Counted from the first letter of the stretch, positions 1-64,000 are shown. The stretch is 64,000 bases of DNA from Candidatus Hermodarchaeota archaeon (GCA_016839805.1 JAEOTO010000006.1:64001-128000), one strand, 5' to 3'. Made by a program: numbers and translations. The notes: generated from the letters alone by a model not told the origin.

Positions 1-9
1 GTAAGCTCC

Positions 10-492
10 ATGGCATCCTCAACAACTGGCACAATAATTGGTGTAATCGTTGGCTTTTTCGCCTGCTTAGGCATCTCTTTTGGAATCTTGTATGCTGCTG
101 CTATGGGATTTCCACTTACAGGTCCTGGTCTTATACCGCCCAATGTTGCAGCTACCTTCCTTAGTCTACCCGTGTTGAATCAACTGCAAACAGTCTATAC
201 GGAGGTTCTCTTAAACATCCTCATTGTCTTCATCCTAGCGCCCATTGTCTGGCTCATTAGCGGGCTGATTGGAGGACTAATTGTCCGTGATATGATGAAA
301 GGGGCCGCTGCAGGGTTAATTGCGGCTATCATCGCGCCTTTCGTAACCCTGGCAATTAACTGGGTTATCGCTCCTGGATTAAACTTTGATCTTCTCCTCG
401 GCTGGGTTATCAATGCAATTCTAGCCGGGTTAATCGCTGCTGTCGGTGGAGTCATCGGTGGAACACTCACCTCCCGATTCGAAGCACACTAG
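10..492 (+). CDS. Small multi-pass membrane protein (Gly/Ala-rich, DUF5518-like)
   Basis: 160 aa, about 4 hydrophobic helices with GxxxG patterns (GLIGGLIV, AVGGVIGG). Confidence 0.75.
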   Translation: MASSTTGTIIGVIVGFFACLGISFGILYAAAMGFPLTGPGLIPPNVAATFLSLPVLNQLQTVYTEVLLNILIVFILAPIVWLISGLIGGLIVRDMMKGAAAGLIAAIIAPFVTLAINWVIAPGLNFDLLLGWVINAILAGLIAAVGGVIGGTLTSRFEAH

Positions 493-530
493 AGCCACAT
501 TAATAAACCCACATCCCAAGGCTCCATATC

Positions 531-1124
531 ATGCCTAAACCCAGGAGTTCCTACACTGTTTCTTTTGGACTCTTTGTTGGGGTGACTCTCTCCATTCTTG
601 TTTTTTTCTTGCAGTCAGCTTTAATCCAAACTCTTGTATACACCACATACGCAGGACTAATTGACGTTTTCCAATTATATGAATTAGCCTGGATTCTCGC
701 CACTATTGACTATCTTCTGAACTTTACTTTCATAATTCCATTAAGTCTCTGGATTGCGCTATCCATAGTAATAGCACTTCTCATTCGAAACATGACTGCA
801 ACTCTCACCACAATCAGTATAGGAATATTACTACCTGGTTGTATCTGGTTGCTCTTCACAATCAAATACGCTATTATCGCTGGGTTCACAATCAGCTTCA
901 TATTTTCCTTCGTCCTGTGGCATATAGTAGTACCCCTCACAATTACGCTAAGCATTGCTTCGCTGATTTCCCTTCCATTTTGGGCATTACAACGTCGTCA
1001 ACCTGATGTTACTACTGCACCAGCAACCATGAGCTTTGTCTGTTCACAGTGTGGCACCGAATACCGTTCTAAACCACTAATCTGTGTCCAATGTGGTGAA
1101 GAAGGTACAATCGAAGAAGCCTAG
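531..1124 (+). CDS. Membrane protein with C-terminal Zn ribbon
   Basis: 4 hydrophobic segments followed by CSQCG-x9-CVQCG. Confidence 0.8.
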   Translation: MPKPRSSYTVSFGLFVGVTLSILVFFLQSALIQTLVYTTYAGLIDVFQLYELAWILATIDYLLNFTFIIPLSLWIALSIVIALLIRNMTATLTTISIGILLPGCIWLLFTIKYAIIAGFTISFIFSFVLWHIVVPLTITLSIASLISLPFWALQRRQPDVTTAPATMSFVCSQCGTEYRSKPLICVQCGEEGTIEEA

Positions 1125-1190
1125 CATATGTTGCGGTTTTATTAATCGTTATTGTGATAATCTCAAAAAAACATTAAGTCTGTTGAGAAA

Positions 1191-1212
1191 AACATAAAGA
1201 CTTATTTATGTT
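1191..1212. promoter_or_regulatory. Palindromic operator-like site overlapping a TATA-like element
   Basis: AACATAAA-N6-TTTATGTT perfect inverted repeat about 20 nt upstream of the candidate ncRNA. Confidence 0.4.
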
Positions 1213-1230
1213 CTTTGGCGATTATTCAGT

Positions 1231-1377
1231 AGCCGGTAGGGCAAGCGACACAATTTTAAAAAACCGAAAACTCCTCATAGGCAGAATCCTCCCAAGGAGG
1301 CCTCAGGCCCGAGTCGTCCTCGCCCTCCAAAACAACATCCCTCCTCCCTCGACTGCCCTTCCGGCGTCATTTTTTTT
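1231..1377 (+). ncRNA. Candidate structured small RNA
   Basis: 5' GCCGGTAGGGCAAGCGA (1232-1248) pairs with 3' TCGACTGCCCTTCCGGC (1349-1365). GC-rich island in an AT-rich intergenic region, with a TATA-like element upstream and T8 downstream. Confidence 0.45.
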
Positions 1378-1424
1378 ATTATAATGATTTGACAAAATAG
1401 CGCGTAGCTACTAAATGAAACAGG

Positions 1425-2288
1425 TCAAGTGGCTACTGGTTTGGCGAGGATGTTGTTGGTAATTGCAAATTCTAAGACTTCAACGATAGCATATTCAGGT
1501 AATCCTAGTAGAAAGGCGATTGTTTTGACATCTCGTTTCCCATCGACTAGAAATAGAATGTCTCGAGCAAAGGGACCAAATTTATCATAGAGATTACCAC
1601 CCACAGGTGATCCTTTGTCGAGAGCGGCGAGTAGGGCCTCGCCTCCTTGTGGGACAAAGGTTAGATCTATTCGAGATTCTGGTGATGTGGGTGTTGGGGG
1701 AGGTATAGATTCGATGGATTCAACTGGTGGGGGTTCTAATGGTGGGGGAAGCGATTCTTCATCAGAAATAGGAGAAACTGGTTCTATCGGTATTGTTGGT
1801 TCTGGTGGTGTAGCTGGGACCGGAGTGGGTGGTGGAGTGGGGGGAGGTTCAGTTTTTGTCTCTGGTGGGAGTGTTTCTGGTGGAGGTGGAGCAGGTGTTG
1901 GTGTTGTAGGTTGTGGGGGAGGTGTAGGTTTGGGTTCAGCAGGAGCTACAGGCATGGTTTTTAAGATTTCCAGATCCAGCTCACGGAGAGCAAGAAGGGT
2001 AGCTTTGGTTTTTACTACAGCTATTCCTAGTGAGAGATTGGGTGGAAATAGAACTGCGAGTAACCAATTGTTAGCAATTTTTGATATAACTACGAGCCCA
2101 GCTTCGGTGTTGACTGTGAGCTGGCTTATTTGCCCCTTGTAGAGACTCACAGTCTGTTTTACCATGGCTTCGGTGTCTGGATCAAGTTTGCTTTGATAGA
2201 CGACATTATCGGGTGATATAATACAGAATGCTTTGACCATCCGGTCAAACCGAAGGTTATCAAGTGCCCGCTGGACATCCTCTGCCAT
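1425..2288 (-). CDS. Roadblock/LC7-like domain + Pro-rich linker + C-terminal winged helix
   Basis: N-terminal roadblock-like pattern (VKAFCIISPDNVVYQS...QLTVNTEAGLVVI...SLGIA), about 95-aa P/T/E linker, C-terminal LVDGKRDVKTIA wHTH. Confidence 0.75.
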   Translation of the reverse strand: MAEDVQRALDNLRFDRMVKAFCIISPDNVVYQSKLDPDTEAMVKQTVSLYKGQISQLTVNTEAGLVVISKIANNWLLAVLFPPNLSLGIAVVKTKATLLALRELDLEILKTMPVAPAEPKPTPPPQPTTPTPAPPPPETLPPETKTEPPPTPPPTPVPATPPEPTIPIEPVSPISDEESLPPPLEPPPVESIESIPPPTPTSPESRIDLTFVPQGGEALLAALDKGSPVGGNLYDKFGPFARDILFLVDGKRDVKTIAFLLGLPEYAIVEVLEFAITNNILAKPVAT

Positions 2289-2367
2289 TGCTAGAGCTAT
2301 ACCCCCGAATGCGCATTTTGACTATACGGTACTGGGAATTAGCGCTCTAAAATCTTTGCGCCTTTAA

Positions 2368-4098
2368 TTATTCAGTCATGTTAATGTTGACTTTCTCCCC
2401 ATTTCCATCAATAAATCCAAAACCTTTACGTTCTAATTGAATAATTGTGCCTGGTTTTACCTCTCGAATTGCGTGTTCTGCTATTCCCTCCACCTTCCGT
2501 AGACTCGAAGAATTCAATTCACCTTTAATAAAGAGAACATCGGGATAACGCAATTCCATAGGAATCGAGTCATCTATGACCCATTGAATTCTAAATTCCG
2601 CCTGATCTAAGTCATCCCCTGCATAACTACAGTATATTGCTTTCTTTGTTTTTCTTTGAACCTGAATATTATAGCCGTGTTTCAATCGGAATATGTCTCC
2701 ATTCTTCAGTCGATTTGCATCTTGTCCATCAATATAGACGCTGTCCTTTATTGTGATGGTTCGAGTTCCTCGGTCTTTGAAATCAGGATGAAAAGGAATC
2801 TTCGCTGTGTGAGGCTTTGCATTAGAAATCTCAACCAGACTGGGTTGTGTAACAGCATAATAACGGTTAGCAATCGGGTCAACCAAGCGGCGATTGATGC
2901 CCAGAAGGACAGACCAATCTAATACAGGTTGTGCGACACTCAGTCCGACTTCCCGAGTCATTTCCCTAATCGCTTCAGGTATAATCCCTCGCCGTCGAAG
3001 AGCGGCTAGTGTGGTTAGACGAATGTCGTTCCATCCACTGATGAATCCAGATTTTATCAATGGTCGAATCTTACGTTTACTGACAGGACTACCTTCAATG
3101 GTAAATCGCGACCATTCTTGAATTAGAGGTTGGGGCAACTGAAAGAGATCTCGAATATATGCTTGGAGTTCATCTCTACTTGCAAATTCGTTACTCCGCA
3201 GTATGTGGCTGATCCCATTGCGGTGATCTTCTAATGCATTAGCAAAGTCATAGGTGGGCCATAGTCGGTATTGGGTTCCTTGAAATGGATGGGGATAATC
3301 GATAATACGGAAAATGTTAGGGTCGCGCATTACTGCGTTTGGGTGGTTCATGTCCACGCGCAAGCGACACACAATTTCCCTTTCTTTATATTTTCCATCA
3401 ATTATCTTATCCCAAATTGCTACATTCTTGTCACCTATATCTTGGCGATGTGGGCAAGGTGTACCGGCTCGGCGACCTTCTTTGATGACATCTGCTTGGC
3501 AAGTGCAAAAATACGCTTCCTGGCGTTCGAGTAGTTCTCGGGCCTTTTCATAGAAGTATGGCATGTCATCGGAAACCTTTAGCTCTTCATCCCAATCAAT
3601 CTCCATCCATTGATAGCCTTTTTTGAAAGCTTCATAGTACTCTTTTTGGACGTTTCGCGGGTTGGTGTCTTCAAATCGGAGGATTAACCGACCCCTGTAT
3701 TTCCGCGCATAATACCAGTTAATGTACCCTGCGTATGCATGCCCAATATGTGGGTAGCCACTTGGTTCAGGGGGTAATCGCGTCACCACTTTTCTCATTT
3801 TCGCGTCTTGTAGAGCTGGAAGCTCTTTGACACGACGTTCCTTGGACGCTTCTAGCAAATCGGGAGCCAAGTCCTGCAGTTCAGCTATTTGGTCAGCCAG
3901 AGGTATCTTATTGACCTCAGTTACAATACGGTTTACCTGCTCAATGATATCCTGAGCTTGTGATCGCAATTCAGGTCGTTCTGCAAGTAACTTTCCAATC
4001 ACGGCTTGTGAATTTGCCGTTCCGTGGAATTTAATGGCATTCGCTAGACTATATTTTCGAATAATGGGTCCTACTGGTATTTTGGAATCTTTATTCAA
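2368..4098 (-). CDS. gltX: Glutamyl-tRNA synthetase (archaeal type)
   Basis: RLPPEPSGYPHIGH, LRFEDTNP, WPTYDF, VSKRK motifs; archaeal N-terminal domain. Confidence 0.97.
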   Translation of the reverse strand: MNKDSKIPVGPIIRKYSLANAIKFHGTANSQAVIGKLLAERPELRSQAQDIIEQVNRIVTEVNKIPLADQIAELQDLAPDLLEASKERRVKELPALQDAKMRKVVTRLPPEPSGYPHIGHAYAGYINWYYARKYRGRLILRFEDTNPRNVQKEYYEAFKKGYQWMEIDWDEELKVSDDMPYFYEKARELLERQEAYFCTCQADVIKEGRRAGTPCPHRQDIGDKNVAIWDKIIDGKYKEREIVCRLRVDMNHPNAVMRDPNIFRIIDYPHPFQGTQYRLWPTYDFANALEDHRNGISHILRSNEFASRDELQAYIRDLFQLPQPLIQEWSRFTIEGSPVSKRKIRPLIKSGFISGWNDIRLTTLAALRRRGIIPEAIREMTREVGLSVAQPVLDWSVLLGINRRLVDPIANRYYAVTQPSLVEISNAKPHTAKIPFHPDFKDRGTRTITIKDSVYIDGQDANRLKNGDIFRLKHGYNIQVQRKTKKAIYCSYAGDDLDQAEFRIQWVIDDSIPMELRYPDVLFIKGELNSSSLRKVEGIAEHAIREVKPGTIIQLERKGFGFIDGNGEKVNINMTE

Positions 4099-4146
4099 GT
4101 CTTGTCCGATCCTAGTTCACATATTTGTCAAAGTGTTGAGGCGCAC

Positions 4147-4755
4147 TTATGCTTTTTGTGGTTTTAAGGGAAGCGTCCGCTCTTCCATTATTTGATGTAG
4201 AAGTTTTGGATCTAAGGTGTGTAGCCACGAGATTTGCCCAACGACAAACTGATTTCCTTTTCCTGATAAAATTGCTTCGATGGCTTCTACTACTTCTTCA
4301 AGTGTTAGACTGGTGGTATCGACTTCGAAGACCTTGGAACTGTCATGGCGAGTCATTGCCTGAGCCGTGCATTCACTCAGTATTTCTGCTTGGATATTCT
4401 CCAAAATTTTCTCATGCGTCCAACCACGTTGAAGCAGTCGTTGGGTTAAGACAACAGGATTACACCGCAATACTACTATCAATTCCAGAAATTCAACAGG
4501 TACTTCATCAGCAAAATGGCCAACAGCGATATAACGCTCATCTGCCTTACGAGCCAGATCAACGAGAAAATGTCGCAGCTGATCAACATCTACTATGAAG
4601 GTATCTCGCTCCTGATCTCTTCCTAGGAGCAGTTGTTTCTGTTTTGCAAGGTCACTGAGCTCTAGGATTTGAGCATTAAGGCGCTTAGCTAATAGTTGAC
4701 CTACTTCGGTTTTACCAGTGCCAGGAGTTCCTGAAATCGCGAGTATGCGGTTCAA
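4147..4755 (-). CDS. AK6/Fap7-like adenylate kinase
   Basis: ISGTPGTGKT P-loop, VVLRC.P..L..RL..RGW...KI.ENIQAE, EVDTT. Confidence 0.9.
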   Translation of the reverse strand: MNRILAISGTPGTGKTEVGQLLAKRLNAQILELSDLAKQKQLLLGRDQERDTFIVDVDQLRHFLVDLARKADERYIAVGHFADEVPVEFLELIVVLRCNPVVLTQRLLQRGWTHEKILENIQAEILSECTAQAMTRHDSSKVFEVDTTSLTLEEVVEAIEAILSGKGNQFVVGQISWLHTLDPKLLHQIMEERTLPLKPQKA

Positions 4756-4908
4756 TCTGCTTCACCAATTGGCTTTATGTGTATAACATGAAGTAGCTCA
4801 TTAGATCCCATATGATTCTGGGAAAATACTTGATAAGGCTAATGCCCAGAACGCAAAAACACCTTTTTTATTACTGCATCTATGCTGAAAATCTTTTCAC
4901 AAAAAGTT

Positions 4909-5094
4909 TTACCGGTTCTCCCTTTCGTAGTCCTCGAGGGCTGCTAATTCACGTTGAAGGCGAATTCGATGAGGACCTGTTGAGGCTGCAATGGCTTGGC
5001 GAAGTAAACGTTTCTCCCGGCGAATATCCCGGTGAGGAAACTCGTCACGGGATCTTGAATGACCTCGTACAACCTCTATATAATCTGTGCTCAC
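4909..5094 (-). CDS. Small basic hypothetical protein
   Basis: 61 aa, GTG start with GGTG upstream and TTTAAATA about 35 nt upstream; co-oriented with both neighbours. Confidence 0.45.
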   Translation of the reverse strand: MSTDYIEVVRGHSRSRDEFPHRDIRREKRLLRQAIAASTGPHRIRLQRELAALEDYERENR

Positions 5095-5170
5095 TTATCT
5101 TGCACCGACTAAAACCACGAATGGAGCTATTTAAAACCAGAGAGGGGTTCGTATAAGTAAAGAAGGGTCA

Positions 5171-5836
5171 TTAAGGTTCTTCTGGCACCTGATAACGAGT
5201 GCCACCTAAAAAGCTCTTCTTTTTAACTACCATTTTCTTAGCAATCAATGCATCAAGAGTCAGCTGCACCCGTATTTGAGGCCATTGAGTGGACAGCATA
5301 ATTTGTTCTAGCGATACTTTTCCTGATTTTCGTGCTGCGATATCAAGAATAGTGGCTTCATCTTCGCTGAGAAACTCATCATGTAATTGCACGACAAGAG
5401 TTCCTTGTACTTCGGAGATGTGCAGTACTTTTTCGTTTTTGAGCTTCTTTAGAACTTTTTGAAGTTCTTTACTCGAGAGTTTACTATACTGGTCGATTGC
5501 ATGAATTTGAGTGTATAAATCCGCTGCTGTTAGAGGTGCCTTGGTTTTTTTGCCGGTAGAGTCAGTTGCTAATAAGTGCACAATTGATTCTTCTAGAGTT
5601 TGGGGGAGCTGGATTTCGATATGGAATTCTTCTTTCAGTTGCTTGAGCTGTGGTTCAATATCGGAAAATAATTGGGTTTTCGAAGGGGCTTGGCTGTCGA
5701 GTTCTTCGAGTCGGGTACGAAGCTCTGTATCTTTGGTAGGATCACCTGCTTCGACTTTTTTCTTCAATCGTTTGCCGAATCGCTGAAAGGCTTCATCAAG
5801 GTCATCTTGGTTATCTTGTTCAGCAGGCATTGACAT
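5171..5836 (-). CDS. ESCRT-II Vps22/Vps36-like (EAP30) tandem winged-helix protein
   Basis: Two wHTH-like units; LSEDEATILDIA...GKVSLEQIM..TQWPQIRVQLTLDAL resembles the EAP30 C-terminal WH. Confidence 0.65.
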   Translation of the reverse strand: MSMPAEQDNQDDLDEAFQRFGKRLKKKVEAGDPTKDTELRTRLEELDSQAPSKTQLFSDIEPQLKQLKEEFHIEIQLPQTLEESIVHLLATDSTGKKTKAPLTAADLYTQIHAIDQYSKLSSKELQKVLKKLKNEKVLHISEVQGTLVVQLHDEFLSEDEATILDIAARKSGKVSLEQIMLSTQWPQIRVQLTLDALIAKKMVVKKKSFLGGTRYQVPEEP

Positions 5837-5987
5837 AACTCCCAGGGATTACTTCATTTACTCTAAGAAGTGTCACACTTTTAAAGAATTGGAGCTGTGA
5901 CCTCCTTTTAGTGCAGTGATGGGGTTGATTGAGAAATACCCAATGCAAAACCATTAACGTCTTTTCCCGACATCAGGAATTAAATTA

Positions 5988-7388
5988 TTATGGTAATAAC
6001 CATCGGCGTAAACTGGATATTATTGGAATGATTAGTAACCCAGGTTCTGTGGAATCAGTGTAAACAGAATGTACGGGGTGTTCTTTTTTGCTAACTAGTG
6101 TATTTTTCATACCAAATGAAGCAGTTGGTGGACACTCTAGTGATCTGCTTGTTGGCATTCGTAGAGAAATAGCAGAGCCAATCAAACCTGGGGTCGAGTT
6201 TCCAGGCGGAGTTACATTGACCCATACTTGGGGGAACCGGAACCAAAGGTTGGTTATATTCTGTTTCCAGTCAATATCACGAGGAGTATGAATCGTGATA
6301 TCGGCTTTGGGGAAATGCATGGGCTGGTCTAATATTGTTCCTGTATACCCTGACTGAAGGAAGTATTCGTTATCAGGTGTCGTAAAATCTAGGAGACAGA
6401 ATGAGGAATTTGTGAATGTCGTTACATTGAGATCAAAGACTAATCCCCAAGAGGTGTTGGCTGACAAGGCGATATCGAAGTTCGCATGAAACCCAAGGTG
6501 AGTTTCATTGTCTACAGCTGGTGTTAGGTCCCCACCTGTGGGTCTTCCCACTTGGATTACATCATCAAGTGTAATATTCGCTATCAGAGTCGTTTCATTG
6601 TAGATCTGTTTTGGGAAAAGGAGGGTGCAATTACCATAGTTATATTCGTTAGTGTCAGGTCCCGTATTGAACGTGACGTTGCAATGGACTATGGTTGGTG
6701 TATTGTAGATGAGAGTATCGTTTTCCATGGAAATTGTGAAGTTGAAAGAGAACAAGTCACTTAGGGCATCCTCAGCTAGGAAGGTGTTGTCACTACTGTT
6801 GAGATAAAAGTCCCAAAATAGTGACCAATAGCCTGTCATCTGAGGTCCACCTACGAGGGGGATCTCAGGGTCATCCTCTAAGAAATTCGGATTTATCCAG
6901 TTAACTGAATATTCCACACTATTTGCATCAGTGTTTGGCACAATATTATACTCATTACCATAATAATCGTAAAAGACAGTAAATTCCGGAAAGGTGAAAT
7001 TCACTTCTGGTTCTTCGAAAACACGCTGAAACGTAACATTTAGTGGCTGATTACCTGTATGCGTACCAGCACCATACCGGCTTCGTAGATAATCAACGTT
7101 CACTTGACCCGTTTCATTGATGAAAATGAAAAAATTATCCTGTTGCAGGATTTCAACTCTGCCTGGGTCAAGCTCTGGAGGTGGGGGAACATATCTTGGC
7201 CAAAGAATGATGGCACCTGTAATAATGATAATAAGAACTGCAACTATAAGACCGCTGCGTATCCATCCAGGCATCCGTTGGACTCGGTATCGTTCTTGGC
7301 GTTCTCGTTTGCGCTGTAGTTTTTCAGGAATACGTTCCAAACGTTTCTTTTCTTTACGTTTCTTGTCTTTCCGTCGTCGAGACACCAC
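5988..7388 (-). CDS. Type II membrane-anchored surface glycoprotein
   Basis: K/R-rich N-tail, one TM helix, beta-rich ectodomain with 17 N-x-S/T sequons (hand count). Confidence 0.8.
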   Translation of the reverse strand: MVSRRRKDKKRKEKKRLERIPEKLQRKRERQERYRVQRMPGWIRSGLIVAVLIIIITGAIILWPRYVPPPPELDPGRVEILQQDNFFIFINETGQVNVDYLRSRYGAGTHTGNQPLNVTFQRVFEEPEVNFTFPEFTVFYDYYGNEYNIVPNTDANSVEYSVNWINPNFLEDDPEIPLVGGPQMTGYWSLFWDFYLNSSDNTFLAEDALSDLFSFNFTISMENDTLIYNTPTIVHCNVTFNTGPDTNEYNYGNCTLLFPKQIYNETTLIANITLDDVIQVGRPTGGDLTPAVDNETHLGFHANFDIALSANTSWGLVFDLNVTTFTNSSFCLLDFTTPDNEYFLQSGYTGTILDQPMHFPKADITIHTPRDIDWKQNITNLWFRFPQVWVNVTPPGNSTPGLIGSAISLRMPTSRSLECPPTASFGMKNTLVSKKEHPVHSVYTDSTEPGLLIIPIISSLRRWLLP

Positions 7389-7585
7389 AAACTACCTACC
7401 TTTCTTGGCGAGACCGTCGTGTATGTTTCTATATTTCAACCTTACGGCTACGGTAAGCGAAGTGAACTACGGTTTTATTATTTTGCTTTCGATTATGAAA
7501 TGAGCCATCAGAAAATTTAAATGACCCACTGTGAACTGAGGTCGCGCCATCTAAAACTATGATCCATAGAATCTAAGAGTGTGAA

Positions 7586-7954
7586 ATGTTCATGTCTGAA
7601 GAAGAAAAGCCCTCCGAAGAAACCCCGAAAGAACCCACAGCTGAAGAACCTAAAGACGAGCAAGAGGTATTAGAGCCAGAAGAAGATAGTGATGACATCG
7701 ACGAGGAGCCAATCAAGGAAAAGAAGACTAAACCGAAGAAGACTTCAAAGCAACGGGCAAAATTGACTGTTCTCCAGGCGGCAGTCTTAGAAACTGTTCG
7801 TGAACGACCACAACGTCCACGTGCCATTCAGACCATTATCTATAGTGCGGGTGGTGTAGAGATTCCACGAAATGAAATCATTCGTTCCCTAAATGAATTA
7901 CGTGCAAAGGGTCTTGTTGATAAAGTCTCAGCAAAAGCCTGGCAAGCGAAATAG
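7586..7954 (+). CDS. Acidic-tail winged-helix protein
   Basis: E/P/D-rich N-terminus, then LTVLQAAVLETVR...EIIRSLNELRAKGLVDKV wHTH. Confidence 0.75.
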   Translation: MFMSEEEKPSEETPKEPTAEEPKDEQEVLEPEEDSDDIDEEPIKEKKTKPKKTSKQRAKLTVLQAAVLETVRERPQRPRAIQTIIYSAGGVEIPRNEIIRSLNELRAKGLVDKVSAKAWQAK

Positions 7955-7971
7955 TCACGGTAATACAGGTT

Positions 7972-9510
7972 CTATTTCTTCTTTCCTTTTAATTCAGCGA
8001 GTGCTCGTTCTGCAATATTCATCGCTTTTTGGTATTTTTTCTCAGTTTTTTCTAATTCAATTTGCAGTTTCCGAATCCGGACAGCTAACTTGTTATTTTC
8101 ATCTCGAAGTTGATGGAGTTTTTGTTCAGCTGCTTGGAGTTCGGTTCGTAAGGCATGAACATGTTGTGGGGCTTGACCCCCGTTGGCATCAGCACTAAGC
8201 TGTTGGAAACGTTCAACAGCCGCTTTAATTCGTCCTGCAAAATCTGTTCGGAGACGTATTCTGCGTTTTTCAAGCTCCTCAAGGGTTTGTGGTTCAGCGA
8301 AATCCAGAGGATTAAAGCCTGTGGCACCATGTGTTGTTTCACGGGCGCGAACATCAAGAATTACAGGGACCTGTACCGCATCACCAGCAATAACGGCTTG
8401 ACCCGTATCAAGGCGTTGGATATCTTCACCCCAATCCTTAGAGATGCCTTCTGTACTTGTTACAGTGATATCCACATCTCTGACATCAGTAAGTTGATGA
8501 ATGATCCATGTGCCTACTTGACTGCGAACTGTAGTATCTAGGAGCTGTGGTTTCTGAGTGATTACTACTAGATTAGCTGCAAATTTTCTTCCTTCTTGGG
8601 CAATGAGCCGCATCATGCCGGTTGTTGCGGCTTTTCCTCGGTTTGGTGCGAGAAGATGTGCCTCATCGACAAAACAATAGAAGGGTGGTATTTCACGATT
8701 TACTGCGGCTTGATACAGGTCATTTAATATTTCCTGGGATAGCGCTTCTTGAATACCTAAATCTAATCCTCGGAAGTTGATAATCGTTCCTTGACCAGAG
8801 ACAATCAAATCCTTTGGGTGAGTTCCAAGAAGAGCTTCGATAGGAAGGTCTGCGCCAGGATTTGCATGCAGATCAGCAAATTCAATGACGCTCATCTCAT
8901 AACTTCGTGGTTCCACATTAAACCGTTCATTACCCTCCTCTGCAGGAATCTTCAAACTAGAATACTCGCCATGTCGGTCCAAGACAACTATCGGAATTCC
9001 TTTCTTCAAGAATTCTTCCATAATCACCGCAGTGGTGTAACTCTTTCCACTACCCGTTTTTCCAACAATAAATAATCGACCGAGCTGTTTAACAGGTAAA
9101 CGTACAGGAACTGTATGGTCTGAAAGTTGACCTGCATACACTGACTCCTCAATAGGGATATCGATGCCTAAGGCTGCGCTAACAATTCGTGGGCTGGCCT
9201 TATAGACTAACATCTCAGGATTAAAAGGTGTCCGAGGCATCGGACCAACAACACTACACTGTCCAGTAGTTTTCCCTTTCTCGCGCCATAATTCCTTACA
9301 GAGGAGCAAATACTCTTCGCCCTGATGTGTAATTGAGAGAAAATCATTTCGTCCTACTTCTCCCGGCTTCGTTACCTGAATTCTAAGTGTATGTGTCGTC
9401 GTTTTACCGATGATTTCAGCGACTGGATCCATTTTCTCAGCCTTGGCTGATAAGGCTGAAGAGTTCTCGATCTTAGTAGGTGGTTCATCAGGTGGATTTG
9501 AAGACATCAA
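7972..9510 (-). CDS. HerA-like (DUF87) ATPase with C-terminal coiled coil
   Basis: HAS-barrel-like N-terminus, Walker A GKTGSGKS, Walker B FVDEAH, EGRKF arginine finger, TQKP. Confidence 0.9.
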   Translation of the reverse strand: MMSSNPPDEPPTKIENSSALSAKAEKMDPVAEIIGKTTTHTLRIQVTKPGEVGRNDFLSITHQGEEYLLLCKELWREKGKTTGQCSVVGPMPRTPFNPEMLVYKASPRIVSAALGIDIPIEESVYAGQLSDHTVPVRLPVKQLGRLFIVGKTGSGKSYTTAVIMEEFLKKGIPIVVLDRHGEYSSLKIPAEEGNERFNVEPRSYEMSVIEFADLHANPGADLPIEALLGTHPKDLIVSGQGTIINFRGLDLGIQEALSQEILNDLYQAAVNREIPPFYCFVDEAHLLAPNRGKAATTGMMRLIAQEGRKFAANLVVITQKPQLLDTTVRSQVGTWIIHQLTDVRDVDITVTSTEGISKDWGEDIQRLDTGQAVIAGDAVQVPVILDVRARETTHGATGFNPLDFAEPQTLEELEKRRIRLRTDFAGRIKAAVERFQQLSADANGGQAPQHVHALRTELQAAEQKLHQLRDENNKLAVRIRKLQIELEKTEKKYQKAMNIAERALAELKGKKK

Positions 9511-9675
9511 AATTACCTCATGCGTGTAAAGCCTTTGAAAGCACGCCCTTATAGACTTCGCGTGCTATGAAAAGCTTCATCTTTTTCGACCATTTTCTCG
9601 TAGAGAACCAAATGAGCTTCGCTTCTCCTACATCAATTGCATTAACACCTTGATGACGTAAATTCCTATAGTCAG

Positions 9676-10368
9676 GTGCAACAGAACACTTTTTTCCTCA
9701 TTATCCACAGTTCTGTAAGAGGGTTTTTTGCCTTGTCAACAGAGATTCCAATCGGGGAACTATCACCTAGCCTTGCCTTTGGGGCCGCCTACTTCTGCAT
9801 TTCTTCCATTGGTACACGCCTCACAAATATTGCGGAAACCTATACAGAGGAGGGCTTCTTTGGCACAGCCACAGTGGCCTTCCGTATGCCTAACACTGAG
9901 GATCGATTAGAAGTAACACTCCTTGTCGACTCAAAATCTCCCGCTATTCAACTTGAACTTAGTGGAGGAGATGAAGAAAAACAACCAGAATACCTAAAGG
10001 AAATTGCACAACGCATCACTGAAACCCTGGAACTCTTCAGTAATGTTCCAGGCGTCAAATTGTCCCATGCCTCTAAAGCTGTCGTTGTTGAACGGAAAAT
10101 TGACGAGTCACTCAATCAACTCCTTACTGACCCCGATTATCAAAAGGTCTATGTTAAAGTCGCTGACGCTCGTGAACGCCTAATTCGTATTGGTGGTGAC
10201 TTCCAACCCGCTACCCTCGAAATGGGCGCCATCTTGACGCCCCTTGCTGGCAAAACCGGACCCATACCACCAGAGGCGCATGAAGAGCTCGCTTTGAACC
10301 TGCTCCGATGGAAAAAAGAGATTAAGAAAGTCGTAAACCAGCTAACAACAGAAACGGATGAAGAATAA
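9676..10368 (+). CDS. Hypothetical protein (start may be TTG at 9733)
   Basis: 230-aa ORF with globular composition filling the gap; no motif recognised. Confidence 0.7.
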   Translation: MQQNTFFLIIHSSVRGFFALSTEIPIGELSPSLAFGAAYFCISSIGTRLTNIAETYTEEGFFGTATVAFRMPNTEDRLEVTLLVDSKSPAIQLELSGGDEEKQPEYLKEIAQRITETLELFSNVPGVKLSHASKAVVVERKIDESLNQLLTDPDYQKVYVKVADARERLIRIGGDFQPATLEMGAILTPLAGKTGPIPPEAHEELALNLLRWKKEIKKVVNQLTTETDEE

Positions 10369-10379
10369 CCCTCACAAGG

Positions 10380-10604
10380 CTATGCGCCATACCGCCACTT
10401 TTCCACTTTTTTATCCTTCTTTGTCTGCTTCTTGAATAGCTTGTAGTGTTTTTGACATAAATAGGTCCGTCGAGCCCGATTATCCTTCAACGATATCCCT
10501 GTTGACTGAAGTGCCTCTCTTGCTTTATCAGTGGCGAAGGATCGAACCGCCTTCTCCTCACATCCTTCCACACTGCAAACTGCGCCCTGCTTCACCTTAC
10601 CCAT
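10380..10604 (-). CDS. Small basic Zn-binding protein (C-x4-C...C-x2-H)
   Basis: MGKVKQGAVCSVEGC...YLCQKHYKLFKK; start set at the ATG after a GGGGTG SD. Confidence 0.8.
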   Translation of the reverse strand: MGKVKQGAVCSVEGCEEKAVRSFATDKAREALQSTGISLKDNRARRTYLCQKHYKLFKKQTKKDKKVEKWRYGA

Positions 10605-10625
10605 TCGACCACACCCCAAGTAGCT

Positions 10626-11732
10626 CTAAGCATACTCCACCTTGATAGCATCATGACCACATTTTGCTGTACAATCTAAACACAGAATGCAGTCAGGACT
10701 GTAGATTTTTCCAAAAGGACGTTCAATCACATCAATACCTACTGGACATGCAGTTTTGCATCGTTGTCGATCGCAGGTGGGTCCCAGACATTCAGTGGCT
10801 GATCGGGACACGGTGAGGAAACTGAATTGCCCAACAAGGCCCATCATGGCACCAACCGGGCAGATCCAACGGCAATAGGGGCGCCGGATAAAGAGAGCAA
10901 TGAAAATGATAATTGCAAGGAAAATAATTCGAATCCACATAAGAGGGTTCCAAAAAATGGGTGGGGGATTCCACTGCGTCAGGATTGGAGAGACAATTCC
11001 AAATATCCAGAGGTAAGGAAGGATGACGAAGAATGTTCCTGATGGGCTAAGGACAGCCCAGAAGGCAGTACCGAAGGCTCCAAGAGTGGTCACCAACCCT
11101 TGTTCTATTCCAAGAAATGTCGAACTCCCGACCCAAGCTACCATGAATAGGGTGATGAAAAGGATGATGTATTTAATTCGAGAGAGTTGACGATCAGTAT
11201 TTTTTGAGGGATATCGAGTTCGAATCGGAGTGAGAGCGAAGAGGTCTTGAACAAAACCGAAGGGACAAATCCATCCGCAGAAACTTCGACCTACTAAAAT
11301 AGGAACAATAAAAATAACGCCGACAGCGATGAAGGGAAACACGCCTGCTTGACCGATGAATTGAATCATGTCAAAGTACCCAGTTGCGGTGCCTTGTGCT
11401 ATTCCTTGTGGCATATCAAAAGGCATAGGAATATACCCAAAAATTGGGATTAGATACGCGACCCCTGCAAAGATAGTGGAGAACAAGGGGTCGTATCCTA
11501 ATACAAAAACAATACCTGCATAGAATAATAATAGAAAGGCGATGAGCTGGACTACGAATCGAATAATGCGAATGGCAAGCAATTCGTCAAAGGCTTTCTT
11601 CACCCAGTAGTGGAGGGTTTTATGTGGACGGCTCTTTTCTAGAAGGATTTTCTTCCATCGGGTAAATACTCGGCCAATGCGGACCCAGAAGCGTTCTGTT
11701 TCCTCTGGTGTTTCGGCTTCGTTTTCGCTCAT
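10626..11732 (-). CDS. NapH/MauN-family membrane 4Fe-4S binding protein
   Basis: GRSFCGWICPFG, RPYCRWICPVG, C-terminal CILCLDCTAKC; start moved to ATG 11732 behind GAGGAG. Confidence 0.9.
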   Translation of the reverse strand: MSENEAETPEETERFWVRIGRVFTRWKKILLEKSRPHKTLHYWVKKAFDELLAIRIIRFVVQLIAFLLLFYAGIVFVLGYDPLFSTIFAGVAYLIPIFGYIPMPFDMPQGIAQGTATGYFDMIQFIGQAGVFPFIAVGVIFIVPILVGRSFCGWICPFGFVQDLFALTPIRTRYPSKNTDRQLSRIKYIILFITLFMVAWVGSSTFLGIEQGLVTTLGAFGTAFWAVLSPSGTFFVILPYLWIFGIVSPILTQWNPPPIFWNPLMWIRIIFLAIIIFIALFIRRPYCRWICPVGAMMGLVGQFSFLTVSRSATECLGPTCDRQRCKTACPVGIDVIERPFGKIYSPDCILCLDCTAKCGHDAIKVEYA

Positions 11733-11745
11733 TTTCTTACTCTCC

Positions 11746-11901
11746 TCAGGGTAGTAGCGGTTGTGGGAAGTAAGGTGCATATGCATCGGAGAAGACTTGG
11801 AGCCATGAGCGAACGATCTCATGTTGCCCGAGACTTAATCCGAAAGCGAGGGCTGCAAAACCTATGCAGAGGATGGCAATAGCAATGACTCGTCGGTTCA
11901 T
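11746..11901 (-). CDS. 51-aa single-TM peptide upstream of the NapH-like gene (not in ORF track)
   Basis: MNRRVIAIAILCIGFAALAFGLSLGQHEIVRSWLQVFSDAYAPYFPQPLLP*. AGAGGTAA SD; its stop overlaps the SD of the next gene. Confidence 0.7.
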   Translation of the reverse strand: MNRRVIAIAILCIGFAALAFGLSLGQHEIVRSWLQVFSDAYAPYFPQPLLP

Positions 11902-11995
11902 GAATACTTACCTCTGGTGAGAGGTTCAGAAATGCACTAGCGTATAAAATGTTTTGCGTTGGGTCGAGCTTTTCTACTTCACGAGGAAAATTTGG

Positions 11996-12748
11996 TTAGA
12001 AATCGCGTAGAACGGTTTCGAAGATTTCGACTTGGTGTCCAAGAACTTTGGACCGTTTCTCTAATTTTGTTTTCCGAGACTTATAATCCGTTTCTTTGAC
12101 TTCACCCACAGAGTGACGGGCATCTAAAAGCGATAATTCATCTCGGACTGCCTTATACTGAGCTTTGAGTAGTGCCAACCATTCACGGGCTATGACGACT
12201 TGTTCCTGATATTGAGCATCAGTTTCAGATTGGTTCTTCTTATACTCTTCCTGGAGCCGTAGATAGACACTTTCACGAACTTTGCCCTCCTCCTTAAGCC
12301 CCTCCAGTTTCTCAATCCGATCTTTCCATCGGTGGCGCTCCTTGCCTGCCTTTTCAAAATTAAATTCTTTGACCTTAGCTTTCAGTTTCTTTTCACGGGC
12401 CTTCAAAGCCTTAATCTTCTTTTGCAAAGGTTTGATTTCCTTTTCTAACTCAGCAATCGACCGATCGCCTTGCTCTAACTCTTTATCGAGCTTTTCTAAT
12501 TCTTTAAGAAGCTCTGTTTCTTCTTCTTCCAAGCTCATTATTTCAGATCGAGCTTCCAACTGTCTAAGCACTTCGGCAGGCACTTCAGTAACAGGCTCTC
12601 GATCTGGCACCACAGGTACTGCCCGACTAGTAGTCACTGGGCGAGATACCGGAGTCGACACAGATGGACCTAATTTGGCACCGCAATATTTACAAAACTT
12701 CGCTGAATCCTTCACCGATTGCCCGCAGTTAGAACATATACGTGGCAT
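11996..12748 (-). CDS. Zinc ribbon + CdvA-like coiled-coil protein
   Basis: CSNCG-x8-FCKYCG; RIEKLEGLKEEGKVRESVY..L..EY and LDARHSVGEV...Y resemble the CdvA C-terminal helical region. Confidence 0.75.
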   Translation of the reverse strand: MPRICSNCGQSVKDSAKFCKYCGAKLGPSVSTPVSRPVTTSRAVPVVPDREPVTEVPAEVLRQLEARSEIMSLEEEETELLKELEKLDKELEQGDRSIAELEKEIKPLQKKIKALKAREKKLKAKVKEFNFEKAGKERHRWKDRIEKLEGLKEEGKVRESVYLRLQEEYKKNQSETDAQYQEQVVIAREWLALLKAQYKAVRDELSLLDARHSVGEVKETDYKSRKTKLEKRSKVLGHQVEIFETVLRDF

Positions 12749-12893
12749 ACACTCACCTGCCGAATCTCTTATAATTTCACACCTAAAATCCTTCGCTAAC
12801 CCAAATTTTACATTACAAAAAATATCAAAATTTCCGTAAAGTATATGCCCACGAAGTTAGCACCACTACATGAACATAAGAGGGACAGGAACG

Positions 12894-13784
12894 ATGCAAT
12901 TCGATCTGTTTAGCTTCATCCTAACCTATTGGTGGATTATCGTAATCCTCGTCTTCATCATCATACTCCTTCTCATCGTCCCCTTCATCAAAATCCTCAA
13001 AGAGTACGAACGAGCCGTCATCTTCCGCCTCGGACGCGCCGTACCCGGCGTCAAAGGCCCCGGAGTTGTCATCCTACTACCAATTCTGGACAAAATGGTC
13101 AAAGTCGATCTCCGCGAACAATACTTCGAAATCGAACACCAACGCTGTATCACCAGTGACAACGCCCCCGTCGACATCGACCTCCTCATCTACCACCGCG
13201 TCATCAACGCCCGAGACAGCGTCCTCCGCATCCGCGACTTCAGCGGCGCCGCCCTCGGCATCAGCCAAACCACCCTACGCGCCGTCGTCGGCGACATCAC
13301 CCTCGACGACGTCCTCGCCAAACGCGAATACATCAACAGCATACTCCGAGAAAAACTCGACGAAAACACTGAGCCATGGGGTGTCAAAGTTACTAAGGTG
13401 GAAATCCGTGAGATTCTTCCTCCTACGAAGGTAAATGAGGCGATGATCATGCAGATGGAAGCCGAGAGGCGACGTCGTGCTATGGTCACGGAGGCTGCGG
13501 GTAAACGTGAGGCGACGATTGCTGTTGCTGAGGGTGATAAGCGGTCTGCGATTCTGAAAGCTGAGGGTGACAGGGAGGCTTCTATTCTTCGGGCTGAAGG
13601 TGAAGCGCTGGCTTTACAGAAGGTCTTCGATGTTGCGAAGGGTATTGATGAGAAGACAATGACGCTTCAGTACCTGAATACCTTACAGGTTATTGGCGCA
13701 AGTGAGAGTACGAAGTATGTGATTCCCATCGAGTTTACCCAGCTCATTTCGCCGATTCAAAAATTCTTGAAGGCTGTCAAGTAG
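12894..13784 (+). CDS. SPFH/stomatin (band 7) protein
   Basis: TM helix, EYERAVIFRLGR, VDLRE, QTTLRAVVG, PWGVKVTKVEI, EAERRRRA. Confidence 0.95.
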   Translation: MQFDLFSFILTYWWIIVILVFIIILLLIVPFIKILKEYERAVIFRLGRAVPGVKGPGVVILLPILDKMVKVDLREQYFEIEHQRCITSDNAPVDIDLLIYHRVINARDSVLRIRDFSGAALGISQTTLRAVVGDITLDDVLAKREYINSILREKLDENTEPWGVKVTKVEIREILPPTKVNEAMIMQMEAERRRRAMVTEAAGKREATIAVAEGDKRSAILKAEGDREASILRAEGEALALQKVFDVAKGIDEKTMTLQYLNTLQVIGASESTKYVIPIEFTQLISPIQKFLKAVK

Positions 13785-13805
13785 GACTGGTTTACGATAT
13801 TCCCT

Positions 13806-13832
13806 GAGCCAGGTAGACGTTCTACCTGGTTC
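13806..13832. terminator. Stem-loop between convergent genes
   Basis: GAGCCAGGTAGA-CGT-TCTACCTGGTTC, a 12-bp stem with one G-T pair. Confidence 0.5.
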
Positions 13833-13850
13833 CTCGTCTCATATTACGTG

Positions 13851-14162
13851 CTATTTGGCCGCGGCTTGAATCTTTTCCTTGGCTGTTTCTCGGGTATCGT
13901 TATCCAAGACAGTGGTGTAGGAGTCATAGCCAGGTAGGCCGGTGGTGATTTCTTCGATGAGGAGCATGAGGGCTTTTTCGGCATCAAGGTCCCGTACTTC
14001 AAGGCTGGCATCATCAAAGATGAAACTTGCTTCTTTCCATTTCCCTTCTCCGATTTGATACATCAAATACAGGTAATCATCAGTCATGAGTATGGCGGAT
14101 TTGACTTTCCATGCTTCTTCTAAGATTTCGAGAGTTTTGTTGGCGTTCTCCTCTTTGCTCAT
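13851..14162 (-). CDS. Hypothetical protein
   Basis: 103-aa acidic ORF, ATG with GAAGTGA SD. Confidence 0.7.
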   Translation of the reverse strand: MSKEENANKTLEILEEAWKVKSAILMTDDYLYLMYQIGEGKWKEASFIFDDASLEVRDLDAEKALMLLIEEITTGLPGYDSYTTVLDNDTRETAKEKIQAAAK

Positions 14163-14243
14163 GAGACATCACTTCAGTGTAAGTGTACTTTACATTGGCG
14201 CATAAAAATCCGGTGGTAAAAAAGTGGTGGTTCTTACAAGGAT

Positions 14244-14804
14244 TTAGGGTTTGATCCAGGAGAAAACGAAGTAGCGGATTTTCCCTTTTTCGGTGGAAGT
14301 GGCTAGGACAAATCGTTTCCGTACGGAGGTGGCGAGTCGACCAGCACGGACAACTTCGATGGCTGAGACTTCATCGGATTTCGCAATTACCTCGACGATG
14401 AAAAGCGAATGATCGATACCCGGACCTTGCCGGTAAACTGCAAAATCTGCTCCAAATTTGAGTCCCGGGCGAACGACGAATCCGCGTTTTCTGAGGTCCT
14501 CATACACCTGGTACTTCCGACTGAAATCTTGATGGTGCTCCTCAGCGATGGCAATTAGTCTCCTTTCGTCTAATGGAGCTTTAGGGTCCTCTATGAATAT
14601 CTCGATGGTGCCCTTACGAAGTAGGTGAAGAGCTTCGAAGAAGGATAGTTGGGAGGGGCGGTCGAATTCAGTGGTTTTAGGCTTTCGAATGCCAAGTGGT
14701 TTGCCATAGAATCCATTGCTATATAGCTTTGAACCGTCTGCGGGGTCCCAGACAATGACTTTGTTTTCTACAATTTGGGTTGGAATACGTTGCGTGGCTG
14801 GCAT
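14244..14804 (-). CDS. endA: tRNA-intron splicing endonuclease, catalytic subunit
   Basis: VYEDLRKRGFVVRPGLKFGADFAVY; Y/H/K triad (VY..GPGIDH, VRK). Confidence 0.95.
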   Translation of the reverse strand: MPATQRIPTQIVENKVIVWDPADGSKLYSNGFYGKPLGIRKPKTTEFDRPSQLSFFEALHLLRKGTIEIFIEDPKAPLDERRLIAIAEEHHQDFSRKYQVYEDLRKRGFVVRPGLKFGADFAVYRQGPGIDHSLFIVEVIAKSDEVSAIEVVRAGRLATSVRKRFVLATSTEKGKIRYFVFSWIKP

Positions 14805-14862
14805 TATAAATTACCTGGAATTCGACTGAGGTATTCAGAGGATTGGTGATTTAAAAGGAGTC

Positions 14863-15516
14863 CTATGGAATCCGAGCAATTGCGATAATTCTGACTGCGT
14901 CAGCAGCATCTTCAGCAGCGTCCGCAATTTCCTCAAGATGTTGTCCTAAATCCTTTAGGCGTAATAAGACTTTGATATCAAGATTGGACTGATAGAGGAA
15001 CTGTCCAAATTTGCGATGAGCAGCATCAGCATCTCGCTCAGCTGAATCAACTTCCATGGCCATTTCAACGGCTTTGTCAGAGTTCTGCTTTAAGAACAGA
15101 ATAGCCTGCCTCATCTTATATACAGCATCAGAAAGCGCATCCAACATCGCTTTGAAGTGTCCTCGTGTCTTCTTATCAGGTTGAAATTCTTCAAGACCTG
15201 AAAGGTCCCAGGCTGAAGCCTCACAAAGATCAGCGATATCGTCAGTTCGCATGACTAAACGGAAGTAATCACTTCGTCGGAGCATCGTTTCTGCAACGGA
15301 TAATTCATCCAAAATTACTCGTTTGATACTGTCAGCTTTCCGTTCCAGTTTCGCTAGTTTGTTAAAATGGTCACGGTGTCGTCCCTTTTTTCCTTCCATC
15401 CAGTCTTCAATCATGACGCGGAGGGCTTTTGCCGCTTGTAGAACAACACCCGCATGATCTTGAGCAATAGCTATTGCTTTGTATTCAGCACGATTTCCTG
15501 CGCGTTCTAAGGTCAC
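14863..15516 (-). CDS. DUF47/PhoU-like phosphate transport regulator
   Basis: Duplicated LERKAD...DDIAD / AERDAD...EEIADAAED motifs. Confidence 0.9.
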   Translation of the reverse strand: MTLERAGNRAEYKAIAIAQDHAGVVLQAAKALRVMIEDWMEGKKGRHRDHFNKLAKLERKADSIKRVILDELSVAETMLRRSDYFRLVMRTDDIADLCEASAWDLSGLEEFQPDKKTRGHFKAMLDALSDAVYKMRQAILFLKQNSDKAVEMAMEVDSAERDADAAHRKFGQFLYQSNLDIKVLLRLKDLGQHLEEIADAAEDAADAVRIIAIARIP

Positions 15517-15584
15517 GTTCGTTCAACCTCTCGGCGTGGGTGGGTCAGGTACACCTCTATTAAAGCCTATCGTATGCACTTTAT

Positions 15585-15802
15585 CAAAAGTTGTGAGAAG
15601 AACCCGTCCGTCAGGGCGGGGAGGAATCGCGGAGTTTAAAAGGCTCGATAAATAGACACGGGTGAGGTCCCGGTTGGGAGCCGAGAACCAAGGCGTACTT
15701 GACCGGGCAATATCGCCGGAACGGTGAGTAGAGCCTGTGGACCAGTCGGCACTAGTCGATGGCGTGAAGCAGGAAACCCCCCTTCAGGTCGGGGTAGTTC
15801 AC
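15585..15802 (+). mobile_element. Non-autonomous IS200/IS605 element (PATE-like), 218 bp, no ORF
   Basis: TTTAT|left end with hairpin 15603-15620 preceded by AAGA; right-end hairpin followed by GTAGTTCAC. Removing the element restores TGA TAA at the end of uppP. Confidence 0.85.
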
Positions 15803-15822
15803 CATGGAACTCCGAAAATTAT
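15660..15822 (+). ncRNA. Stand-alone TnpB omega-RNA (reRNA) scaffold plus flanking guide (boundaries approximate)
   Basis: GCCTGTGG...GAAGCAGGAA scaffold typical of tnpB 3' ends; TTTAAAAG TATA at 15635; extra 5' stem 15669-15707. Confidence 0.6.
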
Positions 15823-16650
15823 TGTAGGAATCGTGAGAATCAAGACAATGGCTCCTAAAATGACACAAAAGATCCACCATGGAATACGTACGGCGGAGTA
15901 TCGAAGTACCGTTAGTACTCCTAAACCAGTGAGAAAAGCTACTATCACCATCATTGCGAAAAATGTCCAAGGTAGAACAAAAAGTGCTTCGCCAAAGATG
16001 AGGTCAAGAGCCACTACACCAAAAGTCGCGGGAACGGCTAAAATGAAGCTCAAGCGAAGTGCTTCTTCGCGCTTTACGCCCCGAACTAGTAACCAGGTTA
16101 ATGTCATTCCCGACCGGCTAATTCCTGGTAACACGGCAATTCCTTGAAGTAATCCTAACACGAAGGCTTCTCTAAGGGAGATGTCGATTAGTAACAAATC
16201 ACCCTGAACACCTCGCTGAAAATACAACACCACACCTGTAACAATCAAAAGGATTCCAACAAAAGCCGTGATCACATTTCCCAAGAAGTATGTTACAAAT
16301 CCTTGGAGAAAAAAGTACAACGGCAAAGCCACAACAACAGTACCAAGTGTGCCTACAATTACAAAAACAAAGAGTGGACCAAACAACTTCTTTGAGCTTG
16401 TTTTTGTAGTCATTTCTTCCTTTGTTGGAGGTGATATTCGCGCGTATAACGGACTAAAAATATCGCGGTGATAAAAGACAATGATTGTGAAAGCTGTACC
16501 AAGATGCAACCAGAAGATAAGCGAGAGTGTAAAAGCGGCGTCAAAATGATATATGTTAACAGCAACAAGCAATATCTGCCCCTCACTGCTCACTGGTAGA
16601 AACTCAAGCAGACCCTGCATCAGCGCTAGCAAAAGAAGCGGAATAATCAT
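15799..16650 (-). CDS. uppP: Undecaprenyl-diphosphate phosphatase (BacA/UppP)
   Basis: QGLLEFLPVSSEG, LHLGT, PGISRSG, LSFILAVP; start at ATG after AGGTGA. Confidence 0.93.
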   Translation of the reverse strand: MIIPLLLLALMQGLLEFLPVSSEGQILLVAVNIYHFDAAFTLSLIFWLHLGTAFTIIVFYHRDIFSPLYARISPPTKEEMTTKTSSKKLFGPLFVFVIVGTLGTVVVALPLYFFLQGFVTYFLGNVITAFVGILLIVTGVVLYFQRGVQGDLLLIDISLREAFVLGLLQGIAVLPGISRSGMTLTWLLVRGVKREEALRLSFILAVPATFGVVALDLIFGEALFVLPWTFFAMMVIVAFLTGLGVLTVLRYSAVRIPWWIFCVILGAIVLILTIPTIIFGVPW

Positions 16651-16833
16651 ACTCGCCTTCACCTATGCTAGTCACCGATGAGACGAACTTCACCTATAAG
16701 GATTATCAGTCAAACCGCGGACCAAAAAGCACACAATCAATCCAAACAGTTACCCCTTATTGTTCCTTTCTGCTTTTTATTGAAGGCGAATCGCTTAAAA
16801 CCTGCCGTTGTCAAATTCTTTCGAGGATTGGCA

Positions 16834-17196
16834 GTGGATAACGATCAGAAGACCCCCTCAATTAAAAATAAGAAATTAACTGTCCTTCGTGAAATCGTAC
16901 AAGGAGATCTCACCAGACGCGAAATTCTACGGTGTCTTAGCGATGGGATGTGGCACACAACTTCCGAACTAGCACGGTACGCGCGAAAAACCAATCCTGT
17001 CATGGGGCTGGTGACAGTTGGTACCATTCTTAGTCGAATGCGAGAACAACTGGGGGAACACTTCTTAGAACAAATGGTCCAGAAAGCGGAAGAAGGCATT
17101 ACTTCTTGGCGGATTGGTGTGGATTGGCTGGATATTGTTAACGAAGCCCTTAAAGAAGATGAAACGCCATCGAGTTCATCAATTTTTAACGCTTGA
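16834..17196 (+). CDS. Winged-helix DNA-binding protein
   Basis: RREILRCLSDGMWHTTSELA; GTG 16834 follows GAGGA (the ORF track extends to 16678). Confidence 0.7.
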   Translation: MDNDQKTPSIKNKKLTVLREIVQGDLTRREILRCLSDGMWHTTSELARYARKTNPVMGLVTVGTILSRMREQLGEHFLEQMVQKAEEGITSWRIGVDWLDIVNEALKEDETPSSSSIFNA

Positions 17197-17327
17197 GCTA
17201 ACCCTTTTACTTCATTTGGAAAACACAGGGCTTAACACAGCCTCCACTAATAATCGGTCTTTTTATCGGTGTAAAACTTAAGTAGGAGCAGTAAGAACGG
17301 TTATTTTAGAAAAAAAGGGTGTAGTAA

Positions 17328-17567
17328 ATGCCGAGAGAAAAAACCACTCGTGTTATTCCGCTTGCTCCCATTGATCGCCTTATCCGGAAAGCCGGTGCCG
17401 AACGGGTTAGTGAACATGCAGCTACTGAACTAGGTGAAGTCCTCGAGGAACTAGGGATTGATATCGCAACTATAGCGAAAGAACTCTCTGAATTTGCTGG
17501 GCGAAAAACCGTTACCCGTAAAGATGTGCGACTTGCCTATAAACAGTGGAAGAAGACCCGACGCTAA
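17328..17567 (+). CDS. Archaeal histone (HMf-type single fold)
   Basis: IPLAPIDRLIRKAGAERVS...AGRKTVTRKDVRLA. Confidence 0.95.
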   Translation: MPREKTTRVIPLAPIDRLIRKAGAERVSEHAATELGEVLEELGIDIATIAKELSEFAGRKTVTRKDVRLAYKQWKKTRR

Positions 17568-17651
17568 TTCCCTGACTAGACAAGGAACATTCTCAAGACT
17601 TTAAATGGGTTCAATAGCACAATCTTAGTCAATATTCTTTTTTAGGTGAAC

Positions 17652-18872
17652 ATGATGCCAGACAATACATTACGTAATAACCTCGTGACCGAACGCACTA
17701 AGACAATTCATTATGCTATTCGTGATGTTGTAGTTGCTGCGAAAAAACTTGAAGCCAAAGGTCAAAAAATCACGTTTCTAAACATAGGTGATCCTATCGT
17801 CTATGACTTTGAAACTCCACACTTCATGATCGAAGCCTTTTGCAAGGCTGCAAAACAAGGGTTTAATGGATATTCTGCCTCGCAGGGAATCCCTGAGTTC
17901 CGTGAGGCTGTTGTTGAAAAGGAGAAACGAATCAACCAGGTCTCAATTCTCGCGCAAGATGTCATCGCAACTGCTGGAATTTCCGAAGGGATTCAAATGA
18001 TGATGGCAGCTCTTGTCCACCCTAAATCCGAGGTATTAGTCCCCGGACCAACTTATCCACCTTATCTCGCATTTGTCAGGTTCTTTAATGGAAAAGCAGT
18101 CACCTATCGTTGTATCGAAACCGAAGGGTGGCGACCAGATATCGAAGATATACGCGCCAAAATCTCCGATAAAACTGCTGCCATGGTGCTCATCAATCCT
18201 AACAACCCTACTGGCGCGATTTATCCCCCCAAAACCCTCCAAGCTTTCATCGATCTTGCTGGCGAATACAGGATTCCCCTTATTTCCGATGAGGTTTATG
18301 ACCGCTTAACCTATGATCAAACGGCAGCGAGTACGGCTTCTCTAGCGAAGGATGTCCCTATCATCGGTTTTAATGGACTATCCAAAGTATTTCTTGTTCC
18401 TGGATGGCGGATTGGTTACATGTACTTCCATCATCAAAACCAGGAATTGAACGAGCTCAAAGAACACATACTCAAACAAGCCCGAATCCGCATTTGCACT
18501 AACGCTCCTGCCCAATATGCAGCAGCTACTGCCTTGCACGAATCAGATGCCTATCTTCAGGATGTATTATCCCGTCTTCGAGAACGCCGAGATCTTGTCT
18601 GGAACCGCCTCAACGAAATTAACGGAATTTCTGCAACCAAGCCTGAAGGGGCTTTCTACATTTTTCCCAGTATCGATTTACAGAAAAGATGGTCAACAGA
18701 TGAAGCGTTCGTCATGGCCCTGCTAAAAGAAACTGGTGTTTTAGTTGTTCATGGTTCAGGCTTTGATCCCATTTTTGGTGCTGGACATTTTCGTTTAGTT
18801 TTTCTCGCTCCGCCAACTACACTCAACTCAGCGTTGAATGCCATTCAGCGGTTCGTTGAAAAAAGTCACTAA
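17652..18872 (+). CDS. PLP-dependent aminotransferase class I/II (alanine aminotransferase-like)
   Basis: IHYAIRDVV, LNIGDP, INPNNPTG, SDEVY, GLSK..LVPGWRIG. Confidence 0.93.
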   Translation: MMPDNTLRNNLVTERTKTIHYAIRDVVVAAKKLEAKGQKITFLNIGDPIVYDFETPHFMIEAFCKAAKQGFNGYSASQGIPEFREAVVEKEKRINQVSILAQDVIATAGISEGIQMMMAALVHPKSEVLVPGPTYPPYLAFVRFFNGKAVTYRCIETEGWRPDIEDIRAKISDKTAAMVLINPNNPTGAIYPPKTLQAFIDLAGEYRIPLISDEVYDRLTYDQTAASTASLAKDVPIIGFNGLSKVFLVPGWRIGYMYFHHQNQELNELKEHILKQARIRICTNAPAQYAAATALHESDAYLQDVLSRLRERRDLVWNRLNEINGISATKPEGAFYIFPSIDLQKRWSTDEAFVMALLKETGVLVVHGSGFDPIFGAGHFRLVFLAPPTTLNSALNAIQRFVEKSH

Positions 18873-18887
18873 ATATCATACTCGCAT

Positions 18888-19193
18888 TTAAGGGGGTTGT
18901 GAGCTGGACTCCGGATCTGATGGTCCAGCTGTATTTATCCTCGCCTCTTGAACCATCCGACCAATCGCACCAAACATTCGCTCAGGAGAGAATTGTGGCA
19001 TACTGACATTGTTTTGAATAGCATTGAAAATCTCGTTATGATTCAAGTCTGTCATCAATGGAGTAGTTGCGATTTCGGTTTTGCCCCGGAAAATCCGTAT
19101 TGCCCAGCGATCTCCAATACGACCCAGTTCTACAAGATAGGATGTCAGTGGGAGTAGGTATTTCTGGGTGATAGGTTGGTATTCTTGGGACAT
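18888..19193 (-). CDS. Hypothetical protein
   Basis: 101-aa ORF, ATG with GAGGCGA SD. Confidence 0.65.
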   Translation of the reverse strand: MSQEYQPITQKYLLPLTSYLVELGRIGDRWAIRIFRGKTEIATTPLMTDLNHNEIFNAIQNNVSMPQFSPERMFGAIGRMVQEARINTAGPSDPESSSQPP

Positions 19194-19258
19194 GAACTGT
19201 CGCCTCTATCTATCGTATCCACCCATATGGGCTAAAAAGCCTTTGTGCACTTGTTTTT

Positions 19259-20509
19259 CTAAGACTTAGGTGTTGAACCTTCAACAAGGACTGTCTGTAC
19301 TGCTTCGGGAAACTCGATAGTGATGTCATTTCGAGTCACCTTTGATAACGACTTTTGAAGACGTTTTTGAAGAGTCTTCAGCTGTGAAGAAATCCTTTTG
19401 ATTTGTTCTTTATTATGAGTTAATTCCGATTTTACATCGCGATGTTCCCATTGCGCCCGTTCTAATGACTTTTCTAATTCCCGCCGCTCATCAGAAGACA
19501 CTGAAGCTTTCAAATCGGTTTTCCGTGACTCAAGATTAGTAAAACGATGCCGATACTCATCCAATGACCCTTTCTCACATATCTCCTCTTTACGCTCCAA
19601 CACTTTCCTTTCTAAGCTAGCTTTAAATTTGATTTTACTCCCTTGCAAAGCTTCTGCCAAGGCCCTCAATCCCGCCTTTAATTTCTCCAAGGATTCTGTA
19701 TCATTTTGAAAAGCCTGCCACGGATCTGCCGAATATGCATCAGCTCCTTCACCTGCTGTTGATGAAATCATCACAGCTCGTCCAGCAGCTTGACTTAATT
19801 TCTTGAACGGTTTTTTCAAAAAGTTCAGCTGGTTGGTGACAATCATCCGAACGCTGTCAATTTCCTTCCCAATCCCATCAATCTCATCCAGCCCTGAATC
19901 CATACGAAACTGCTCAATATCCCCCTTCTGTTCCTCAATCTTTCCTACCTTTTCCTCCTCCACCTTTTCAAGCTCAGACAATTGCTCTACCAACGACAAT
20001 AACTGACGAGACCTGTACTCAATCTCCTCTACTTCTCCCCCAATCTGATCCAATTGCTTCGGTACCTTTTCCTTCTCCCAAATCTTTCGAATCTTCTGGT
20101 AACTCTGTCCCACCACCCGAAACTGGTAATCAAACTCTTTGACAATCTTCTTATGGACTTTTGGCAACCGCGGAATATACCGTCTTCCAGCATCCGTAGC
20201 TTCGCGCAAATAGTCCTCTAAATCATCTAACAATTCCTGAACCGACGAATAGATAATTTCTTCAGGAATCATCATATCTTCAGCAATACTCTTTAACCGA
20301 CTTGACAACTTTGCCGCGGCTCCAGGCACTGTCAACTCTCCATCAATTACAACTTCTGCTAAAAGTTGATCCGAGGTTTCTACCGTCTTCGCCAAAGCGC
20401 CTTCAATCCGATCAGTTTGACGTTTAATGTCCGATCGATAGTTAAAGAGCAGCTCCTCAGCCCGCTTTTCAAACCATTCCGGTAATTCATATACACCAAT
20501 CGAAGTCAC
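19259..20509 (-). CDS. Helical/coiled-coil hypothetical protein
   Basis: 416 aa, E/K/L-rich heptads, GTG start with GAGGA SD. Confidence 0.8.
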   Translation of the reverse strand: MTSIGVYELPEWFEKRAEELLFNYRSDIKRQTDRIEGALAKTVETSDQLLAEVVIDGELTVPGAAAKLSSRLKSIAEDMMIPEEIIYSSVQELLDDLEDYLREATDAGRRYIPRLPKVHKKIVKEFDYQFRVVGQSYQKIRKIWEKEKVPKQLDQIGGEVEEIEYRSRQLLSLVEQLSELEKVEEEKVGKIEEQKGDIEQFRMDSGLDEIDGIGKEIDSVRMIVTNQLNFLKKPFKKLSQAAGRAVMISSTAGEGADAYSADPWQAFQNDTESLEKLKAGLRALAEALQGSKIKFKASLERKVLERKEEICEKGSLDEYRHRFTNLESRKTDLKASVSSDERRELEKSLERAQWEHRDVKSELTHNKEQIKRISSQLKTLQKRLQKSLSKVTRNDITIEFPEAVQTVLVEGSTPKS

Positions 20510-20672
20510 ACTGATATCCTCGCCTCACAAATCAGAAACAAGTATTAAAAAAACTACCTCAAAGAGAACCTTATACACCCCTACTACACCAAGCAATCCG
20601 CCAAAAAGCTTATCAGCGCCCTCCCATAGTCAACAATAGCAGAACCAACGCATCCTGGGATGTGAGCGGGCA

Positions 20673-21563
20673 ATTATCCATAACGCAATACTTTTCACCA
20701 TCAGCCCTCGCACAGACGAAGTCGGACTCCAAGCCAACGTCATCTTCCGCAAACAATACTGGCGCGTCGCCCTCAACGACGACATGATCCGCGAATTCCT
20801 CCGCGCCTACAAAGAATTCATGAGCCACGTCCAAAGTACCGACATCCCCACCCTCCCCATCCACATCCAAGGCGCCAAATACATCTTCACCAACATCGAA
20901 GACCTCCTCCTCGTCTTCATCAGCCACATGCAAGACGAAGACAACCGCGTCGCCGAAAAAGTCAAAACCGCCCTCCGCATGCTCGTCGGCAAATACGGCA
21001 CCGAACACATCAAAGAACTCGGCAACAACGACACCGCCGAACCCATCGAAGACCTCATTGACAACTACATCATGAGCAAACTCAAAGTCAGCCTCGTCGG
21101 CGAAGGCGGCGTCGGCAAAACCACCCTCCTCCGCCTCCTCAAAGGCAGCGCCCCACCCACCGAATACGTCCCCACCATCGCTCTCAGCATCGAACAAATC
21201 GAAGCCACCCGCTACGGAACCTACTCAATAATTTTATGGGACTTCGCAGGACAAGAGCGGTTTCGCCGGCTCTGGACCATTTATTTCAGGGGCTCAGACA
21301 TCGTATTCATCATCACCGACTCCACCCTCAACAACGTCATTGCCACAAAAGAAATCCTAGATGTCATCCGAAAAGACGCACCGGGTGTCCCTGTCTGGGC
21401 GATTGCCAACAAACAAGACCTCGAAGGCGCCCTCAGCCCCGAACTCGTCGAACGCATCCTCGGCATCCCCGCCTTCGGCATGGTCGCCATCGACCAAACC
21501 CGCAAAGAAGAAATGCTCCAAATTTTGCTCGATGCCGTCGATCGCTACATCGGGACGGAATAA
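20673..21563 (+). CDS. Longin-domain + Arf-like small GTPase (probable ATT start)
   Basis: GEGGVGKT, YVPTI, WDFAGQ, NKQD. Homology to the paralog at 25870 extends 37 codons upstream of ATG 20784. Confidence 0.9.
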   Translation: MIHNAILFTISPRTDEVGLQANVIFRKQYWRVALNDDMIREFLRAYKEFMSHVQSTDIPTLPIHIQGAKYIFTNIEDLLLVFISHMQDEDNRVAEKVKTALRMLVGKYGTEHIKELGNNDTAEPIEDLIDNYIMSKLKVSLVGEGGVGKTTLLRLLKGSAPPTEYVPTIALSIEQIEATRYGTYSIILWDFAGQERFRRLWTIYFRGSDIVFIITDSTLNNVIATKEILDVIRKDAPGVPVWAIANKQDLEGALSPELVERILGIPAFGMVAIDQTRKEEMLQILLDAVDRYIGTE

Positions 21564-21753
21564 AGACTATCACTTTAATTCAGACTAGTCACTTGTTTCA
21601 TGTAATTCTCCCAAGTACTCCGATAGAAATTCTAAGCGCATGTCTTGATCAGGCTTGGGTCATGGTCTTCCATCGTTGCGTAGGTTAAGCGGTGAACGCT
21701 TTTGTGTTGCCTCCTGCCATCAAGTTATAAGTTGGAACTTGAAAGGTAACTTT

Positions 21754-22110
21754 GTGACTGATCCGATGATTGTTTATTGTGGTCTTAACTGCAGTGAATG
21801 CCCTGCCTTTATTGCTTATCAAACTGATGATGATGCATTACGGAAAGAAACGGCGAAAAAGTGGTCAACACCGGATCATCCGGTTTCTGTTGAAGACATA
21901 AATTGTATGGGATGCAAATCAACGGAACCTCCTATCCATAGTTTTTGTTCAAAATGTGAAGTCCGAAGTTGTGCCATTGAACATGAGGTCGAAACTTGTA
22001 CCCATTGCCCAGAATACTCTTGTGAAAAACTCGATAAAATAATCGAAATGGTTGGCGATGAAGCAAGAAATCGACTCGAAAACATACGGAAACAGTTGTC
22101 TAAATCCTAA
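21754..22110 (+). CDS. DUF3795 Cys-rich (Fe-S/Zn) protein
   Basis: YCGLNCSECPA, CMGC, CEVRSCA..CTHCPEYSC; start trimmed to GTG after AAGGTAA. Confidence 0.88.
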   Translation: MTDPMIVYCGLNCSECPAFIAYQTDDDALRKETAKKWSTPDHPVSVEDINCMGCKSTEPPIHSFCSKCEVRSCAIEHEVETCTHCPEYSCEKLDKIIEMVGDEARNRLENIRKQLSKS

Positions 22111-22254
22111 ATTTGTTACCGAAAAAAACTGCTGAACTATTTGAGAGGAAGCCTTGTTGTTTGGGTGCTCTTTTTTCGGATTGGTTTATTCGAAATGAAT
22201 TTTATTGGCTAATAGGTGCGTCTTCTGAATTCGAAACGTGGAGAATGTATAAAG

Positions 22255-22671
22255 ATGGAACCAAGTAGGCTGGCTCGTCGGCTTGGAATGGCACTGATTG
22301 CCTGGAGTATTACAAGTATTGTTATTGGTTTGGTGTTACTGTTTGTTCCGATTAGTGTGCTTCAGGGGATTGGTCTACAAGCATTGCTGTGGGGTATTAT
22401 TGATGCTATAATCGCGGTGGTGGGGGTCTTCAGGAAGCAGGAGCAATCAGCGGACAAAGCGACGCGGTTTCTGAGAATTAACGTGTTTTTGGATGTCGGC
22501 TATCAGCTTGTGGGAATTCTGTTGATTGTGTTTTTGTGGCAAGATGCGTTCCTGTTAGGGAATGGGATTGGTATCATAATCCAAGGGGCGTTTTTGTTCG
22601 TATTGGATCTGTACTTTTACCGAAAATTTAGAAACATGGACATATCTACGCCTTCAAATAATGGAATGTGA
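22255..22671 (+). CDS. 4-TM membrane protein (DUF6992-like)
   Basis: WS..SI..G, WGIIDAIIA, INVFLDVGY, QGAFLFVLD. Confidence 0.75.
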   Translation: MEPSRLARRLGMALIAWSITSIVIGLVLLFVPISVLQGIGLQALLWGIIDAIIAVVGVFRKQEQSADKATRFLRINVFLDVGYQLVGILLIVFLWQDAFLLGNGIGIIIQGAFLFVLDLYFYRKFRNMDISTPSNNGM

Positions 22672-22775
22672 TTAAAAAATCCACAGCTTTAGCTCCGTAG
22701 TTGAAAAAAATAAGTCTGGAAGACGTCGGGTTGTTCTATTACAGATTTTTGTGCTAATTGTGACTTAGATTAAGT

Positions 22776-23351
22776 ATGGATAAGTTGTCAGAGCTTCCTG
22801 ATCGGCTTGAAGCAGAACGCGTAGTAGTTAGGCGTTACCAGCAAGGCGATGGCAAAGCGCTGTTCGCCCTTCTTGAACGGAATAATAATCGTGAGTTTCT
22901 TCACGCGAATGTGGAGGAGGTTGCCTCGCTTGCCACGGTGAGAGACGCAGAGACTAAGGTTCAACGGCATATCACTGAATGGGTAGCGCGAGAACGTTTT
23001 GTTATGGGAATCTGGTTAAAATCAGATCTGAACTATGTGGGAGAGATATGGATTGAACCAAAGCGATGGGAGGTTCCCTCCTTTGAACTGGGATGGTTTT
23101 TAGATCAAGGTTATCAGGGAAAGGGACTCGCCACTGAAGCAGCCAAGCGGGCGTTGGGATTCCTGTTTTCTGATTTACATGCCCACAAAGTCATTGTCAT
23201 TACACGGGATACGAACCAAAGAAGCGCGAAATTAGCTGAGCGTTTAGGATTTACAAAAGAGGGACATTTTCGTGAATGCAGAGCAGAAAATGGCATTCAC
23301 TATGGTCTGGTCTATTATGGACTGCTCAAAACAGAATTTTCCCATGAATAA
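22776..23351 (+). CDS. RimJ/RimL-family GNAT acetyltransferase
   Basis: ELGWFL...YQGKGLATEA, NQRSAKLAERLGFTKEG. Confidence 0.93.
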   Translation: MDKLSELPDRLEAERVVVRRYQQGDGKALFALLERNNNREFLHANVEEVASLATVRDAETKVQRHITEWVARERFVMGIWLKSDLNYVGEIWIEPKRWEVPSFELGWFLDQGYQGKGLATEAAKRALGFLFSDLHAHKVIVITRDTNQRSAKLAERLGFTKEGHFRECRAENGIHYGLVYYGLLKTEFSHE

Positions 23352-23452
23352 TACTCCAGTGACAAAGAGTTGACTTCAAACACATTTACGACTTCCGTGT
23401 GAATAATTACGTATTTGTAATCACCGACTGCTAGCCCTTATCCTAAAAAGGA

Positions 23453-24118
23453 ATGGTGAGTAGAATTATTGGGGAGACTCTTTTGTCTATTGGAAATGTT
23501 GATGGGCTTATCCAAGAGTGGAGAAGAGATAAAAAGCGGAGGTCTAGGAGGGGAACGTTTGCTCAGGATCCGAAGGGCTACCAGCAGTTCGTTGCTACAG
23601 TAGCGGGTCAATATCTTCCAAAGATCAGAGCTTTCCTTACGTCGGATTACCATGATCGAAAAGCGGCTCTTAAGACGTGGAGAGAGCTTATCGCTGAGTT
23701 TGGGGAGGATATGAGGATGTTGGATGCATTTGATCCAACTGGTAACACTCAGTTCTTCGCTGCCATTGTCACTGCTCAGGGAGCCCTGCGAGATAAGGAG
23801 GCTAAGAAGGCATTTGAGCAATCGAAAAAAGAGCCTAGTGACGCCTTCGGGAATCCTGAATTCATCAGCAGTATAGCAGCTTCAATCGACACAATTCTCG
23901 ATCAGACGTTCCATGCGATGCGGGGGATGATTGGCAAGGATTTACGGCGCTCATTGATTAGAAAAGCTTCCCAGAAGCTGCATAATACCTTAGCACAAGG
24001 ATTGGTTGAAGCCATTAATGATCTAACTGCTCTTCTTCTCCCCTCGTTGGTCATTGTAGAAATGGAATTAGAGAAATTCCACATTAAGAAACTGAAGGTT
24101 CCTGAACGGGGTCAGTGA
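23453..24118 (+). CDS. Hypothetical helical protein
   Basis: 221-aa ORF, AAGGA upstream, no motif recognised. Confidence 0.7.
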   Translation: MVSRIIGETLLSIGNVDGLIQEWRRDKKRRSRRGTFAQDPKGYQQFVATVAGQYLPKIRAFLTSDYHDRKAALKTWRELIAEFGEDMRMLDAFDPTGNTQFFAAIVTAQGALRDKEAKKAFEQSKKEPSDAFGNPEFISSIAASIDTILDQTFHAMRGMIGKDLRRSLIRKASQKLHNTLAQGLVEAINDLTALLLPSLVIVEMELEKFHIKKLKVPERGQ

Positions 24119-24282
24119 ATAGATTCTAAGTATTTTTCTCCGATCCACTATTTGCCGTTTTATTAACATTAACTAGGTAGGTTTATTTTTCATCATAAAA
24201 CTGAGCGAAGTTAACACTAGGTAGCCGAAACCAATACATACAAATCATGCTTGAATTGTAACGGATTCCACTTACTACTAGG

Positions 24283-24648
24283 GTGTGCTTTAAAATACCT
24301 CGAGTAATAGATTTTGAAATTCCAGCTGATGATATTGAACGTATTACGCAGTTTTATACGACAGTGTTTGGCTGGAAGATCGAAAAGTGGCCAGGACCAG
24401 TAGATCACTGGTTTTTAATTACCGGTGATGATTCGGAGCTAGGAATTAATGGTTCCTTTGCAATGCGTGAGGATTTTCCCGAAGGTACTACTGTGAATGT
24501 GATTGGTGTGGATGATGTGGACAAGTATGCAGCGTTAGTGGAGGCGCATGGGGGTCAATTGGTTGGTGACAAGATTGTGATTCCTGGTGTAGGTTGTTAT
24601 CGCTATTTCAAAGATACCGAAGGGAATCTAATGGGAATGATGCAATAA
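24283..24648 (+). CDS. VOC/glyoxalase-family protein
   Basis: PRVIDFEIPADD..FY..VFGW, VDDVD, IPGVG..YFKDTEGN. True start may be ATA 24295 and the C-terminus may be clipped. Confidence 0.85.
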   Translation: MCFKIPRVIDFEIPADDIERITQFYTTVFGWKIEKWPGPVDHWFLITGDDSELGINGSFAMREDFPEGTTVNVIGVDDVDKYAALVEAHGGQLVGDKIVIPGVGCYRYFKDTEGNLMGMMQ

Positions 24649-24828
24649 GATTCTTCTTCAAGATAATCAGCCAAAAAGTGACATTTTCGGATTCAGTATC
24701 TCGGAATGAATGCACCTAATCCGCTATAAGTGCAAAAACCTTTTCTGCGCCGTTTCTTAACGTTGGTTGAAGCCAAGACATTGAACTTGATTTGGTCTAC
24801 ACAATTCCAGGCTAGAAGGTGAGTTATC

Positions 24829-25848
24829 ATCCCTCGGGGGCTCGTATTAAGTCATTGGGATACTAAGGAAGGATTAGAAATTTTAGCGAAATTTCCGACC
24901 TCCCTGGACTTCGATGTTGAACATCTATCCATGATGTTTTACAGCTGTGCCCTAGAAGAGCCTGGAACCGTTTTTCAAGTATTTCCAACTAAAGATGTGA
25001 CAGAAAGGGCAGCAATCACCTGTACACGGACCATCCGAGATGGAGTCGAAGACGACTTCTGTATCACCGCGTTGCTCACTTCCGAAGAAGAGGGATCTGC
25101 TTATGAAGCAATCCTCAACTCTACTCTAAAACGAATTTTAAATGCGAAAAGTGATTCTCCCAAACGTTCACGCCGCTATCGACAAATTCTCTCAGATAGC
25201 TATCGCAAAATTGAACGGCGGGGTGGTTCACGTGACCGCTCATTGTGTCCCTACAAATATGAACGACCAGTCAAGGGTGATAAACTCACCTCCTATTGCC
25301 GTGTCGTGAAAAAACAATGCTATCTCACCATTTACGAAATGTCGGGTTATCCCCAATGTCCCCGGTATATTCGGCGTGAACGGCAAATCCAACTCGCTAA
25401 TGCCCGACGATTAGTACGTGCTGGCATCAACCGTATTCTCGAAGAATACGATCAAGAACGACAAAAGTCTAAAAAGCATAAACCAGGAGCCTGGAGCGAA
25501 CCGGTTCACGCCATCCTCGAGAGGCTATTCGCCATTCTCTCAGTTTCTCCTGAAACTGAAAACTACTCCCACCGTATTGTTGAACATGTTGGCAAAGAAG
25601 GGTTTTTCCAGGGGCATCCTCGTCCAATTATAGCCGCATCAATTGCTTATTATAGTGCCAAACAGACCGGTGATTCCTTACCCGAAAACGATATAATCGA
25701 ACTTGTGGGATGTTCCCGTACTTCCCTACGTCGAAATTACAGGGAACTCCGAAACCTCCTCGGTTCGGACGATAAAAAACTCCCGCAGCATAAACGACGT
25801 CAGCGTCGCACATCAAGACGAGAAAAAGCCGCTACTCGTGCAGAATAA
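24829..25848 (+). CDS. uDENN/longin-like domain fused to a TFB/TFIIB cyclin repeat (probable ATC start)
   Basis: N-terminus IPRGLVLSHWDTKEG..I...FP aligns with 27518; C-terminus GHPRPIIAASIAY...VGCSRTSLRRNYREL aligns with TFB repeat 2. Confidence 0.75.
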   Translation: MPRGLVLSHWDTKEGLEILAKFPTSLDFDVEHLSMMFYSCALEEPGTVFQVFPTKDVTERAAITCTRTIRDGVEDDFCITALLTSEEEGSAYEAILNSTLKRILNAKSDSPKRSRRYRQILSDSYRKIERRGGSRDRSLCPYKYERPVKGDKLTSYCRVVKKQCYLTIYEMSGYPQCPRYIRRERQIQLANARRLVRAGINRILEEYDQERQKSKKHKPGAWSEPVHAILERLFAILSVSPETENYSHRIVEHVGKEGFFQGHPRPIIAASIAYYSAKQTGDSLPENDIIELVGCSRTSLRRNYRELRNLLGSDDKKLPQHKRRQRRTSRREKAATRAE

Positions 25849-25869
25849 AACACAGGAGAATTAACTCGC

Positions 25870-26739
25870 ATGATTCACAACGTCTTCATCATGACCCGCG
25901 AAGGACGCATGGCCTTCCACCGTCAATACTGGTCCGTCGATATCACCACCGAAGATCGACAAGAATTCGTCGCCACTTACAAACACTTCGAAAAAGACCT
26001 CGGAGCCACCGTCGACCTCCCCATACATGTTAAAAACAACAAATTCATCTACACCGATGCTGGCACTCACCTCCTCCTCGTTTTCGCCGTTGACATCTCC
26101 GACGAAGACGAAAAAATCCGAGAACTCCTCAAAAAAACTCGCGAACTCCTCATCGACAAATACGGTCACGAAATCGACGCCTACATCCAAAAACCCGCTC
26201 CCCTAGGCCAAGCCTTCCAAGGCTTCGAAAAAGAACTCGACAGCGTCATCGTCACCATGCTCAAAATCTGCCTCCTTGGTCAAGGTGGCGTCGGCAAATC
26301 CACCATGCTCAAACTACTAACCGCCGACAGCATCCCCGGCGAATACTACCCCACCATCGCCGTCGACATCGAAACCCTCCAAGGCGTGCGCTTTGGCCCC
26401 TACGAACTCGCCGTCTGGGACTTCGCAGGACAAGACCGCTTCCGCTCCCTCTGGAACTACTACCTCCGGAACGCAGACGCCGTCTTACTCGTCACCGATT
26501 CCACCTTGAAAAATGTCTTAGAAACCCGTGATATTTTAGAAATCGTCCGCAAGAATGCACCCGCCTGCATTGCCTGGGCCATTGCCAACAAACAAGACCT
26601 CCCCGGCGCCCTCGCCCCCAAACTCGTCCAACGCATCCTCGGCGTCCAAGCCTACGGCCTCGTCGCCATCGACCCTCGCTATCGCGAAACCCTCTACAAA
26701 ATCATCCTCGGCGCCGTCGCTGAAGCCACCACCGATTAA
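25870..26739 (+). CDS. Longin-domain + Arf-like small GTPase
   Basis: MIHNVFIMTREG longin start; GQGGVGKS, WDFAGQ, NKQD. Confidence 0.92.
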   Translation: MIHNVFIMTREGRMAFHRQYWSVDITTEDRQEFVATYKHFEKDLGATVDLPIHVKNNKFIYTDAGTHLLLVFAVDISDEDEKIRELLKKTRELLIDKYGHEIDAYIQKPAPLGQAFQGFEKELDSVIVTMLKICLLGQGGVGKSTMLKLLTADSIPGEYYPTIAVDIETLQGVRFGPYELAVWDFAGQDRFRSLWNYYLRNADAVLLVTDSTLKNVLETRDILEIVRKNAPACIAWAIANKQDLPGALAPKLVQRILGVQAYGLVAIDPRYRETLYKIILGAVAEATTD

Positions 26740-26747
26740 ACAGTGAA

Positions 26748-27281
26748 TTATCCCTTTTTTAGCTGGTTTCGTTTTAATTGGATACCTACCATAGGAATTA
26801 TGGTGATAGTTCCCATTAAAAGAAATACGGCTGCAGATAAAACATATGGAGTTAGTAACATCAGGAGGGCTCCGGTCACAAAGACCATTATAATGATCAG
26901 CATGGCTGCGATCCAAAACCCCGGGAGTTCATGCTTGGACACATACTGCATTCGCCATAACGCCCAAACCAGATGAACCACGGCAAACATGACAAACCAC
27001 CCTAGAATATAATCCAACCACGGAATCACATCCATCGGTAACCATCCATACGCAACCCATGAATACGGGCTCAACAAAATAAAAGCTCCAGATACAAGAG
27101 CCCCTCCAATCCATGTAGCTAGAGCCAACGGCACAAACAACCATTTACTCCACCTTTCCACCTCCCTCCCGCCCAACGTCGGTCGAAGTAACCAATTAAC
27201 CCACAAAGTAAACCCCCAACTCCCAAGTAAAATACAAACAAATGGAAGAAAGAACGTTAAACCCGGAATCACATTCAACAT
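26748..27281 (-). CDS. Multi-pass membrane protein
   Basis: About 5 hydrophobic segments; CAGGAG before the start. Confidence 0.75.
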   Translation of the reverse strand: MLNVIPGLTFFLPFVCILLGSWGFTLWVNWLLRPTLGGREVERWSKWLFVPLALATWIGGALVSGAFILLSPYSWVAYGWLPMDVIPWLDYILGWFVMFAVVHLVWALWRMQYVSKHELPGFWIAAMLIIIMVFVTGALLMLLTPYVLSAAVFLLMGTITIIPMVGIQLKRNQLKKG

Positions 27282-27517
27282 CTCCTGAAACCAATTTCTA
27301 TTCCTTCATTCAAATATCCGTTGGTGTCGACAATTCAACCTAGTAAAACAGTTCTTATCCCGTTTAGATAAAGAAAGCAGCAACGAATATACACGAAACG
27401 GCAACGACGACAAACAAGTTAAATACGGGAAATCCGATAGTCAAAACGAAGTGCCAATAGGTCACTTTAAGTAATAAAGCTACAGGAAACTTTTAACCAA
27501 ACGGGAGGCTAAAAGAA

Positions 27518-29095
27518 TTGCCACGTGGTTTATCAGTCTGCAGGTGGGACGATAAAGTTGGCCTGCGTATTGTGGGTGTGTACCCGCGGAACCTAGAGGT
27601 TTCTGAGGATGATATGTTACGTGTTTTTACGGCGCACGCTATGGGTAAGCCGGAAGCTGGTTTTCTCACTATGACTCTTGAAGGAACGAACCTGGCGGTA
27701 GCGTCTTTTTACACTGGCATTCTCCGTGGGCGTGATCAGTTTTGTATTATGATGTTTATGGATTTGGATGAAGAACCGCGGAGTTTTGAAGAGGGGTTGA
27801 CGCTTGCGTCGAGTGAGATTGTGGAGAATATTGGTGAGCCGGAGTTTGTTGAGTATCTGGGTGAAGTGTTTGAGAAGCTGAAGCGGATGGTGGAGCTGTC
27901 CGTGGAGCAGCGGCTTGCTAAGGTGTTTGTGGATCAGGAAACGCGGTTGTTGATGCATAAGTTGGCTCGTGGTGGTATTTCCGCAGAAGAGCTCCGGGAA
28001 TGGCTTGAGTTACAGACAGGGAAGCATTACCCCGATTTAGGGCTAGTAACTCTGCCTTTGTTACGAAGTGGACTAGTGGAAGAGGATTGGATTAACGCGG
28101 TGTCAGACAACTGTGTCTTTCTAGTAAACGATTTGTTGGGTGCACGGTTTCCGCCAGAGCAGGTGATTAAACTTGCTAAAGGTGGCGGGTTAAACAAGGA
28201 GCAATACAACGAATTAGAAACGCGTGTGAAGAGTTTCTTTGAGGGTTATCAGTGGACTGAAGAAGATACGATTATTATTGGTCAGTTGCTGCTAGATCCG
28301 GATATTTATGACGTGACGAAGACGTTACGGCGGAAAATTGCGCATAAATCCGAGTTGGCGGGAGTGGTCGAAAAGGAAGCATCATTGGATAATGTGCTTC
28401 GACGTCTAGAGCAGGTACAAGTGATTACGAAATTTGGTGAAAATGCTGTTGACGTAGCTGCTAACGACGATCCGTTGATTGTGTTAATGGCGGATGTACA
28501 CTTTGAGTCTTTCTTCCCGGAATTTCTAGTATTGCGTATTCAGGAACGGTTAGAGGCTAAGGATATTCATCCGGATATTGCGAAGCGGCATCTAGAGTTG
28601 CTTAGTGAAATGTATATGCGTATGCGAGAGAAGATGAAAGAACGCAAGAAGCGAAAGAAGGAAGAGGAAGAAGAGGAACTTCCTGAAATCGAAGCTGAAA
28701 TGGTTCACCCGCCCGAAGTCGCTGAGGAGGAACCTCTAGAAACCGCTGAAATGCCTCCACTTGACGAAAAAGAAGCGAAACGCATTCGAAAAGAGGAGGA
28801 GAAAGCACGTAAGGAAGAGGAAAAACGTCTAAAAGTCGAGGAGAAGAAGCGGAAGAAGGAAGAGGCGCAAAAGAAGAAGGAAGAGGAGAAGCAGAAGAAA
28901 GAGGAAGAGAAGCGTCGCAAGGAAGAGGAGAAGCAGAAGAAGGAAGAGGCGCAAAAGAAGAAGGAAGAGGAGAAGCAGAAGAAAGAGGAAGAGAAGCGTC
29001 GCAAGGAAGAGGAGAAGCAGAAGAAAAAGGAAAAAGAGAAGAAGCAAAAAGAGGAAAAAAAGAAAGAAAAGGAACCTGAAGCTGAGGCTACCTAA
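27518..29095 (+). CDS. uDENN/longin-like + two winged helices + K/E-rich single-alpha-helix tail
   Basis: WDDKVG..I.GVYP longin motif; LLRSGLV and LEQVQVI wHTH ends; GGGAGG SD, TTG start. Confidence 0.8.
   Translation: MPRGLSVCRWDDKVGLRIVGVYPRNLEVSEDDMLRVFTAHAMGKPEAGFLTMTLEGTNLAVASFYTGILRGRDQFCIMMFMDLDEEPRSFEEGLTLASSEIVENIGEPEFVEYLGEVFEKLKRMVELSVEQRLAKVFVDQETRLLMHKLARGGISAEELREWLELQTGKHYPDLGLVTLPLLRSGLVEEDWINAVSDNCVFLVNDLLGARFPPEQVIKLAKGGGLNKEQYNELETRVKSFFEGYQWTEEDTIIIGQLLLDPDIYDVTKTLRRKIAHKSELAGVVEKEASLDNVLRRLEQVQVITKFGENAVDVAANDDPLIVLMADVHFESFFPEFLVLRIQERLEAKDIHPDIAKRHLELLSEMYMRMREKMKERKKRKKEEEEEELPEIEAEMVHPPEVAEEEPLETAEMPPLDEKEAKRIRKEEEKARKEEEKRLKVEEKKRKKEEAQKKKEEEKQKKEEEKRRKEEEKQKKEEAQKKKEEEKQKKEEEKRRKEEEKQKKKEKEKKQKEEKKKEKEPEAEAT
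28852..29025 (+). repeat. Perfect 84-bp tandem duplication (28 aa, KKEEAQKKKEEEKQKKEEEKRRKEEEKQ x2)
   Basis: GAGGCGCAA recurs at 28862 and 28946 and the intervening units are identical. Confidence 0.9.
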
Positions 29096-29102
29096 CGCTT
29101 TC

Positions 29103-29759
29103 TCAATCCTTCAAACTCCGTTGTTGTTTTGTTGAGAGAATATCACGGGCCGTTTCCCAAGTTTGCCGGACAACCTCAGGAAATGTATCATGTGTGCTAA
29201 TCCATTTCGTGAGAAATTGTCGTGTTTTTGGATCGTTTGGGTAGCCACTGCCAAAATCACCAAATTGCTTATGTAATTCTTTGATACGTTGATCTCTTCG
29301 TACTTTTGCGATAATCGAAGCTGCAGCAACAACAGGATAACGACTATCTGCCTTATGTTCACTGATTACCTTCTTTTTGGTGAATAATTGTGATTGAATC
29401 ATCCGTCCATAGCGGTCAGCATTAACGTCCGAAGCATCAATGTACGCTGTGTGCCACTGGAGTTGATTCAGTACCTGCGCCATCCATTGGGCTTCAAGGG
29501 TGTTGAGTGTCCGTTTTTGCCGGCGTTGATCATCAATTTCTTGAGCACTAATTTCTAATACTTCCACTTGATTCGCAAGGCGTCGTATTTGCTGGTTAAG
29601 GGTTTCTCGTCGTCGGGGGGTCAACTGTTTTGAATCTCGAATTCCCCATTCAATCAGTGCTTCTTCTTGAGATTCTATAATAACAATTCCTGCGATTACT
29701 AATGGTCCAATGACTGGACCCCGACCTGCTTCATCAACACCTGCAATTCGCTGCGACAT
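29103..29759 (-). CDS. rnhB: Ribonuclease HII
   Basis: GVDEAGRGPVIGP, DSKQL, HKAD, AASIIAKV.RD, GSGYP. Confidence 0.97.
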   Translation of the reverse strand: MSQRIAGVDEAGRGPVIGPLVIAGIVIIESQEEALIEWGIRDSKQLTPRRRETLNQQIRRLANQVEVLEISAQEIDDQRRQKRTLNTLEAQWMAQVLNQLQWHTAYIDASDVNADRYGRMIQSQLFTKKKVISEHKADSRYPVVAAASIIAKVRRDQRIKELHKQFGDFGSGYPNDPKTRQFLTKWISTHDTFPEVVRQTWETARDILSTKQQRSLKD

Positions 29760-29839
29760 ACTCAACACCAATTACGCAATATCGATTGCTCCGAAACCAT
29801 TAACAGGTACGCATTCTTTTAAATTCGTACTTAGATGCT

Positions 29840-30139
29840 TTGCTTGTGACTTTCATGGAAGAATGTAAATACGCTGAAATATGGCTCAGTATGTATGAGG
29901 GACAATTTCGTGTCTCCAGCCGACTGCCCTCCCATGTTGAAGTTCCATCTGATTTTCAATGTTTAACACCTGAGGGAGAAAGCATACCCGTTTGTGTTTC
30001 ACAATTATACTCCTCAATTCACGACGCTAAGGGACGCGCAGCAACTTTACAAGATACTCTTCAACAACAAGGCTGTAAGGTCATCTTCTATTTTGAGCTA
30101 CGTCCACCGATTATCGGAAATCCTCATGGTCCTAGCTAG
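29840..30139 (+). CDS. Hypothetical protein
   Basis: 99-aa ORF filling the gap downstream of a TTTTAAAT element. Confidence 0.45.
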   Translation: MLVTFMEECKYAEIWLSMYEGQFRVSSRLPSHVEVPSDFQCLTPEGESIPVCVSQLYSSIHDAKGRAATLQDTLQQQGCKVIFYFELRPPIIGNPHGPS

Positions 30140-30872
30140 ATTCCCCGGATTCTTTCACAGTAGTATTGATTTCATTAACTTTTGCCTGCTTTGCTCGACG
30201 ACGGATAATAATTCGATAGACCAAGAAAACGACAAAGAAGATAATGAGTATGACTAAGATCATAGTTTCAAAGAGGTCTATTAACTCAGCTAAATTAAAG
30301 AATGCAATACCAACTACCCACCCTAACACCCCTAAAATCAAACATCGTGGTAATGCGCCAAGAAAAGTTATGAAAGTAAACCGTTTGATGTCCACTCGAA
30401 TAGCTCCATAAAGAAGGGAGACGACTGAAAGCGGGATAATCGGTATGGCTCGTGCCGTAAAAAGATAGATTTCGTCGCGAGAAGATTGTTGCATGCGTTG
30501 ACGCATATACTCAATTTCATCTATGGAAGTTCCCAAGTATTTCCCATATCGTTCAATTATAGGATATCCTCCAAAGTAAGCGATTCCATACCCAAAGAAA
30601 GAACCAATAGTAACGGCAAATGCGCCAACTAACATCACATTAACAATAATGCTAAGAATTGCAGCATAGGGGTCTAATCCGATGGTCAAGATAAACCCCG
30701 CTGCCATCATGATAATCGGAGAGGGGATTGGTGCAATGAAGGTCTCTATCATAACACCAAGGAACACTCCAAGTGGTCCTAGGGCATGGACCCATGAAAT
30801 TATTAACCAAATGAGGCCTTCAATCCATGCATCAATAATATGTAGCCAATCAAGGATAATGTTCATTATCAA
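30132..30872 (-). CDS. DedA/VTT-family membrane protein
   Basis: IET.IAPIPS, GS..GY.I...GG, ARAIPIIP..VVS...G. Confidence 0.9.
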   Translation of the reverse strand: MIMNIILDWLHIIDAWIEGLIWLIISWVHALGPLGVFLGVMIETFIAPIPSPIIMMAAGFILTIGLDPYAAILSIIVNVMLVGAFAVTIGSFFGYGIAYFGGYPIIERYGKYLGTSIDEIEYMRQRMQQSSRDEIYLFTARAIPIIPLSVVSLLYGAIRVDIKRFTFITFLGALPRCLILGVLGWVVGIAFFNLAELIDLFETMILVILIIFFVVFLVYRIIIRRRAKQAKVNEINTTVKESGESS

Positions 30873-30919
30873 TTACAAAACGCCCCGAAATGACCCATTA
30901 TCGAAAGATTCTCTACATA

Positions 30920-31258
30920 TCATTCTCCAGGATGAGCACTTGAAATTTCATCCCGGGAAGGAAATTCCGAGTCATCAACGAGCACAATTTCTCCATAGCG
31001 ACCCGCTGAGAGCTCCATTTCTCCCCGAAAAGTTTTCACAAATCCGTTGTTGATTTCTACCACCACGTCTTCATCAACTTTGTCAATATCATCGTTCCAT
31101 AGGGATAATTTAATGGTGCCGGTTTCATCTCCCGCCTGAGCAGTGGTTACGCGGGCCTTTCCATAGCGTGTCTGCACTTCTCTTACTGGCTCTAGAGAAA
31201 GGATGCGTAACCGTATGTCAACGCGACGGGAAGCAGAGGATAATTCATTTACTTTCAT
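30920..31258 (-). CDS. Single OB-fold ssDNA-binding protein (SSB/RPA-like)
   Basis: MKVNEL...GDETGTIKLSLWN...NGFVKTFRGEMELSAGRYG. Confidence 0.9.
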   Translation of the reverse strand: MKVNELSSASRRVDIRLRILSLEPVREVQTRYGKARVTTAQAGDETGTIKLSLWNDDIDKVDEDVVVEINNGFVKTFRGEMELSAGRYGEIVLVDDSEFPSRDEISSAHPGE

Positions 31259-31315
31259 TATTCTGGAAACCCTCGTTACAAGATTTATCAAGGATGTACT
31301 AATACACACTTTTAA

Positions 31316-32732
31316 AACTTGTTTGCAAGTTCTCACTTTTCAAGGCGGGATTAAATTGACCCAAGACCAGCAGACTGAAAAACAACGAATACGGTCATAT
31401 CCTTAGAATGCGCCCGCTGCCACTCACCCGGAAAATTCGCATCTTTCCCACACCCCAACAAGAATACGTTCTGTGGGCCCTATCCGAGAAATGCCGTCTT
31501 CTCTACAACTTTGCCTTGGTTGAACGACAGCAATATTGGGAAGCCAACCGGACGAAACCACCCGAGGCGCGCACTTATATAACCTACATAAAGCAGCAAA
31601 ATGACCTTCCAACCATCAAAGAACAGTATCCCGAATACGCCTGGGTTTATTCCAAGGTTCTCCAGATGGTCTTACGACGCTTGGATGCCGACTACAAGTC
31701 CTTCTATGCCCGCTGGAACAATGGTGATCACCACGCACGTCCACCCCGTTTCAAAGGCAAGCAGTATTTCACCACCCTTTGCTACAACCAATCGGGATTT
31801 ACCATTGACATAGAAAATAAGCGGATCCGCCTCTCCCACAATCACCCCTCCGGTGTGGAACTCCTATTTGACCTACCATGGCTAACAAAAATTACAGGCA
31901 AGGTCAAACAGGTAGAACTCTTTCAGGATCGGCGACGTAGGTGGTTCGTAGCTATCACTACTGACGAGACGGTACCTGCCTATGTGGACAACGGGTTATA
32001 CCAAGCAATCGATTTGGGCATCGTTAATCTGGTCACCGCCGTTAACCTCCACGGCAAGTTCGTGCAGATTCGGAATCGTCGCCCTGACCGCTATTGGCGG
32101 TCAAAGATTCGGGAGGTGCAATCGAAACGCGACCATTGTAAACAATTTAGCAAAAAATGGTACTGGTATACTGTCAAATTACAAAAGATGCAACGCAAAC
32201 TGACCAATCAGTTGCGCGACTTCCAACACAAAATCTCTAAGTGCATCGTGGAAAATACCCGGGCCAATACACTTGTTCTCGGTGCTCTGGACATCAAAGC
32301 AATGGCGCGAAAGAAAAAAATCATAGCTAGTCCACGAGTAATTAAGGCCTATAGGACTTTGAACCATTCGCTGCAGAATACAGGGTTCTTGGGGCGCTTC
32401 GCCGAATTCTTGACCTACAAGGCACAGAAAGTAGGGAAAAGAGTGATAAGAATTGACGAAGCGTACACCACGAAAACTTGTTGTGTCTGTGGTAAGATCC
32501 GAGATCGGCAATTGTCTGAGCGCCGTATTCAGTGCGATTGTGGAACCCCTCTTGACCGTGACCAGAACGCGGCGGTCAACATCATGGTACGGTTCCTATC
32601 GCAGCAACCCCCTGTGAACGGGGAGCCATTACAAACTTTCTTGAATGGCTTGCATCGACACACAGCCTTACCCCACCTCCACCGGGTAACGGACTCGATG
32701 GAAGTTCCTGCATTAATGCAGGGATAGTTCAC
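31316..32732 (+). mobile_element. tnpB-only IS200/IS605 (IS1341-like) element
   Basis: Right end: GAAG + hairpin 32705-32724 + TCAC. Degenerate left hairpin 31331-31350 preceded by AAGT, which predicts a TTAA target (TTTAA at 31311-31315). No tnpA. Confidence 0.8.
31408..32727 (+). CDS. tnpB: RNA-guided endonuclease TnpB (rearranged RuvC-II type)
   Basis: CRLLYNFAL, PRFKG, AIDLG (RuvC-I), LVLG...IDEAYTT, CCVCG/CDCG, DRDQNAAVNI (RuvC-III). Confidence 0.95.
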   Translation: MRPLPLTRKIRIFPTPQQEYVLWALSEKCRLLYNFALVERQQYWEANRTKPPEARTYITYIKQQNDLPTIKEQYPEYAWVYSKVLQMVLRRLDADYKSFYARWNNGDHHARPPRFKGKQYFTTLCYNQSGFTIDIENKRIRLSHNHPSGVELLFDLPWLTKITGKVKQVELFQDRRRRWFVAITTDETVPAYVDNGLYQAIDLGIVNLVTAVNLHGKFVQIRNRRPDRYWRSKIREVQSKRDHCKQFSKKWYWYTVKLQKMQRKLTNQLRDFQHKISKCIVENTRANTLVLGALDIKAMARKKKIIASPRVIKAYRTLNHSLQNTGFLGRFAEFLTYKAQKVGKRVIRIDEAYTTKTCCVCGKIRDRQLSERRIQCDCGTPLDRDQNAAVNIMVRFLSQQPPVNGEPLQTFLNGLHRHTALPHLHRVTDSMEVPALMQG

Positions 32733-32778
32733 AACTTGTAGGATGGCAAGTTTTTCTGAAAAGGAAGGGAAACTTTGG

Positions 32779-34506
32779 ATGCCTGTGTCGTCGTCAACGC
32801 CTTTTGAAAAACTCGCTAAAGTGTCTGAAGCAATCATGACAACATCAAAACGCTTACAGAAGATGGATTTTGCAGGCGATTTCCTTTCTGCGCTTCCTCA
32901 AGAAGAGATTGAAGCAGCGGCGCTACTTCTTATTGGGCATCCCTTTCCACGAACCAGTCAACGGACGTTAGCACTGGATTGGTCGGCGTTATACCAGATT
33001 CTCCAAGAATTGTTACAACCTGCACCTGAATTAATGAATGAACTCTTCGCCCAGTCAGGTGACATTGGAGAAGTGGTTCATCAATTATTTTTACGATCAG
33101 GGAAAATCCGACAAACCCCTCTCTTCACCACACCTCTTATGCTAATGGAGGTATATGCAACATTCATTGAAATCGCCGATGTTCAGGGATTTGGTTCACG
33201 GAAACGAAAAACTGCATTACTTCGATCTCTCTTTACACAAGCGGTCCCACTGGAAGCAAAATATCTTGCTAAACTCTTAGTTGGTGATCAACGAATTGGC
33301 TTCAGTGAAGGAATGTTAGAAAGTGCAGTCTCACGTAATCTTAACTTGCCACTCGAATTAGTCTGTCGCGCTAATATGCTCACAGGAAATATCGGTGAAG
33401 TGACACGGATCGCCTATTCACAGGGTGCAAAAGGACTTGAAAAAGTCAGATTACGACCGTTTACACCTCTCCTTCCGATGTTAGCCGCACAAGCAGAGGA
33501 TGTGGAAGATGCACTCCGTACCCATGAGGTGCAATCAGCTTTTGAGATGAAACTCGATGGTGCTCGTGTTCAGATTCACAGGCAACAAAAGAAGGGTGAA
33601 TCTCGAATACGCATTTATAGTAGACGCTTAACGGATGTCACCACAAGTTTACCTGATCTTATTGATCTTGTGAGAACTCAGGTTACTGTTCAAAGTTGTA
33701 TCCTTGAAGGTGAAGTTCTGGCGGTGGATCAGGATGGCCGCCCCTTTCCATTTCAACATTTAATGAGGAGATTTCGTCGAGTTCGAAATGTTGAGAAAAT
33801 GGTTGAAGAAATCCCTGTTACTCTTTATCTCTTCGATTTACTTATGCTGAATGATGAAGTGCTTATTGATACACCTTACACAAATCGTAGGAAACAGTTA
33901 GAAAGAATAAGTGGTACAATACCATTAGTTGAGCAATTAATTCCCTCAAATCTTGATCAAGCAAAGGAATTCTTCGAGAAGACAGTACAAATTGGTCATG
34001 AAGGTCTCATTGCTAAGCGCTTAGATAGTCTCTATCAACCTGGAATCCGTGGAAAAGCCTGGTTAAAGGTTAAAAGAAGTATGGAAACTCTGGATCTCAT
34101 AATTATTGCCGCAGAATGGGGGACGGGTCGTCGACATAAATGGCTTAGCGATTATCATTTAGCTGCTCCGGATCCTGAATCAGGTGAATACCATATGCTA
34201 GGAAAGACTTTCAAGGGTCTTACTGACGCAGAATTTGAAGACATCACCCAACGCTTATTGGAAATAAAAATTGAGCAAACACGTGGTGTTGTAAGGGTTC
34301 AGCCCCGGATAGTAGTCGAAGTCGAGTTTGATGAAATTCAGCGGAGTCCCACATATAAATCTGGAATGGCCCTTCGATTTGCACGGATTAAACGGCTTCG
34401 TTACGATAAAGATCCCACTGATGCTGATACTATTCACCGAGTTCAAGAACTGTATGATTCTCAATTTCAACGCAAAGCATTTAGTGATCGTGTTGGACGA
34501 ACCTAA
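32779..34506 (+). CDS. lig: ATP-dependent DNA ligase
   Basis: MKLDGARVQIH, EGEV, FDLL, EGLIAK, WLKVK, ALRFARI. Start is ATG 32779 (AGGAAGGG SD) or 32743. Confidence 0.97.
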   Translation: MPVSSSTPFEKLAKVSEAIMTTSKRLQKMDFAGDFLSALPQEEIEAAALLLIGHPFPRTSQRTLALDWSALYQILQELLQPAPELMNELFAQSGDIGEVVHQLFLRSGKIRQTPLFTTPLMLMEVYATFIEIADVQGFGSRKRKTALLRSLFTQAVPLEAKYLAKLLVGDQRIGFSEGMLESAVSRNLNLPLELVCRANMLTGNIGEVTRIAYSQGAKGLEKVRLRPFTPLLPMLAAQAEDVEDALRTHEVQSAFEMKLDGARVQIHRQQKKGESRIRIYSRRLTDVTTSLPDLIDLVRTQVTVQSCILEGEVLAVDQDGRPFPFQHLMRRFRRVRNVEKMVEEIPVTLYLFDLLMLNDEVLIDTPYTNRRKQLERISGTIPLVEQLIPSNLDQAKEFFEKTVQIGHEGLIAKRLDSLYQPGIRGKAWLKVKRSMETLDLIIIAAEWGTGRRHKWLSDYHLAAPDPESGEYHMLGKTFKGLTDAEFEDITQRLLEIKIEQTRGVVRVQPRIVVEVEFDEIQRSPTYKSGMALRFARIKRLRYDKDPTDADTIHRVQELYDSQFQRKAFSDRVGRT

Positions 34507-34530
34507 TTCTTCCGCATTTAGGTAAGTGAT

Positions 34531-37500
34531 TTATTTTCGAAGTAAAATCTCTTCTGAAGCAGAAATCCATCGGGGACCAAGAGTTTGATTGAAAAGCGCT
34601 ATATAGCTTGGTTGATCACTAACTACAGCCACGGTTTCTCCTTGATTACCGTAGGTTGGGGCAATTAGGACCTCCTCACCATCTCGCGATCCTCCATAAA
34701 ATTCCATGTTTGGATTATTCCAGATGCGGATATTACCTTGTTGTAAAAGTTTACGTGCATTAGTTCGTTGTTTTTCACCATCAAGAGTAGTAATAACATG
34801 GATGCGGGTTTGAGGTTGGACTTTACTCAACTCCACAACTGGAACTTCGTCAAAGGACGGATAAACTAAGGTGATAGTATTACTAACACGGCGAAACATA
34901 TCCAGGAGATGATTTTGAATTCCCTCACAGGATACAATCCGCCATGTCCGCTCTGCCTCGGAAGGTTCAAGGCTTAAGAGGGTCTCCCATAAACCAGTTA
35001 GGATGTTTTCAGTACTAGTAGCTTGGTTTCGAAGGCGATCCAAAATTGGTTCAGTTTTTTGTGAAAAAAGCTGTAAAGTGTTGATAGATGTAGTTTCAGC
35101 TGTTTTGGCTCGGGTAGTAATTTCCTTAGCAAGGGTTTGGTATTCCGTTTTCAGTGTTTGACGCTCTTTACTTAACGTTTGACTAATACGTCTTCCCGTC
35201 TGCTGAGTCTGAGTTACTAAACTTTCTTTGGCTGTGTCAATAATCTGTTTCGTGGTGGCGATGAGAGTTTCATTCTTTTGTTGAACATCGATTGAAGCTG
35301 ATTCTTCAAATGTGTGCATGGTCTCTCTGATATGGCGTAGGCTATCCTGGATAGCACGGATTAACCTTGTCTTGGTTAAATCAATGGTTTGTTTAAAGCT
35401 TTGGAGAGTTTTTTCAATTTCTTGACCGAATCCAGTCCTGGCTTTAAGATTATCTTCTTCAATTACTTGGCTAGTCTCAGAGAGGATTCTATTAAGCTCT
35501 GTTTGTGAATCGGTGAACATGGAAGTCAGCTTCTGAATGAGTTGCTCCGACGTTGTATTCACCTTGTCACTAATACTAGACAGGTTGGTTTGAATCTGCG
35601 TAGCAAATGTACCTGTTTTGGAAGTTAGACTCGTTTGCAGGTTTTGGTTAATTTCTGTACTCTTAAATTCAGTTTGGTCTAGAATTTCGTCTAAGGCTGT
35701 ATCTATTTGTGTATTCGATAGATCTAACGCTTCTTTTCCTTCCTCTGCCTCCTGAGTCAGTGTTGAAAGTAATTTAGTTTGAGAGGTGTTGATGTATTCA
35801 ACAAAGTTTTGAAAAGTTGTGGTGACCTCCTTGCTTAGTGAGTTTTGCATTTCGTCAATGGCGGTTAGTTTTTGTACCCTATTTACCTCAATTGCCTGTT
35901 GCAGTTCAGTATCAATAGTTGCACCTGTAAGCTTGACTTTTTCCACCAGTTTCGAAGCAACAGTTTGCAGCTGGACTATCTCTTCCTGTAAATTAGTGAT
36001 GTAGTTCTCAGTTTCTTCTGATAAGGCATTAGTATATGTATCAAGGTGCTTGTCAATTGCTGCCCGTTGTTCATCGATTTTTTCAGCACAAGTTAGTCCA
36101 ATTTCCTCAATGATATTCTGGGCTTTCGGGATCTGGTTTTGAGTGAATTCTTCTAGTTTTGTTTGTATGCCCGTCAGCGTATCGATAACATTGGTACTCT
36201 GTTGAAGAATCATGTCATGAATGCTCTTTCTAAGATTTTCTACACGTTCTTCTTGTTCTTCAAGTTCTCTTTGGAGACTTTCAACAAAACTATCTGCCGT
36301 TTCACGAATGGCGGCGAGATTGGCAAGAGTAAGAGATTCAATCTTACCAGTCATGGTTTCCATTTTCTGGCTTGATGTATTTTTTTGAGCCGTAATGTCG
36401 TTACCTAAAACCTCAAGAAGCGTTTGGGTCTCTTGGAGCTGTGCTAGGCAATCCTCCTGCATTTCATTAATTCCCTGGATGATTTGTTCATTAAACCCGG
36501 TTTTTTCTCGATCAAAGGCCTGGGCAGTTGCTGTAAGAAGATTGTTCGCATCATCACTGTAATTAGTAAGGCTGGTCGTTACATTCACGGTTGCTTGATC
36601 AACTGCCGTTCCACTGGCTGTACTAAGGGCATTTAGGTTGCTTACAACCGTATTAGTATATTCATCGATAATTTGGGTAAGAGGAAGCCAGTGTTTGTCT
36701 ACGAGCGTCTTAGCTTCATTATCGTAAATGTCAATAGTCTCGTTAAGCTTGGTTTTGAATTTATCAAGGAGAGGTTTGATTTCAGGGGCTTCAGTAGTTA
36801 GGTATTCTTGGAGTGTCCTCTGTAATTGGTTTTGTAGGCGGTTCTCAAGAATCGTTTGAAAAGCACTTTGGGCTTGGTTTTCTAGTTCTTCACGGTTAAT
36901 TATCAAAGTATCTTGGTAAGTTTTTATCGCTGAACTAGTAGCGTTTTTCAGAATCTTAGAAAGAGCAGTTTCCAAGCCTTTAGCATAATTTACTTTGAGG
37001 AGCTTCTTGTGGAAAGATTGTGTTTCAGTATTGATACTCTCTCCATATGCTTTCAATTTATTCCCGAGTAAAGATTGGAACTTCATTAAGGACGATTCAA
37101 AATTATTGACCTGACTGTTAAGGTTTTGTGCCAAAGTTTTGGAGAGTAACTCTTGAGGAAATTGTGTGAGCTTATCTTGAGTTGATTTAAGAATGGCTGT
37201 AATTTGTTTATCACGTAGTGTTTGATTTTTCAACTGCTTGCCGAATTCTATCAAAATTGTTTCTAATTCTTGTCTTATTTTAGTTCGTACAACTTTTGAC
37301 TCTCTTTTTAGAGTTGTTGGGAGTTTTAGTATTTGGCTGGTTGTTGCCTGAAAGAGTTCGTCAATCTGGCTTTCTCGATTGGTCTGCCGAGTCAGCCTTG
37401 CCTTACAGTTACGAAAAATAGCATTAATCTGCGTTTTGAATTCCTTCTCAAACTGATCTTTAATTTGAATAGTCTGTTGATTTTGTATTTTGGTAACTTC

Positions 37501-39909
37501 TTTCCGGGTCTGTGATAACGCCGAGTCTGACTGTTTCTGAAATTGAGTATTTTGTGTTGTTATGAAATCTTGAATTGTTGCTGTGATGGCATTCAGCTGT
37601 GCCCCCAAGGCTTTGGTCAGTGAAGTATTGATAATTTCAAGCTGTTTGGGTGTAACATGTTCATTGAGAGTGGATTTCGCGGTAGTCATTGCCTGAGTTT
37701 CGAGGATTGCCTGATTTTCATCAATTGTGTTTTGATACTTGTTTAATGCAGCCAGAGCATATTCAGGTATTACCTCTTGAAGTGAGATTGCTAAACCAGT
37801 AATTATTTTCTGATCTCTTTTTATTAGTTGGGTCGAGTGTGACCTAAGTGCTCGATTAACTGCGTTATTCCGCTTTTTCTGAATTTTTTTGCTTGACAGC
37901 GAATAACCTGTGGTTGCTGTATTGATCTTGATTGCCTGCTCTTCTCGCAGTCGATCCGCTGTGTTTTCTATGCCTTCAGAATATTGTTTAATGATGTTTT
38001 GAAGTTGAGTGAATTCCTGGCGTAATTCCGAGCTTGTTTCCTTAGTCATCTTCTTCAAAGCGGCTTGGAATGCCTGTAATTGTCTCTCAATATCCTTCTG
38101 ACGCTTAGTAGCTTTCGCGATATTTTCTTGTGCAGCTTGTTTTACTGAGTCTCTAGTACGATTAATCCGCTCTTCAGCATATTGACCGATTTGCTCTTCC
38201 GTAGTTGCTAACGTATTTAGCACAATACCAATTTGTTGTTTAAGCAGATTTTCGGTCCGTTTACAAAAGGTACGTGTTTGTTCTTCTTGGAGGGCGATTT
38301 TGGATTGGAAATCAGAAAGAAAGGCGTTTGCAGTGTTTAGGATAGTAGTTAATCGTCTTTTCAGACGTGTTCCAACTTGGTTGGCTATGGACTCAAAATT
38401 TCCAGGCAGGGTGGTCTTTTGTTTTTTGAGATCTTTAATGAGCGTTTGGCTGAGAGTATTTAATTCGAGCAGTTGGGCGAGATATGTATCCCGCATTTCA
38501 ACTCCCAGTCCCTCACTGGCGGCTTCGAGAAGGCGCTCGTGATCGGTTTTAACTTGTTCTGTAAGTGTGTTCAAATCGGATTGAATTTTAGAAAACTGTG
38601 AAAAAGGTAAAGCCGTCGGAGGCCACTGTGAGATGGTACTTTCAACCTCTTTTTGTAACCGCTTATATTCCTGGCTACCTGTTTCAAGGGACTTTTGTAG
38701 ATCTTGGATGAGGGTTTCGGTAATTTGGGTTAAATTTTCACGTGCAACTTTTATTATTGAATCCATATCAGCTGCAATTTTGTCACTGTTCTTTTGCTGT
38801 CGCCGGGTCTCTTTCTGAAGGAGCTTCTCAATGCGAGATAACATTTCATCTATGGATTGCGTTCGTTGTGTCCAGGTTTCACGAATTTGTGATTTGGCGT
38901 CCTTATTCTGTTTAAAGAGAATTTGTTTGATTTCCTTTTGAAGTGTGTTGATATCCTCTTGCGTTTCTTGAGTGAAAGTTTCGAGGTTGGTGTTAATGGT
39001 GGCGGTTGTCTCTTCGGCAATTTCTGAGATTCCTTCTTTTTCTGATGTAATTTCAGTTGTTAGGGTTTTAACACTTGAATCGATGTTTCGCTTTTGTAAA
39101 GAATTCGCCTCTTCAAGATGTGTTTTAATCTGCTGTGTAAGTGTGTCTGACTGATCAAGTAAACGACCGGCAATTGTTGTTAACCATTGTTCAGCTTCTT
39201 CTTCATGAGCCTCTAGCCCCTTGTTTACATCTGCTAAGGCAAGATTCTGAGTCTCATCTATTTGGCTAACTCCTTCTGCAATAGACTTTTTGAGTGATTG
39301 TTGAAGAGTAGTGATCGACTTAGAAAATCCATCTACAGTTGAAGTGGATAGGTTAGTCAAAGATTTCTGCAAATTCTCAGCGACGTTATTCAATACAATA
39401 TTCGTCGCCATGGCTGCCTCACTTAGGGCTATTCCCTGCCGCTCTAGATTGTCTACAGCCGTTTTAGTCTGTCTAGTCATTGATTGTAGTTCATGATGAA
39501 TTTTATCCATTGTCTTATTCTGAAGTTTTTGCAGTTCCTTCCAAGAGGCTTGAGTCTCTTTTGTGAAGGCTTTTACTTCAGCAGATAATTCCCTGTAGGG
39601 TGCATAGGCCTGGTATCGAGTTACAACACCGGGTAAGGGTTTCACGAGCTCTCTTTTCTTCAGCATTTCAAGGACAGTCTGAACCTTTACAAAAGTAACA
39701 CCTGAATACCGACTAATTTCATCAGGAGTTAATTGCCTCATAACCAGCAAAGCGATATAAACACGACTCTGAGACTCGGTGAGCTTAAACCGAGCCCGAA
39801 CTGCTTTGAATAGATCTGGGGAAATCTCAAAAGCCGTAGGACCTTGGAGAGGGGCAAATTCTCCGCTTTTAGAAGTGGGGGGTTTGGAATCATCTTTTTG
39901 TGGTGTCAT
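34531..39909 (-). CDS. Giant TrmB-like protein: wHTH + about 1550-aa helical rod + C-terminal TrmB effector-like domain
   Basis: LTESQSRVYIALL..QLTPDEISRYSGV...RYQAYAP; Q/T/E/L-rich helical middle; WRIVS.EGIQNHL.DM...V.NTITLVYP. Confidence 0.85.
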   Translation of the reverse strand: MTPQKDDSKPPTSKSGEFAPLQGPTAFEISPDLFKAVRARFKLTESQSRVYIALLVMRQLTPDEISRYSGVTFVKVQTVLEMLKKRELVKPLPGVVTRYQAYAPYRELSAEVKAFTKETQASWKELQKLQNKTMDKIHHELQSMTRQTKTAVDNLERQGIALSEAAMATNIVLNNVAENLQKSLTNLSTSTVDGFSKSITTLQQSLKKSIAEGVSQIDETQNLALADVNKGLEAHEEEAEQWLTTIAGRLLDQSDTLTQQIKTHLEEANSLQKRNIDSSVKTLTTEITSEKEGISEIAEETTATINTNLETFTQETQEDINTLQKEIKQILFKQNKDAKSQIRETWTQRTQSIDEMLSRIEKLLQKETRRQQKNSDKIAADMDSIIKVARENLTQITETLIQDLQKSLETGSQEYKRLQKEVESTISQWPPTALPFSQFSKIQSDLNTLTEQVKTDHERLLEAASEGLGVEMRDTYLAQLLELNTLSQTLIKDLKKQKTTLPGNFESIANQVGTRLKRRLTTILNTANAFLSDFQSKIALQEEQTRTFCKRTENLLKQQIGIVLNTLATTEEQIGQYAEERINRTRDSVKQAAQENIAKATKRQKDIERQLQAFQAALKKMTKETSSELRQEFTQLQNIIKQYSEGIENTADRLREEQAIKINTATTGYSLSSKKIQKKRNNAVNRALRSHSTQLIKRDQKIITGLAISLQEVIPEYALAALNKYQNTIDENQAILETQAMTTAKSTLNEHVTPKQLEIINTSLTKALGAQLNAITATIQDFITTQNTQFQKQSDSALSQTRKEVTKIQNQQTIQIKDQFEKEFKTQINAIFRNCKARLTRQTNRESQIDELFQATTSQILKLPTTLKRESKVVRTKIRQELETILIEFGKQLKNQTLRDKQITAILKSTQDKLTQFPQELLSKTLAQNLNSQVNNFESSLMKFQSLLGNKLKAYGESINTETQSFHKKLLKVNYAKGLETALSKILKNATSSAIKTYQDTLIINREELENQAQSAFQTILENRLQNQLQRTLQEYLTTEAPEIKPLLDKFKTKLNETIDIYDNEAKTLVDKHWLPLTQIIDEYTNTVVSNLNALSTASGTAVDQATVNVTTSLTNYSDDANNLLTATAQAFDREKTGFNEQIIQGINEMQEDCLAQLQETQTLLEVLGNDITAQKNTSSQKMETMTGKIESLTLANLAAIRETADSFVESLQRELEEQEERVENLRKSIHDMILQQSTNVIDTLTGIQTKLEEFTQNQIPKAQNIIEEIGLTCAEKIDEQRAAIDKHLDTYTNALSEETENYITNLQEEIVQLQTVASKLVEKVKLTGATIDTELQQAIEVNRVQKLTAIDEMQNSLSKEVTTTFQNFVEYINTSQTKLLSTLTQEAEEGKEALDLSNTQIDTALDEILDQTEFKSTEINQNLQTSLTSKTGTFATQIQTNLSSISDKVNTTSEQLIQKLTSMFTDSQTELNRILSETSQVIEEDNLKARTGFGQEIEKTLQSFKQTIDLTKTRLIRAIQDSLRHIRETMHTFEESASIDVQQKNETLIATTKQIIDTAKESLVTQTQQTGRRISQTLSKERQTLKTEYQTLAKEITTRAKTAETTSINTLQLFSQKTEPILDRLRNQATSTENILTGLWETLLSLEPSEAERTWRIVSCEGIQNHLLDMFRRVSNTITLVYPSFDEVPVVELSKVQPQTRIHVITTLDGEKQRTNARKLLQQGNIRIWNNPNMEFYGGSRDGEEVLIAPTYGNQGETVAVVSDQPSYIALFNQTLGPRWISASEEILLRK

Positions 39910-40028
39910 ATCTCTTCACCAATCCAATCTCACGGTTACTTACGTAGGATTATTTTGGACTTGACTGCTGCGACGCTAATGTTTCTCTTCACCAGCTATA
40001 AGGGTGCCGCGTCGAAAGTCAAAGGAAT

Positions 40029-41192
40029 CTAGAATTTTTCCTTGAGTAGTTGCTCTTGGGCTGCTAAAACACCAGAACCGATTGGCACCTCATATCCTAA
40101 GCGTTTCAATACAATTTCGATGATTGCTATAGTTGCAAGCACGTCGCGTTCAGTACAGACGTTCATATGGTTTGTTCGCCAAATCTTCCCTTTCACTGGT
40201 CCTTGTCCACCAGCAATTAGGATTCCTAAATTGCGTACTTGCGCCCGAAATTCTTTGTCAGTAATCCCTGAAGGATATTTAACAGCAGTAACGGTATTCG
40301 AATAATGAGCTGGGTCTGCTAACAAATCCAGACCCATACCTAGATAACCTGCACGAGTGATTCGTCCAAGTCGATGATGTCGCTCAATTCGCTGCTCATA
40401 ACCTTCTTCAAACATGATTATTAAGGATTCACGTAAGCCATACATAAGGCTGACAGCAGAGGTGAAGGGGGAATCTCCAAATCCGTCATAGCGTTTCTTA
40501 GCTTTAAGTAAATCAAGATAATAGGTTGGATTACGTTGTTTACGGGTTTCTATCTTCTTCCACGCCCGAGATCCGACCCAAATCATACCCAGTCCTGGTG
40601 GCACTCCAAGACATTTTTGACTGCCTGTAACAAGCATATCGAAGTTCCACTTATCAGGATATACGTAATCTCCTCCAACGGACGTGATACCGTCCACAAT
40701 AAAAAGCCGATCATAATCTCGGACGATTTGTCCAATTTCCTTGGCAGGATTAAGGACTCCTGTTGATGTTTCATTATGGCAGATAGTTACGGCGCGGATA
40801 CTCTGATCGGATGCCAATGATTCACGTATGGCGTCAGGTTCTGCTGCTTGACCATAAGCAAATTCTTGCACCAAAGATTGTGCACCAAATGCTGTGGTGA
40901 GTTCCGACCAACGTTCACTAAACTTGCCATTAACCACATTTAGGACTTTTTCACCAGGTTCAATAGCGTTTGCTGTTGCTGCTTCCATTGCTGCTGTTCC
41001 TGAGCCAGCGAAAATCAAGACGTCTTGTTCGGTATGAAGTAATCGTTGTAAGAGGGCAACCGTTTCTTTATACGTAGTCTGGTACTCCTTGGTTCTATGA
41101 CCATATAATACTCGGGACATAGCCCGGTATACTCGTGGGTGAACTGGAACAGGTCCAGGAATCATCAACGTCGTGAGCTCTTCATCGTACAT
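40029..41192 (-). CDS. Class V aminotransferase (serine-pyruvate/alanine-glyoxylate family)
   Basis: MIPGPV, GSGTAAMEA, HNETSTG, VDGITS, GSQKCLGVPPG. Confidence 0.93.
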   Translation of the reverse strand: MYDEELTTLMIPGPVPVHPRVYRAMSRVLYGHRTKEYQTTYKETVALLQRLLHTEQDVLIFAGSGTAAMEAATANAIEPGEKVLNVVNGKFSERWSELTTAFGAQSLVQEFAYGQAAEPDAIRESLASDQSIRAVTICHNETSTGVLNPAKEIGQIVRDYDRLFIVDGITSVGGDYVYPDKWNFDMLVTGSQKCLGVPPGLGMIWVGSRAWKKIETRKQRNPTYYLDLLKAKKRYDGFGDSPFTSAVSLMYGLRESLIIMFEEGYEQRIERHHRLGRITRAGYLGMGLDLLADPAHYSNTVTAVKYPSGITDKEFRAQVRNLGILIAGGQGPVKGKIWRTNHMNVCTERDVLATIAIIEIVLKRLGYEVPIGSGVLAAQEQLLKEKF

Positions 41193-41298
41193 GCTTAAAC
41201 AGCACCAATTCGTTTTAATGCCCCAGCAGAACTAACAACGCTATAAGCCTTTGCGTCAGGAAAACGTCCCGAAATATAAGATTCTATCGAACTAGAAA

Positions 41299-42957
41299 TT
41301 ACGCCGGGAAGTGTCGGTACTTCAAGTACGATAAAGCTTCATAGAAGTATTTTCCACCAAAAATACCACTCGTTTTGAGTCCCCCAAGGTGTGGATAAAA
41401 GGTATCGAAGTGAAGATGATCTGTATTAATTGCTACACCCGGTGCCTCGATTTCATCAAAAAAGCGTTGCCAAATTTCAGGATTTTCACTGTAAACAGAA
41501 GTCCGCATCCCATAAGGAGAGTTATTAGCTTGGTTAATAGCCTGATCAAATGAATGAACCTTCATAATGGGCAAGACCGGACCAAAAGTCTCTTGATACC
41601 ACATTTGGCAATCAAGAGGAACCTCACTTAGAACGGTTGGCTTGAAAAACAATCCCGCATCATCACGTTCACCATGAACGTTGATACGGTATCCACCGGA
41701 TTCAATTTTTGCTCCTTTTCTCACTGCCTCCTTTGTCATATCAATTATTTGATACAGCGCTCGGCTACCCATGATTGGAAGATCTGTCTCTGGATCTACT
41801 GGAACTCCGGGTTTCAATTTTTCACTCTGTTCAACTAATGCAAGAATGAAATCATTATAAATGGCCTCATGAAGAAAAAGTCGTTTTGCAGCCAGGCAAA
41901 TCTGTCCGGAACCAAAGAAGCGGGCATGACTAACGAAAGCTGCAACTTTCTCAATATTCACATCCTTCCAAACTAGGCTCGCTCCACTTCCAGCGAGTTC
42001 AGGTACGAAGTGTTTTCCTTGTCTTATCGCTTGAGCCATTAGCTCTAGACCAATTTTCGAATCACCGTAATATGTCATTGCATTAAGCGGCGATTCATTG
42101 ACCATATAATTTGCTATGGGTCGGGCAGGACCGATCACTGCTTGGAAAGCACTAATTGGAAAATCTAGAGAGTCCATAGCATCTCGAAGAACATATGCTA
42201 ATTCCATGTTGGTGAGGGGCATTCGAGTCGGTGTACGTGTTACGTTAGCATTTCCAGCATAATATGAACTGAGAATCGCTGTAAATCCTAGACCTAAAGC
42301 AGCATTATAAGGTGGGAAAATACCAACTGCGCCAAAAGGGTATCTAGTCAAAATAGTCCTTTCCCCCTCAACAGAACACAGTATTTCCTTATGCTCTAAA
42401 CGCTCTGTAATAAAATCCGCCTTTTCTTTACACAGAGTATCAAACGCTTTCTTGGTCTGCCAATCGAAGAGCTTCACAGGCGTTCCCTCCGCGATAGCAA
42501 TTTTCTTAAATTCGTCATAATGGTTCCACATGAAATCGCTCAAAGAAAGAATGCTTTTCATTCGATCTCCGAGCGTCAACCCTTTTCCATTTTCGAATAA
42601 TTCGCGATGCATTAAATGACGAATTTTCGCCGCTTCTTCACACGCGATAGCTGCTTCTTTCACTCCACCAATAGCATATTCAGCAAAAATTAGTTCATCC
42701 ATTTCATCCTTTGTCGCTTCCGGAAATCCATGTACTCGAATATAATCCTTCAATAAACGTATTTCCGGTGATTTTTCAGGTAAACCACGAGTGAAGTATC
42801 GTGCAGCAAACCGTCTAAGGGAACCCTGTCCACGCAATGCCATGGCAAATAGAATTCGTGGATTATTGATCGCTTCATTCATGTCTGGAAATATGCCAGT
42901 TCGTCCCTGTTGGGGTTGTGTAATTTTACCTTTAATTAGATGCCCGAAGAACCGCAT
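41299..42957 (-). CDS. Aldehyde dehydrogenase family protein with N-terminal extension
   Basis: PYN, ELAG, catalytic GQIC, ETFGP, ANNSPYG. Confidence 0.88.
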   Translation of the reverse strand: MRFFGHLIKGKITQPQQGRTGIFPDMNEAINNPRILFAMALRGQGSLRRFAARYFTRGLPEKSPEIRLLKDYIRVHGFPEATKDEMDELIFAEYAIGGVKEAAIACEEAAKIRHLMHRELFENGKGLTLGDRMKSILSLSDFMWNHYDEFKKIAIAEGTPVKLFDWQTKKAFDTLCKEKADFITERLEHKEILCSVEGERTILTRYPFGAVGIFPPYNAALGLGFTAILSSYYAGNANVTRTPTRMPLTNMELAYVLRDAMDSLDFPISAFQAVIGPARPIANYMVNESPLNAMTYYGDSKIGLELMAQAIRQGKHFVPELAGSGASLVWKDVNIEKVAAFVSHARFFGSGQICLAAKRLFLHEAIYNDFILALVEQSEKLKPGVPVDPETDLPIMGSRALYQIIDMTKEAVRKGAKIESGGYRINVHGERDDAGLFFKPTVLSEVPLDCQMWYQETFGPVLPIMKVHSFDQAINQANNSPYGMRTSVYSENPEIWQRFFDEIEAPGVAINTDHLHFDTFYPHLGGLKTSGIFGGKYFYEALSYLKYRHFPA

Positions 42958-43141
42958 CGTCTATCACTTCAATTTAATAGTGTTTTTTCTGGTATCTTTG
43001 ATGTGTTTAAGGGCACTTACTCTTATGCGTATCACTTGGTCAAACACTCTATTCTGATAAAAATCACTAAATTATAGAACAAGATCAATCTCTAAAGTCT
43101 AAGGGACGCTTCAACTAGACTCCTCGGGTGGAAAATAAGCG

Positions 43142-45172
43142 ATGACTCTCATTAATGATGATGAATTAATCTATACACAAGATGAACTCACCTTCCGCCG
43201 GCAAATTCGCGAATTTGTAGAGCGTGAGATTAAGCCGATGAAGCTCAAGATTGAAACACGCGATTTTAACCATCGGTCCTTTTTCAAGAAACTTGCAGCC
43301 GCTGGATTGTCTGGGTTACTCATCCCAGAAGCGTATGGCGGTTCAAACAAACCCTTTATGTATCAACTTATTGCAGGTGAAGAACTCTCGACAGTGTCTC
43401 CCTCTGCAACGATGATGTTTGGGGCCAGCTGCACTCTAAGTGCGATACCCATCTTAAGATTCGGCACCGAGGAACAAAAAAAGAAATACCTTGCTCCATT
43501 AGCCAAAGGGGATAAAATCGGGGCTCTAGCTATCACGGAACCCTCTGTGGGGAGCGATACAGCTGGTATGGAAACTAATGCAGTCTGGAATAGTAAAGAC
43601 CAATGCTGGGTACTCAATGGTGAAAAACGTTACATTACTAATGGGAGTATTGCTGACCAAATTGTTGTCTTCGCGATAACAGATCTCACAGTAGATAGTA
43701 AAAGTGGGATGTCTGCGTTTATCATTGAAACCTCATGGAAAGGATTCTCTGTTGAACGCGATTTCTCATTAATGGGGCGCGGTGGAGTTCACGCTTCTCA
43801 TATTAAATTTAGAAATATGAAAGTGCCCAAAAACAATCTGTTAGGAAAAGTCAACCAAGGTTTTCTAATTTTAATGGATGAATTAGATTCTGAACGAATT
43901 GGCATTGCCGCAGAAGCATTAGGATGCATGCGACCATCATTTGAAATTGCAGTTGACTATTCACAGCAACGCATTCAGTTTGATCAACCCATTTCTAGGT
44001 TTGAAGGTGTATCATTCAAAATCGCCGATATGGCTACCAAGATGCGTGCCGCCCGACTACTCGTAGTGACCGCAGCACGAATGATGGACAAAGGGCTTCC
44101 TTGTACCAAAGAAGCGACAATGGCGAAACTTTATGCAACTGAAGCATCAGTCGAAGTCTGTGATTTAGCCATTCAAATCTGCGGAGGGGCAGGTTATGTC
44201 AAAGACTTCTTCCCTCTCGAACAATTTTACCGCGACGCCCGACTAGGCACCATCGGCGGTGGCACATCAGAAATCATGCGCTTCCTCATCCAACGAGAGG
44301 TCTACATTGAACATAAAAGAGCCAAAGCCCAAGAGCACACTCTACCAGATATCGAAACTATTGATTTCGATATGCTCATGACCGCTATCCCCAATGGATT
44401 CCGACCCGAACGCGCAGAAGGCATAACAGCCCAGATTCAATTTCTCTTCACCAACGAGGATACCTGGTTGCTTTCAATCAAAGACCAAAAATGTACAATC
44501 ACCAAGAAACGGATCAAGCAGCCTACGATGACCATAGAAACCGATTCAACAACATGGAAACGCATTCTACTGGGTCGGCTCGATGCCATGCAAGCAATGA
44601 CGGCAAAAAAAGTCACTATTGATACCGATAACATGGACTTACTCCTCAGATTCGCTCGAATGTTTCGCTTCACTTCCGAAATTCTAACGGGGTATCAAAT
44701 TACCCATGAACCTTCTAGGAAGACACCAATCAAAGACGCTCCCAAATTTCAACTCGGTAAAAGCCTTGACGAAATCAAAATAGGTGAAACCGCCAAAGGT
44801 TCCATGAAGGTAACCGAAGACCACATTCAGTGGTATGCAAAAATGTCTGGCGATTATAATCCCCTACACATGGATGACGAGTATGCCGCAACAACTATCT
44901 TTGGCCGTCGCATCGCCCATGGTCCCATTGGGGGAGCCTTAGTCGCTCGAGTAATTGGAATGCAATTACCGGGACTAGGCACTTTAGCCTTCAATATGAA
45001 GGTGACATTCACAGCCCCTGTTTACCCCGATGATGAACTCACTGCAACCATTGAAGCAACTGAAAAAGTACCTGAGAAGAACCTCCTTCGGCTTAGCTTC
45101 ACCGTTGAAAATCAAGAGGGACAAGAAGTTATGAATGGTTATGCCAACGTTCTTCCTCCAATTAATAAATGA
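43142..45172 (+). CDS. Acyl-CoA dehydrogenase-SCP2-MaoC hydratase triple fusion
   Basis: AITEPSVGSD, GEKRYITNG, GGTSEI; SCP2 region (FRPERAEG...LDAMQAM); MaoC SGDYNPLHMD...IAHG. Confidence 0.92.
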   Translation: MTLINDDELIYTQDELTFRRQIREFVEREIKPMKLKIETRDFNHRSFFKKLAAAGLSGLLIPEAYGGSNKPFMYQLIAGEELSTVSPSATMMFGASCTLSAIPILRFGTEEQKKKYLAPLAKGDKIGALAITEPSVGSDTAGMETNAVWNSKDQCWVLNGEKRYITNGSIADQIVVFAITDLTVDSKSGMSAFIIETSWKGFSVERDFSLMGRGGVHASHIKFRNMKVPKNNLLGKVNQGFLILMDELDSERIGIAAEALGCMRPSFEIAVDYSQQRIQFDQPISRFEGVSFKIADMATKMRAARLLVVTAARMMDKGLPCTKEATMAKLYATEASVEVCDLAIQICGGAGYVKDFFPLEQFYRDARLGTIGGGTSEIMRFLIQREVYIEHKRAKAQEHTLPDIETIDFDMLMTAIPNGFRPERAEGITAQIQFLFTNEDTWLLSIKDQKCTITKKRIKQPTMTIETDSTTWKRILLGRLDAMQAMTAKKVTIDTDNMDLLLRFARMFRFTSEILTGYQITHEPSRKTPIKDAPKFQLGKSLDEIKIGETAKGSMKVTEDHIQWYAKMSGDYNPLHMDDEYAATTIFGRRIAHGPIGGALVARVIGMQLPGLGTLAFNMKVTFTAPVYPDDELTATIEATEKVPEKNLLRLSFTVENQEGQEVMNGYANVLPPINK

Positions 45173-45324
45173 GAAAGGAAGGGAGCTAGAATTCACAAAT
45201 TCTCCTCAAGATCCAATACGCCTTATTCCTAGATTCTTCCTTTACCTCATCTTTTGCAATGTTTTATCAAGGTAAACTCTAATAGCAATCAAAACGATTG
45301 TGATAATAGTTCGGTGCACAATTC

Positions 45325-46398
45325 ATGCCAAAATCCTCAAATTCTAACGAAATCAAGCCGACTTCAACAAAACCAGAGATCTCAGCAGTATCTCAAGAGA
45401 ATAGTGCCACTAATACCCTCACAGTTTCGGAAGGTCTTTCAGAAAATGGAGAACTCTCAACCAGGTTAGAAATGATAAAGCAAGAAATCCAGCAATATTT
45501 GGAAACAGACAAAGGTCAACCATTAGTTCTCTATGAAGCAGCTCATCATTTAATTCAGGGAGGTGGCAAGCATATTCGGTCACTACTAACTCTTCTCTGT
45601 TGTGAAGCTGTTAATGGCGACATCGATAAGGCGTTAAAAGCCGCTTTAGCTGCCGAATTACTACAAACAGCCAGCCTAATTCATGATGACATAATTGATG
45701 ATGATCAATATCGTCGAGGGGTTCAATCTGTGCACCGACAATATGGGCGAGACATCGCCCTACTAGCTGGTGACCTGTTAATCGCTCAAGCTGTTCGAGT
45801 AATAGCTGAAATTGGAGTACCTGAACTCGTCGTACAAATGGCGATTGGTGGAGTAAGGATGTGTGAAGGGGAGGCTGCAGATCTCAATATGAATGCGGCA
45901 GATCAAATCACTTTCACTGAAAACCACTATTTACGCATGGTTGAGAACAAAACTGTTGCTTTCATGAAGCAAGCTGCGATAATTGGAGCTTTGGTTGGTG
46001 GTGCTACCACTTCCCAAATTCAAGCCCTCACCTCATACGCTGAAGGATTGGGCTATGTATTTCAACTCCGTGATGATATTCTTGATATCAAAACAACTCC
46101 AGAAATCGCTCAAAAGACGACACACTCAGATATTCGACTGAAACGCGGCAATCTTCCACTTATTCATGCCCTCGAAGTTGCACAAGAAGCTGAACGAAAA
46201 CGTTGTCTTGTAGCCTTAGAAGCAGGTGACTTTACTCCAGTTCTTGAGTTAATCAAAAAAACCAAATCTATTGATTACACTTTTGATGTAGCAAAAAAAT
46301 TCAATGAAAAAGCCATCAATATGCTTGGAGGGCAGGGATTCAGCAAAGAAGAATTATTGGTACAACTAGCTAATTATGCTCTTCTACGTAAACATTAA
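45325..46398 (+). CDS. Polyprenyl (geranylgeranyl) diphosphate synthase
   Basis: GGK.IR, FARM HDDIIDDD..RRG, KT, SARM FQLRDDILD. Confidence 0.93.
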   Translation: MPKSSNSNEIKPTSTKPEISAVSQENSATNTLTVSEGLSENGELSTRLEMIKQEIQQYLETDKGQPLVLYEAAHHLIQGGGKHIRSLLTLLCCEAVNGDIDKALKAALAAELLQTASLIHDDIIDDDQYRRGVQSVHRQYGRDIALLAGDLLIAQAVRVIAEIGVPELVVQMAIGGVRMCEGEAADLNMNAADQITFTENHYLRMVENKTVAFMKQAAIIGALVGGATTSQIQALTSYAEGLGYVFQLRDDILDIKTTPEIAQKTTHSDIRLKRGNLPLIHALEVAQEAERKRCLVALEAGDFTPVLELIKKTKSIDYTFDVAKKFNEKAINMLGGQGFSKEELLVQLANYALLRKH

Positions 46399-46450
46399 TT
46401 TTCCATAATTAGTTTCATTCATAGAGTCATCATTTCGGGAGCTCCTCGCG

Positions 46451-47659
46451 ATGGTTTATGACGTAATTATCGCAGGGTCAGGACCTGCTGGATCAATGGC
46501 TGCGTTTGTCTGTGCTAAAGCAGGTCTTGAAGTGCTCTTAATTGACAAGGTTCGATTTCCACGGAATAAACCCTGTGGGGGGGCTCTTTCCGTTCGATCT
46601 CAACAGGTCTTACAATCTGTAGGAATCTCCTTACCACCTGAAATCATTGATCAAGTAATTTCAGGAATTGAATTTATGGGACCAGATTTGAAACCCTTTG
46701 TGGCGCGTACTACTCAACCCCTTGCAAAGATTGTCAGGAGATCTCTTTTTGACGATTATCTAGCGAGGCAAGCAGCTGCCGCAGGAGCCCAATTTATTGA
46801 TAACTGTCCTGTGGTCCGACTTGAAACATCTACTGATGGAGTTGTGTGTCACACAAACCAAGGAAAATTTAGCGGCCAACTTCTCATTGGAGCAGATGGA
46901 GCGGCAAGTAGGGTTGCGCGCATAACAGGACTTCGTGGTCCGGAAAAATCAGATGAAATCGGCATAGCACTTGAGGTAGATGTTCCCTTATCAGACCAAG
47001 TCTGGAATACGTTTCTTAATCCATCGATTCTCGTTGTATGGATGCTTAACATCCCTTATGGTTATTTCTGGGCCTTTCCAAGAAAAATGAGTCTTTCATT
47101 GGGTCTTGGTGGTATGGCAACCGGGTTCAAAAATATGAGAAATTTACTAAAAGGGATTGCCCAAATGTTTACTACGCAAAAAGGATTACCATCTTTTGCT
47201 CTTCATGGCATTCGAGGGCATATGTTACCCCTCTTTAAACACCAAAGACCTATTACCTCGAACCGTGTGCTTCTTACAGGGGATGCAGCTGGATTTGTCG
47301 ATACATTCTCTGGACAAGGAATCTATTATGCCCTGGAAAGTGGCTTGCTCGCTGCCCAAGCAGTAATTAACGTTATTAAACAGAATCAAGATCCTAGCAA
47401 GTCGCTTGATCAGTATTCACAACTGGTGCAACTACGGTTTGGAGAAGAACTCCGCTGCAGCTATTCTGTTGCACGTTTTATCCATTCACGTGTCCATGGA
47501 TTTATACAGACAGGTCGACGTTTGAAATCTTTTGGCAAAGTCATTTTTGATTTAGCAAGTGGAAACACCGATTACTATCAAATAATTCATAATCCACTGC
47601 GTTTCAGTGTATCATTGTTCGTACATGAACTGCAACACCGAATACATCGACGGACATAA
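46451..47659 (+). CDS. Geranylgeranyl reductase family flavoprotein
   Basis: GSGPAG, RNKPCGG, GADG, GYFWAFP, GDAAG...GQGI. Confidence 0.92.
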   Translation: MVYDVIIAGSGPAGSMAAFVCAKAGLEVLLIDKVRFPRNKPCGGALSVRSQQVLQSVGISLPPEIIDQVISGIEFMGPDLKPFVARTTQPLAKIVRRSLFDDYLARQAAAAGAQFIDNCPVVRLETSTDGVVCHTNQGKFSGQLLIGADGAASRVARITGLRGPEKSDEIGIALEVDVPLSDQVWNTFLNPSILVVWMLNIPYGYFWAFPRKMSLSLGLGGMATGFKNMRNLLKGIAQMFTTQKGLPSFALHGIRGHMLPLFKHQRPITSNRVLLTGDAAGFVDTFSGQGIYYALESGLLAAQAVINVIKQNQDPSKSLDQYSQLVQLRFGEELRCSYSVARFIHSRVHGFIQTGRRLKSFGKVIFDLASGNTDYYQIIHNPLRFSVSLFVHELQHRIHRRT

Positions 47660-47682
47660 GTGAAGAAGTTCCAAACCATCTA

Positions 47683-49596
47683 TTACGATGGTAATAACCC
47701 ACGAGTAGAGAGATCTTTAGCAATTTCTTTTAGCCCTAAGGAGTCGAGGGTCTCCTTTGTTGGGACTCCTGTTGTCAAATCCCAGCCGTATAGGGAATAG
47801 TACTCGTCCAGCATAGGTTCTAAATTAACAGTTTGGCCCTTACTAGGACCACTGGGAAACGGCTCGTGGGTAAAACGCCGGGGTAATCTATCATCTTTTC
47901 GAGTAAGACCTTCACGGACATTGAAGCACCGCTTCAGCGTCACTAACCGTGCTCCAATCTGCATCAGTTCCTCAACACTACCAAAGGCTGATTCCCCGGT
48001 GACCGATGTTAGAAGTTGGGCAAAGTCTTCAATCCAGAAAATTGGTGGCCATGAGCAAGTATACCAGCACACAATTAGACTATCACGTATGGTATAGACC
48101 TTTTCTGTAACGACCGTAGCAAGGGCCTTGTACGTTTCAACATAGGGGTCACAGATGTCCGGTAGTTTGTCCTCACCAAACCGTTCAGCAGCAACATCCT
48201 TGTAGGCTAATTGATCCATTGTTACCAAGTTACGTAAATGATCCGCACCACGTGCCGCTACTGCGTGCCCTAAAGCCATAGATCGGTGTGCGCGACCATC
48301 CTGTCCGGATATTTCCATTCCCTTCACTGTCATGTCATAGGGTTCAGCTTCACTCCCTATTTGTCTGGCAATACGGTGACTACCTTCTGCCGCCATATCT
48401 CCCAATCCGTTGCGTTGTGCGATGGCGTGCATAAGCTGAATTAGCCCATTATTATTTCCCCATTGGAGGTCTAATTCCTCTAATTCATCTTCTGAAAGTA
48501 AGTCGTGTTCCACCAATTCCATGAGAAATGCTGCAGTGCAGCCTGCACTGATTACATCCAATCCATACTCGTTACACAAATGTTGAGCTTGCAGAATGGT
48601 TGGGATATCATCTATCCCCACGTTACTCCCCATAGCCATAATGCCCTCGTATTCAGGTCCCTCAGTGATGAGGCCCTTATAGGGGCCTTCATCTACTTTG
48701 AAGGCTTTTTTACAGGCTAATCGACAAGTTCCACAGGCTCGACTAGTATGGTAGTAATAATCGTGAAAAGTCTCTGCAGATATCCGATCCCACCCTTCGT
48801 ATACACCTTCCCGGTGATTATACGTGGGCAGTTCCCCGATGTTCTGCTTCGTTGCCACCAGGATGGCCGTGCCATATTTACGCATTTCGAGGGCCTGTGG
48901 GTTCTCTTGAACTCGTTGGTGGCCTTCTTCCCAGAAGGATTTGAACTGCTGTGGATCCGCGACATCCACACTGCCGGTTCCGCGTACTAATATGGCTTTT
49001 AGATTCTTACTTCCCATAACGGCTCCAAGACCCGTTCGCCCAGCAGCTCGTGCCCCATCTACCATAATCGCCGAAAACTTCACCAGATTTTCTCCAGCAG
49101 GTCCTATAACTGCGACGTGTCCGTGTTGCTGTTCTAACTCCTTTCTAATCTCCTTTGATGCCCTGAGAGTATTTTGCCCCCAATACGGTTTCCCTGAATG
49201 GAACTCAACATTTTGATCCACTACTGAAAGAACTGTGGGTTTTTCCGCTTGACCTTCAATAATGATGAAATCATATCCTGCATATTTCATCTCAGGCCCA
49301 AGGTGTCCACCCACATGGCTCTCCGCCCAAATCCCAGTAAGTGGCGATTTACTCACAACAGCCATTCGACCAGCAGTAGGCCATATCGTTCCAGTCGCCG
49401 GACCCGTGCAGAAAAACAGTTTGTTGCTCGGTCCCAGTGGATCAATCCCCTGCGGAATTTCTTGATATAGAAGGTATCCAGCTAAGCCGGTTCCACCAAT
49501 AAAACGTCGAGCAAGATCCGGCGATGTTGCGTTAATCTGTGTTTGTAGGTTCGAGAGGTTAATACGCAATATCTTCCCGCTATATCCTTTATACAT
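47683..49596 (-). CDS. aor: Tungsten aldehyde:ferredoxin oxidoreductase
   Basis: KSPLTG, IGPAGENLV, GR.GLGAVMGSKNLKA, GPEYE, YGLD.IS, DDRLP.R. Confidence 0.95.
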   Translation of the reverse strand: MYKGYSGKILRINLSNLQTQINATSPDLARRFIGGTGLAGYLLYQEIPQGIDPLGPSNKLFFCTGPATGTIWPTAGRMAVVSKSPLTGIWAESHVGGHLGPEMKYAGYDFIIIEGQAEKPTVLSVVDQNVEFHSGKPYWGQNTLRASKEIRKELEQQHGHVAVIGPAGENLVKFSAIMVDGARAAGRTGLGAVMGSKNLKAILVRGTGSVDVADPQQFKSFWEEGHQRVQENPQALEMRKYGTAILVATKQNIGELPTYNHREGVYEGWDRISAETFHDYYYHTSRACGTCRLACKKAFKVDEGPYKGLITEGPEYEGIMAMGSNVGIDDIPTILQAQHLCNEYGLDVISAGCTAAFLMELVEHDLLSEDELEELDLQWGNNNGLIQLMHAIAQRNGLGDMAAEGSHRIARQIGSEAEPYDMTVKGMEISGQDGRAHRSMALGHAVAARGADHLRNLVTMDQLAYKDVAAERFGEDKLPDICDPYVETYKALATVVTEKVYTIRDSLIVCWYTCSWPPIFWIEDFAQLLTSVTGESAFGSVEELMQIGARLVTLKRCFNVREGLTRKDDRLPRRFTHEPFPSGPSKGQTVNLEPMLDEYYSLYGWDLTTGVPTKETLDSLGLKEIAKDLSTRGLLPS

Positions 49597-49597
49597 C

Positions 49598-50137
49598 CTA
49601 TTTACCCTCCTGTCCTGGTAATGACAGTTCCTTTTGCTGGAGAAAATATTCCAGCGCCTCCATCATTTCCTCTACGGAAAATTCACCCTCAACCGGCTTT
49701 TTAGTAAAAATCAGTGCTTCCGTGGGACAGAACTTTACACATTGCGGATCTCCATCACAAAGATCACATTTCAACAGCATCTGACTTTTCTCATCAAGGC
49801 GAATCGCAAGTTTCTGCTGCGGGTCCACGGCATCCAACCCAATCACACATACGCTCACACACGTTCCGCATTGAATACACAACTCCTGATCCACTACTAC
49901 TGCATTGGTCTTAATATCACGGGATATCGCCTCTTGCGGGCACGCCTCTAGACATGGTGCATCAACACATTGCTGACAAACAACAGGAACATCTTGAACC
50001 GTCTCATCAAACGACAACACTTGGATCCGCGCTTTGCTCGGCTGAAAAGTCCCCTCATGTACCTCACTGCAGACCAACTCACAGACACGGCATCCAGTGC
50101 ACCGACTCGGAATCACAGCAACCCGCACACTTACCAC
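49598..50137 (-). CDS. 4Fe-4S dicluster subunit of AOR
   Basis: CTGCRVCELVC, CQQC..APC...CP, CIQCGTCVSVC, KCDLC....QCVKFCP; 1 nt from aor. Confidence 0.93.
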   Translation of the reverse strand: MVSVRVAVIPSRCTGCRVCELVCSEVHEGTFQPSKARIQVLSFDETVQDVPVVCQQCVDAPCLEACPQEAISRDIKTNAVVVDQELCIQCGTCVSVCVIGLDAVDPQQKLAIRLDEKSQMLLKCDLCDGDPQCVKFCPTEALIFTKKPVEGEFSVEEMMEALEYFLQQKELSLPGQEGK

Positions 50138-50288
50138 ATTCCTAAAAAATACCAGCTAGAAGGCTGTAACATGCCAAAAAAACGTTGTGAATCAACCTCG
50201 AGATTTTCATCTCAAAGGACTCGTCACCGAACAGTTTTTTAGCGTTTGTCCCTAAACTCAAAGTTAGAACCATCGGAAGCGTCAAACA

Positions 50289-50834
50289 GTGGAAGACGAA
50301 GGAATCATGCTCAAACTCGTCGTCGCTGGCGAAGGCGGCGTCGGCAAAACCACCCTCATCCGAAGATACGTCGAAGGCGTATTCCATGATTCCAAAATGA
50401 CCGTAGGCGCAGGCTTTGCCGCAAAACGACTAATTATAAATGACGGACATGGTCCCACCGCACTAAAGCTCCAGCTATGGGATTTTGGCGGCGAGAAACG
50501 CTTCAGGTTTTTGTTGCCGAAGTTTTGTTTGGGCTCACGGGGAGCGATGTTAGCCTTTGATTTGAACCGGTTTAGTACCTTTCTCAAAATAGACCAGTGG
50601 CTAGATTTGATTCGAGAAAATACCGAGGATATTCCAATCGTTTTGATTGGAATGAAGGCAGACCTTCAGCGGGCTGTGAATCAGAAGGAAGTTATTCAAT
50701 TTGCGAAAAAGCATGGGTTGAAAGCGTATTTTGAGACGAGTTCTAAGAATGATCTGAATGTGACTCCAGCCTTTGAGTATATTGCGAAACAGATGCTGGA
50801 GTATGTTCGGAATCGAATATCACAAGCCTCTTAA
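50289..50834 (+). CDS. Rab-like small GTPase
   Basis: GEGGVGKT, TVG..F, WDFGGE, GMKAD, YFETSSK; no C-terminal Cys prenylation motif. Confidence 0.93.
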   Translation: MEDEGIMLKLVVAGEGGVGKTTLIRRYVEGVFHDSKMTVGAGFAAKRLIINDGHGPTALKLQLWDFGGEKRFRFLLPKFCLGSRGAMLAFDLNRFSTFLKIDQWLDLIRENTEDIPIVLIGMKADLQRAVNQKEVIQFAKKHGLKAYFETSSKNDLNVTPAFEYIAKQMLEYVRNRISQAS

Positions 50835-50884
50835 TGGCTTGCGGTATTCTGATTTTAGGTAATAATCAGATGGGTGAGTACAGC

Positions 50885-52198
50885 TTGACAGACAAAGTTC
50901 TCAAAATGTATGGAAAAACCCATTATGTATCTGAGCTTGCTCCCTCAATGGAAGGAAAAGTCGTTACACTTACTGGGTGGGTGCATCGGAAGCGGGAACA
51001 TGGTGGAGTCATCTTTATTATTGTCCGAGATCCTTCGGGGGTCATACAGGCCGCGGGGCACCGAGAGAAGTTGTCTGCGGCAATCTTTGATGAAATGCAG
51101 AAAGTGACCCTGGAATCGTCAATTCTTGTGACAGGGAGCATTGCTGTCGATAAACGGGCTCCTTCTGGTATCGAACTAAAAGTAACCCATTTTGAAGTAG
51201 TAAATCTCGCAGATTCTGAATGGCCCCTTGATAAGGATGCTGGCGAATCTTTTCTGTTTGATAAACGCCATCTCTATCTTCGAAGTCCTAGTCAAACATC
51301 GATTATGCAAATCAAAGCAGGTATCAGTCGGGCTGCGCACCAGTTCTTTGATGGCGAAGGGTTCACTGAAATCTTTCCTCCAATTATGGTAGGGGCCAGT
51401 GTGGAAGGTGGGGCGACGCTCTTTCCATTCAAATATTTTGGCGGTACTGCCTATCTTAGTCAAAGTGCTCAATTGTATGAAGAGGCAGCTATTTGTGGCC
51501 TTGAAAAAGTCTATCTTCTTTCTCCCAGTTTTCGGTCCGAAAAACATCGAACTCGACGGCATCTCACAGAGTATTGGCATCTGGAAGCTGAGATTCTCTT
51601 TGGAGATCATGATGATATCATGGGGGTTCAAGAGCGGCTTGTGCATGCAATGGTAATGTATGTAACAAAATATTACCAACGTCAGTTGGATATTCTTGCT
51701 GTGAAGGTTCGCGTGCCTAAACTACCCTTTAAAAGAATAACCTATGATTCAGCTCTGGAGATTGCGGAGCAACAGGGATTCAAGATCACTTGGGGAGAAG
51801 ATTTAGGTACTGAAGCTGAACGTGCTGTGTCAAAGCAATTCAAAGATCCATTCTTTATCACAGGTTATCCAACGGAGGCTCGATCATTCTATCACATGCC
51901 TGATCCTGACCGCCAAGAAGTAACTTTGAGTAGTGATCTCATTGCTCCAAAAGGATATGGAGAATTAACCAGCGGGGGCCAGCGGATTCATGATTTGGAC
52001 CTACTTCTTAAACGGATAAAGAAGGAGAAACTTGATCCCACAGCATATAATTGGTATCTAGAACTCCGGAAATTTGGTTTACCTCCCCATTCTGGTTTTG
52101 GCATGGGATTAGAACGCTTCCTTGTCTGGCTTCTGGAGCTCAAACATATCCGAGAAGCGTGCCTTTTCCCGCGCACACCTAGTCGAATCCATCCCTAA
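50885..52198 (+). CDS. asnS: Asparaginyl-tRNA synthetase
   Basis: VEGGATLF, YLSQSAQLY, RTRRHLTEYWHLE, PHSGFGMGLER; TTG start after GGGTGAG. Confidence 0.88.
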   Translation: MTDKVLKMYGKTHYVSELAPSMEGKVVTLTGWVHRKREHGGVIFIIVRDPSGVIQAAGHREKLSAAIFDEMQKVTLESSILVTGSIAVDKRAPSGIELKVTHFEVVNLADSEWPLDKDAGESFLFDKRHLYLRSPSQTSIMQIKAGISRAAHQFFDGEGFTEIFPPIMVGASVEGGATLFPFKYFGGTAYLSQSAQLYEEAAICGLEKVYLLSPSFRSEKHRTRRHLTEYWHLEAEILFGDHDDIMGVQERLVHAMVMYVTKYYQRQLDILAVKVRVPKLPFKRITYDSALEIAEQQGFKITWGEDLGTEAERAVSKQFKDPFFITGYPTEARSFYHMPDPDRQEVTLSSDLIAPKGYGELTSGGQRIHDLDLLLKRIKKEKLDPTAYNWYLELRKFGLPPHSGFGMGLERFLVWLLELKHIREACLFPRTPSRIHP

Positions 52199-52302
52199 AT
52201 TTAATGCGAGCTCAATCTTTAACAAAAGAAAATGAATCCAGGACAAGCTTTTAGTGAGATTCCTGTTCTAGTAATCAACGCGCGGATATCCTGGTGCCTT
52301 AT

Positions 52303-52980
52303 ATGGTAGTACATGCAGTGTGGATTATCGATACTAGCGGAATACCGCTTTACCATAAGGCATATTCGCCCCTTGAATTTGATCCAACACTCTTTAGTAG
52401 TTTCTTTTCTTCATTGGTGCATTTCCAAAATGAATTAATGGGACGGCAACTACAGGATATAACCTTTGAAGATATTTCATTCAGCTATATCGTTGATACC
52501 GGTCTTGTTTTCCTGGCCTGTGTGAAAAAAGACGCTGTTACAGGAAAATTGCTGGAAACTTTGCGTGATGTGTTTTTCAGGTTCTTTAAAGATGATTTGA
52601 TCCTGCTTAGCAGTATGCTTCGAACAAGTCCGAGGGCGCGTGAGTTATTACAGCAGTTTGAACTTGAGGTTGATAGACTAGTGGGATACGCACCTCAAAA
52701 GGAACCTGTTCCCGTTCGAGTGACGGCACTCCCTCGACTTTTACATAAGGACTCGCCGATTCGACAGGATCTTCTAAACCGTTTTGGTATGAATGCGATT
52801 CTGGTAATTACCCTCTCTGATGGTCAGCATCGGATTAAAGATATTTCAGACGCCTTAGATATTCCTCTCCAAGAAGTAGAAAGTATTGTACGTCATGCAG
52901 ATCGACGAGGGTACTTGAAAGTCGTTTCAGCCTATAAAACAGATGAACCTAGTCCTGAATCTTATTTTCCAGAAGAATAA
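52303..52980 (+). CDS. Longin domain + C-terminal winged helix
   Basis: VHAVWIIDTSGIPLY...DPTLFSSFFSSL longin; LSDGQHRIKDIS wHTH. Confidence 0.8.
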   Translation: MVVHAVWIIDTSGIPLYHKAYSPLEFDPTLFSSFFSSLVHFQNELMGRQLQDITFEDISFSYIVDTGLVFLACVKKDAVTGKLLETLRDVFFRFFKDDLILLSSMLRTSPRARELLQQFELEVDRLVGYAPQKEPVPVRVTALPRLLHKDSPIRQDLLNRFGMNAILVITLSDGQHRIKDISDALDIPLQEVESIVRHADRRGYLKVVSAYKTDEPSPESYFPEE

Positions 52981-52981
52981 A

Positions 52982-53809
52982 TTACTTCGTTTCTTCATAA
53001 CTGCGGCGGGGATCCTCAGCTTTGAATTTAGCAAGACATGTTTTTTCATAGCACTGAGAGCAAGTCTCATCACTTTGTTCCCATCGAGCTCGGAAAAGTG
53101 TTAGATAAACGGCTTTAAGCCAGTTTGCTGTCGAATATTCCACAACATCATCTAGACCAGCCAATCCCTTCTCAGTAAGGGGGGCTGTTCCCCGCCATAC
53201 ACCAGTATCATCGACTAATACGCCATTAAAATGAAGATGTGAACATAAGCGAAATTCTATTCCATTGTTGGCTAGGATTCGGAGCGCATCGGCTTGTTTC
53301 CATCGTTCTACTCCCTGTATATGACCAGGGGGAGTAGTTAGAATCCGGATTCTAACTCCGGCTTCATGTAATTCCTTCAATACTGTAAGCATATTCACCG
53401 CGGGTTTTTGTTGTTCTGGGTCGATTAAATCGACGGCATGAAGTTGGTGTGTAACAATGAGCACACGATATTGGGCCGATTGTAACATCTTTAGTAGTTG
53501 TGCAGCGACTGTTGGTCCACGGAGAATCTGAACCTCAGTAACCCCCTCCTGATCGGGTAAGCCCTCCGTGGTTGCATCTCGTCCCAGATATTTTCGTTTC
53601 AATTGTGTTGCGTTATTCGCATATTCTAGACTGCGTTGCATTAGAACTCCACGTAATGAAGAGGTATTGGCCCGTTCAGCTAACGTACGAAGCTCTTGCG
53701 AGAGTTGAGTGAGAAGTTCAATTGCTTCAGGGATTTTTCCTTCCTCTTCAAGACGATGAGCTTCACTGGTTCTGATTCCAATTTCGCGGAGCTCTTTATC
53801 CAGGGACAA
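52982..53809 (-). CDS. MIT-like domain + degenerate PLD-fold domain
   Basis: AHRLEEEGKIPEAIELL...EYANNATQLK three-helix MIT pattern; AQYRVLIVT, GVRIRILT, LHFNGVLVDD....GTA. Confidence 0.7.
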   Translation of the reverse strand: MSLDKELREIGIRTSEAHRLEEEGKIPEAIELLTQLSQELRTLAERANTSSLRGVLMQRSLEYANNATQLKRKYLGRDATTEGLPDQEGVTEVQILRGPTVAAQLLKMLQSAQYRVLIVTHQLHAVDLIDPEQQKPAVNMLTVLKELHEAGVRIRILTTPPGHIQGVERWKQADALRILANNGIEFRLCSHLHFNGVLVDDTGVWRGTAPLTEKGLAGLDDVVEYSTANWLKAVYLTLFRARWEQSDETCSQCYEKTCLAKFKAEDPRRSYEETK

Positions 53810-54105
53810 ATTTATTCCTCCCAGAATCAAGCCTACGATTCGCTAGGTATTCGGGAATTTAATGCTTTGCTTATATGGTTTACAGTAACTGCCGATGAAC
53901 TTTAAGCCCACTCTGTAGTATGACGAGTGGATGAAACGCGCACTAGCACTCAGATTATAGGAGGGCAAAGTCAATCCCCCAGGTTCTTCGGAAAAGTTCA
54001 CCATATTTTGAGGTCAATACGGTCGATGCTGATCTCATTGAGCAACTTAGTCAAGTCGCTGAACTCCTCACACCCCGTGAAGATGAGAAACCGATTCGAT
54101 TCAAG

Positions 54106-55614
54106 TTGATTTTACAAAAAGCCGCAAAACAACCACTCAAAGACCTTCAACAGCTCTTTGTGCAGGTAGATTACAAAATATCTCCCAGTCTTCAGAAGGC
54201 GATCCTTACCAAACAAGGTGTGACCCGATTCGCGGAACTTCGACTGCGGAAAAGTGACTTGATTCTTAAACCAACTGGATTCTTAGAACTTGCAGAAATT
54301 AAACTAATTTTAACTTACAATCCCAAAGAGCGAATTTTTCACGCCAGAATAATGGATTACTACACCATCCACCAATTTTTACAAAATAAAGGATATCCCG
54401 TCATTACTCATTTTACACTCAACTTCAGCCTGCCTGGAGAAGTCACTGACTCTCTCCAATTGGATATGGTGCTACGAGAATATCAAGAAGAAGCATTACG
54501 TCGCTGGGAAGGATCGAAATGCCGTGGGGTTGTTGTACTACCAACGGGTAGTGGAAAAACGATTGTAGCCTTGGAGGCAATTCGGAAGTTAGCAGAAAAA
54601 ACACTCATCGTTGTTCCTACACTCGATTTAGTGAGTCAGTGGCGTGAAGATCTGCAACTGCTGCTTCATGTTCCCGAAATCGGAATTTTAGGTGGAGGAA
54701 AAAAGGTACCTAAACCCATTACAGTCGCTACTTATGATTCTGCCTCATTAATGGCTCATCAGTTGACCACCAGCTTCGGGCTTTTAGTCTTTGATGAAGT
54801 TCACCATCTTCCTAGCCCCACTTATCGATTAGCTGCAGAACTCTCGTTAGCACCTCATCGTCTTGGTTTGACAGCTACTCCAGAAAGATATGATGAGTTG
54901 CATCATGATTTGGACCGACTTGTGGGTCCTACGGTTTACCGCATAGCTCCTCAGCTTCTAGAAAAAAATGGTTATCTCGCTCCGTATGCGATTCACCAAA
55001 TTCAAGTCACACTCAAACCCGAAGAAAAAACTCGATATGATTCTCATATGCGAATTTTCCGTAACTATACCCGCCGGCTTGATGATATTGAACCTGGTTG
55101 GCGATTCGAAACGATTGTAAAACGAACCATATTCGACCCAGAAGCACGGAAAGCTCTCTCAAATTTAGAGAAAGCTCGACGTGTTGCTCTAGAGGCATCA
55201 GCAAAACTCGACCAGATGGAGTCTCTTCTTGAACAATATCGAGACGCAAAAGTTATCATTTTCTCACGTTACACACGAATCGTAGAAAAGATATCAGATC
55301 TTTTTGGTATTCCTTTGATAACTCATAAAACCAAAGTCTCGGAACGCGAACGGATCCTATCGAAGTTCAAAGAGGGGACTTTTACTAAAATCGTAACTGG
55401 ACAGGTTCTGGATGAGGGTGTTGATGTACCGGATGCCTCCGTTGGTATAATCATTTCCGGAACGGGTAGCAAACGGGAGTTCATTCAACGCTTGGGACGA
55501 CTGCTACGTCCTCAAAAAGAACAAGCTATCTTATACGAACTTATCACCGAATCAACGCTTGAAGATGGCATTTCTCAGCGAAGACAACTAGAGGATGAAG
55601 AAAATACCGATTAG
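54106..55614 (+). CDS. XPB/Rad25-like SF2 helicase
   Basis: LREYQ, LPTGSGKT, FDEVHHL, GLTATPER, DEGVDVPD, QRLGRLLR. Confidence 0.93.
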   Translation: MILQKAAKQPLKDLQQLFVQVDYKISPSLQKAILTKQGVTRFAELRLRKSDLILKPTGFLELAEIKLILTYNPKERIFHARIMDYYTIHQFLQNKGYPVITHFTLNFSLPGEVTDSLQLDMVLREYQEEALRRWEGSKCRGVVVLPTGSGKTIVALEAIRKLAEKTLIVVPTLDLVSQWREDLQLLLHVPEIGILGGGKKVPKPITVATYDSASLMAHQLTTSFGLLVFDEVHHLPSPTYRLAAELSLAPHRLGLTATPERYDELHHDLDRLVGPTVYRIAPQLLEKNGYLAPYAIHQIQVTLKPEEKTRYDSHMRIFRNYTRRLDDIEPGWRFETIVKRTIFDPEARKALSNLEKARRVALEASAKLDQMESLLEQYRDAKVIIFSRYTRIVEKISDLFGIPLITHKTKVSERERILSKFKEGTFTKIVTGQVLDEGVDVPDASVGIIISGTGSKREFIQRLGRLLRPQKEQAILYELITESTLEDGISQRRQLEDEENTD

Positions 55615-55638
55615 AGGGAAGTCACGTTAATGGCTGAG

Positions 55639-55983
55639 TTAATATCCTCTACCCGGTCCCGCCATGATGAAAATTAATCCGATTAAGATTAAGATACCTG
55701 CACCCAATGAAATTATTGCAGGAATTAATAGAGTTCCTCCACTGGTTAAATAAAACCATCCGACAAACCCGACAGCTACTGCAATGCAAATTCCACCGAT
55801 AGCTAATTCAGCATAATGAGCTTCCTCACCAAGTGTTCCAGCTAAGAATAACCCAGCAAGAAAGAACAGACCAGGAATTGCTGCAAGTTGCCAGACGACT
55901 GGGGTCAAAAAGAAGATGACAAATACTTGTAACCAGGCTGCTGCACCAATCATGATACCGCCATAAAGAGCTGGACGAGCCAT
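55639..55983 (-). CDS. Small 4-TM membrane protein
   Basis: Very hydrophobic 114 aa, ATG after GGTGA. Confidence 0.7.
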   Translation of the reverse strand: MARPALYGGIMIGAAAWLQVFVIFFLTPVVWQLAAIPGLFFLAGLFLAGTLGEEAHYAELAIGGICIAVAVGFVGWFYLTSGGTLLIPAIISLGAGILILIGLIFIMAGPGRGY

Positions 55984-56085
55984 AAATATCACCGTTTATA
56001 TTAGGTGAACTAGACACACAAATCTGACTATTTATCTTTTAGGTAGCAAGTGTAATAGTAAGTAAGATTTCAAGGAGTTCGGACC

Positions 56086-58026
56086 GTGCCAAAAACTGCT
56101 ACATCAAAAGGTGCCGCGTCAAAACGCCCGAAGAAAGCAGAACAAAAAGAAGTACAAACAGAAGTAACCTCCATGAAAACCTGGTCTCGGGTAGCGGTTG
56201 ATGCGAATTTCTTTATTCTGGCTTTTGCTCAGGATCCATCAACACTGCATCGGTTTAAAGAGATTGCTGACCGAGTTGCGTTTAAACTCTATACGTCCCA
56301 TCAAATTCTAAAAGAATTACGTGGGAAATTGCGACGACAAGTGCAGAAGGTTGTCGAAATCGTTGAAGTTAGTCAGGTGGATTTAGATGCCTACATTAAA
56401 AAGGCGCGTGATATAGTCGATCGGATTCCCCAAGCGCCTGATCTATCCTTGCTTCTGGTTCTCAAGAAATTAAATGAGAATCGGCTAATTAGTTCAGACT
56501 TCCAGTTATTACAAACACTCCGCAATTTGGAGCCTGAAATTGAAGGATTAATGGGTAGTGCTTTTCTATTACACCTCCTCGAACGTAGCCATGAACACGA
56601 AGAGGATACCGCTTTTCTCGAAACACTGCGAGAAAAAGTGTTACACACAGAGATTAAGTATAGTATCAATCGACGCAGCATGTATGATCCTACAACGCGT
56701 ATCAAATTAATTGAGAATCAAGCTTTTCAGGTTGTTCGCTCGTTAAGGGGACCCCGGATTGCCGAGGAAGACCTTATCGGCATGACTGACCAAGAGGCAC
56801 TTGGACTCCGGACGTTTCTACAAGAACTTCGCCGTAATTATGCGAGTTATGTGAATAAGATTCAAGAACAAAATTATCGAGAGGCTTTAAACGAAATTGA
56901 TGAGGCTCGAGAAGAATTGTATAACCATTTGGTCCTTCTTTCTTGGGAACTTTCAGCCACATCCCATCGAAGACTTATCCGACGGATTACACCGGACCTA
57001 GTCCTTCTGAATTACCTAACGGCTCTTTGTTATTTATATCTGGGTGAGAAAAATAATTTAGAAAAAGCCAAAGAAGCCATAGAGGAATGTAACCGCATTC
57101 TATTAAGCGTTCGACCTGATGCTACCAATTATCGCCGTCTTATGATAATGACTCACATGCTTCGCATCACGATCAATCTGCTTATAGAAGATTTCGAATC
57201 TGCGACGATGTATTTCACTATTTTTGCCCGTAAAACCCAAGAATGGGGATTCGCAAACGAACAGGCTACTGCTCAAGCCCTCTATCTTGCCCTTTTAGTA
57301 ATCCGTGGAGAAATCACATCAACGGAATTTCCATCAATTACAGACCCTGGAGAAGTGATCCGTTTTCTGATTGACCTATCCTCCATTTATTTTGCACTTC
57401 GACGGTTTGAAGAAGCCTGGAAGTTGCTCTATCAAGTACTTCTTATCATCCAATATTTTGAATTATTTGAAGTGCTTGAACCTGTTCTCCAACGTTTGAT
57501 ACTTGTCTACTATGCCGAGGGAACCCAAAGGAAGGACGAATTTGAAGAAATTGTCTCATCGCTACTCCCTTGGCTTCAGGAGCATGACAGTTCATCTTCT
57601 CTAGTTGAAGAATTAAAGGCAGAATTAGCAGAAGAGATGGAACCCCCATCTGGCTATTTCACAGATACAAGTATTCCATCGGAAAAACTTCATCCCGATT
57701 TACAGGAATGGTTTTTTGTAATTGACCGAGTTGACTCAGTCTTTCTAGAGGGCAGTATCCTAATTTGTCGTAGTCGCAAGCTCATGTGGAATATCGCCTT
57801 ACTGATTCAGGGGGTTCTCCAAGAAGAAAAAGCGAAATGTGGCGAGCAAGTTCGGTTGGGCGAAGGAAAATTCAAGGTCGTTGATCCTCCACCTAGTCTA
57901 AAAGAGCGCTATCGGATTCTAGCTTTGATTCATTCTGATCCCACTGGGAGTAGCCGAATCTATGTTCAGGGAGGTCAAGGTCTTCGGTTACTTCAGTTAG
58001 GAACCCTCTTAGATGACCAAACCTAA
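56086..58026 (+). CDS. PIN-domain + TPR-like helical protein
   Basis: VDANFF, ILKEL, PDLSLL, LISSD (acidic PIN residues), then TPR-like helices. Confidence 0.75.
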   Translation: MPKTATSKGAASKRPKKAEQKEVQTEVTSMKTWSRVAVDANFFILAFAQDPSTLHRFKEIADRVAFKLYTSHQILKELRGKLRRQVQKVVEIVEVSQVDLDAYIKKARDIVDRIPQAPDLSLLLVLKKLNENRLISSDFQLLQTLRNLEPEIEGLMGSAFLLHLLERSHEHEEDTAFLETLREKVLHTEIKYSINRRSMYDPTTRIKLIENQAFQVVRSLRGPRIAEEDLIGMTDQEALGLRTFLQELRRNYASYVNKIQEQNYREALNEIDEAREELYNHLVLLSWELSATSHRRLIRRITPDLVLLNYLTALCYLYLGEKNNLEKAKEAIEECNRILLSVRPDATNYRRLMIMTHMLRITINLLIEDFESATMYFTIFARKTQEWGFANEQATAQALYLALLVIRGEITSTEFPSITDPGEVIRFLIDLSSIYFALRRFEEAWKLLYQVLLIIQYFELFEVLEPVLQRLILVYYAEGTQRKDEFEEIVSSLLPWLQEHDSSSSLVEELKAELAEEMEPPSGYFTDTSIPSEKLHPDLQEWFFVIDRVDSVFLEGSILICRSRKLMWNIALLIQGVLQEEKAKCGEQVRLGEGKFKVVDPPPSLKERYRILALIHSDPTGSSRIYVQGGQGLRLLQLGTLLDDQT

Positions 58027-59336
58027 TGGCTATCAGTTCAATGGGGATTGCAGCATTGGTGTTACGTTTACAGTACATAAAATATCAAATTAAAGGAACA
58101 CACCTGCTGCCTTATTTTCTAACGACTCCCCTTGATCAATCCCTCCCACAACGACTAATTGATTATTTCGAATCTCATATCGATAAAATCCGCGATAACA
58201 TTGATTTCGAAGAACCCTTAACTTGGGCACCAGATAATCGTGTGGTTCGTGCACTCACTGCAACTTTGTTAAACCGGTTCTATTCATTCTCCTCGCATCA
58301 ACTCGAAGACTACCTTGATCAAACTCAACTTACCGCATTGAAACGACAAGGGATTGCTTCATTAGAGGATTTCCGTCTCTGGTTTTGGCAATATGTACAA
58401 GATCACCAAGGAGGATTCTTTGCTCGTGAAAATCGACAAAAAACCTTCAGCGATGTCAGTGAAAATCTTGGATTATCCCCCAAATCTATTGAATCACTGC
58501 TTACTGCACACCGCGAAGAACAAATGCTTTTACAACGGAAAAACTCTCCACCATCCGCTGAACAATTAATCGCCGCCTATAATTATGAGGTGTTCGAAAC
58601 CTTTCTTTATCATTGCGACTCGGTGAATCTTACTGTCAGCGGAACTAGTTTGGGGACAACAGCTCGATCCCTTCTTAAATATACAAAGCGCTATGGGGTC
58701 TTAGTCGAACTAGAATCCGACAACGGTACTATCCGCGCAACTCTTGCAGGTCCCCAGGTATTTTTTGGTCGTGCAACATCTTTTGGATGGAATATTGCCC
58801 AAGTCATAACTCATTTGTTGCAAGAAGCCCCAAGCCTAAAAATTCGTGTCGAGAAGGTTTCTATTGATGTGATTCTTCGAGATCATCATTATATTGTGCA
58901 ATTGGACTCAAAATCGATACCCGTGCTACTCCCACGAGGACAGATTCGCGAAGATATGGCGTTCCTTGATTCTAAAGTGGAGAAACAATTCTATTGGAGT
59001 TGGCACAACAACAAATTTCGTGGCTGGGATATCATTCGTGAGCCTGAGGCATTCATTTTTGGTTCTTATTTGATTATTCCAGATTTTGCTCTAGTGAAAG
59101 GAGAACACCGAGTTCTTGTTGAAATCATCGGCTATTGGCGCGAAGAATATACACAAAAGAAACGTGTTCAGTTAGAACTATTGAAGCAGCACGGTTTGAA
59201 ACACATGATACTCCTTGTTGATACTAAACATCGCAAATACTTCACAAAGTCAATTTATCCTGTGGTCTTCTACCGAATAAGAAGTAAACGGTATGAGATT
59301 CCATATGGAAAAATCTTGAACGCCCTTCCAGACTAA
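58026..59336 (+). CDS. DUF790/Bax1-family nuclease (XPB partner)
   Basis: DSKVEKQF, W.I.REP, IIPDFAL, VEIIGYW..EY..KK; TAATG overlap with the upstream gene. Confidence 0.9.
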   Translation: MAISSMGIAALVLRLQYIKYQIKGTHLLPYFLTTPLDQSLPQRLIDYFESHIDKIRDNIDFEEPLTWAPDNRVVRALTATLLNRFYSFSSHQLEDYLDQTQLTALKRQGIASLEDFRLWFWQYVQDHQGGFFARENRQKTFSDVSENLGLSPKSIESLLTAHREEQMLLQRKNSPPSAEQLIAAYNYEVFETFLYHCDSVNLTVSGTSLGTTARSLLKYTKRYGVLVELESDNGTIRATLAGPQVFFGRATSFGWNIAQVITHLLQEAPSLKIRVEKVSIDVILRDHHYIVQLDSKSIPVLLPRGQIREDMAFLDSKVEKQFYWSWHNNKFRGWDIIREPEAFIFGSYLIIPDFALVKGEHRVLVEIIGYWREEYTQKKRVQLELLKQHGLKHMILLVDTKHRKYFTKSIYPVVFYRIRSKRYEIPYGKILNALPD

Positions 59337-59524
59337 ACTCATAAAGCATTTTAAACGGATGGTTTAAATACATGAACCCGGAACGATTGCTCCAGTCAAA
59401 CATTGATGGGCTGATGCCTTGGAATTTCCTCACTCCTAACCAATCATTGCTCGTTCTTAATCCCTACTTATTTAGCTTCCTCAGCCCCTCAAGGTATTCA
59501 TTCTCTTCTTAGGATGGAGGTCAT

Positions 59525-61066
59525 ATGAAGTACAGATTATCAAAAAAAGCTCGGCAAATTCTTTCCCATCTTAAAACTACAAAAACCCCCCTTTCTTCTT
59601 CATCAATTGCAAAATCTCTGGCTTTACCAGATGAAACGGTCCGGAGTCTCTTGGAAAGTCTTCGTCAGCAGAAACTCATTGAAGACTACGAAACAACGCA
59701 AACCGAATATTATCAATTGACAACTGAGGGGAAGCAATTTGCTACTAAGGGACTACCAGAGATACGGTTAGTAAAAATATTGACCAAACAAGGGGGAGAA
59801 GGTTCTGTTATTTCTGTGGCAAATGATAAGACTCTCGAACTTTCTGAACAACAACTAGCCTTAGGTTGGGCGCGCCGAAACGGGTGGATTACTGTTTCGA
59901 AACGCGATGGTCAAACATGGATGAAATTGAAAGCGAATGCAGTGAAAGCCGTTAAACAGCACCTCCTTCAGCGAGCCTTAAATGTCGCTTCCAAGTCTGG
60001 AAGACTTCAACAAGAGAATATGAGTATAGATGTGAAAGAATGGACAGCGATTCAACGCGATCTTATTAAACGGAGTCTAGCAGAACTTGTCACACATCAA
60101 AGTGTTTCTGTAATTATCACCTCCGAAGGAAACCAGGCACTTGAAACATCACTGGCCCAAAAAGACTCAATTCAGGATTTATCTCCCGAAATAATCAAAT
60201 CTGAAGCCTGGAAGGATCAAACTTTTTTGCCATATAATCTCGCTGCCCCAACTTCTCGACTTTTTCCAGGGAAAAAACATCCTTATATTGAGTTTATCGA
60301 TCGCGTGAAACGAATTCTTCTTGGCTTAGGGTTCCAAGAAGCTAAAGGACCTCTCGTTGAGGTGGAATTCTGGAACAGCGATGCTCTCTTTATGCCCCAA
60401 GACCATGTAGCTCGGGAAGTCCACGATCTCTATCATATTAAAAATCCCAAGGGACCTGGCAAAATAATTGATCAGTCAGCCTTAGAACATGTAGCTAAGA
60501 CGCATGAAAATGGCTGGAAGACGGGATCAACTGGATGGCGTTATACCTATAGCTTCGACATTGCTCAACAACTTGTTTTACGTAGCCAAACTACTGCGGT
60601 TTCTGTTCGTTTTCTATCCAAACATAAGCAAGCTCCATTACGTATGTTCAGTATTGACCGGAATTTCCGTCCAGAAAAATTTGATGCAACTCACTCTGCT
60701 GAATTTCTTCAATGTGAAGGAATTATTGGAGGTGAAGGTCTTACCCTCCGGGATCTTATGGGTTACCTTCGGGCAATTGCAGAAGGTGTAGGTATTGAAC
60801 AACTTAAATTCAAACCCGGATTCTTCCCTTTCACCGAACCATCCATTGAAGGATTCATTTACATACCGGGACTTGGCTGGAAAGAAGCACTTCCAGGGGG
60901 AATATTTCGTCCAGAAGTCACTCTTCCTTTTGGTATCGACTTTCCTATTCTAGCTTGGGGAATCGGTATTGATCGGTTAGCCATGGCGGCATTGGGAATA
61001 AATGATATTCGTGAACTGGCTACCCGAAATCTTGGTTGGCTTAGAAAAGTCTCGATGAGATTCTAA
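59525..61066 (+). CDS. pheS: Phenylalanyl-tRNA synthetase alpha subunit
   Basis: PGKKHP, FWNSDALFMPQDH, FFPFTEPS, AWGIGIDRLAM; N-terminal wHTH extension. Confidence 0.97.
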   Translation: MKYRLSKKARQILSHLKTTKTPLSSSSIAKSLALPDETVRSLLESLRQQKLIEDYETTQTEYYQLTTEGKQFATKGLPEIRLVKILTKQGGEGSVISVANDKTLELSEQQLALGWARRNGWITVSKRDGQTWMKLKANAVKAVKQHLLQRALNVASKSGRLQQENMSIDVKEWTAIQRDLIKRSLAELVTHQSVSVIITSEGNQALETSLAQKDSIQDLSPEIIKSEAWKDQTFLPYNLAAPTSRLFPGKKHPYIEFIDRVKRILLGLGFQEAKGPLVEVEFWNSDALFMPQDHVAREVHDLYHIKNPKGPGKIIDQSALEHVAKTHENGWKTGSTGWRYTYSFDIAQQLVLRSQTTAVSVRFLSKHKQAPLRMFSIDRNFRPEKFDATHSAEFLQCEGIIGGEGLTLRDLMGYLRAIAEGVGIEQLKFKPGFFPFTEPSIEGFIYIPGLGWKEALPGGIFRPEVTLPFGIDFPILAWGIGIDRLAMAALGINDIRELATRNLGWLRKVSMRF

Positions 61067-61079
61067 AGAGGTGAACGTG

Positions 61080-62768
61080 ATGAATGTAGAAGTTAGGATA
61101 TCAGATCTTCTGGCACTGATCGGAAAGAACCTGTCCCTTGAAGAACTAGAAGAACACCTCTTCTTACTCAAATGTGAAATTGACAGTCAAATTAATGACG
61201 TTGTTATTATCGAAGTAAATCCTGACCGTGTTGACATGCTTTCAACCGAGGGTATTGCACGGGGACTACGTGGCTTCTTAGAAATTGAAACAGGGGCGCC
61301 TTCCTATGTGGTTCGAAAATCTGATTGGCAAGCTATTGTAGATCCATCTGTAGCACAGGTTCGTCCTTACTTAGCTTGTGGAATCATCCGCGACCTTCAA
61401 TTAGATGATGACCTAATTGCCGAATTCATGCAACTTCAAGAACGCCTTACAGGTACCTTTGGTCGGAATCGAAAGCGAACCAGTATTGGACTTTATGTCT
61501 TAGACCTCATTACGCCTCCGATTCATTATCGAACCGAACCTCCAGATGTGATCAAGTTTGTTCCGCTTGAATTTCAGACTCCACTAACAGCTAAACAGAT
61601 TCTCCGTCAACATCCCAAGGGGCAAGAATTTGGGAAAATAATCAAAGATTTTCCACAATATCCCCTCCTCGTTGATGCAGAGAACCAAGTGCTAAGTTTA
61701 CCGCCAGTAATTAACAGCAACGATTTGGGTCGACTAGTTGAAACCACAAAAGACATCTTTGTCGAAGTCACTGGAACTCACAAGTTAACTACAATTCAAA
61801 CTTTGAACATAATGATCACGGCCCTAGCTGAACGAGGGGGTATTCTTGAGGATGTTGAGGTGGTGTATCCTAAAGAACGTGAACGGCTTCCGGACCTTTC
61901 CTCGACGCATCGCGAACTTTCAATACAGAATATTAACCAGATTATCGGTTACGATTTTGATGGAACTACCATCGAGAAAGCGTTAGGACGGATGCGAATA
62001 AGTTCCTCGGTTCACGAAGGTGTTGTGAATGTCGAAATTCCTGCATACCGTGTGGATATCCTTCATGATGTCGATATCGTTGAGGATGTCGCTATCGGTT
62101 TTGGATATGACCGTATTGAGGCGACAATTCCCCAGTTGATGACAATTGGACATGAGCTTCCAATAACGACTATGTTACGGACTTTTCGTGATTTGATGGT
62201 GGGTTTAGGCTATCAAGAAATCCATAATTACATCTTGACGAATACTCGTGTACTCTTTGAGAAGATGAATCGTTCCAGAAAGGCCGTCGTCGAAATCGCT
62301 AATCCCAAATCAATGGAGTACCATATAATGCGAAATAGCCTTCTCCCTGGATTATTAGCGTTCCTCGGAGAAAATACTGCTGAAGAGCTACCCCATCACA
62401 TCTTCGAATTAGGCGATGTAGTTACAGTTGATCTGAACGCTGAGACTTGCACTAATACGGTTCCGTATATAGCTGCAGCAACAGTGAATTCTCGAGTTGA
62501 TATTACATCACTGAAAGCTGAACTTATGACGCTTCTAGGAAACCTTGGACTATCTGCCAAAGTGAAAAAAGCCTCTAATGTTTCCTTTATCAAAGGACGT
62601 GTAGCGAATTTATTCATAGAGGGCCAGCGACTAGGAGTAATTGGCGAAATCCACCCGGCAGTATTGCAGAATTATGGAATAGAAGCACCATGTGTCGCCT
62701 TTGAATTCGAAATTCTTGCGGAATGGGTTCCAATAATGAATCGTGGGAGTTCCCGCCAAAAAGATTAA
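61080..62768 (+). CDS. pheT: Phenylalanyl-tRNA synthetase beta subunit
   Basis: PDRVDMLS.EG.AR, LSLPPVINS, YRVDILH.VDIVEDVAI, GEIHP. Confidence 0.97.
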   Translation: MNVEVRISDLLALIGKNLSLEELEEHLFLLKCEIDSQINDVVIIEVNPDRVDMLSTEGIARGLRGFLEIETGAPSYVVRKSDWQAIVDPSVAQVRPYLACGIIRDLQLDDDLIAEFMQLQERLTGTFGRNRKRTSIGLYVLDLITPPIHYRTEPPDVIKFVPLEFQTPLTAKQILRQHPKGQEFGKIIKDFPQYPLLVDAENQVLSLPPVINSNDLGRLVETTKDIFVEVTGTHKLTTIQTLNIMITALAERGGILEDVEVVYPKERERLPDLSSTHRELSIQNINQIIGYDFDGTTIEKALGRMRISSSVHEGVVNVEIPAYRVDILHDVDIVEDVAIGFGYDRIEATIPQLMTIGHELPITTMLRTFRDLMVGLGYQEIHNYILTNTRVLFEKMNRSRKAVVEIANPKSMEYHIMRNSLLPGLLAFLGENTAEELPHHIFELGDVVTVDLNAETCTNTVPYIAAATVNSRVDITSLKAELMTLLGNLGLSAKVKKASNVSFIKGRVANLFIEGQRLGVIGEIHPAVLQNYGIEAPCVAFEFEILAEWVPIMNRGSSRQKD

Positions 62769-62833
62769 TTTGCTAGACAACTAGAGTAGTCGCTACATGT
62801 ACGGACACCTTTAGCAATTCGGTTAAGGGTTTC

Positions 62834-63697
62834 ATGTACAAATCTCTCACACCAACGTGGTGTAAAACCTTGGCAAAGCACTCTAATCTACTTTCACGGC
62901 TTCTCCAATTAACTGCCCTCATCTTCTTCATCTATGCCCTCTACCGACTTTATCGGTACTTTACCAACTGGCTAATACCTCCTGAATACATGATTTATGC
63001 CATTTTTGCCGCGATTGTCATGGGCGTTGGCATCCTTATCTTCGATGATGTGTTCAAACCCGGAAAAGATTTCGTTGGCTGGGCATTTCTCATGGGCGTT
63101 GGCATTCTCTCACTTCTAACAGGAATCATTTTCATCTTTTTACCCTACTTCCCGCTTGATCCTCCAAATATATTCACAGGTCCTTTTTGGACGCGCGCCA
63201 TCTTCTTCATAGTTATGGGACTAGTCATTATTATCGAATCACTTCTTATCCGTAGAGACGTTGTACCTGGCGAACATGGTGTGAATTCCGACACAATCGG
63301 TCCCCTTCTCCTCAAATTCATTGCTATCTTCACGCTTGCCTGGGGCAGTTATCAAATGGCCTGGGTTCTTGTTCCCTTCCTTCGCAATGTAACAATCGTC
63401 TCAATGTTACCACTTTTCTTCTCAGCACTAGGAAATGTCATGGTCGGCTTGATACTTCTCATCTATGTTGAAACCCAAAAACGGCAGCCCCTCTTCCGCT
63501 TCAGACGACTCCCGCTCTTTCTTAGTTTTCTACTAGTACTGATGATTCTCCCACTTACTACATTTTACATCTCGATTTACTTTGTTAATCCAACGCTCTT
63601 CGATATCCTGATGAATGCTATTGTAGGGTTAGCACTTGGTCTCACCCTCTTAGCCATATCATTTTACATTGTATACCATCCGACCAAAGCACGCTAG
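62834..63697 (+). CDS. Multi-pass membrane protein
   Basis: About 8 hydrophobic segments. Confidence 0.8.
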   Translation: MYKSLTPTWCKTLAKHSNLLSRLLQLTALIFFIYALYRLYRYFTNWLIPPEYMIYAIFAAIVMGVGILIFDDVFKPGKDFVGWAFLMGVGILSLLTGIIFIFLPYFPLDPPNIFTGPFWTRAIFFIVMGLVIIIESLLIRRDVVPGEHGVNSDTIGPLLLKFIAIFTLAWGSYQMAWVLVPFLRNVTIVSMLPLFFSALGNVMVGLILLIYVETQKRQPLFRFRRLPLFLSFLLVLMILPLTTFYISIYFVNPTLFDILMNAIVGLALGLTLLAISFYIVYHPTKAR

Positions 63698-63716
63698 CTT
63701 TGGTCCTTTCCATTCT

Positions 63717-64000
63717 TTATAACCCAAAGCGCGTACAGATCTGTTCGTATACGCGAGTCCGATTTTCAGGAGTAAGAATCAATATTGTGACATCATCACG
63801 ATTTTTCACGAAGGTTACAAACGGTCCTTTCAGCTTCATTCCAAGTGTTCCCAAGACAGGTTTAGGTGAATCCAACGCATCAATCACACTTCGCGAGAAT
63901 TCTGGGACTGCTAATTCCATCTTCCCAATTTCATCAATCACTACCAAATCAACTGAACGGATAGCTTGATCGATAGCGGTGACTCCAATATCTTGAACCG
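63717..64000 (-). CDS. NTPase (THEP1/NTPCR family), 5' part beyond window
   Basis: DLVVIDEIGKMEL, KPVLGT, LTPENR; frame open to the window edge. Confidence 0.88.
   Translation of the reverse strand, partial: VQDIGVTAIDQAIRSVDLVVIDEIGKMELAVPEFSRSVIDALDSPKPVLGTLGMKLKGPFVTFVKNRDDVTILILTPENRTRVYEQICTRFGL

Follow-up and report, generated by a model that had tools for sequence, protein, structure and literature searches.

A mirror-image switch of codon endings in a Hermodarchaeia stomatin gene as a possible scar of recurrent, site-anchored DNA repair

The DNA considered here (hereafter the window) is a stretch of 64,000 nucleotides, GCA_016839805.1 JAEOTO010000006.1:64001-128000, read on one strand, from a member of the Hermodarchaeia (Asgard archaea) from marine sediment whose genome comprises 2.31 Mb in 50 contigs at 44% GC. 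Positions 12870..13784 of the plus strand hold an ORF of 304 codons for an SPFH/stomatin protein (Pfam Band_7 match, E 2.8e-32), with a Zn-ribbon protein, a 103-aa ORF and EndA as neighbours. Within this gene the third codon positions change abruptly: counted in the frame of the ORF, 70 of the 70 codons at 13158-13367 end in C or A, and 56 of the 70 codons directly after 13367 end in G or T, which are exactly the counts given in the original prediction made from this DNA. The same prediction held that the protein is continuous over the switch, and indeed the reading frame is unbroken there, both in the window and in 19 of 19 Hermodarchaeia genomes.

The borders of the two patches rest on a three-state HMM run on third codon positions, which assigns codons 24-166 (12939-13367) to a C/A patch (A 30, C 104, G 3, T 6) and codon 167 to the stop to a G/T patch (A 16, C 17, G 55, T 50). 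The left patch (12941..13367, 143 sites, plus-strand G/T fraction 0.06) peaks beside the flip, with no G or T across the last 60 codons, and has faded by ~12950; the right patch (13368..13781) has a plus-strand G/T fraction of 0.7-0.95 per 20-codon bin at third positions, with an HMM core at 13370-13670. Between them, the flip centre (13365..13390, codons ~166-173) falls in the motif ..DENTEPWGVKV.. The 4-fold sites count C 50, A 10, G 1 and T 1 on the left of the flip and T 31, G 18, C 7 and A 5 on the right. These counts indicate that the halves differ by transitions, a pyrimidine remaining a pyrimidine and a purine a purine, and they make the two halves imperfect mirror images (C 50 and A 10 on the left, T 31 and G 18 on the right). 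GC3 is ~74% on the left and ~50% on the right. Codon positions 1 and 2 are ordinary, and congeners whose stomatin genes are free of the bias encode proteins ~90% identical to that of the window; the bias touches selectively free sites only.

The flip centre itself lies inside coding sequence with a GC content of 0.52-0.59. It contains no AT-rich unwinding element and no origin-recognition repeats, no palindrome or Rfam match was found at the flip, there is no TATA/BRE-like AT-rich element at 13368, and the inverted repeats nearby are short ones only, 50-85 nt to the left. The protein around it is highly conserved, the motif REYIN..LREKLDE..TE.WGVKV being kept as far as the ortholog of another family (62% identity). 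Elsewhere in the genome the flip sequence has a single 16-nt match, at a C/A-rich patch (C3:4560); we considered this match as a guide-like or repeat copy and rejected it, putting it down to shared codon bias. Skewed stretches also harbour long stop-free frames without a family match, in the window at 13066-13434 (plus strand) and 13190-13489 (minus strand), and elsewhere in the same genome (G000) at G000:C9:67740-69581 and C3:3392-5470; such ORFs, spurious or at best doubtful, might be taken for genes in annotation.

When third positions are re-scored by the plus-strand base, regardless of the orientation of the gene, the skew is seen to extend beyond stomatin. A weaker continuation of the right patch (13785..14361, plus-strand G/T of 0.5-0.85 at third positions) runs through the minus-strand 103-aa ORF and the gene for the tRNA-splicing endonuclease EndA, as far as 14360 or beyond, and makes the codons of both C/A-ending. 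On the other side, the intergenic DNA upstream of stomatin (12749..12869) is G-poor on the plus strand (9 G in 121 nt, G+T fraction 0.35), in agreement with the direction of the left patch, which indicates that the bias is not confined to codons.

It had been predicted that the same pattern recurs three more times in the 64 kb, and C/A to G/T flips are present near 21550, 27500 and 50500. The second C/A patch (20495..21512) lies in an Arf/Roc-like small GTPase gene, with a G/T-ward flip near 21554. The third (25878..27279) covers a plus-strand GTPase gene with C/A-ending codons and the adjoining minus-strand gene with G/T-ending codons; since these genes are oppositely oriented, the bias tracks the DNA strand and not the coding strand. 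The centre of this third flip is in or near a divergent intergenic region, ~27280-27520, and its G/T partner (27727..27979) reaches a G/T fraction of 0.93. The fourth flip (50102..50813), in a Ras-family GTPase gene, combines a C/A patch at 50102-50384 with a G/T patch at 50666-50813. Small GTPase genes (Arf/Roc/Ras-like, a multi-copy Asgard family) thus hold three of the four skew sites of the window, at 20784-21560, 25870-26736 and 50289-50831. We rejected another candidate, a stretch at 34531-39909 whose plus strand is G/T-rich over 5 kb: it corresponds to a minus-strand gene for a 1792-aa protein rich in Thr, Leu, Gln and Glu, its third positions are unbiased, and its skew comes from amino-acid composition.

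Over the whole genome we counted 92 skewed patches of 0.1-1 kb, of which 51 are rich in C/A and 41 in G/T; they make up 1.2% of sites. Adjacent patches of opposite sign within 5 kb are arranged C/A-then-G/T in 11 cases and in the reverse order in 1 (binomial p 0.006), and the sharp change-points (score above 0.5) comprise 11 peaks from C/A to G/T and none of the opposite sign. The mirror pattern is its own reverse complement and so reads alike on both strands, as first proposed, and it has the bidirectional, origin-like polarity that had been noticed: the G/T-rich strand always runs 5' to 3' away from the centre. No common motif was seen by eye at the 11 sharp flips. One other insert-free flip lies in secY, 28 codons before the stop, and recurs in several of the orthologs examined from the genus. 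Two further loci differ in layout. A 630-aa ATP synthase c-subunit gene with eight tandem ATP-synt_C domains (G000:C21:143107-144999, minus strand; L023:2111-4000) has a 5' C/A patch and a 3' G/T patch, so that its flip brackets an internal repeat array and not an intein. At the start of another contig (G000:C42:1-13600; L029), LAGLIDADG-like ORFs at 268-1509 and 1524-3188 are followed to the right by plus-strand G/T patches scattered over ~12 kb, a one-sided and unusually long gradient.

Such runs are far outside what the genome would give by chance. The per-gene G/T fraction at third positions has a genome-wide mean of 0.495 (sd 0.067), and forty-codon windows with a G/T fraction of 0.15 or less number ~120, against ~0.03 expected from a binomial. 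The original prediction had named membership in the genome-wide null distribution as something that would count against it; these numbers speak the other way. The 70-codon C/A run of stomatin is the second longest in the genome, within-gene shuffling being a weak null for run length, with wholly biased genes giving runs of up to 55. The fixed point near 13370 that had been postulated coincides with the highest change-point score of the genome (0.76, at 13368-13370), the sharpest flip in 2.3 Mb.

We compared the stomatin orthologs of 18 other species in two genera (14 from the genus itself and 4 from its sister genus), among which the gene order round stomatin is kept throughout. The switch occurs at one alignment column in these orthologs, within a few codons of ..DENTEPWGVKV.., with a graded strength: the left and right G/T fractions are 0.06 and 0.78 in the window genome, 0.21 and 0.83 in one sister-genus species, and 0.50/0.54 and 0.55/0.50 in the two weakest congeners, while the ortholog of another family is unbiased (0.50 and 0.45). 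The strengths on the left and on the right covary across orthologs (Spearman -0.71), so a single central process drives both sides. At left 4-fold sites the sister genus uses A and C about equally and the window genome mainly C; this difference between genera means that the bias arose in place and not by transfer. The earlier statement that codon optimisation or horizontal transfer of the whole gene is insufficient as an explanation is supported.

Polarising substitutions against orthologs had been suggested as a check, and the changes have the direction expected. On the branch ancestral to the window genome and its sister, 12 third-position changes fall in the left half, 10 of them T>C, and 26 in the right half, 17 of them either A>G (11) or C>T (6). 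On the terminal branch of the window genome, T>C is seen in 5 of 8 changes in the left half and A>G in 6 of 9 in the right half. Some C>T reversion has occurred in the left half of the sister genome. All this takes place where third-position identity within the genus is 0.45-0.6, silent sites being otherwise saturated. The strength is moreover specific to the locus: one congener (G009) has an extreme pattern at PolD and none at stomatin, and the window genome is the reverse, which fits independent site-specific drivers.

The mention of PolD brings us to inteins. The genome of the window has ~16 loci with LAGLIDADG or intein-splicing domains. Its candidate ORFs for free-standing LAGLIDADG proteins are C42:268-1509, C42:1524-3188, C46:56101-57219, C48:29446-31308, C12:3080-4696 and C13:24847-27000. 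In MCM, PolD DP2 and PolB the extein has a run of C/A before the intein and one of G/T after it, with the intein interior unbiased; the runs reach the ends of the intein in PolD, the saturated runs halt ~30-80 codons short of it in MCM, and the pattern is weaker in PolB. The flip centres, which total 14.8 kb, contain 3 of the 16 LAGLIDADG loci against 0.10 expected (P 1.7e-4). Several other inteins of the same genome have unbiased flanks.

It is PolD DP2 of the relatives that is decisive here. Within the genus, flanking runs are found in 5 of 5 intein-bearing alleles, that of G009 having ~120 C/A codons and then ~130 G/T codons. The presence of this intein is polymorphic among close species: two loci lack it (G004:C153, L055; G011:C18, L043/L052) and the other sampled species of the genus carry it. 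The intein-less allele of G004 has an abrupt C/A to G/T flip at the empty site, just like that of stomatin, and the empty allele of G011 has a weak pattern. The pattern is absent from the empty PolD DP2 alleles of four other Asgard families as well as from an intein-bearing allele of another family (G021). On this comparison of alleles, the mirror mark needs both a site-specific event and a repair property particular to the lineage, and an insert-free flip is the appearance that an empty homing site takes on in this lineage. The stomatin flip bears the flank signature of the proven homing sites of its lineage, empty ones included, and sits in a highly conserved protein and DNA motif; it can be called a putative homing site, by resemblance only.

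We also looked for an element or a nuclease at stomatin. None of 24 longer stomatin homologs contains an intein domain, the additions being NfeD and other fusions. A split stomatin was considered from 235 shorter homologs and rejected; two close hits, both from Hermodarchaeia, cover just the N-terminus as far as residues 152 and 80, respectively, and the gene of the first runs off the end of its contig. There is no interrupted stomatin in 19 Hermodarchaeia or 400 Asgard genomes, and no split match near residue 166. In relatives, no endonuclease gene adjoins stomatin and synteny is kept, two of them having an unrelated large ORF downstream. In short, no allele with an intein, an intron or an endonuclease gene in stomatin was found, and stomatin is not among the known hosts of inteins.

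Taking these data together, we think that the stomatin flip is the scar of a recurrent, site-anchored break repair or recombination hot spot at codons ~166-173, a mark of the kind that intein homing sites bear in these genomes; we put the probability of this reading at somewhat above one half (about 0.55). The data themselves show the pattern and its rule of polarity, its conservation, the tie to intein sites and the direction of the substitutions; the breaks at the stomatin site, and the biochemical step that writes the bias, are what we infer. The DNA would be repeatedly broken at the flip, or fragments ending there would be recombined; the 3' ends would invade a homologous copy, and repair synthesis would proceed outward both ways. 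The outcome would be strand-asymmetric, the strand made 5' to 3' away from the site gaining G and T or, equivalently, the 3'-ended invading strand retaining just C and A at mismatches. The outward strand being the top one on the right and the bottom one on the left, the plus strand would end up rich in C/A to the left of the site and in G/T to the right of it. Of the changes, just the transitions at selectively free sites would survive, so that the protein remains unchanged while silent positions approach saturation.

Three sub-mechanisms could produce this asymmetry, and all would fit the polarity equally. The first is G.T misincorporation during repair synthesis that escapes correction; among replication errors, G/T is far commoner than C/A (PMC6159521). 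The second is deamination of the displaced nascent single strand, in synthesis-dependent strand annealing or break-induced replication. The third is a strand-asymmetric biased gene conversion by heteroduplex correction of the NucS/EndoMS type. EndoMS/NucS cleaves G/T, G/G and T/T mismatches and not A/C, C/C or A/A (PMC4838380); a G or T in the invading strand would give the recognised G.T, G.G and T.T, and a C or A the unrecognised A.C, C.C and A.A. This last possibility would be a drive at the level of the population, needing few events per lineage, which eases the problem of saturation. The genome of the window encodes a NucS/EndoMS homolog (E 4.5e-32), and its sole MutS_V-domain protein is a weak match (E 9e-14); the positions concerned are G000:C22:100164-100490 and C22:141895-142287. 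Deamination of single-stranded DNA, which was part of the original interpretation, does not fit in two of its forms: if it struck the 3' tails left by 5' to 3' resection, or the donor strand that is displaced, the polarity would be the reverse of that observed, and we rejected both.

Several points weigh against our reading, and should be kept in mind. No element or nuclease was found for stomatin, no shared motif was seen at the flips, several inteins lack flank bias and the two halves are imperfectly mirrored. In addition, an allele that already holds the intein is no longer cut by the endonuclease of that intein, and the number of events needed for saturation is hard to explain unless there is a population-level conversion drive or persistent cutting. 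A broader proposal, to which we would give slightly less than even odds, is that Hermodarchaeia possess a lineage-specific, strand-asymmetric, break-primed repair that marks every recurrently broken site. The flips would then be a map, at codon resolution, of hot spots of double-strand breaks and homing, and the orphan flips would reveal unseen nucleases or mobile elements.

How does this compare with known systems? Homing of inteins and introns with co-conversion of the flanks (cleavage of the empty allele by a LAGLIDADG enzyme and repair from the occupied one) shares with the stomatin flip the one-codon anchor in a conserved motif and tracts of a few hundred bases per side, and the mirror mark is present at the PolD, MCM and PolB intein sites, occupied and empty; the difference is that stomatin has no intein, intron or endonuclease that we could find, and the literature searched gave no account of homing that leaves a lasting, strand-asymmetric scar in base composition. 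GC-biased gene conversion (in mammals, yeast and bacteria) likewise links a fixation bias to recombination and reshapes silent sites locally in a way that can look like selection. Stomatin differs in that the opposition is keto versus amino, strand-asymmetric and mirrored, with no symmetric rise in GC: the left side is C-rich but G-poor, and on the right G is about as frequent as T. Kataegis-like clusters, produced by damage to resected single strands at breaks, share strand-coordinated changes that switch strand at the break; damage to 3' tails, however, predicts G/T on the plus strand to the left of the break, opposite to what is observed. These clusters are also somatic and unfiltered by selection. 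The skew between replication strands (the GC skew of bacteria, and the jumps at human origins and CpG islands; PMC3269016, PMC2817419) has a jump of the same sign, C/A before G/T on the plus strand, but the flips differ in scale (0.1-1 kb versus replichores or tens of kb), in being saturated versus a few per cent, and in being many per genome and located in coding motifs and at intein sites. Finally, the published specificity of the NucS/EndoMS mismatch repair (PMC4838380) is exactly the keto/amino asymmetry that would be needed, and the gene is present; a role in heteroduplex correction here is what the third sub-mechanism would suppose, and NucS is widespread in archaea without known scars.

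Among the alternatives, the one that survives best is that an intein or intron ancestral to Hermodarchaeia once occupied the stomatin codon and was lost in all sampled members, the flip being a decaying fossil with no present breakage. We consider it unlikely. A gene uninterrupted in 19 of 19 genomes, a strength ranging from saturated to none among species, as expected of a decaying mark, and the C>T reversion in the left half of the sister genome are all in its favour. However, the terminal branch of the window genome is still biased (T>C 5 of 8 left, A>G 6 of 9 right), and given the saturation of silent sites within the genus (identity 0.45-0.6) a fossil would be expected to have vanished by now, but strong versions, differing in their usage of C and A, persist in both genera.

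Slightly less likely still is a local, bidirectional initiation of replication (at an origin, or recombination-dependent) at each cell cycle, with a leading-strand bias over a few hundred bases; an origin or a helicase-loading site was among the readings first offered for this locus. The polarity is that of an origin, with a G/T-rich leading strand, a persistent force would account for saturation, and human DNA is known to have bidirectional asymmetries round its initiation sites (PMC2817419). On the other hand, the centre is a conserved, GC-rich coding sequence with no unwinding element or repeats, and instead of replichore-long skew at one or a few sites the 2.3 Mb of the genome hold 92 patches of just 0.1-1 kb and no fewer than 11 sharp flips, several of them exactly at intein insertion sites. 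The pattern also brackets inteins with unbiased interiors of 1.5 kb, exists at an empty PolD site, and varies in strength from locus to locus between close species. An origin or a helicase-loading site is thus not supported in the form first stated, while the fixed point and its polarity stand. On the whole the earlier interpretation is partly supported, and the evidence points to recurrent site-specific break repair of the homing type.

Divergent transcription from a cryptic internal bidirectional promoter, with R-loops exposing the non-template strand to deamination on both sides, appears improbable to us. It has the right polarity, and the flip at ~27280-27520 of the window does sit between divergently oriented genes. 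However, in most patches it is the coding strand that is rich in C/A (as in stomatin's 5' half, in rpS19 and secY, and in the N-exteins of both MCM and PolD), whereas sense transcription would enrich that strand in G/T; the upstream and downstream exteins of one transcript are oppositely biased, and 13368 has no TATA/BRE-like element.

Selection on codons or mRNA would favour a different codon set in each half of the gene, Watson-Crick NNC/NNA for the membrane-proximal one and wobble NNT/NNG for the C-terminal one, and NNC/NNA versus NNT/NNG is indeed the split between Watson-Crick and wobble reading under archaeal anticodon sparing. We regard it as very improbable, and it is already contradicted by patches that follow the strand of the DNA rather than the reading strand of the gene: the bias enters oppositely oriented neighbours with its codon sense inverted, as well as intergenic DNA, and orthologs with a 90% identical protein lack it.

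The last alternative, a chimeric assembly or a mosaic of two donors with different codon usage, has a negligible probability, since Logan contigs from three other studies (X2 records 12 and 13, X4 record 19, X6 record 29) cross 13367/13368 at 98% identity or more and the flip is common to 18 other species. The chimeric join that the original prediction had named as a possible refutation is therefore not what these independent contigs show. No joint, loose end, clipped contig or insertion allele was found at the flip in four metagenome runs, the contigs of the source run being blank over 13204-13600 and so uninformative there. A divergent strain contig departs from the window mostly by having T in place of C in the left patch. 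Independent assemblies do break inside the skewed region (window ~13147 and ~13325): one contig of the source run stops at 13147, and a contig of a GenBank MAG at residue 152 of a 99%-identical stomatin allele (L125). These breaks suggest a high strain heterogeneity in this region; no argument for an artefact was found. A short contig has at its end (G004:C155:2804-3085, L124) a second, partial copy of the 3' part of stomatin (residues 211-304, 80% identity), a probable strain variant rather than a copy that has moved.

The original prediction suspected an undescribed process at the level of the chromosome. The recurrence across the genome agrees with this, and a full-text literature search found no published description of a mirrored codon bias, whether at intein sites or in Asgard genomes. 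What is described here is a compositional bias associated with recombination that is strand-asymmetric, mirror-imaged and anchored to a codon. It is strong enough to distort analyses of codon usage, phylogeny and horizontal transfer, and it creates spurious long ORFs. If our reading is correct, sequence alone would mark where the chromosome of an uncultured Asgard archaeon is repeatedly broken and repaired, together with the direction of repair synthesis or of heteroduplex correction. Active or past homing sites could then be located without seeing the element, and ideas about the homing cycle would become testable. Stomatin, the sharpest flip of the genome and one with no known element, would be the best place to seek a new source of breaks. 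An unusual repair bias, keto versus amino and not GC versus AT, would also be exposed in the archaeal lineage nearest to eukaryotes.

What the first reader, a model, noticed from the sequence alone, without database searches (positions are those of the whole stretch)
24829..29095. Candidate GTPase-to-transcription module: longin-TFB-cyclin fusion next to a longin-GTPase and a uDENN-like protein
Seen: 24829-25848 joins a uDENN/longin-like domain, a 4-Cys linker and a single TFB C-terminal cyclin repeat including its HTH (IIELVGCSRTSLRRNYREL). It has no N-terminal TFB Zn ribbon or first repeat. A longin-Arf-like GTPase starts 21 nt downstream with its own SD, and a paralogous longin-wHTH-wHTH protein follows within 0.8 kb. 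Knowledge: longin/DENN domains heterodimerise and act as GEF/GAP platforms, and the TFB C-terminal repeat contacts TBP and the BRE. Inference: a small-GTPase switch wired directly to a basal-transcription-factor fragment. I know of no described system with this architecture.
Basis: partly seen in the sequence, partly recalled or inferred. Interest (0 to 1): 0.8.

Follow-up and report, generated by a model that had tools for sequence, protein, structure and literature searches.

The report
Longin–TFB-repeat fusion in GTPase operon
One family of Asgard archaea carries a conserved gene that joins a GTPase-regulator (longin) domain to a four-cysteine module and a single DNA-reading repeat from the basal transcription factor TFB. 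It sits in an operon with an Arf-like GTPase, which hints at, but does not prove, a direct line from a GTPase switch to gene control.

Summary
Gene A (24829-25848) encodes three parts:
- an NPRL2/FLCN/C9orf72-type longin domain (VIA Z 13-14);
- a basic module with four invariant cysteines;
- one cyclin repeat that is specifically the second, HTH-bearing repeat of TFB. The profile search gives E down to 3e-11, and every non-family hit I checked is TFIIB. VIA Z is 14.4-14.7.

A has no Zn ribbon and no first repeat, so it is not a TFB.

A is followed after 21 nt by B, an Arf-like GTPase with a sigma-adaptin/longin-like N-terminus. C follows 778 nt after B. Its longin domain is a clear paralogue of A's (hhalign E 1e-20), and winged-helix domains come after it.

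Full-length A occurs in 19 of 19 genomes of one GTDB family and in 0 of 381 other genomes sampled from the phylum. A and B are adjacent in 15 of 15 loci. The C family is wider and lacks these neighbours elsewhere.

A starts at a conserved AUC/AUU codon, so database entries are N-terminally truncated.

GTPase binding, DNA binding and any link to transcription remain untested inference. The scan has found this family before in other genomes. I found no paper describing it.

The parts
24692..24777 (+). Three conserved non-coding blocks upstream of A, at 24692-24707, 24730-24748 and 24763-24777. They are candidate promoter, operator or leader elements.
   Evidence: Alignment of 13 orthologous upstream regions shows near-invariant blocks in otherwise diverged DNA. 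There is no Rfam match. The first block is not repeated as a regulon motif in the genome.
24815..24831 (+). Shine-Dalgarno-like GAAGGTGA, a 6-nt spacer, and the near-cognate start codon ATC (24829-24831) of gene A.
   Evidence: The start position is ATC in 11 and ATT in 4 of 15 orthologous loci, never ATG/GTG/TTG, and always 6 nt after GAAGGTG(A/T).
24829..25221 (+). Gene A, residues 1-131: longin domain of the NPRL2/FLCN/SMCR8/C9orf72 type, with invariant W10-D11-x3-G15.
   Evidence: AF2 model. Foldseek top hits are 8yqg (2.9e-4), FNIP2 and GATOR1/SEA-complex chains. VIA Z 14.0 to 8yqg_B and 13.3-13.4 to GATOR1 chains 9o5d_D and 9o5a_H. Atlas hits are NPRL2 and SMCR8 clusters. Motif invariance is shown.
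25222..25467 (+). Gene A, residues 132-213: invariant R-R-G-G-x-R loop, a four-cysteine module (C140, C157, C164, C177) and a long basic helix. Probably a metal site, possibly nucleic-acid binding.
   Evidence: The cysteines are invariant in 27 and 19 sequences. Mean pairwise identity is 0.69-0.72 and pI 9.5-11.2. There is no Pfam match.
25468..25773 (+). Gene A, residues 214-315: a single cyclin repeat derived from the second (C-terminal) TFB repeat, with its helix-turn-helix.
   Evidence: The exhaustive profile search gave 127 non-family hits, essentially all on profile positions ~190-315. The 10 checked are all PF00382. The genome's own TFBs score 10-22 bits on repeat 2 against -2 to 7 on repeat 1. 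VIA Z 14.7 to 1d3u_B and 14.4 to 1ais_B. Alignment.
25774..25848 (+). Gene A, residues 316-339 plus stop: disordered K/R-rich tail. It is present in genus g1 and replaced by a neutral or acidic tail in genus g2.
   Evidence: pLDDT is about 40. Mean pairwise identity is 0.32 and pI 11.6. Alignment.
25870..26739 (+). Gene B (289 aa): sigma-adaptin/longin-like N-terminal domain (residues 1-125) fused to an intact Arf-like GTPase (130-289). It has a P-loop, switch-I Thr, the DxxGQ catalytic Gln and NKQD.
   Evidence: Pfam Arf 4.9e-20. PDB Arf1/2 2.8e-21. Motifs are invariant. For the N-terminus, Clat_adaptor_s hits 10 of 11 orthologues and AP-1 sigma-3 residues 1-98 match at E 0.06.
27518..29095 (+). 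Gene C (525 aa, TTG start): longin domain paralogous to A's (1-126), then winged-helix-like domains and a long helix (129-386), then a K/E-rich low-complexity tail (387-525).
   Evidence: hhalign against A gives 99.3%, E 1e-20. AF2 pLDDT 79, pTM 0.74. VIA Z 13.2 to 8yqg and 12.6 to GATOR1 chain 9o5a_H. Foldseek gives MarR/ArsR-type matches. Atlas gives NPRL2 and HxlR wHTH clusters.
20673..21563 (+). Gene D: second longin-like Arf-like GTPase, 44% identical to B. It starts at near-cognate ATT 20673, not at ATG 20784.
   Evidence: Pfam Arf 1.4e-18. Alignment to B. The start position is ATT, ATA or ACG in 17 of 17 orthologous loci.
19259..20509 (-). Gene E (416 aa): coiled-coil protein of no known family, divergent partner of D. 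The E-D pair abuts A in genus g2.
   Evidence: No Pfam hit above threshold. Found in 18 of 19 family genomes. It lies next to D-A-B in G108, G109, G110 and L004.

Best explanation
Gene A is a lineage-specific chimera made in the ancestor of one Asgard family. The longin domain of the older, more widespread protein C was duplicated. It was joined, through a basic module with four invariant cysteines (probably a metal site), to a copy of the second cyclin repeat of TFB. That repeat carries the helix-turn-helix which reads the BRE in genuine TFB.

A is co-transcribed and closely coupled with B, an Arf-like GTPase that has its own longin-like N-terminal domain. C follows on the same strand, and a second GTPase (D) with a coiled-coil partner (E) belongs to the wider set.

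Most likely mechanism: the NPRL2/FLCN/C9orf72-type longin domains of A and C pair, as such domains do in GATOR1, folliculin and C9orf72-SMCR8. Together they form the platform that binds the GTPase domain of B and/or D in a nucleotide-dependent way, as regulator (GAP or GEF) or as effector. The TFB-derived HTH, helped by the basic Cys4 module, gives that complex a DNA-directed output. That output could be occupying BRE-like sites, competing with TFB, or tethering the complex to particular promoters. Low-level synthesis is set by the conserved AUC/AUU start codon.

Shown: domain identities, paralogy, conservation, gene order, start codon.
Inferred: longin pairing, GTPase binding, DNA binding, and the direction of signalling.
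For: Longin fold of the GAP-complex type: VIA Z 13-14 over about 130 residues to 8yqg and GATOR1 chains; Foldseek hits to FNIP2, GATOR1, SEA complex, Lst4 and DENND1A; Atlas NPRL2 and SMCR8 clusters.

Invariant W10-D11-x3-G15 in both A and C, including distant Loki homologues. It has the spacing of the essential W33-D34...G38-P39 of C9orf72 (PMC12290439).

A and C longins are paralogues: hhalign E 1e-20.

Cyclin domain equals TFB repeat 2. The HTH region is the most conserved part of A (0.75 mean identity). It keeps the T/S-x-R-x-x-Y-R/K-E-L pattern of the genome's own TFBs.

Basic Cys4 module and helix: pI 9.5-11.2.

Operon: the A-B gap is 21-25 nt, or a 4-nt overlap in L004. They are adjacent in 15 of 15 loci, with C downstream wherever the locus reaches.

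A-B-C stay together while the upstream context differs between genera.

B is an intact GTPase with catalytic Gln, the kind that uses an external GAP.

Longin-GTPase fusions are a recognised Asgard architecture (PMC10933270).
Against: There is no experimental or computational evidence of contact between A and B or between A and C.

All carriers belong to one family whose whole neighbourhood is collinear, so conserved adjacency is only modest evidence of functional coupling.

Outside this family, C homologues are not next to GTPases or A-like genes.

The GP motif that marks GAP longins reads G-L/I here. No arginine finger could be assigned: R60 is invariant in A but absent from C, and C has R/K72 at a different position.

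The C-terminal winged-helix-like domains of NPRL2/NPRL3 serve protein contacts, not DNA binding (recalled). A borrowed HTH fold therefore need not bind DNA.

A lone second repeat lacks the first repeat, which makes most TBP contacts (recalled).

B's N-terminal domain shows no sequence similarity to the A/C longins.
Confidence: 0.45

Rival explanations
1. GTPase-regulatory scaffold only. A and C are subunits of a GATOR1/folliculin-like GAP or GEF complex for B and D. The cyclin repeat of A and the winged-helix domains of C are protein-protein modules, as in NPRL2/NPRL3. There is no DNA output.
For: The nearest named structural relatives of both A and C are NPRL2, SMCR8 and FNIP2. C's longin plus winged-helix layout resembles NPRL2/3. 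Cyclin folds are widely used for protein binding: cyclin/CDK matches reach Z 12-13.
Against: The repeat is specifically TFB-like at sequence level, not generically cyclin-like. Its recognition-helix stretch is the most conserved part of the protein and still resembles that of the genome's own TFBs. It is flanked by strongly basic segments.
Confidence: 0.3
2. GTPase-independent transcription factor. A is a TFB-derived repressor or decoy that occupies BRE-like sites, and its longin domain serves only for dimerisation or ligand sensing. Its position next to B is inherited gene order.
For: The genome holds at least five TFB-type genes, so TFB diversification is active here. The HTH is conserved. 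Conserved non-coding blocks upstream of A could be an autoregulatory operator. The whole region is collinear within the family.
Against: A-B spacing of 21-25 nt, or a 4-nt overlap, on one strand in 15 of 15 loci argues for co-expression. The longin subtype is the one that works on small GTPases, and four longin-type domains and two GTPases cluster here.
Confidence: 0.12
3. Metal or redox sensor. The four invariant cysteines hold an Fe-S cluster or a redox-sensitive Zn site whose state controls the neighbouring HTH, in the manner of WhiB-like or Zn-redox switches. This could coexist with any of the other readings.
For: The four cysteines are invariant, with unusual spacing (x16, x6, x12) and two C-P pairs rather than CxxC knuckles. 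The module is among the most conserved parts of A. It matches no known Zn-ribbon family.
Against: No homology to any known sensor. The AF2 confidence here is only 62-77. A structural Zn site explains the data equally well.
Confidence: 0.1

Closest known systems
Eukaryotic longin-domain GAP complexes: NPRL2-NPRL3 (GATOR1), FLCN-FNIP, C9orf72-SMCR8
   Same: The longin fold is of the same subtype (Z 12-14). Two paralogous longin proteins are encoded together with Arf/Rag-like GTPases. W-D-x3-G has the spacing of the C9orf72 WD and GP motifs. C has longin followed by winged-helix-like domains, as in NPRL2/3.
   Different: There is no detectable sequence homology. G-P is replaced by G-L/I. No arginine finger could be assigned. 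There is no DENN domain. A carries a TFB repeat and a Cys4 module in its place. The client GTPases themselves carry a longin-like domain. Activity is unknown.
Archaeal TFB / eukaryotic TFIIB, second cyclin repeat with the BRE-reading HTH (PDB 1AIS, 1D3U)
   Same: Significant sequence homology confined to this repeat. The structure superposes at Z 14.4-14.7 and rmsd 1.7-2.4 A. The recognition-helix pattern is conserved.
   Different: There is no Zn ribbon, B-reader/linker or first repeat, so A cannot act as an initiation factor. The window protein does not reach Pfam's TFIIB threshold. Several recognition-helix positions differ and are fixed in the family, for example T298 where TFBs have V.
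Asgard longin- or roadblock-GTPase fusions and Asgard 'FLCN/SMCR8-type' longins (Tran et al. 2024, PMC10933270; Traffic 2025, PMC12290439)
   Same: B and D fit the published class of Arf/Rag-like GTPases fused to a longin domain. A and C fit the idea of GAP-type longins already present in Asgard archaea.
   Different: Tran et al. state that MK-D1 GTPase genes generally do not lie in operons with longin or roadblock genes. Here they do. Neither paper mentions a cyclin or TFIIB fusion; both terms occur zero times.
FLCN-Rag-TFEB/TFE3 axis of animals (functional analogy only)
   Same: A longin GAP complex and a small GTPase decide the activity of a transcription factor.
   Different: In animals the link is indirect, through lysosomal recruitment and phosphorylation of a separate bHLH factor. 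Here the DNA-reading domain would sit on the longin protein itself. This analogy is recalled, not tested.

Membership tests
TFB/TFIIB | N-terminal Zn ribbon (PF08271) | tested here: not met
   No Zn_Ribbon_TF hit. Residues 1-131 are a longin fold. The four cysteines at 140-177 have no CxxC knuckles and match no family.
TFB/TFIIB | Two tandem cyclin repeats | tested here: not met
   The model has one five-helix repeat at 214-315. TFB hits match profile positions ~190-315 only.
TFB/TFIIB | Second repeat with the BRE-reading helix-turn-helix | tested here: met
   The genome's own TFBs score 10-22 bits on repeat 2 against -2 to 7 bits on repeat 1. VIA Z 14.4-14.7. The conserved recognition-helix pattern is shown.
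TFB/TFIIB | Reaches Pfam PF00382 gathering score | tested here: not met
   The window protein has only Cyclin_C at 13.4 bits (cut-off 22) and no PF00382 hit. One homologue, P0025, carries a precomputed PF00382.
Longin-domain GAP subunits (FLCN, NPRL2, SMCR8, C9orf72 and partners) | Longin fold of this subtype | tested here: met
   A: Z 13.3-13.4 to GATOR1 chains, 129 residues aligned, rmsd 2.8 A. C: Z 12.3-12.6. Atlas NPRL2 and SMCR8 clusters.
Longin-domain GAP subunits (FLCN, NPRL2, SMCR8, C9orf72 and partners) | GP motif before beta-2, and the WD motif in C9orf72 | tested here: inconclusive
   W10, D11 and G15 are invariant in A and C, with the C9orf72 spacing. The residue after G is L or I, never P. 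The motif definition comes from PMC12290439.
Longin-domain GAP subunits (FLCN, NPRL2, SMCR8, C9orf72 and partners) | Catalytic arginine finger | tested here: inconclusive
   R60 is invariant in A but not in C. C has R/K72 just before beta-5. No residue-level superposition on FLCN R164, NPRL2 R78 or SMCR8 R147 was possible with these tools.
Longin-domain GAP subunits (FLCN, NPRL2, SMCR8, C9orf72 and partners) | Heterodimer of two longin proteins that stimulates GTP hydrolysis by an Arf/Rag GTPase | not testable with these tools
   The paralogous pair A/C and the GTPases B/D are encoded together. Binding and activity need biochemistry.
Arf-family GTPase (gene B) | G1-G4 motifs with catalytic Gln, and best similarity to Arf | tested here: met
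   GxxxxGKS, switch-I T162, WDxAGQ (Q188) and NKQD are invariant. Pfam Arf 4.9e-20. PDB Arf2/Arf1 2.8e-21.
Arf-family GTPase (gene B) | N-terminal amphipathic helix for membrane binding | tested here: not met
   The GTPase core begins at about residue 130. It is preceded by a ~125-residue sigma-adaptin/longin-like domain.

The most novel reading that the evidence does not exclude
A direct small-GTPase-to-promoter switch. The nucleotide state of the Arf-like GTPase B (or D) is read by an NPRL2/FLCN-type longin pair (A with C). This frees or blocks A's TFB-derived HTH, which then occupies BRE-like DNA and competes with or redirects the basal factor TFB. That would be a one-complex archaeal counterpart of the eukaryotic Rag/folliculin-to-TFEB logic. 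It would also be the first assigned GTPase-regulator-output set in Asgard archaea.
Probability: 0.25. Interest if true: 0.85.

Novelty: new variant of a known kind. Interest (0 to 1): 0.62.

Why it matters
Asgard archaea encode dozens of small GTPases and longin or roadblock proteins, but hardly any GTPase has been matched to a regulator or to an output. The published view is that gene order does not help (PMC10933270).

This locus is an exception. Two Arf-like GTPases and two GAP-type longin proteins are encoded together in every member of one family, and one of the longin proteins carries a recognisable DNA-reading domain.

That gives a small, clonable set of proteins with which to ask three questions:
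- Did the NPRL2/FLCN-type longin pair already act on Arf/Rag-like GTPases before eukaryotes?
- Is it a GAP or a GEF?
- Can a GTPase switch act directly on the archaeal basal transcription machinery?

It also shows a practical point. [quoted passage not shown]

Tried and rejected
Complex prediction. Complex prediction on A (alignment A3) with B (alignment A4) gave no verdict: ipSAE 0.00 and 0.24 against a mark of 0.32, and the controls were not run. It counts neither for nor against binding.

Sequence searches that found nothing useful:
- A profile of the A+C longin domains against PDB found nothing relevant, so the link to eukaryotic longins is structural only.
- Pfam scans of the isolated longin, Cys4 and C-terminal C segments gave no hit even at E 10.
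- hhalign of B's N-terminal domain against the A or C longins gave probability 0.1%. B's domain is not a close relative of theirs.

Upstream DNA:
- Rfam on the conserved upstream region gave only a chance-level sR7 match.
- Block 1 of the upstream region occurs twice in the genome, about the chance number, so it is not a regulon motif. My pattern for block 2 was mis-specified for this genome's one-base-shorter T run and matched nothing, not even the window. That search is uninformative.
- RNAalifold on 10 leaders proposes that ACCUUUU (block 2) pairs with the GGAAGGU Shine-Dalgarno sequence. Both sides are invariant, there is no covariation, and the energy is only -4.6 kcal/mol.

Neighbours. 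Gene E is not homologous to the ~410-430-aa gene near the C homologues of Loki/Hel genomes. The Atlas look-up of E gave only unnamed archaeal clusters.

Literature:
- 'longin + Asgard + TFIIB' and 'Roadblock-Longin + Asgard + GTPase' each returned no paper.
- A search for the TFIIB BRE-contact residues found no useful paper, so those residue equivalences stay recalled knowledge.
- No supplementary files are held for the Traffic 2025 paper.

Rejected reading: artefact or pseudogene. The frame is open and conserved, with synonymous changes, in 19 genomes.

Full report
**What is there**

The region holds three co-directional genes. I call them A (24829-25848), B (25870-26739) and C (27518-29095). 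A second GTPase gene D (20673-21563) and its divergent partner E (19259-20509, minus strand) lie 3-5 kb upstream. The ORF list starts A at ATG 24931, but the frame is open from the stop at 24820-24822. The 34 codons before that ATG read I-P-R-G-L...W-D-x-K-x-G-L, matching the N-terminus of C residue for residue. No ATG, GTG or TTG is available there.

**Start codon**

In 15 orthologous loci from 14 other genomes plus this one, the codon at that position is ATC (11 loci) or ATT (4 loci). It always lies 6 nt after GAAGGTG(A/T). The downstream codons differ by synonymous changes, so this stretch is coding. Most database entries for this family are N-terminally truncated. D behaves the same way: at the position aligned with B's Met, 17 of 17 orthologues have ATT, ATA or ACG.

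**Domains of A**

The AF2 model built on 27 homologues has mean pLDDT 78. It shows these segments:
- Residues 1-131: a five-strand, three-helix longin fold.
- Residues 132-139: a low-confidence loop carrying the invariant R-R-G-G-x-R.
- Residues 140-177: a beta-hairpin and short helix carrying C140, C157, C164 and C177.
- Residues 178-213: a long helix.
- Residues 214-315: five helices forming one cyclin repeat.
- Residues 316-339: a disordered basic tail.

The four cysteines are invariant in every homologue.

For the longin part, Foldseek's best matches are a Lokiarchaeal Roadblock-Longin protein (8yqg, E 2.9e-4), FNIP2, and SEA-complex and GATOR1 chains. For the C-terminal part the best match is Pyrococcus TFB (1ais_B, rmsd 1.2 A over 87 columns). 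VIA-align gives Z 14.7 (1d3u_B) and 14.4 (1ais_B) for residues 215-315. It gives Z 14.0 (8yqg_B) and 13.3-13.4 (GATOR1 chains 9o5d_D and 9o5a_H, 129 residues, rmsd 2.8 A) for residues 1-132. The ESM Atlas search names NPRL2 and SMCR8 clusters for the N-terminal part and TFIIB clusters for the C-terminal part.

**The cyclin repeat is TFB's second repeat**

Single-sequence searches are weak: Pfam Cyclin_C E 0.08 and PDB TFIIB E 0.08. An exhaustive profile search of 1.84 billion representative proteins is much clearer. It found one full-length cluster, three fragments of the same family, and 127 other proteins. Essentially all of these matched only on profile positions ~190-315, with E down to 3e-11. 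The ten I scanned are all PF00382 TFIIB proteins.

An HMM of A's C-terminal domain was run against this genome's own TFB genes, of which at least five exist, including a tandem pair. It scored repeat 2 at 20.9, 21.8, 12.6 and 10.0 bits, against 5.6, 4.2, 6.8 and -1.8 bits for repeat 1. The alignment shows the shared G-x-P, A-A and G positions. It also shows the recognition-helix pattern T/S-x-R-x-x-Y-R/K-E-L.

This HTH stretch has the highest mean pairwise identity within the family (0.75). The Cys4 module scores 0.72, the basic helix 0.69, the longin domain 0.52 and the tail 0.32. The segments around the HTH are strongly basic, with pI 9.5-11.2.

A has no Zn ribbon, no B-reader/linker and no first repeat. 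It contains a TFB-derived domain but is not a TFB.

**Gene C and the paralogy with A**

C has no Pfam hit. Its model (pLDDT 79, pTM 0.74) is built as follows:
- Residues 1-126: a longin domain (Z 13.2 to 8yqg_A, 12.6 to GATOR1 chain 9o5a_H).
- Next, helical and winged-helix-like domains. Foldseek matches MarR/ArsR-type regulators, and the Atlas names an HxlR wHTH cluster over residues 120-361 and NPRL2 clusters over the whole length.
- A long helix.
- A K/E-rich tail.

Profile-profile comparison of the A and C longin domains gives 99.3% probability and E 1e-20 over 123 columns. Across A, C and the distant C homologues of Loki-type genomes, the invariant positions are P2, G4, W10, D11, K13, G15, P23, A41, F49, E87, L96 and L121.

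W-D-x3-G has exactly the spacing of W33-D34...G38-P39 of C9orf72. A 2025 survey describes those residues as essential or specific to GAP-type longins, and reports them also in some Asgard longins (PMC12290439). Here the residue after the glycine is Leu or Ile, not Pro. I could not assign an arginine finger. R60 is invariant in A only, and C has R/K72 just before beta-5. By my recollection of the sequences, the NPRL2 and FLCN fingers sit at that position, but this is a lead and not a test.

**The GTPases**

B has all the G motifs, including the catalytic Gln. It is most similar to Arf1/Arf2 (2.8e-21; Pfam Arf 4.9e-20).

Its first ~125 residues match the sigma-adaptin family below threshold but consistently. 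That family has a longin fold. Ten of 11 orthologues hit it, with best E 6.5e-4, and the domain aligns from residue 1. This fits the published Asgard class of Arf/Rag-like GTPases fused to a longin domain (PMC10933270). The domain shows no sequence similarity to the A/C longins.

D is 44% identical to B over its full length.

**Distribution and gene order**

A search of 400 genomes of the phylum found full-length A in all 19 genomes of one GTDB family. That is 15 of 15 genomes in one genus, counting this one, and 4 of 4 in the other. It was found in none of the 381 other genomes; hits there are ordinary TFBs or C-type longin proteins. Earlier notes of this scan name the family Hermodarchaeaceae. 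I did not verify that name.

A-B adjacency holds in 15 of 15 loci, and C follows wherever the locus is long enough. The A-B gap is 21-25 nt with GGAG before B's ATG, and in L004 the genes overlap by 4 nt.

Within the same genomes A evolves faster than its neighbours. Against this genome, same-genus orthologues of A are typically 73-77% identical, against roughly 88-92% for B and 89-96% for C.

C has homologues at 30-36% identity in Loki- and Hel-type genomes and in a further family of the phylum. There it lies next to the L11-L1-L10-L12 ribosomal-protein genes or thymidylate kinase, with no A-like gene beside it. An Arf/Rag-like GTPase gene lies nearby in only one of those loci.

A is therefore a family-level invention. 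A C-type longin domain was duplicated and joined to a TFB repeat.

The E-D pair abuts A in the second genus and in L004. In this genus it lies 4 kb to more than 20 kb away or on other contigs.

One caution applies. Within the family the whole neighbourhood through RNase HII, a VTT-domain protein, an OB-fold protein and DNA ligase is collinear. Conserved order alone is therefore modest evidence. The tight spacing and the changing upstream context add some weight.

**How it probably works**

What is shown is an architecture and a conserved operon. The main reading (about 0.45) is that the A and C longins pair, bind B and/or D in a nucleotide-dependent way, and give the complex a DNA-directed output through A's TFB-derived HTH and basic Cys4 module. 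The full mechanism is set out under Best explanation, and the evidence on each side is listed there.

The rivals are:
- a GTPase-regulatory scaffold with no DNA role (0.3);
- a GTPase-independent TFB-derived factor (0.12);
- a Cys4 metal or redox sensor that could overlay either (0.1).

By recalled knowledge of the TBP-TFB-DNA structures, the second repeat reads the BRE while TBP is held mainly by the first repeat. I therefore do not expect this fragment to recruit TBP by itself.

**Known or new**

Longin-GTPase fusions and GAP-type longins in Asgard archaea are published. A longin-Cys4-TFB-repeat protein is not mentioned in any paper I could find. NCBI names the truncated entries 'cyclin family protein'.

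The scan has met this family before in other genomes, and those follow-ups reached similar conclusions. This report adds four things:
- the family-wide tally;
- the repeat-1 versus repeat-2 test against the genome's own TFBs;
- the conserved near-cognate start codons of both A and D;
- the conserved upstream blocks.

I class it as a new variant (a new architecture) of known kinds. Interest is moderate to high because it offers a rare, testable GTPase-regulator-output set. It is tempered by the narrow distribution and the absence of any functional evidence.

Noticed in passing
window 24815-24831, and loci L001, L003, L004, L014-L025: Gene A starts at a near-cognate codon conserved across the family: ATC in 11 loci and ATT in 4, 6 nt after GAAGGTG(A/T). 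Public gene calls begin at internal ATG or GTG codons and lose the first longin strands.
   Followed up: yes
window 20655-20790, and loci L004, L028-L045: GTPase gene D also starts at a near-cognate codon (ATT 20673 here). Across 17 orthologues it is ATT, ATA or ACG, never a canonical start, about 7 nt after a GGTG/GATG-type motif. Whether such starts are common throughout this genome was not tested.
   Followed up: partly
window 24692-24707, 24730-24748, 24763-24777: Three near-invariant non-coding blocks lie upstream of A in otherwise diverged intergenic DNA. RNAalifold pairs ACCUUUU of the second block with the Shine-Dalgarno GGAAGGU. There is no covariation, and nothing shows whether these are promoter, operator or leader elements.
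   Followed up: partly
window 26748-27281 (minus strand): A 177-aa hydrophobic ORF with no Pfam family sits between B and C. In most relatives B and C are only about 200 nt apart with no such ORF, and L003 has a different 117-aa minus-strand gene there.
   Followed up: partly
window 31408-32727: A TnpB/IS605 OrfB-type gene (Cas12f1-like TNB 1.4e-20, OrfB_IS605, HTH_OrfB_IS605) is inserted between the OB-fold gene and DNA ligase. Those two genes are directly adjacent in L001-L004.
   Followed up: partly
G000 contigs C21, C26, C27, C42 (loci L007-L010): The genome holds at least five TFB-type genes, including two in tandem on C21 (stop-to-stop frames of 324 and 363 aa).
   Followed up: partly
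window 28676-29092: C ends in a long K/E-rich repetitive tail, possibly a single alpha-helix. Its length varies widely among orthologues, and it is replaced by a different extension in Loki-type homologues.
   Followed up: no
window 25216-25245 (A residues 130-139): An invariant R-R-G-G-x-R motif with nearly invariant S134 lies in the only low-confidence loop between the longin domain and the Cys4 module. Its role is unknown; it could be a hinge, a nucleic-acid contact or a modification site.
   Followed up: no
window 20001-24000: GC skew swings from -0.25 (20-22 kb) to +0.20 (22-24 kb) within 4 kb. First readers also noted this as strand-composition patches.
   Followed up: no
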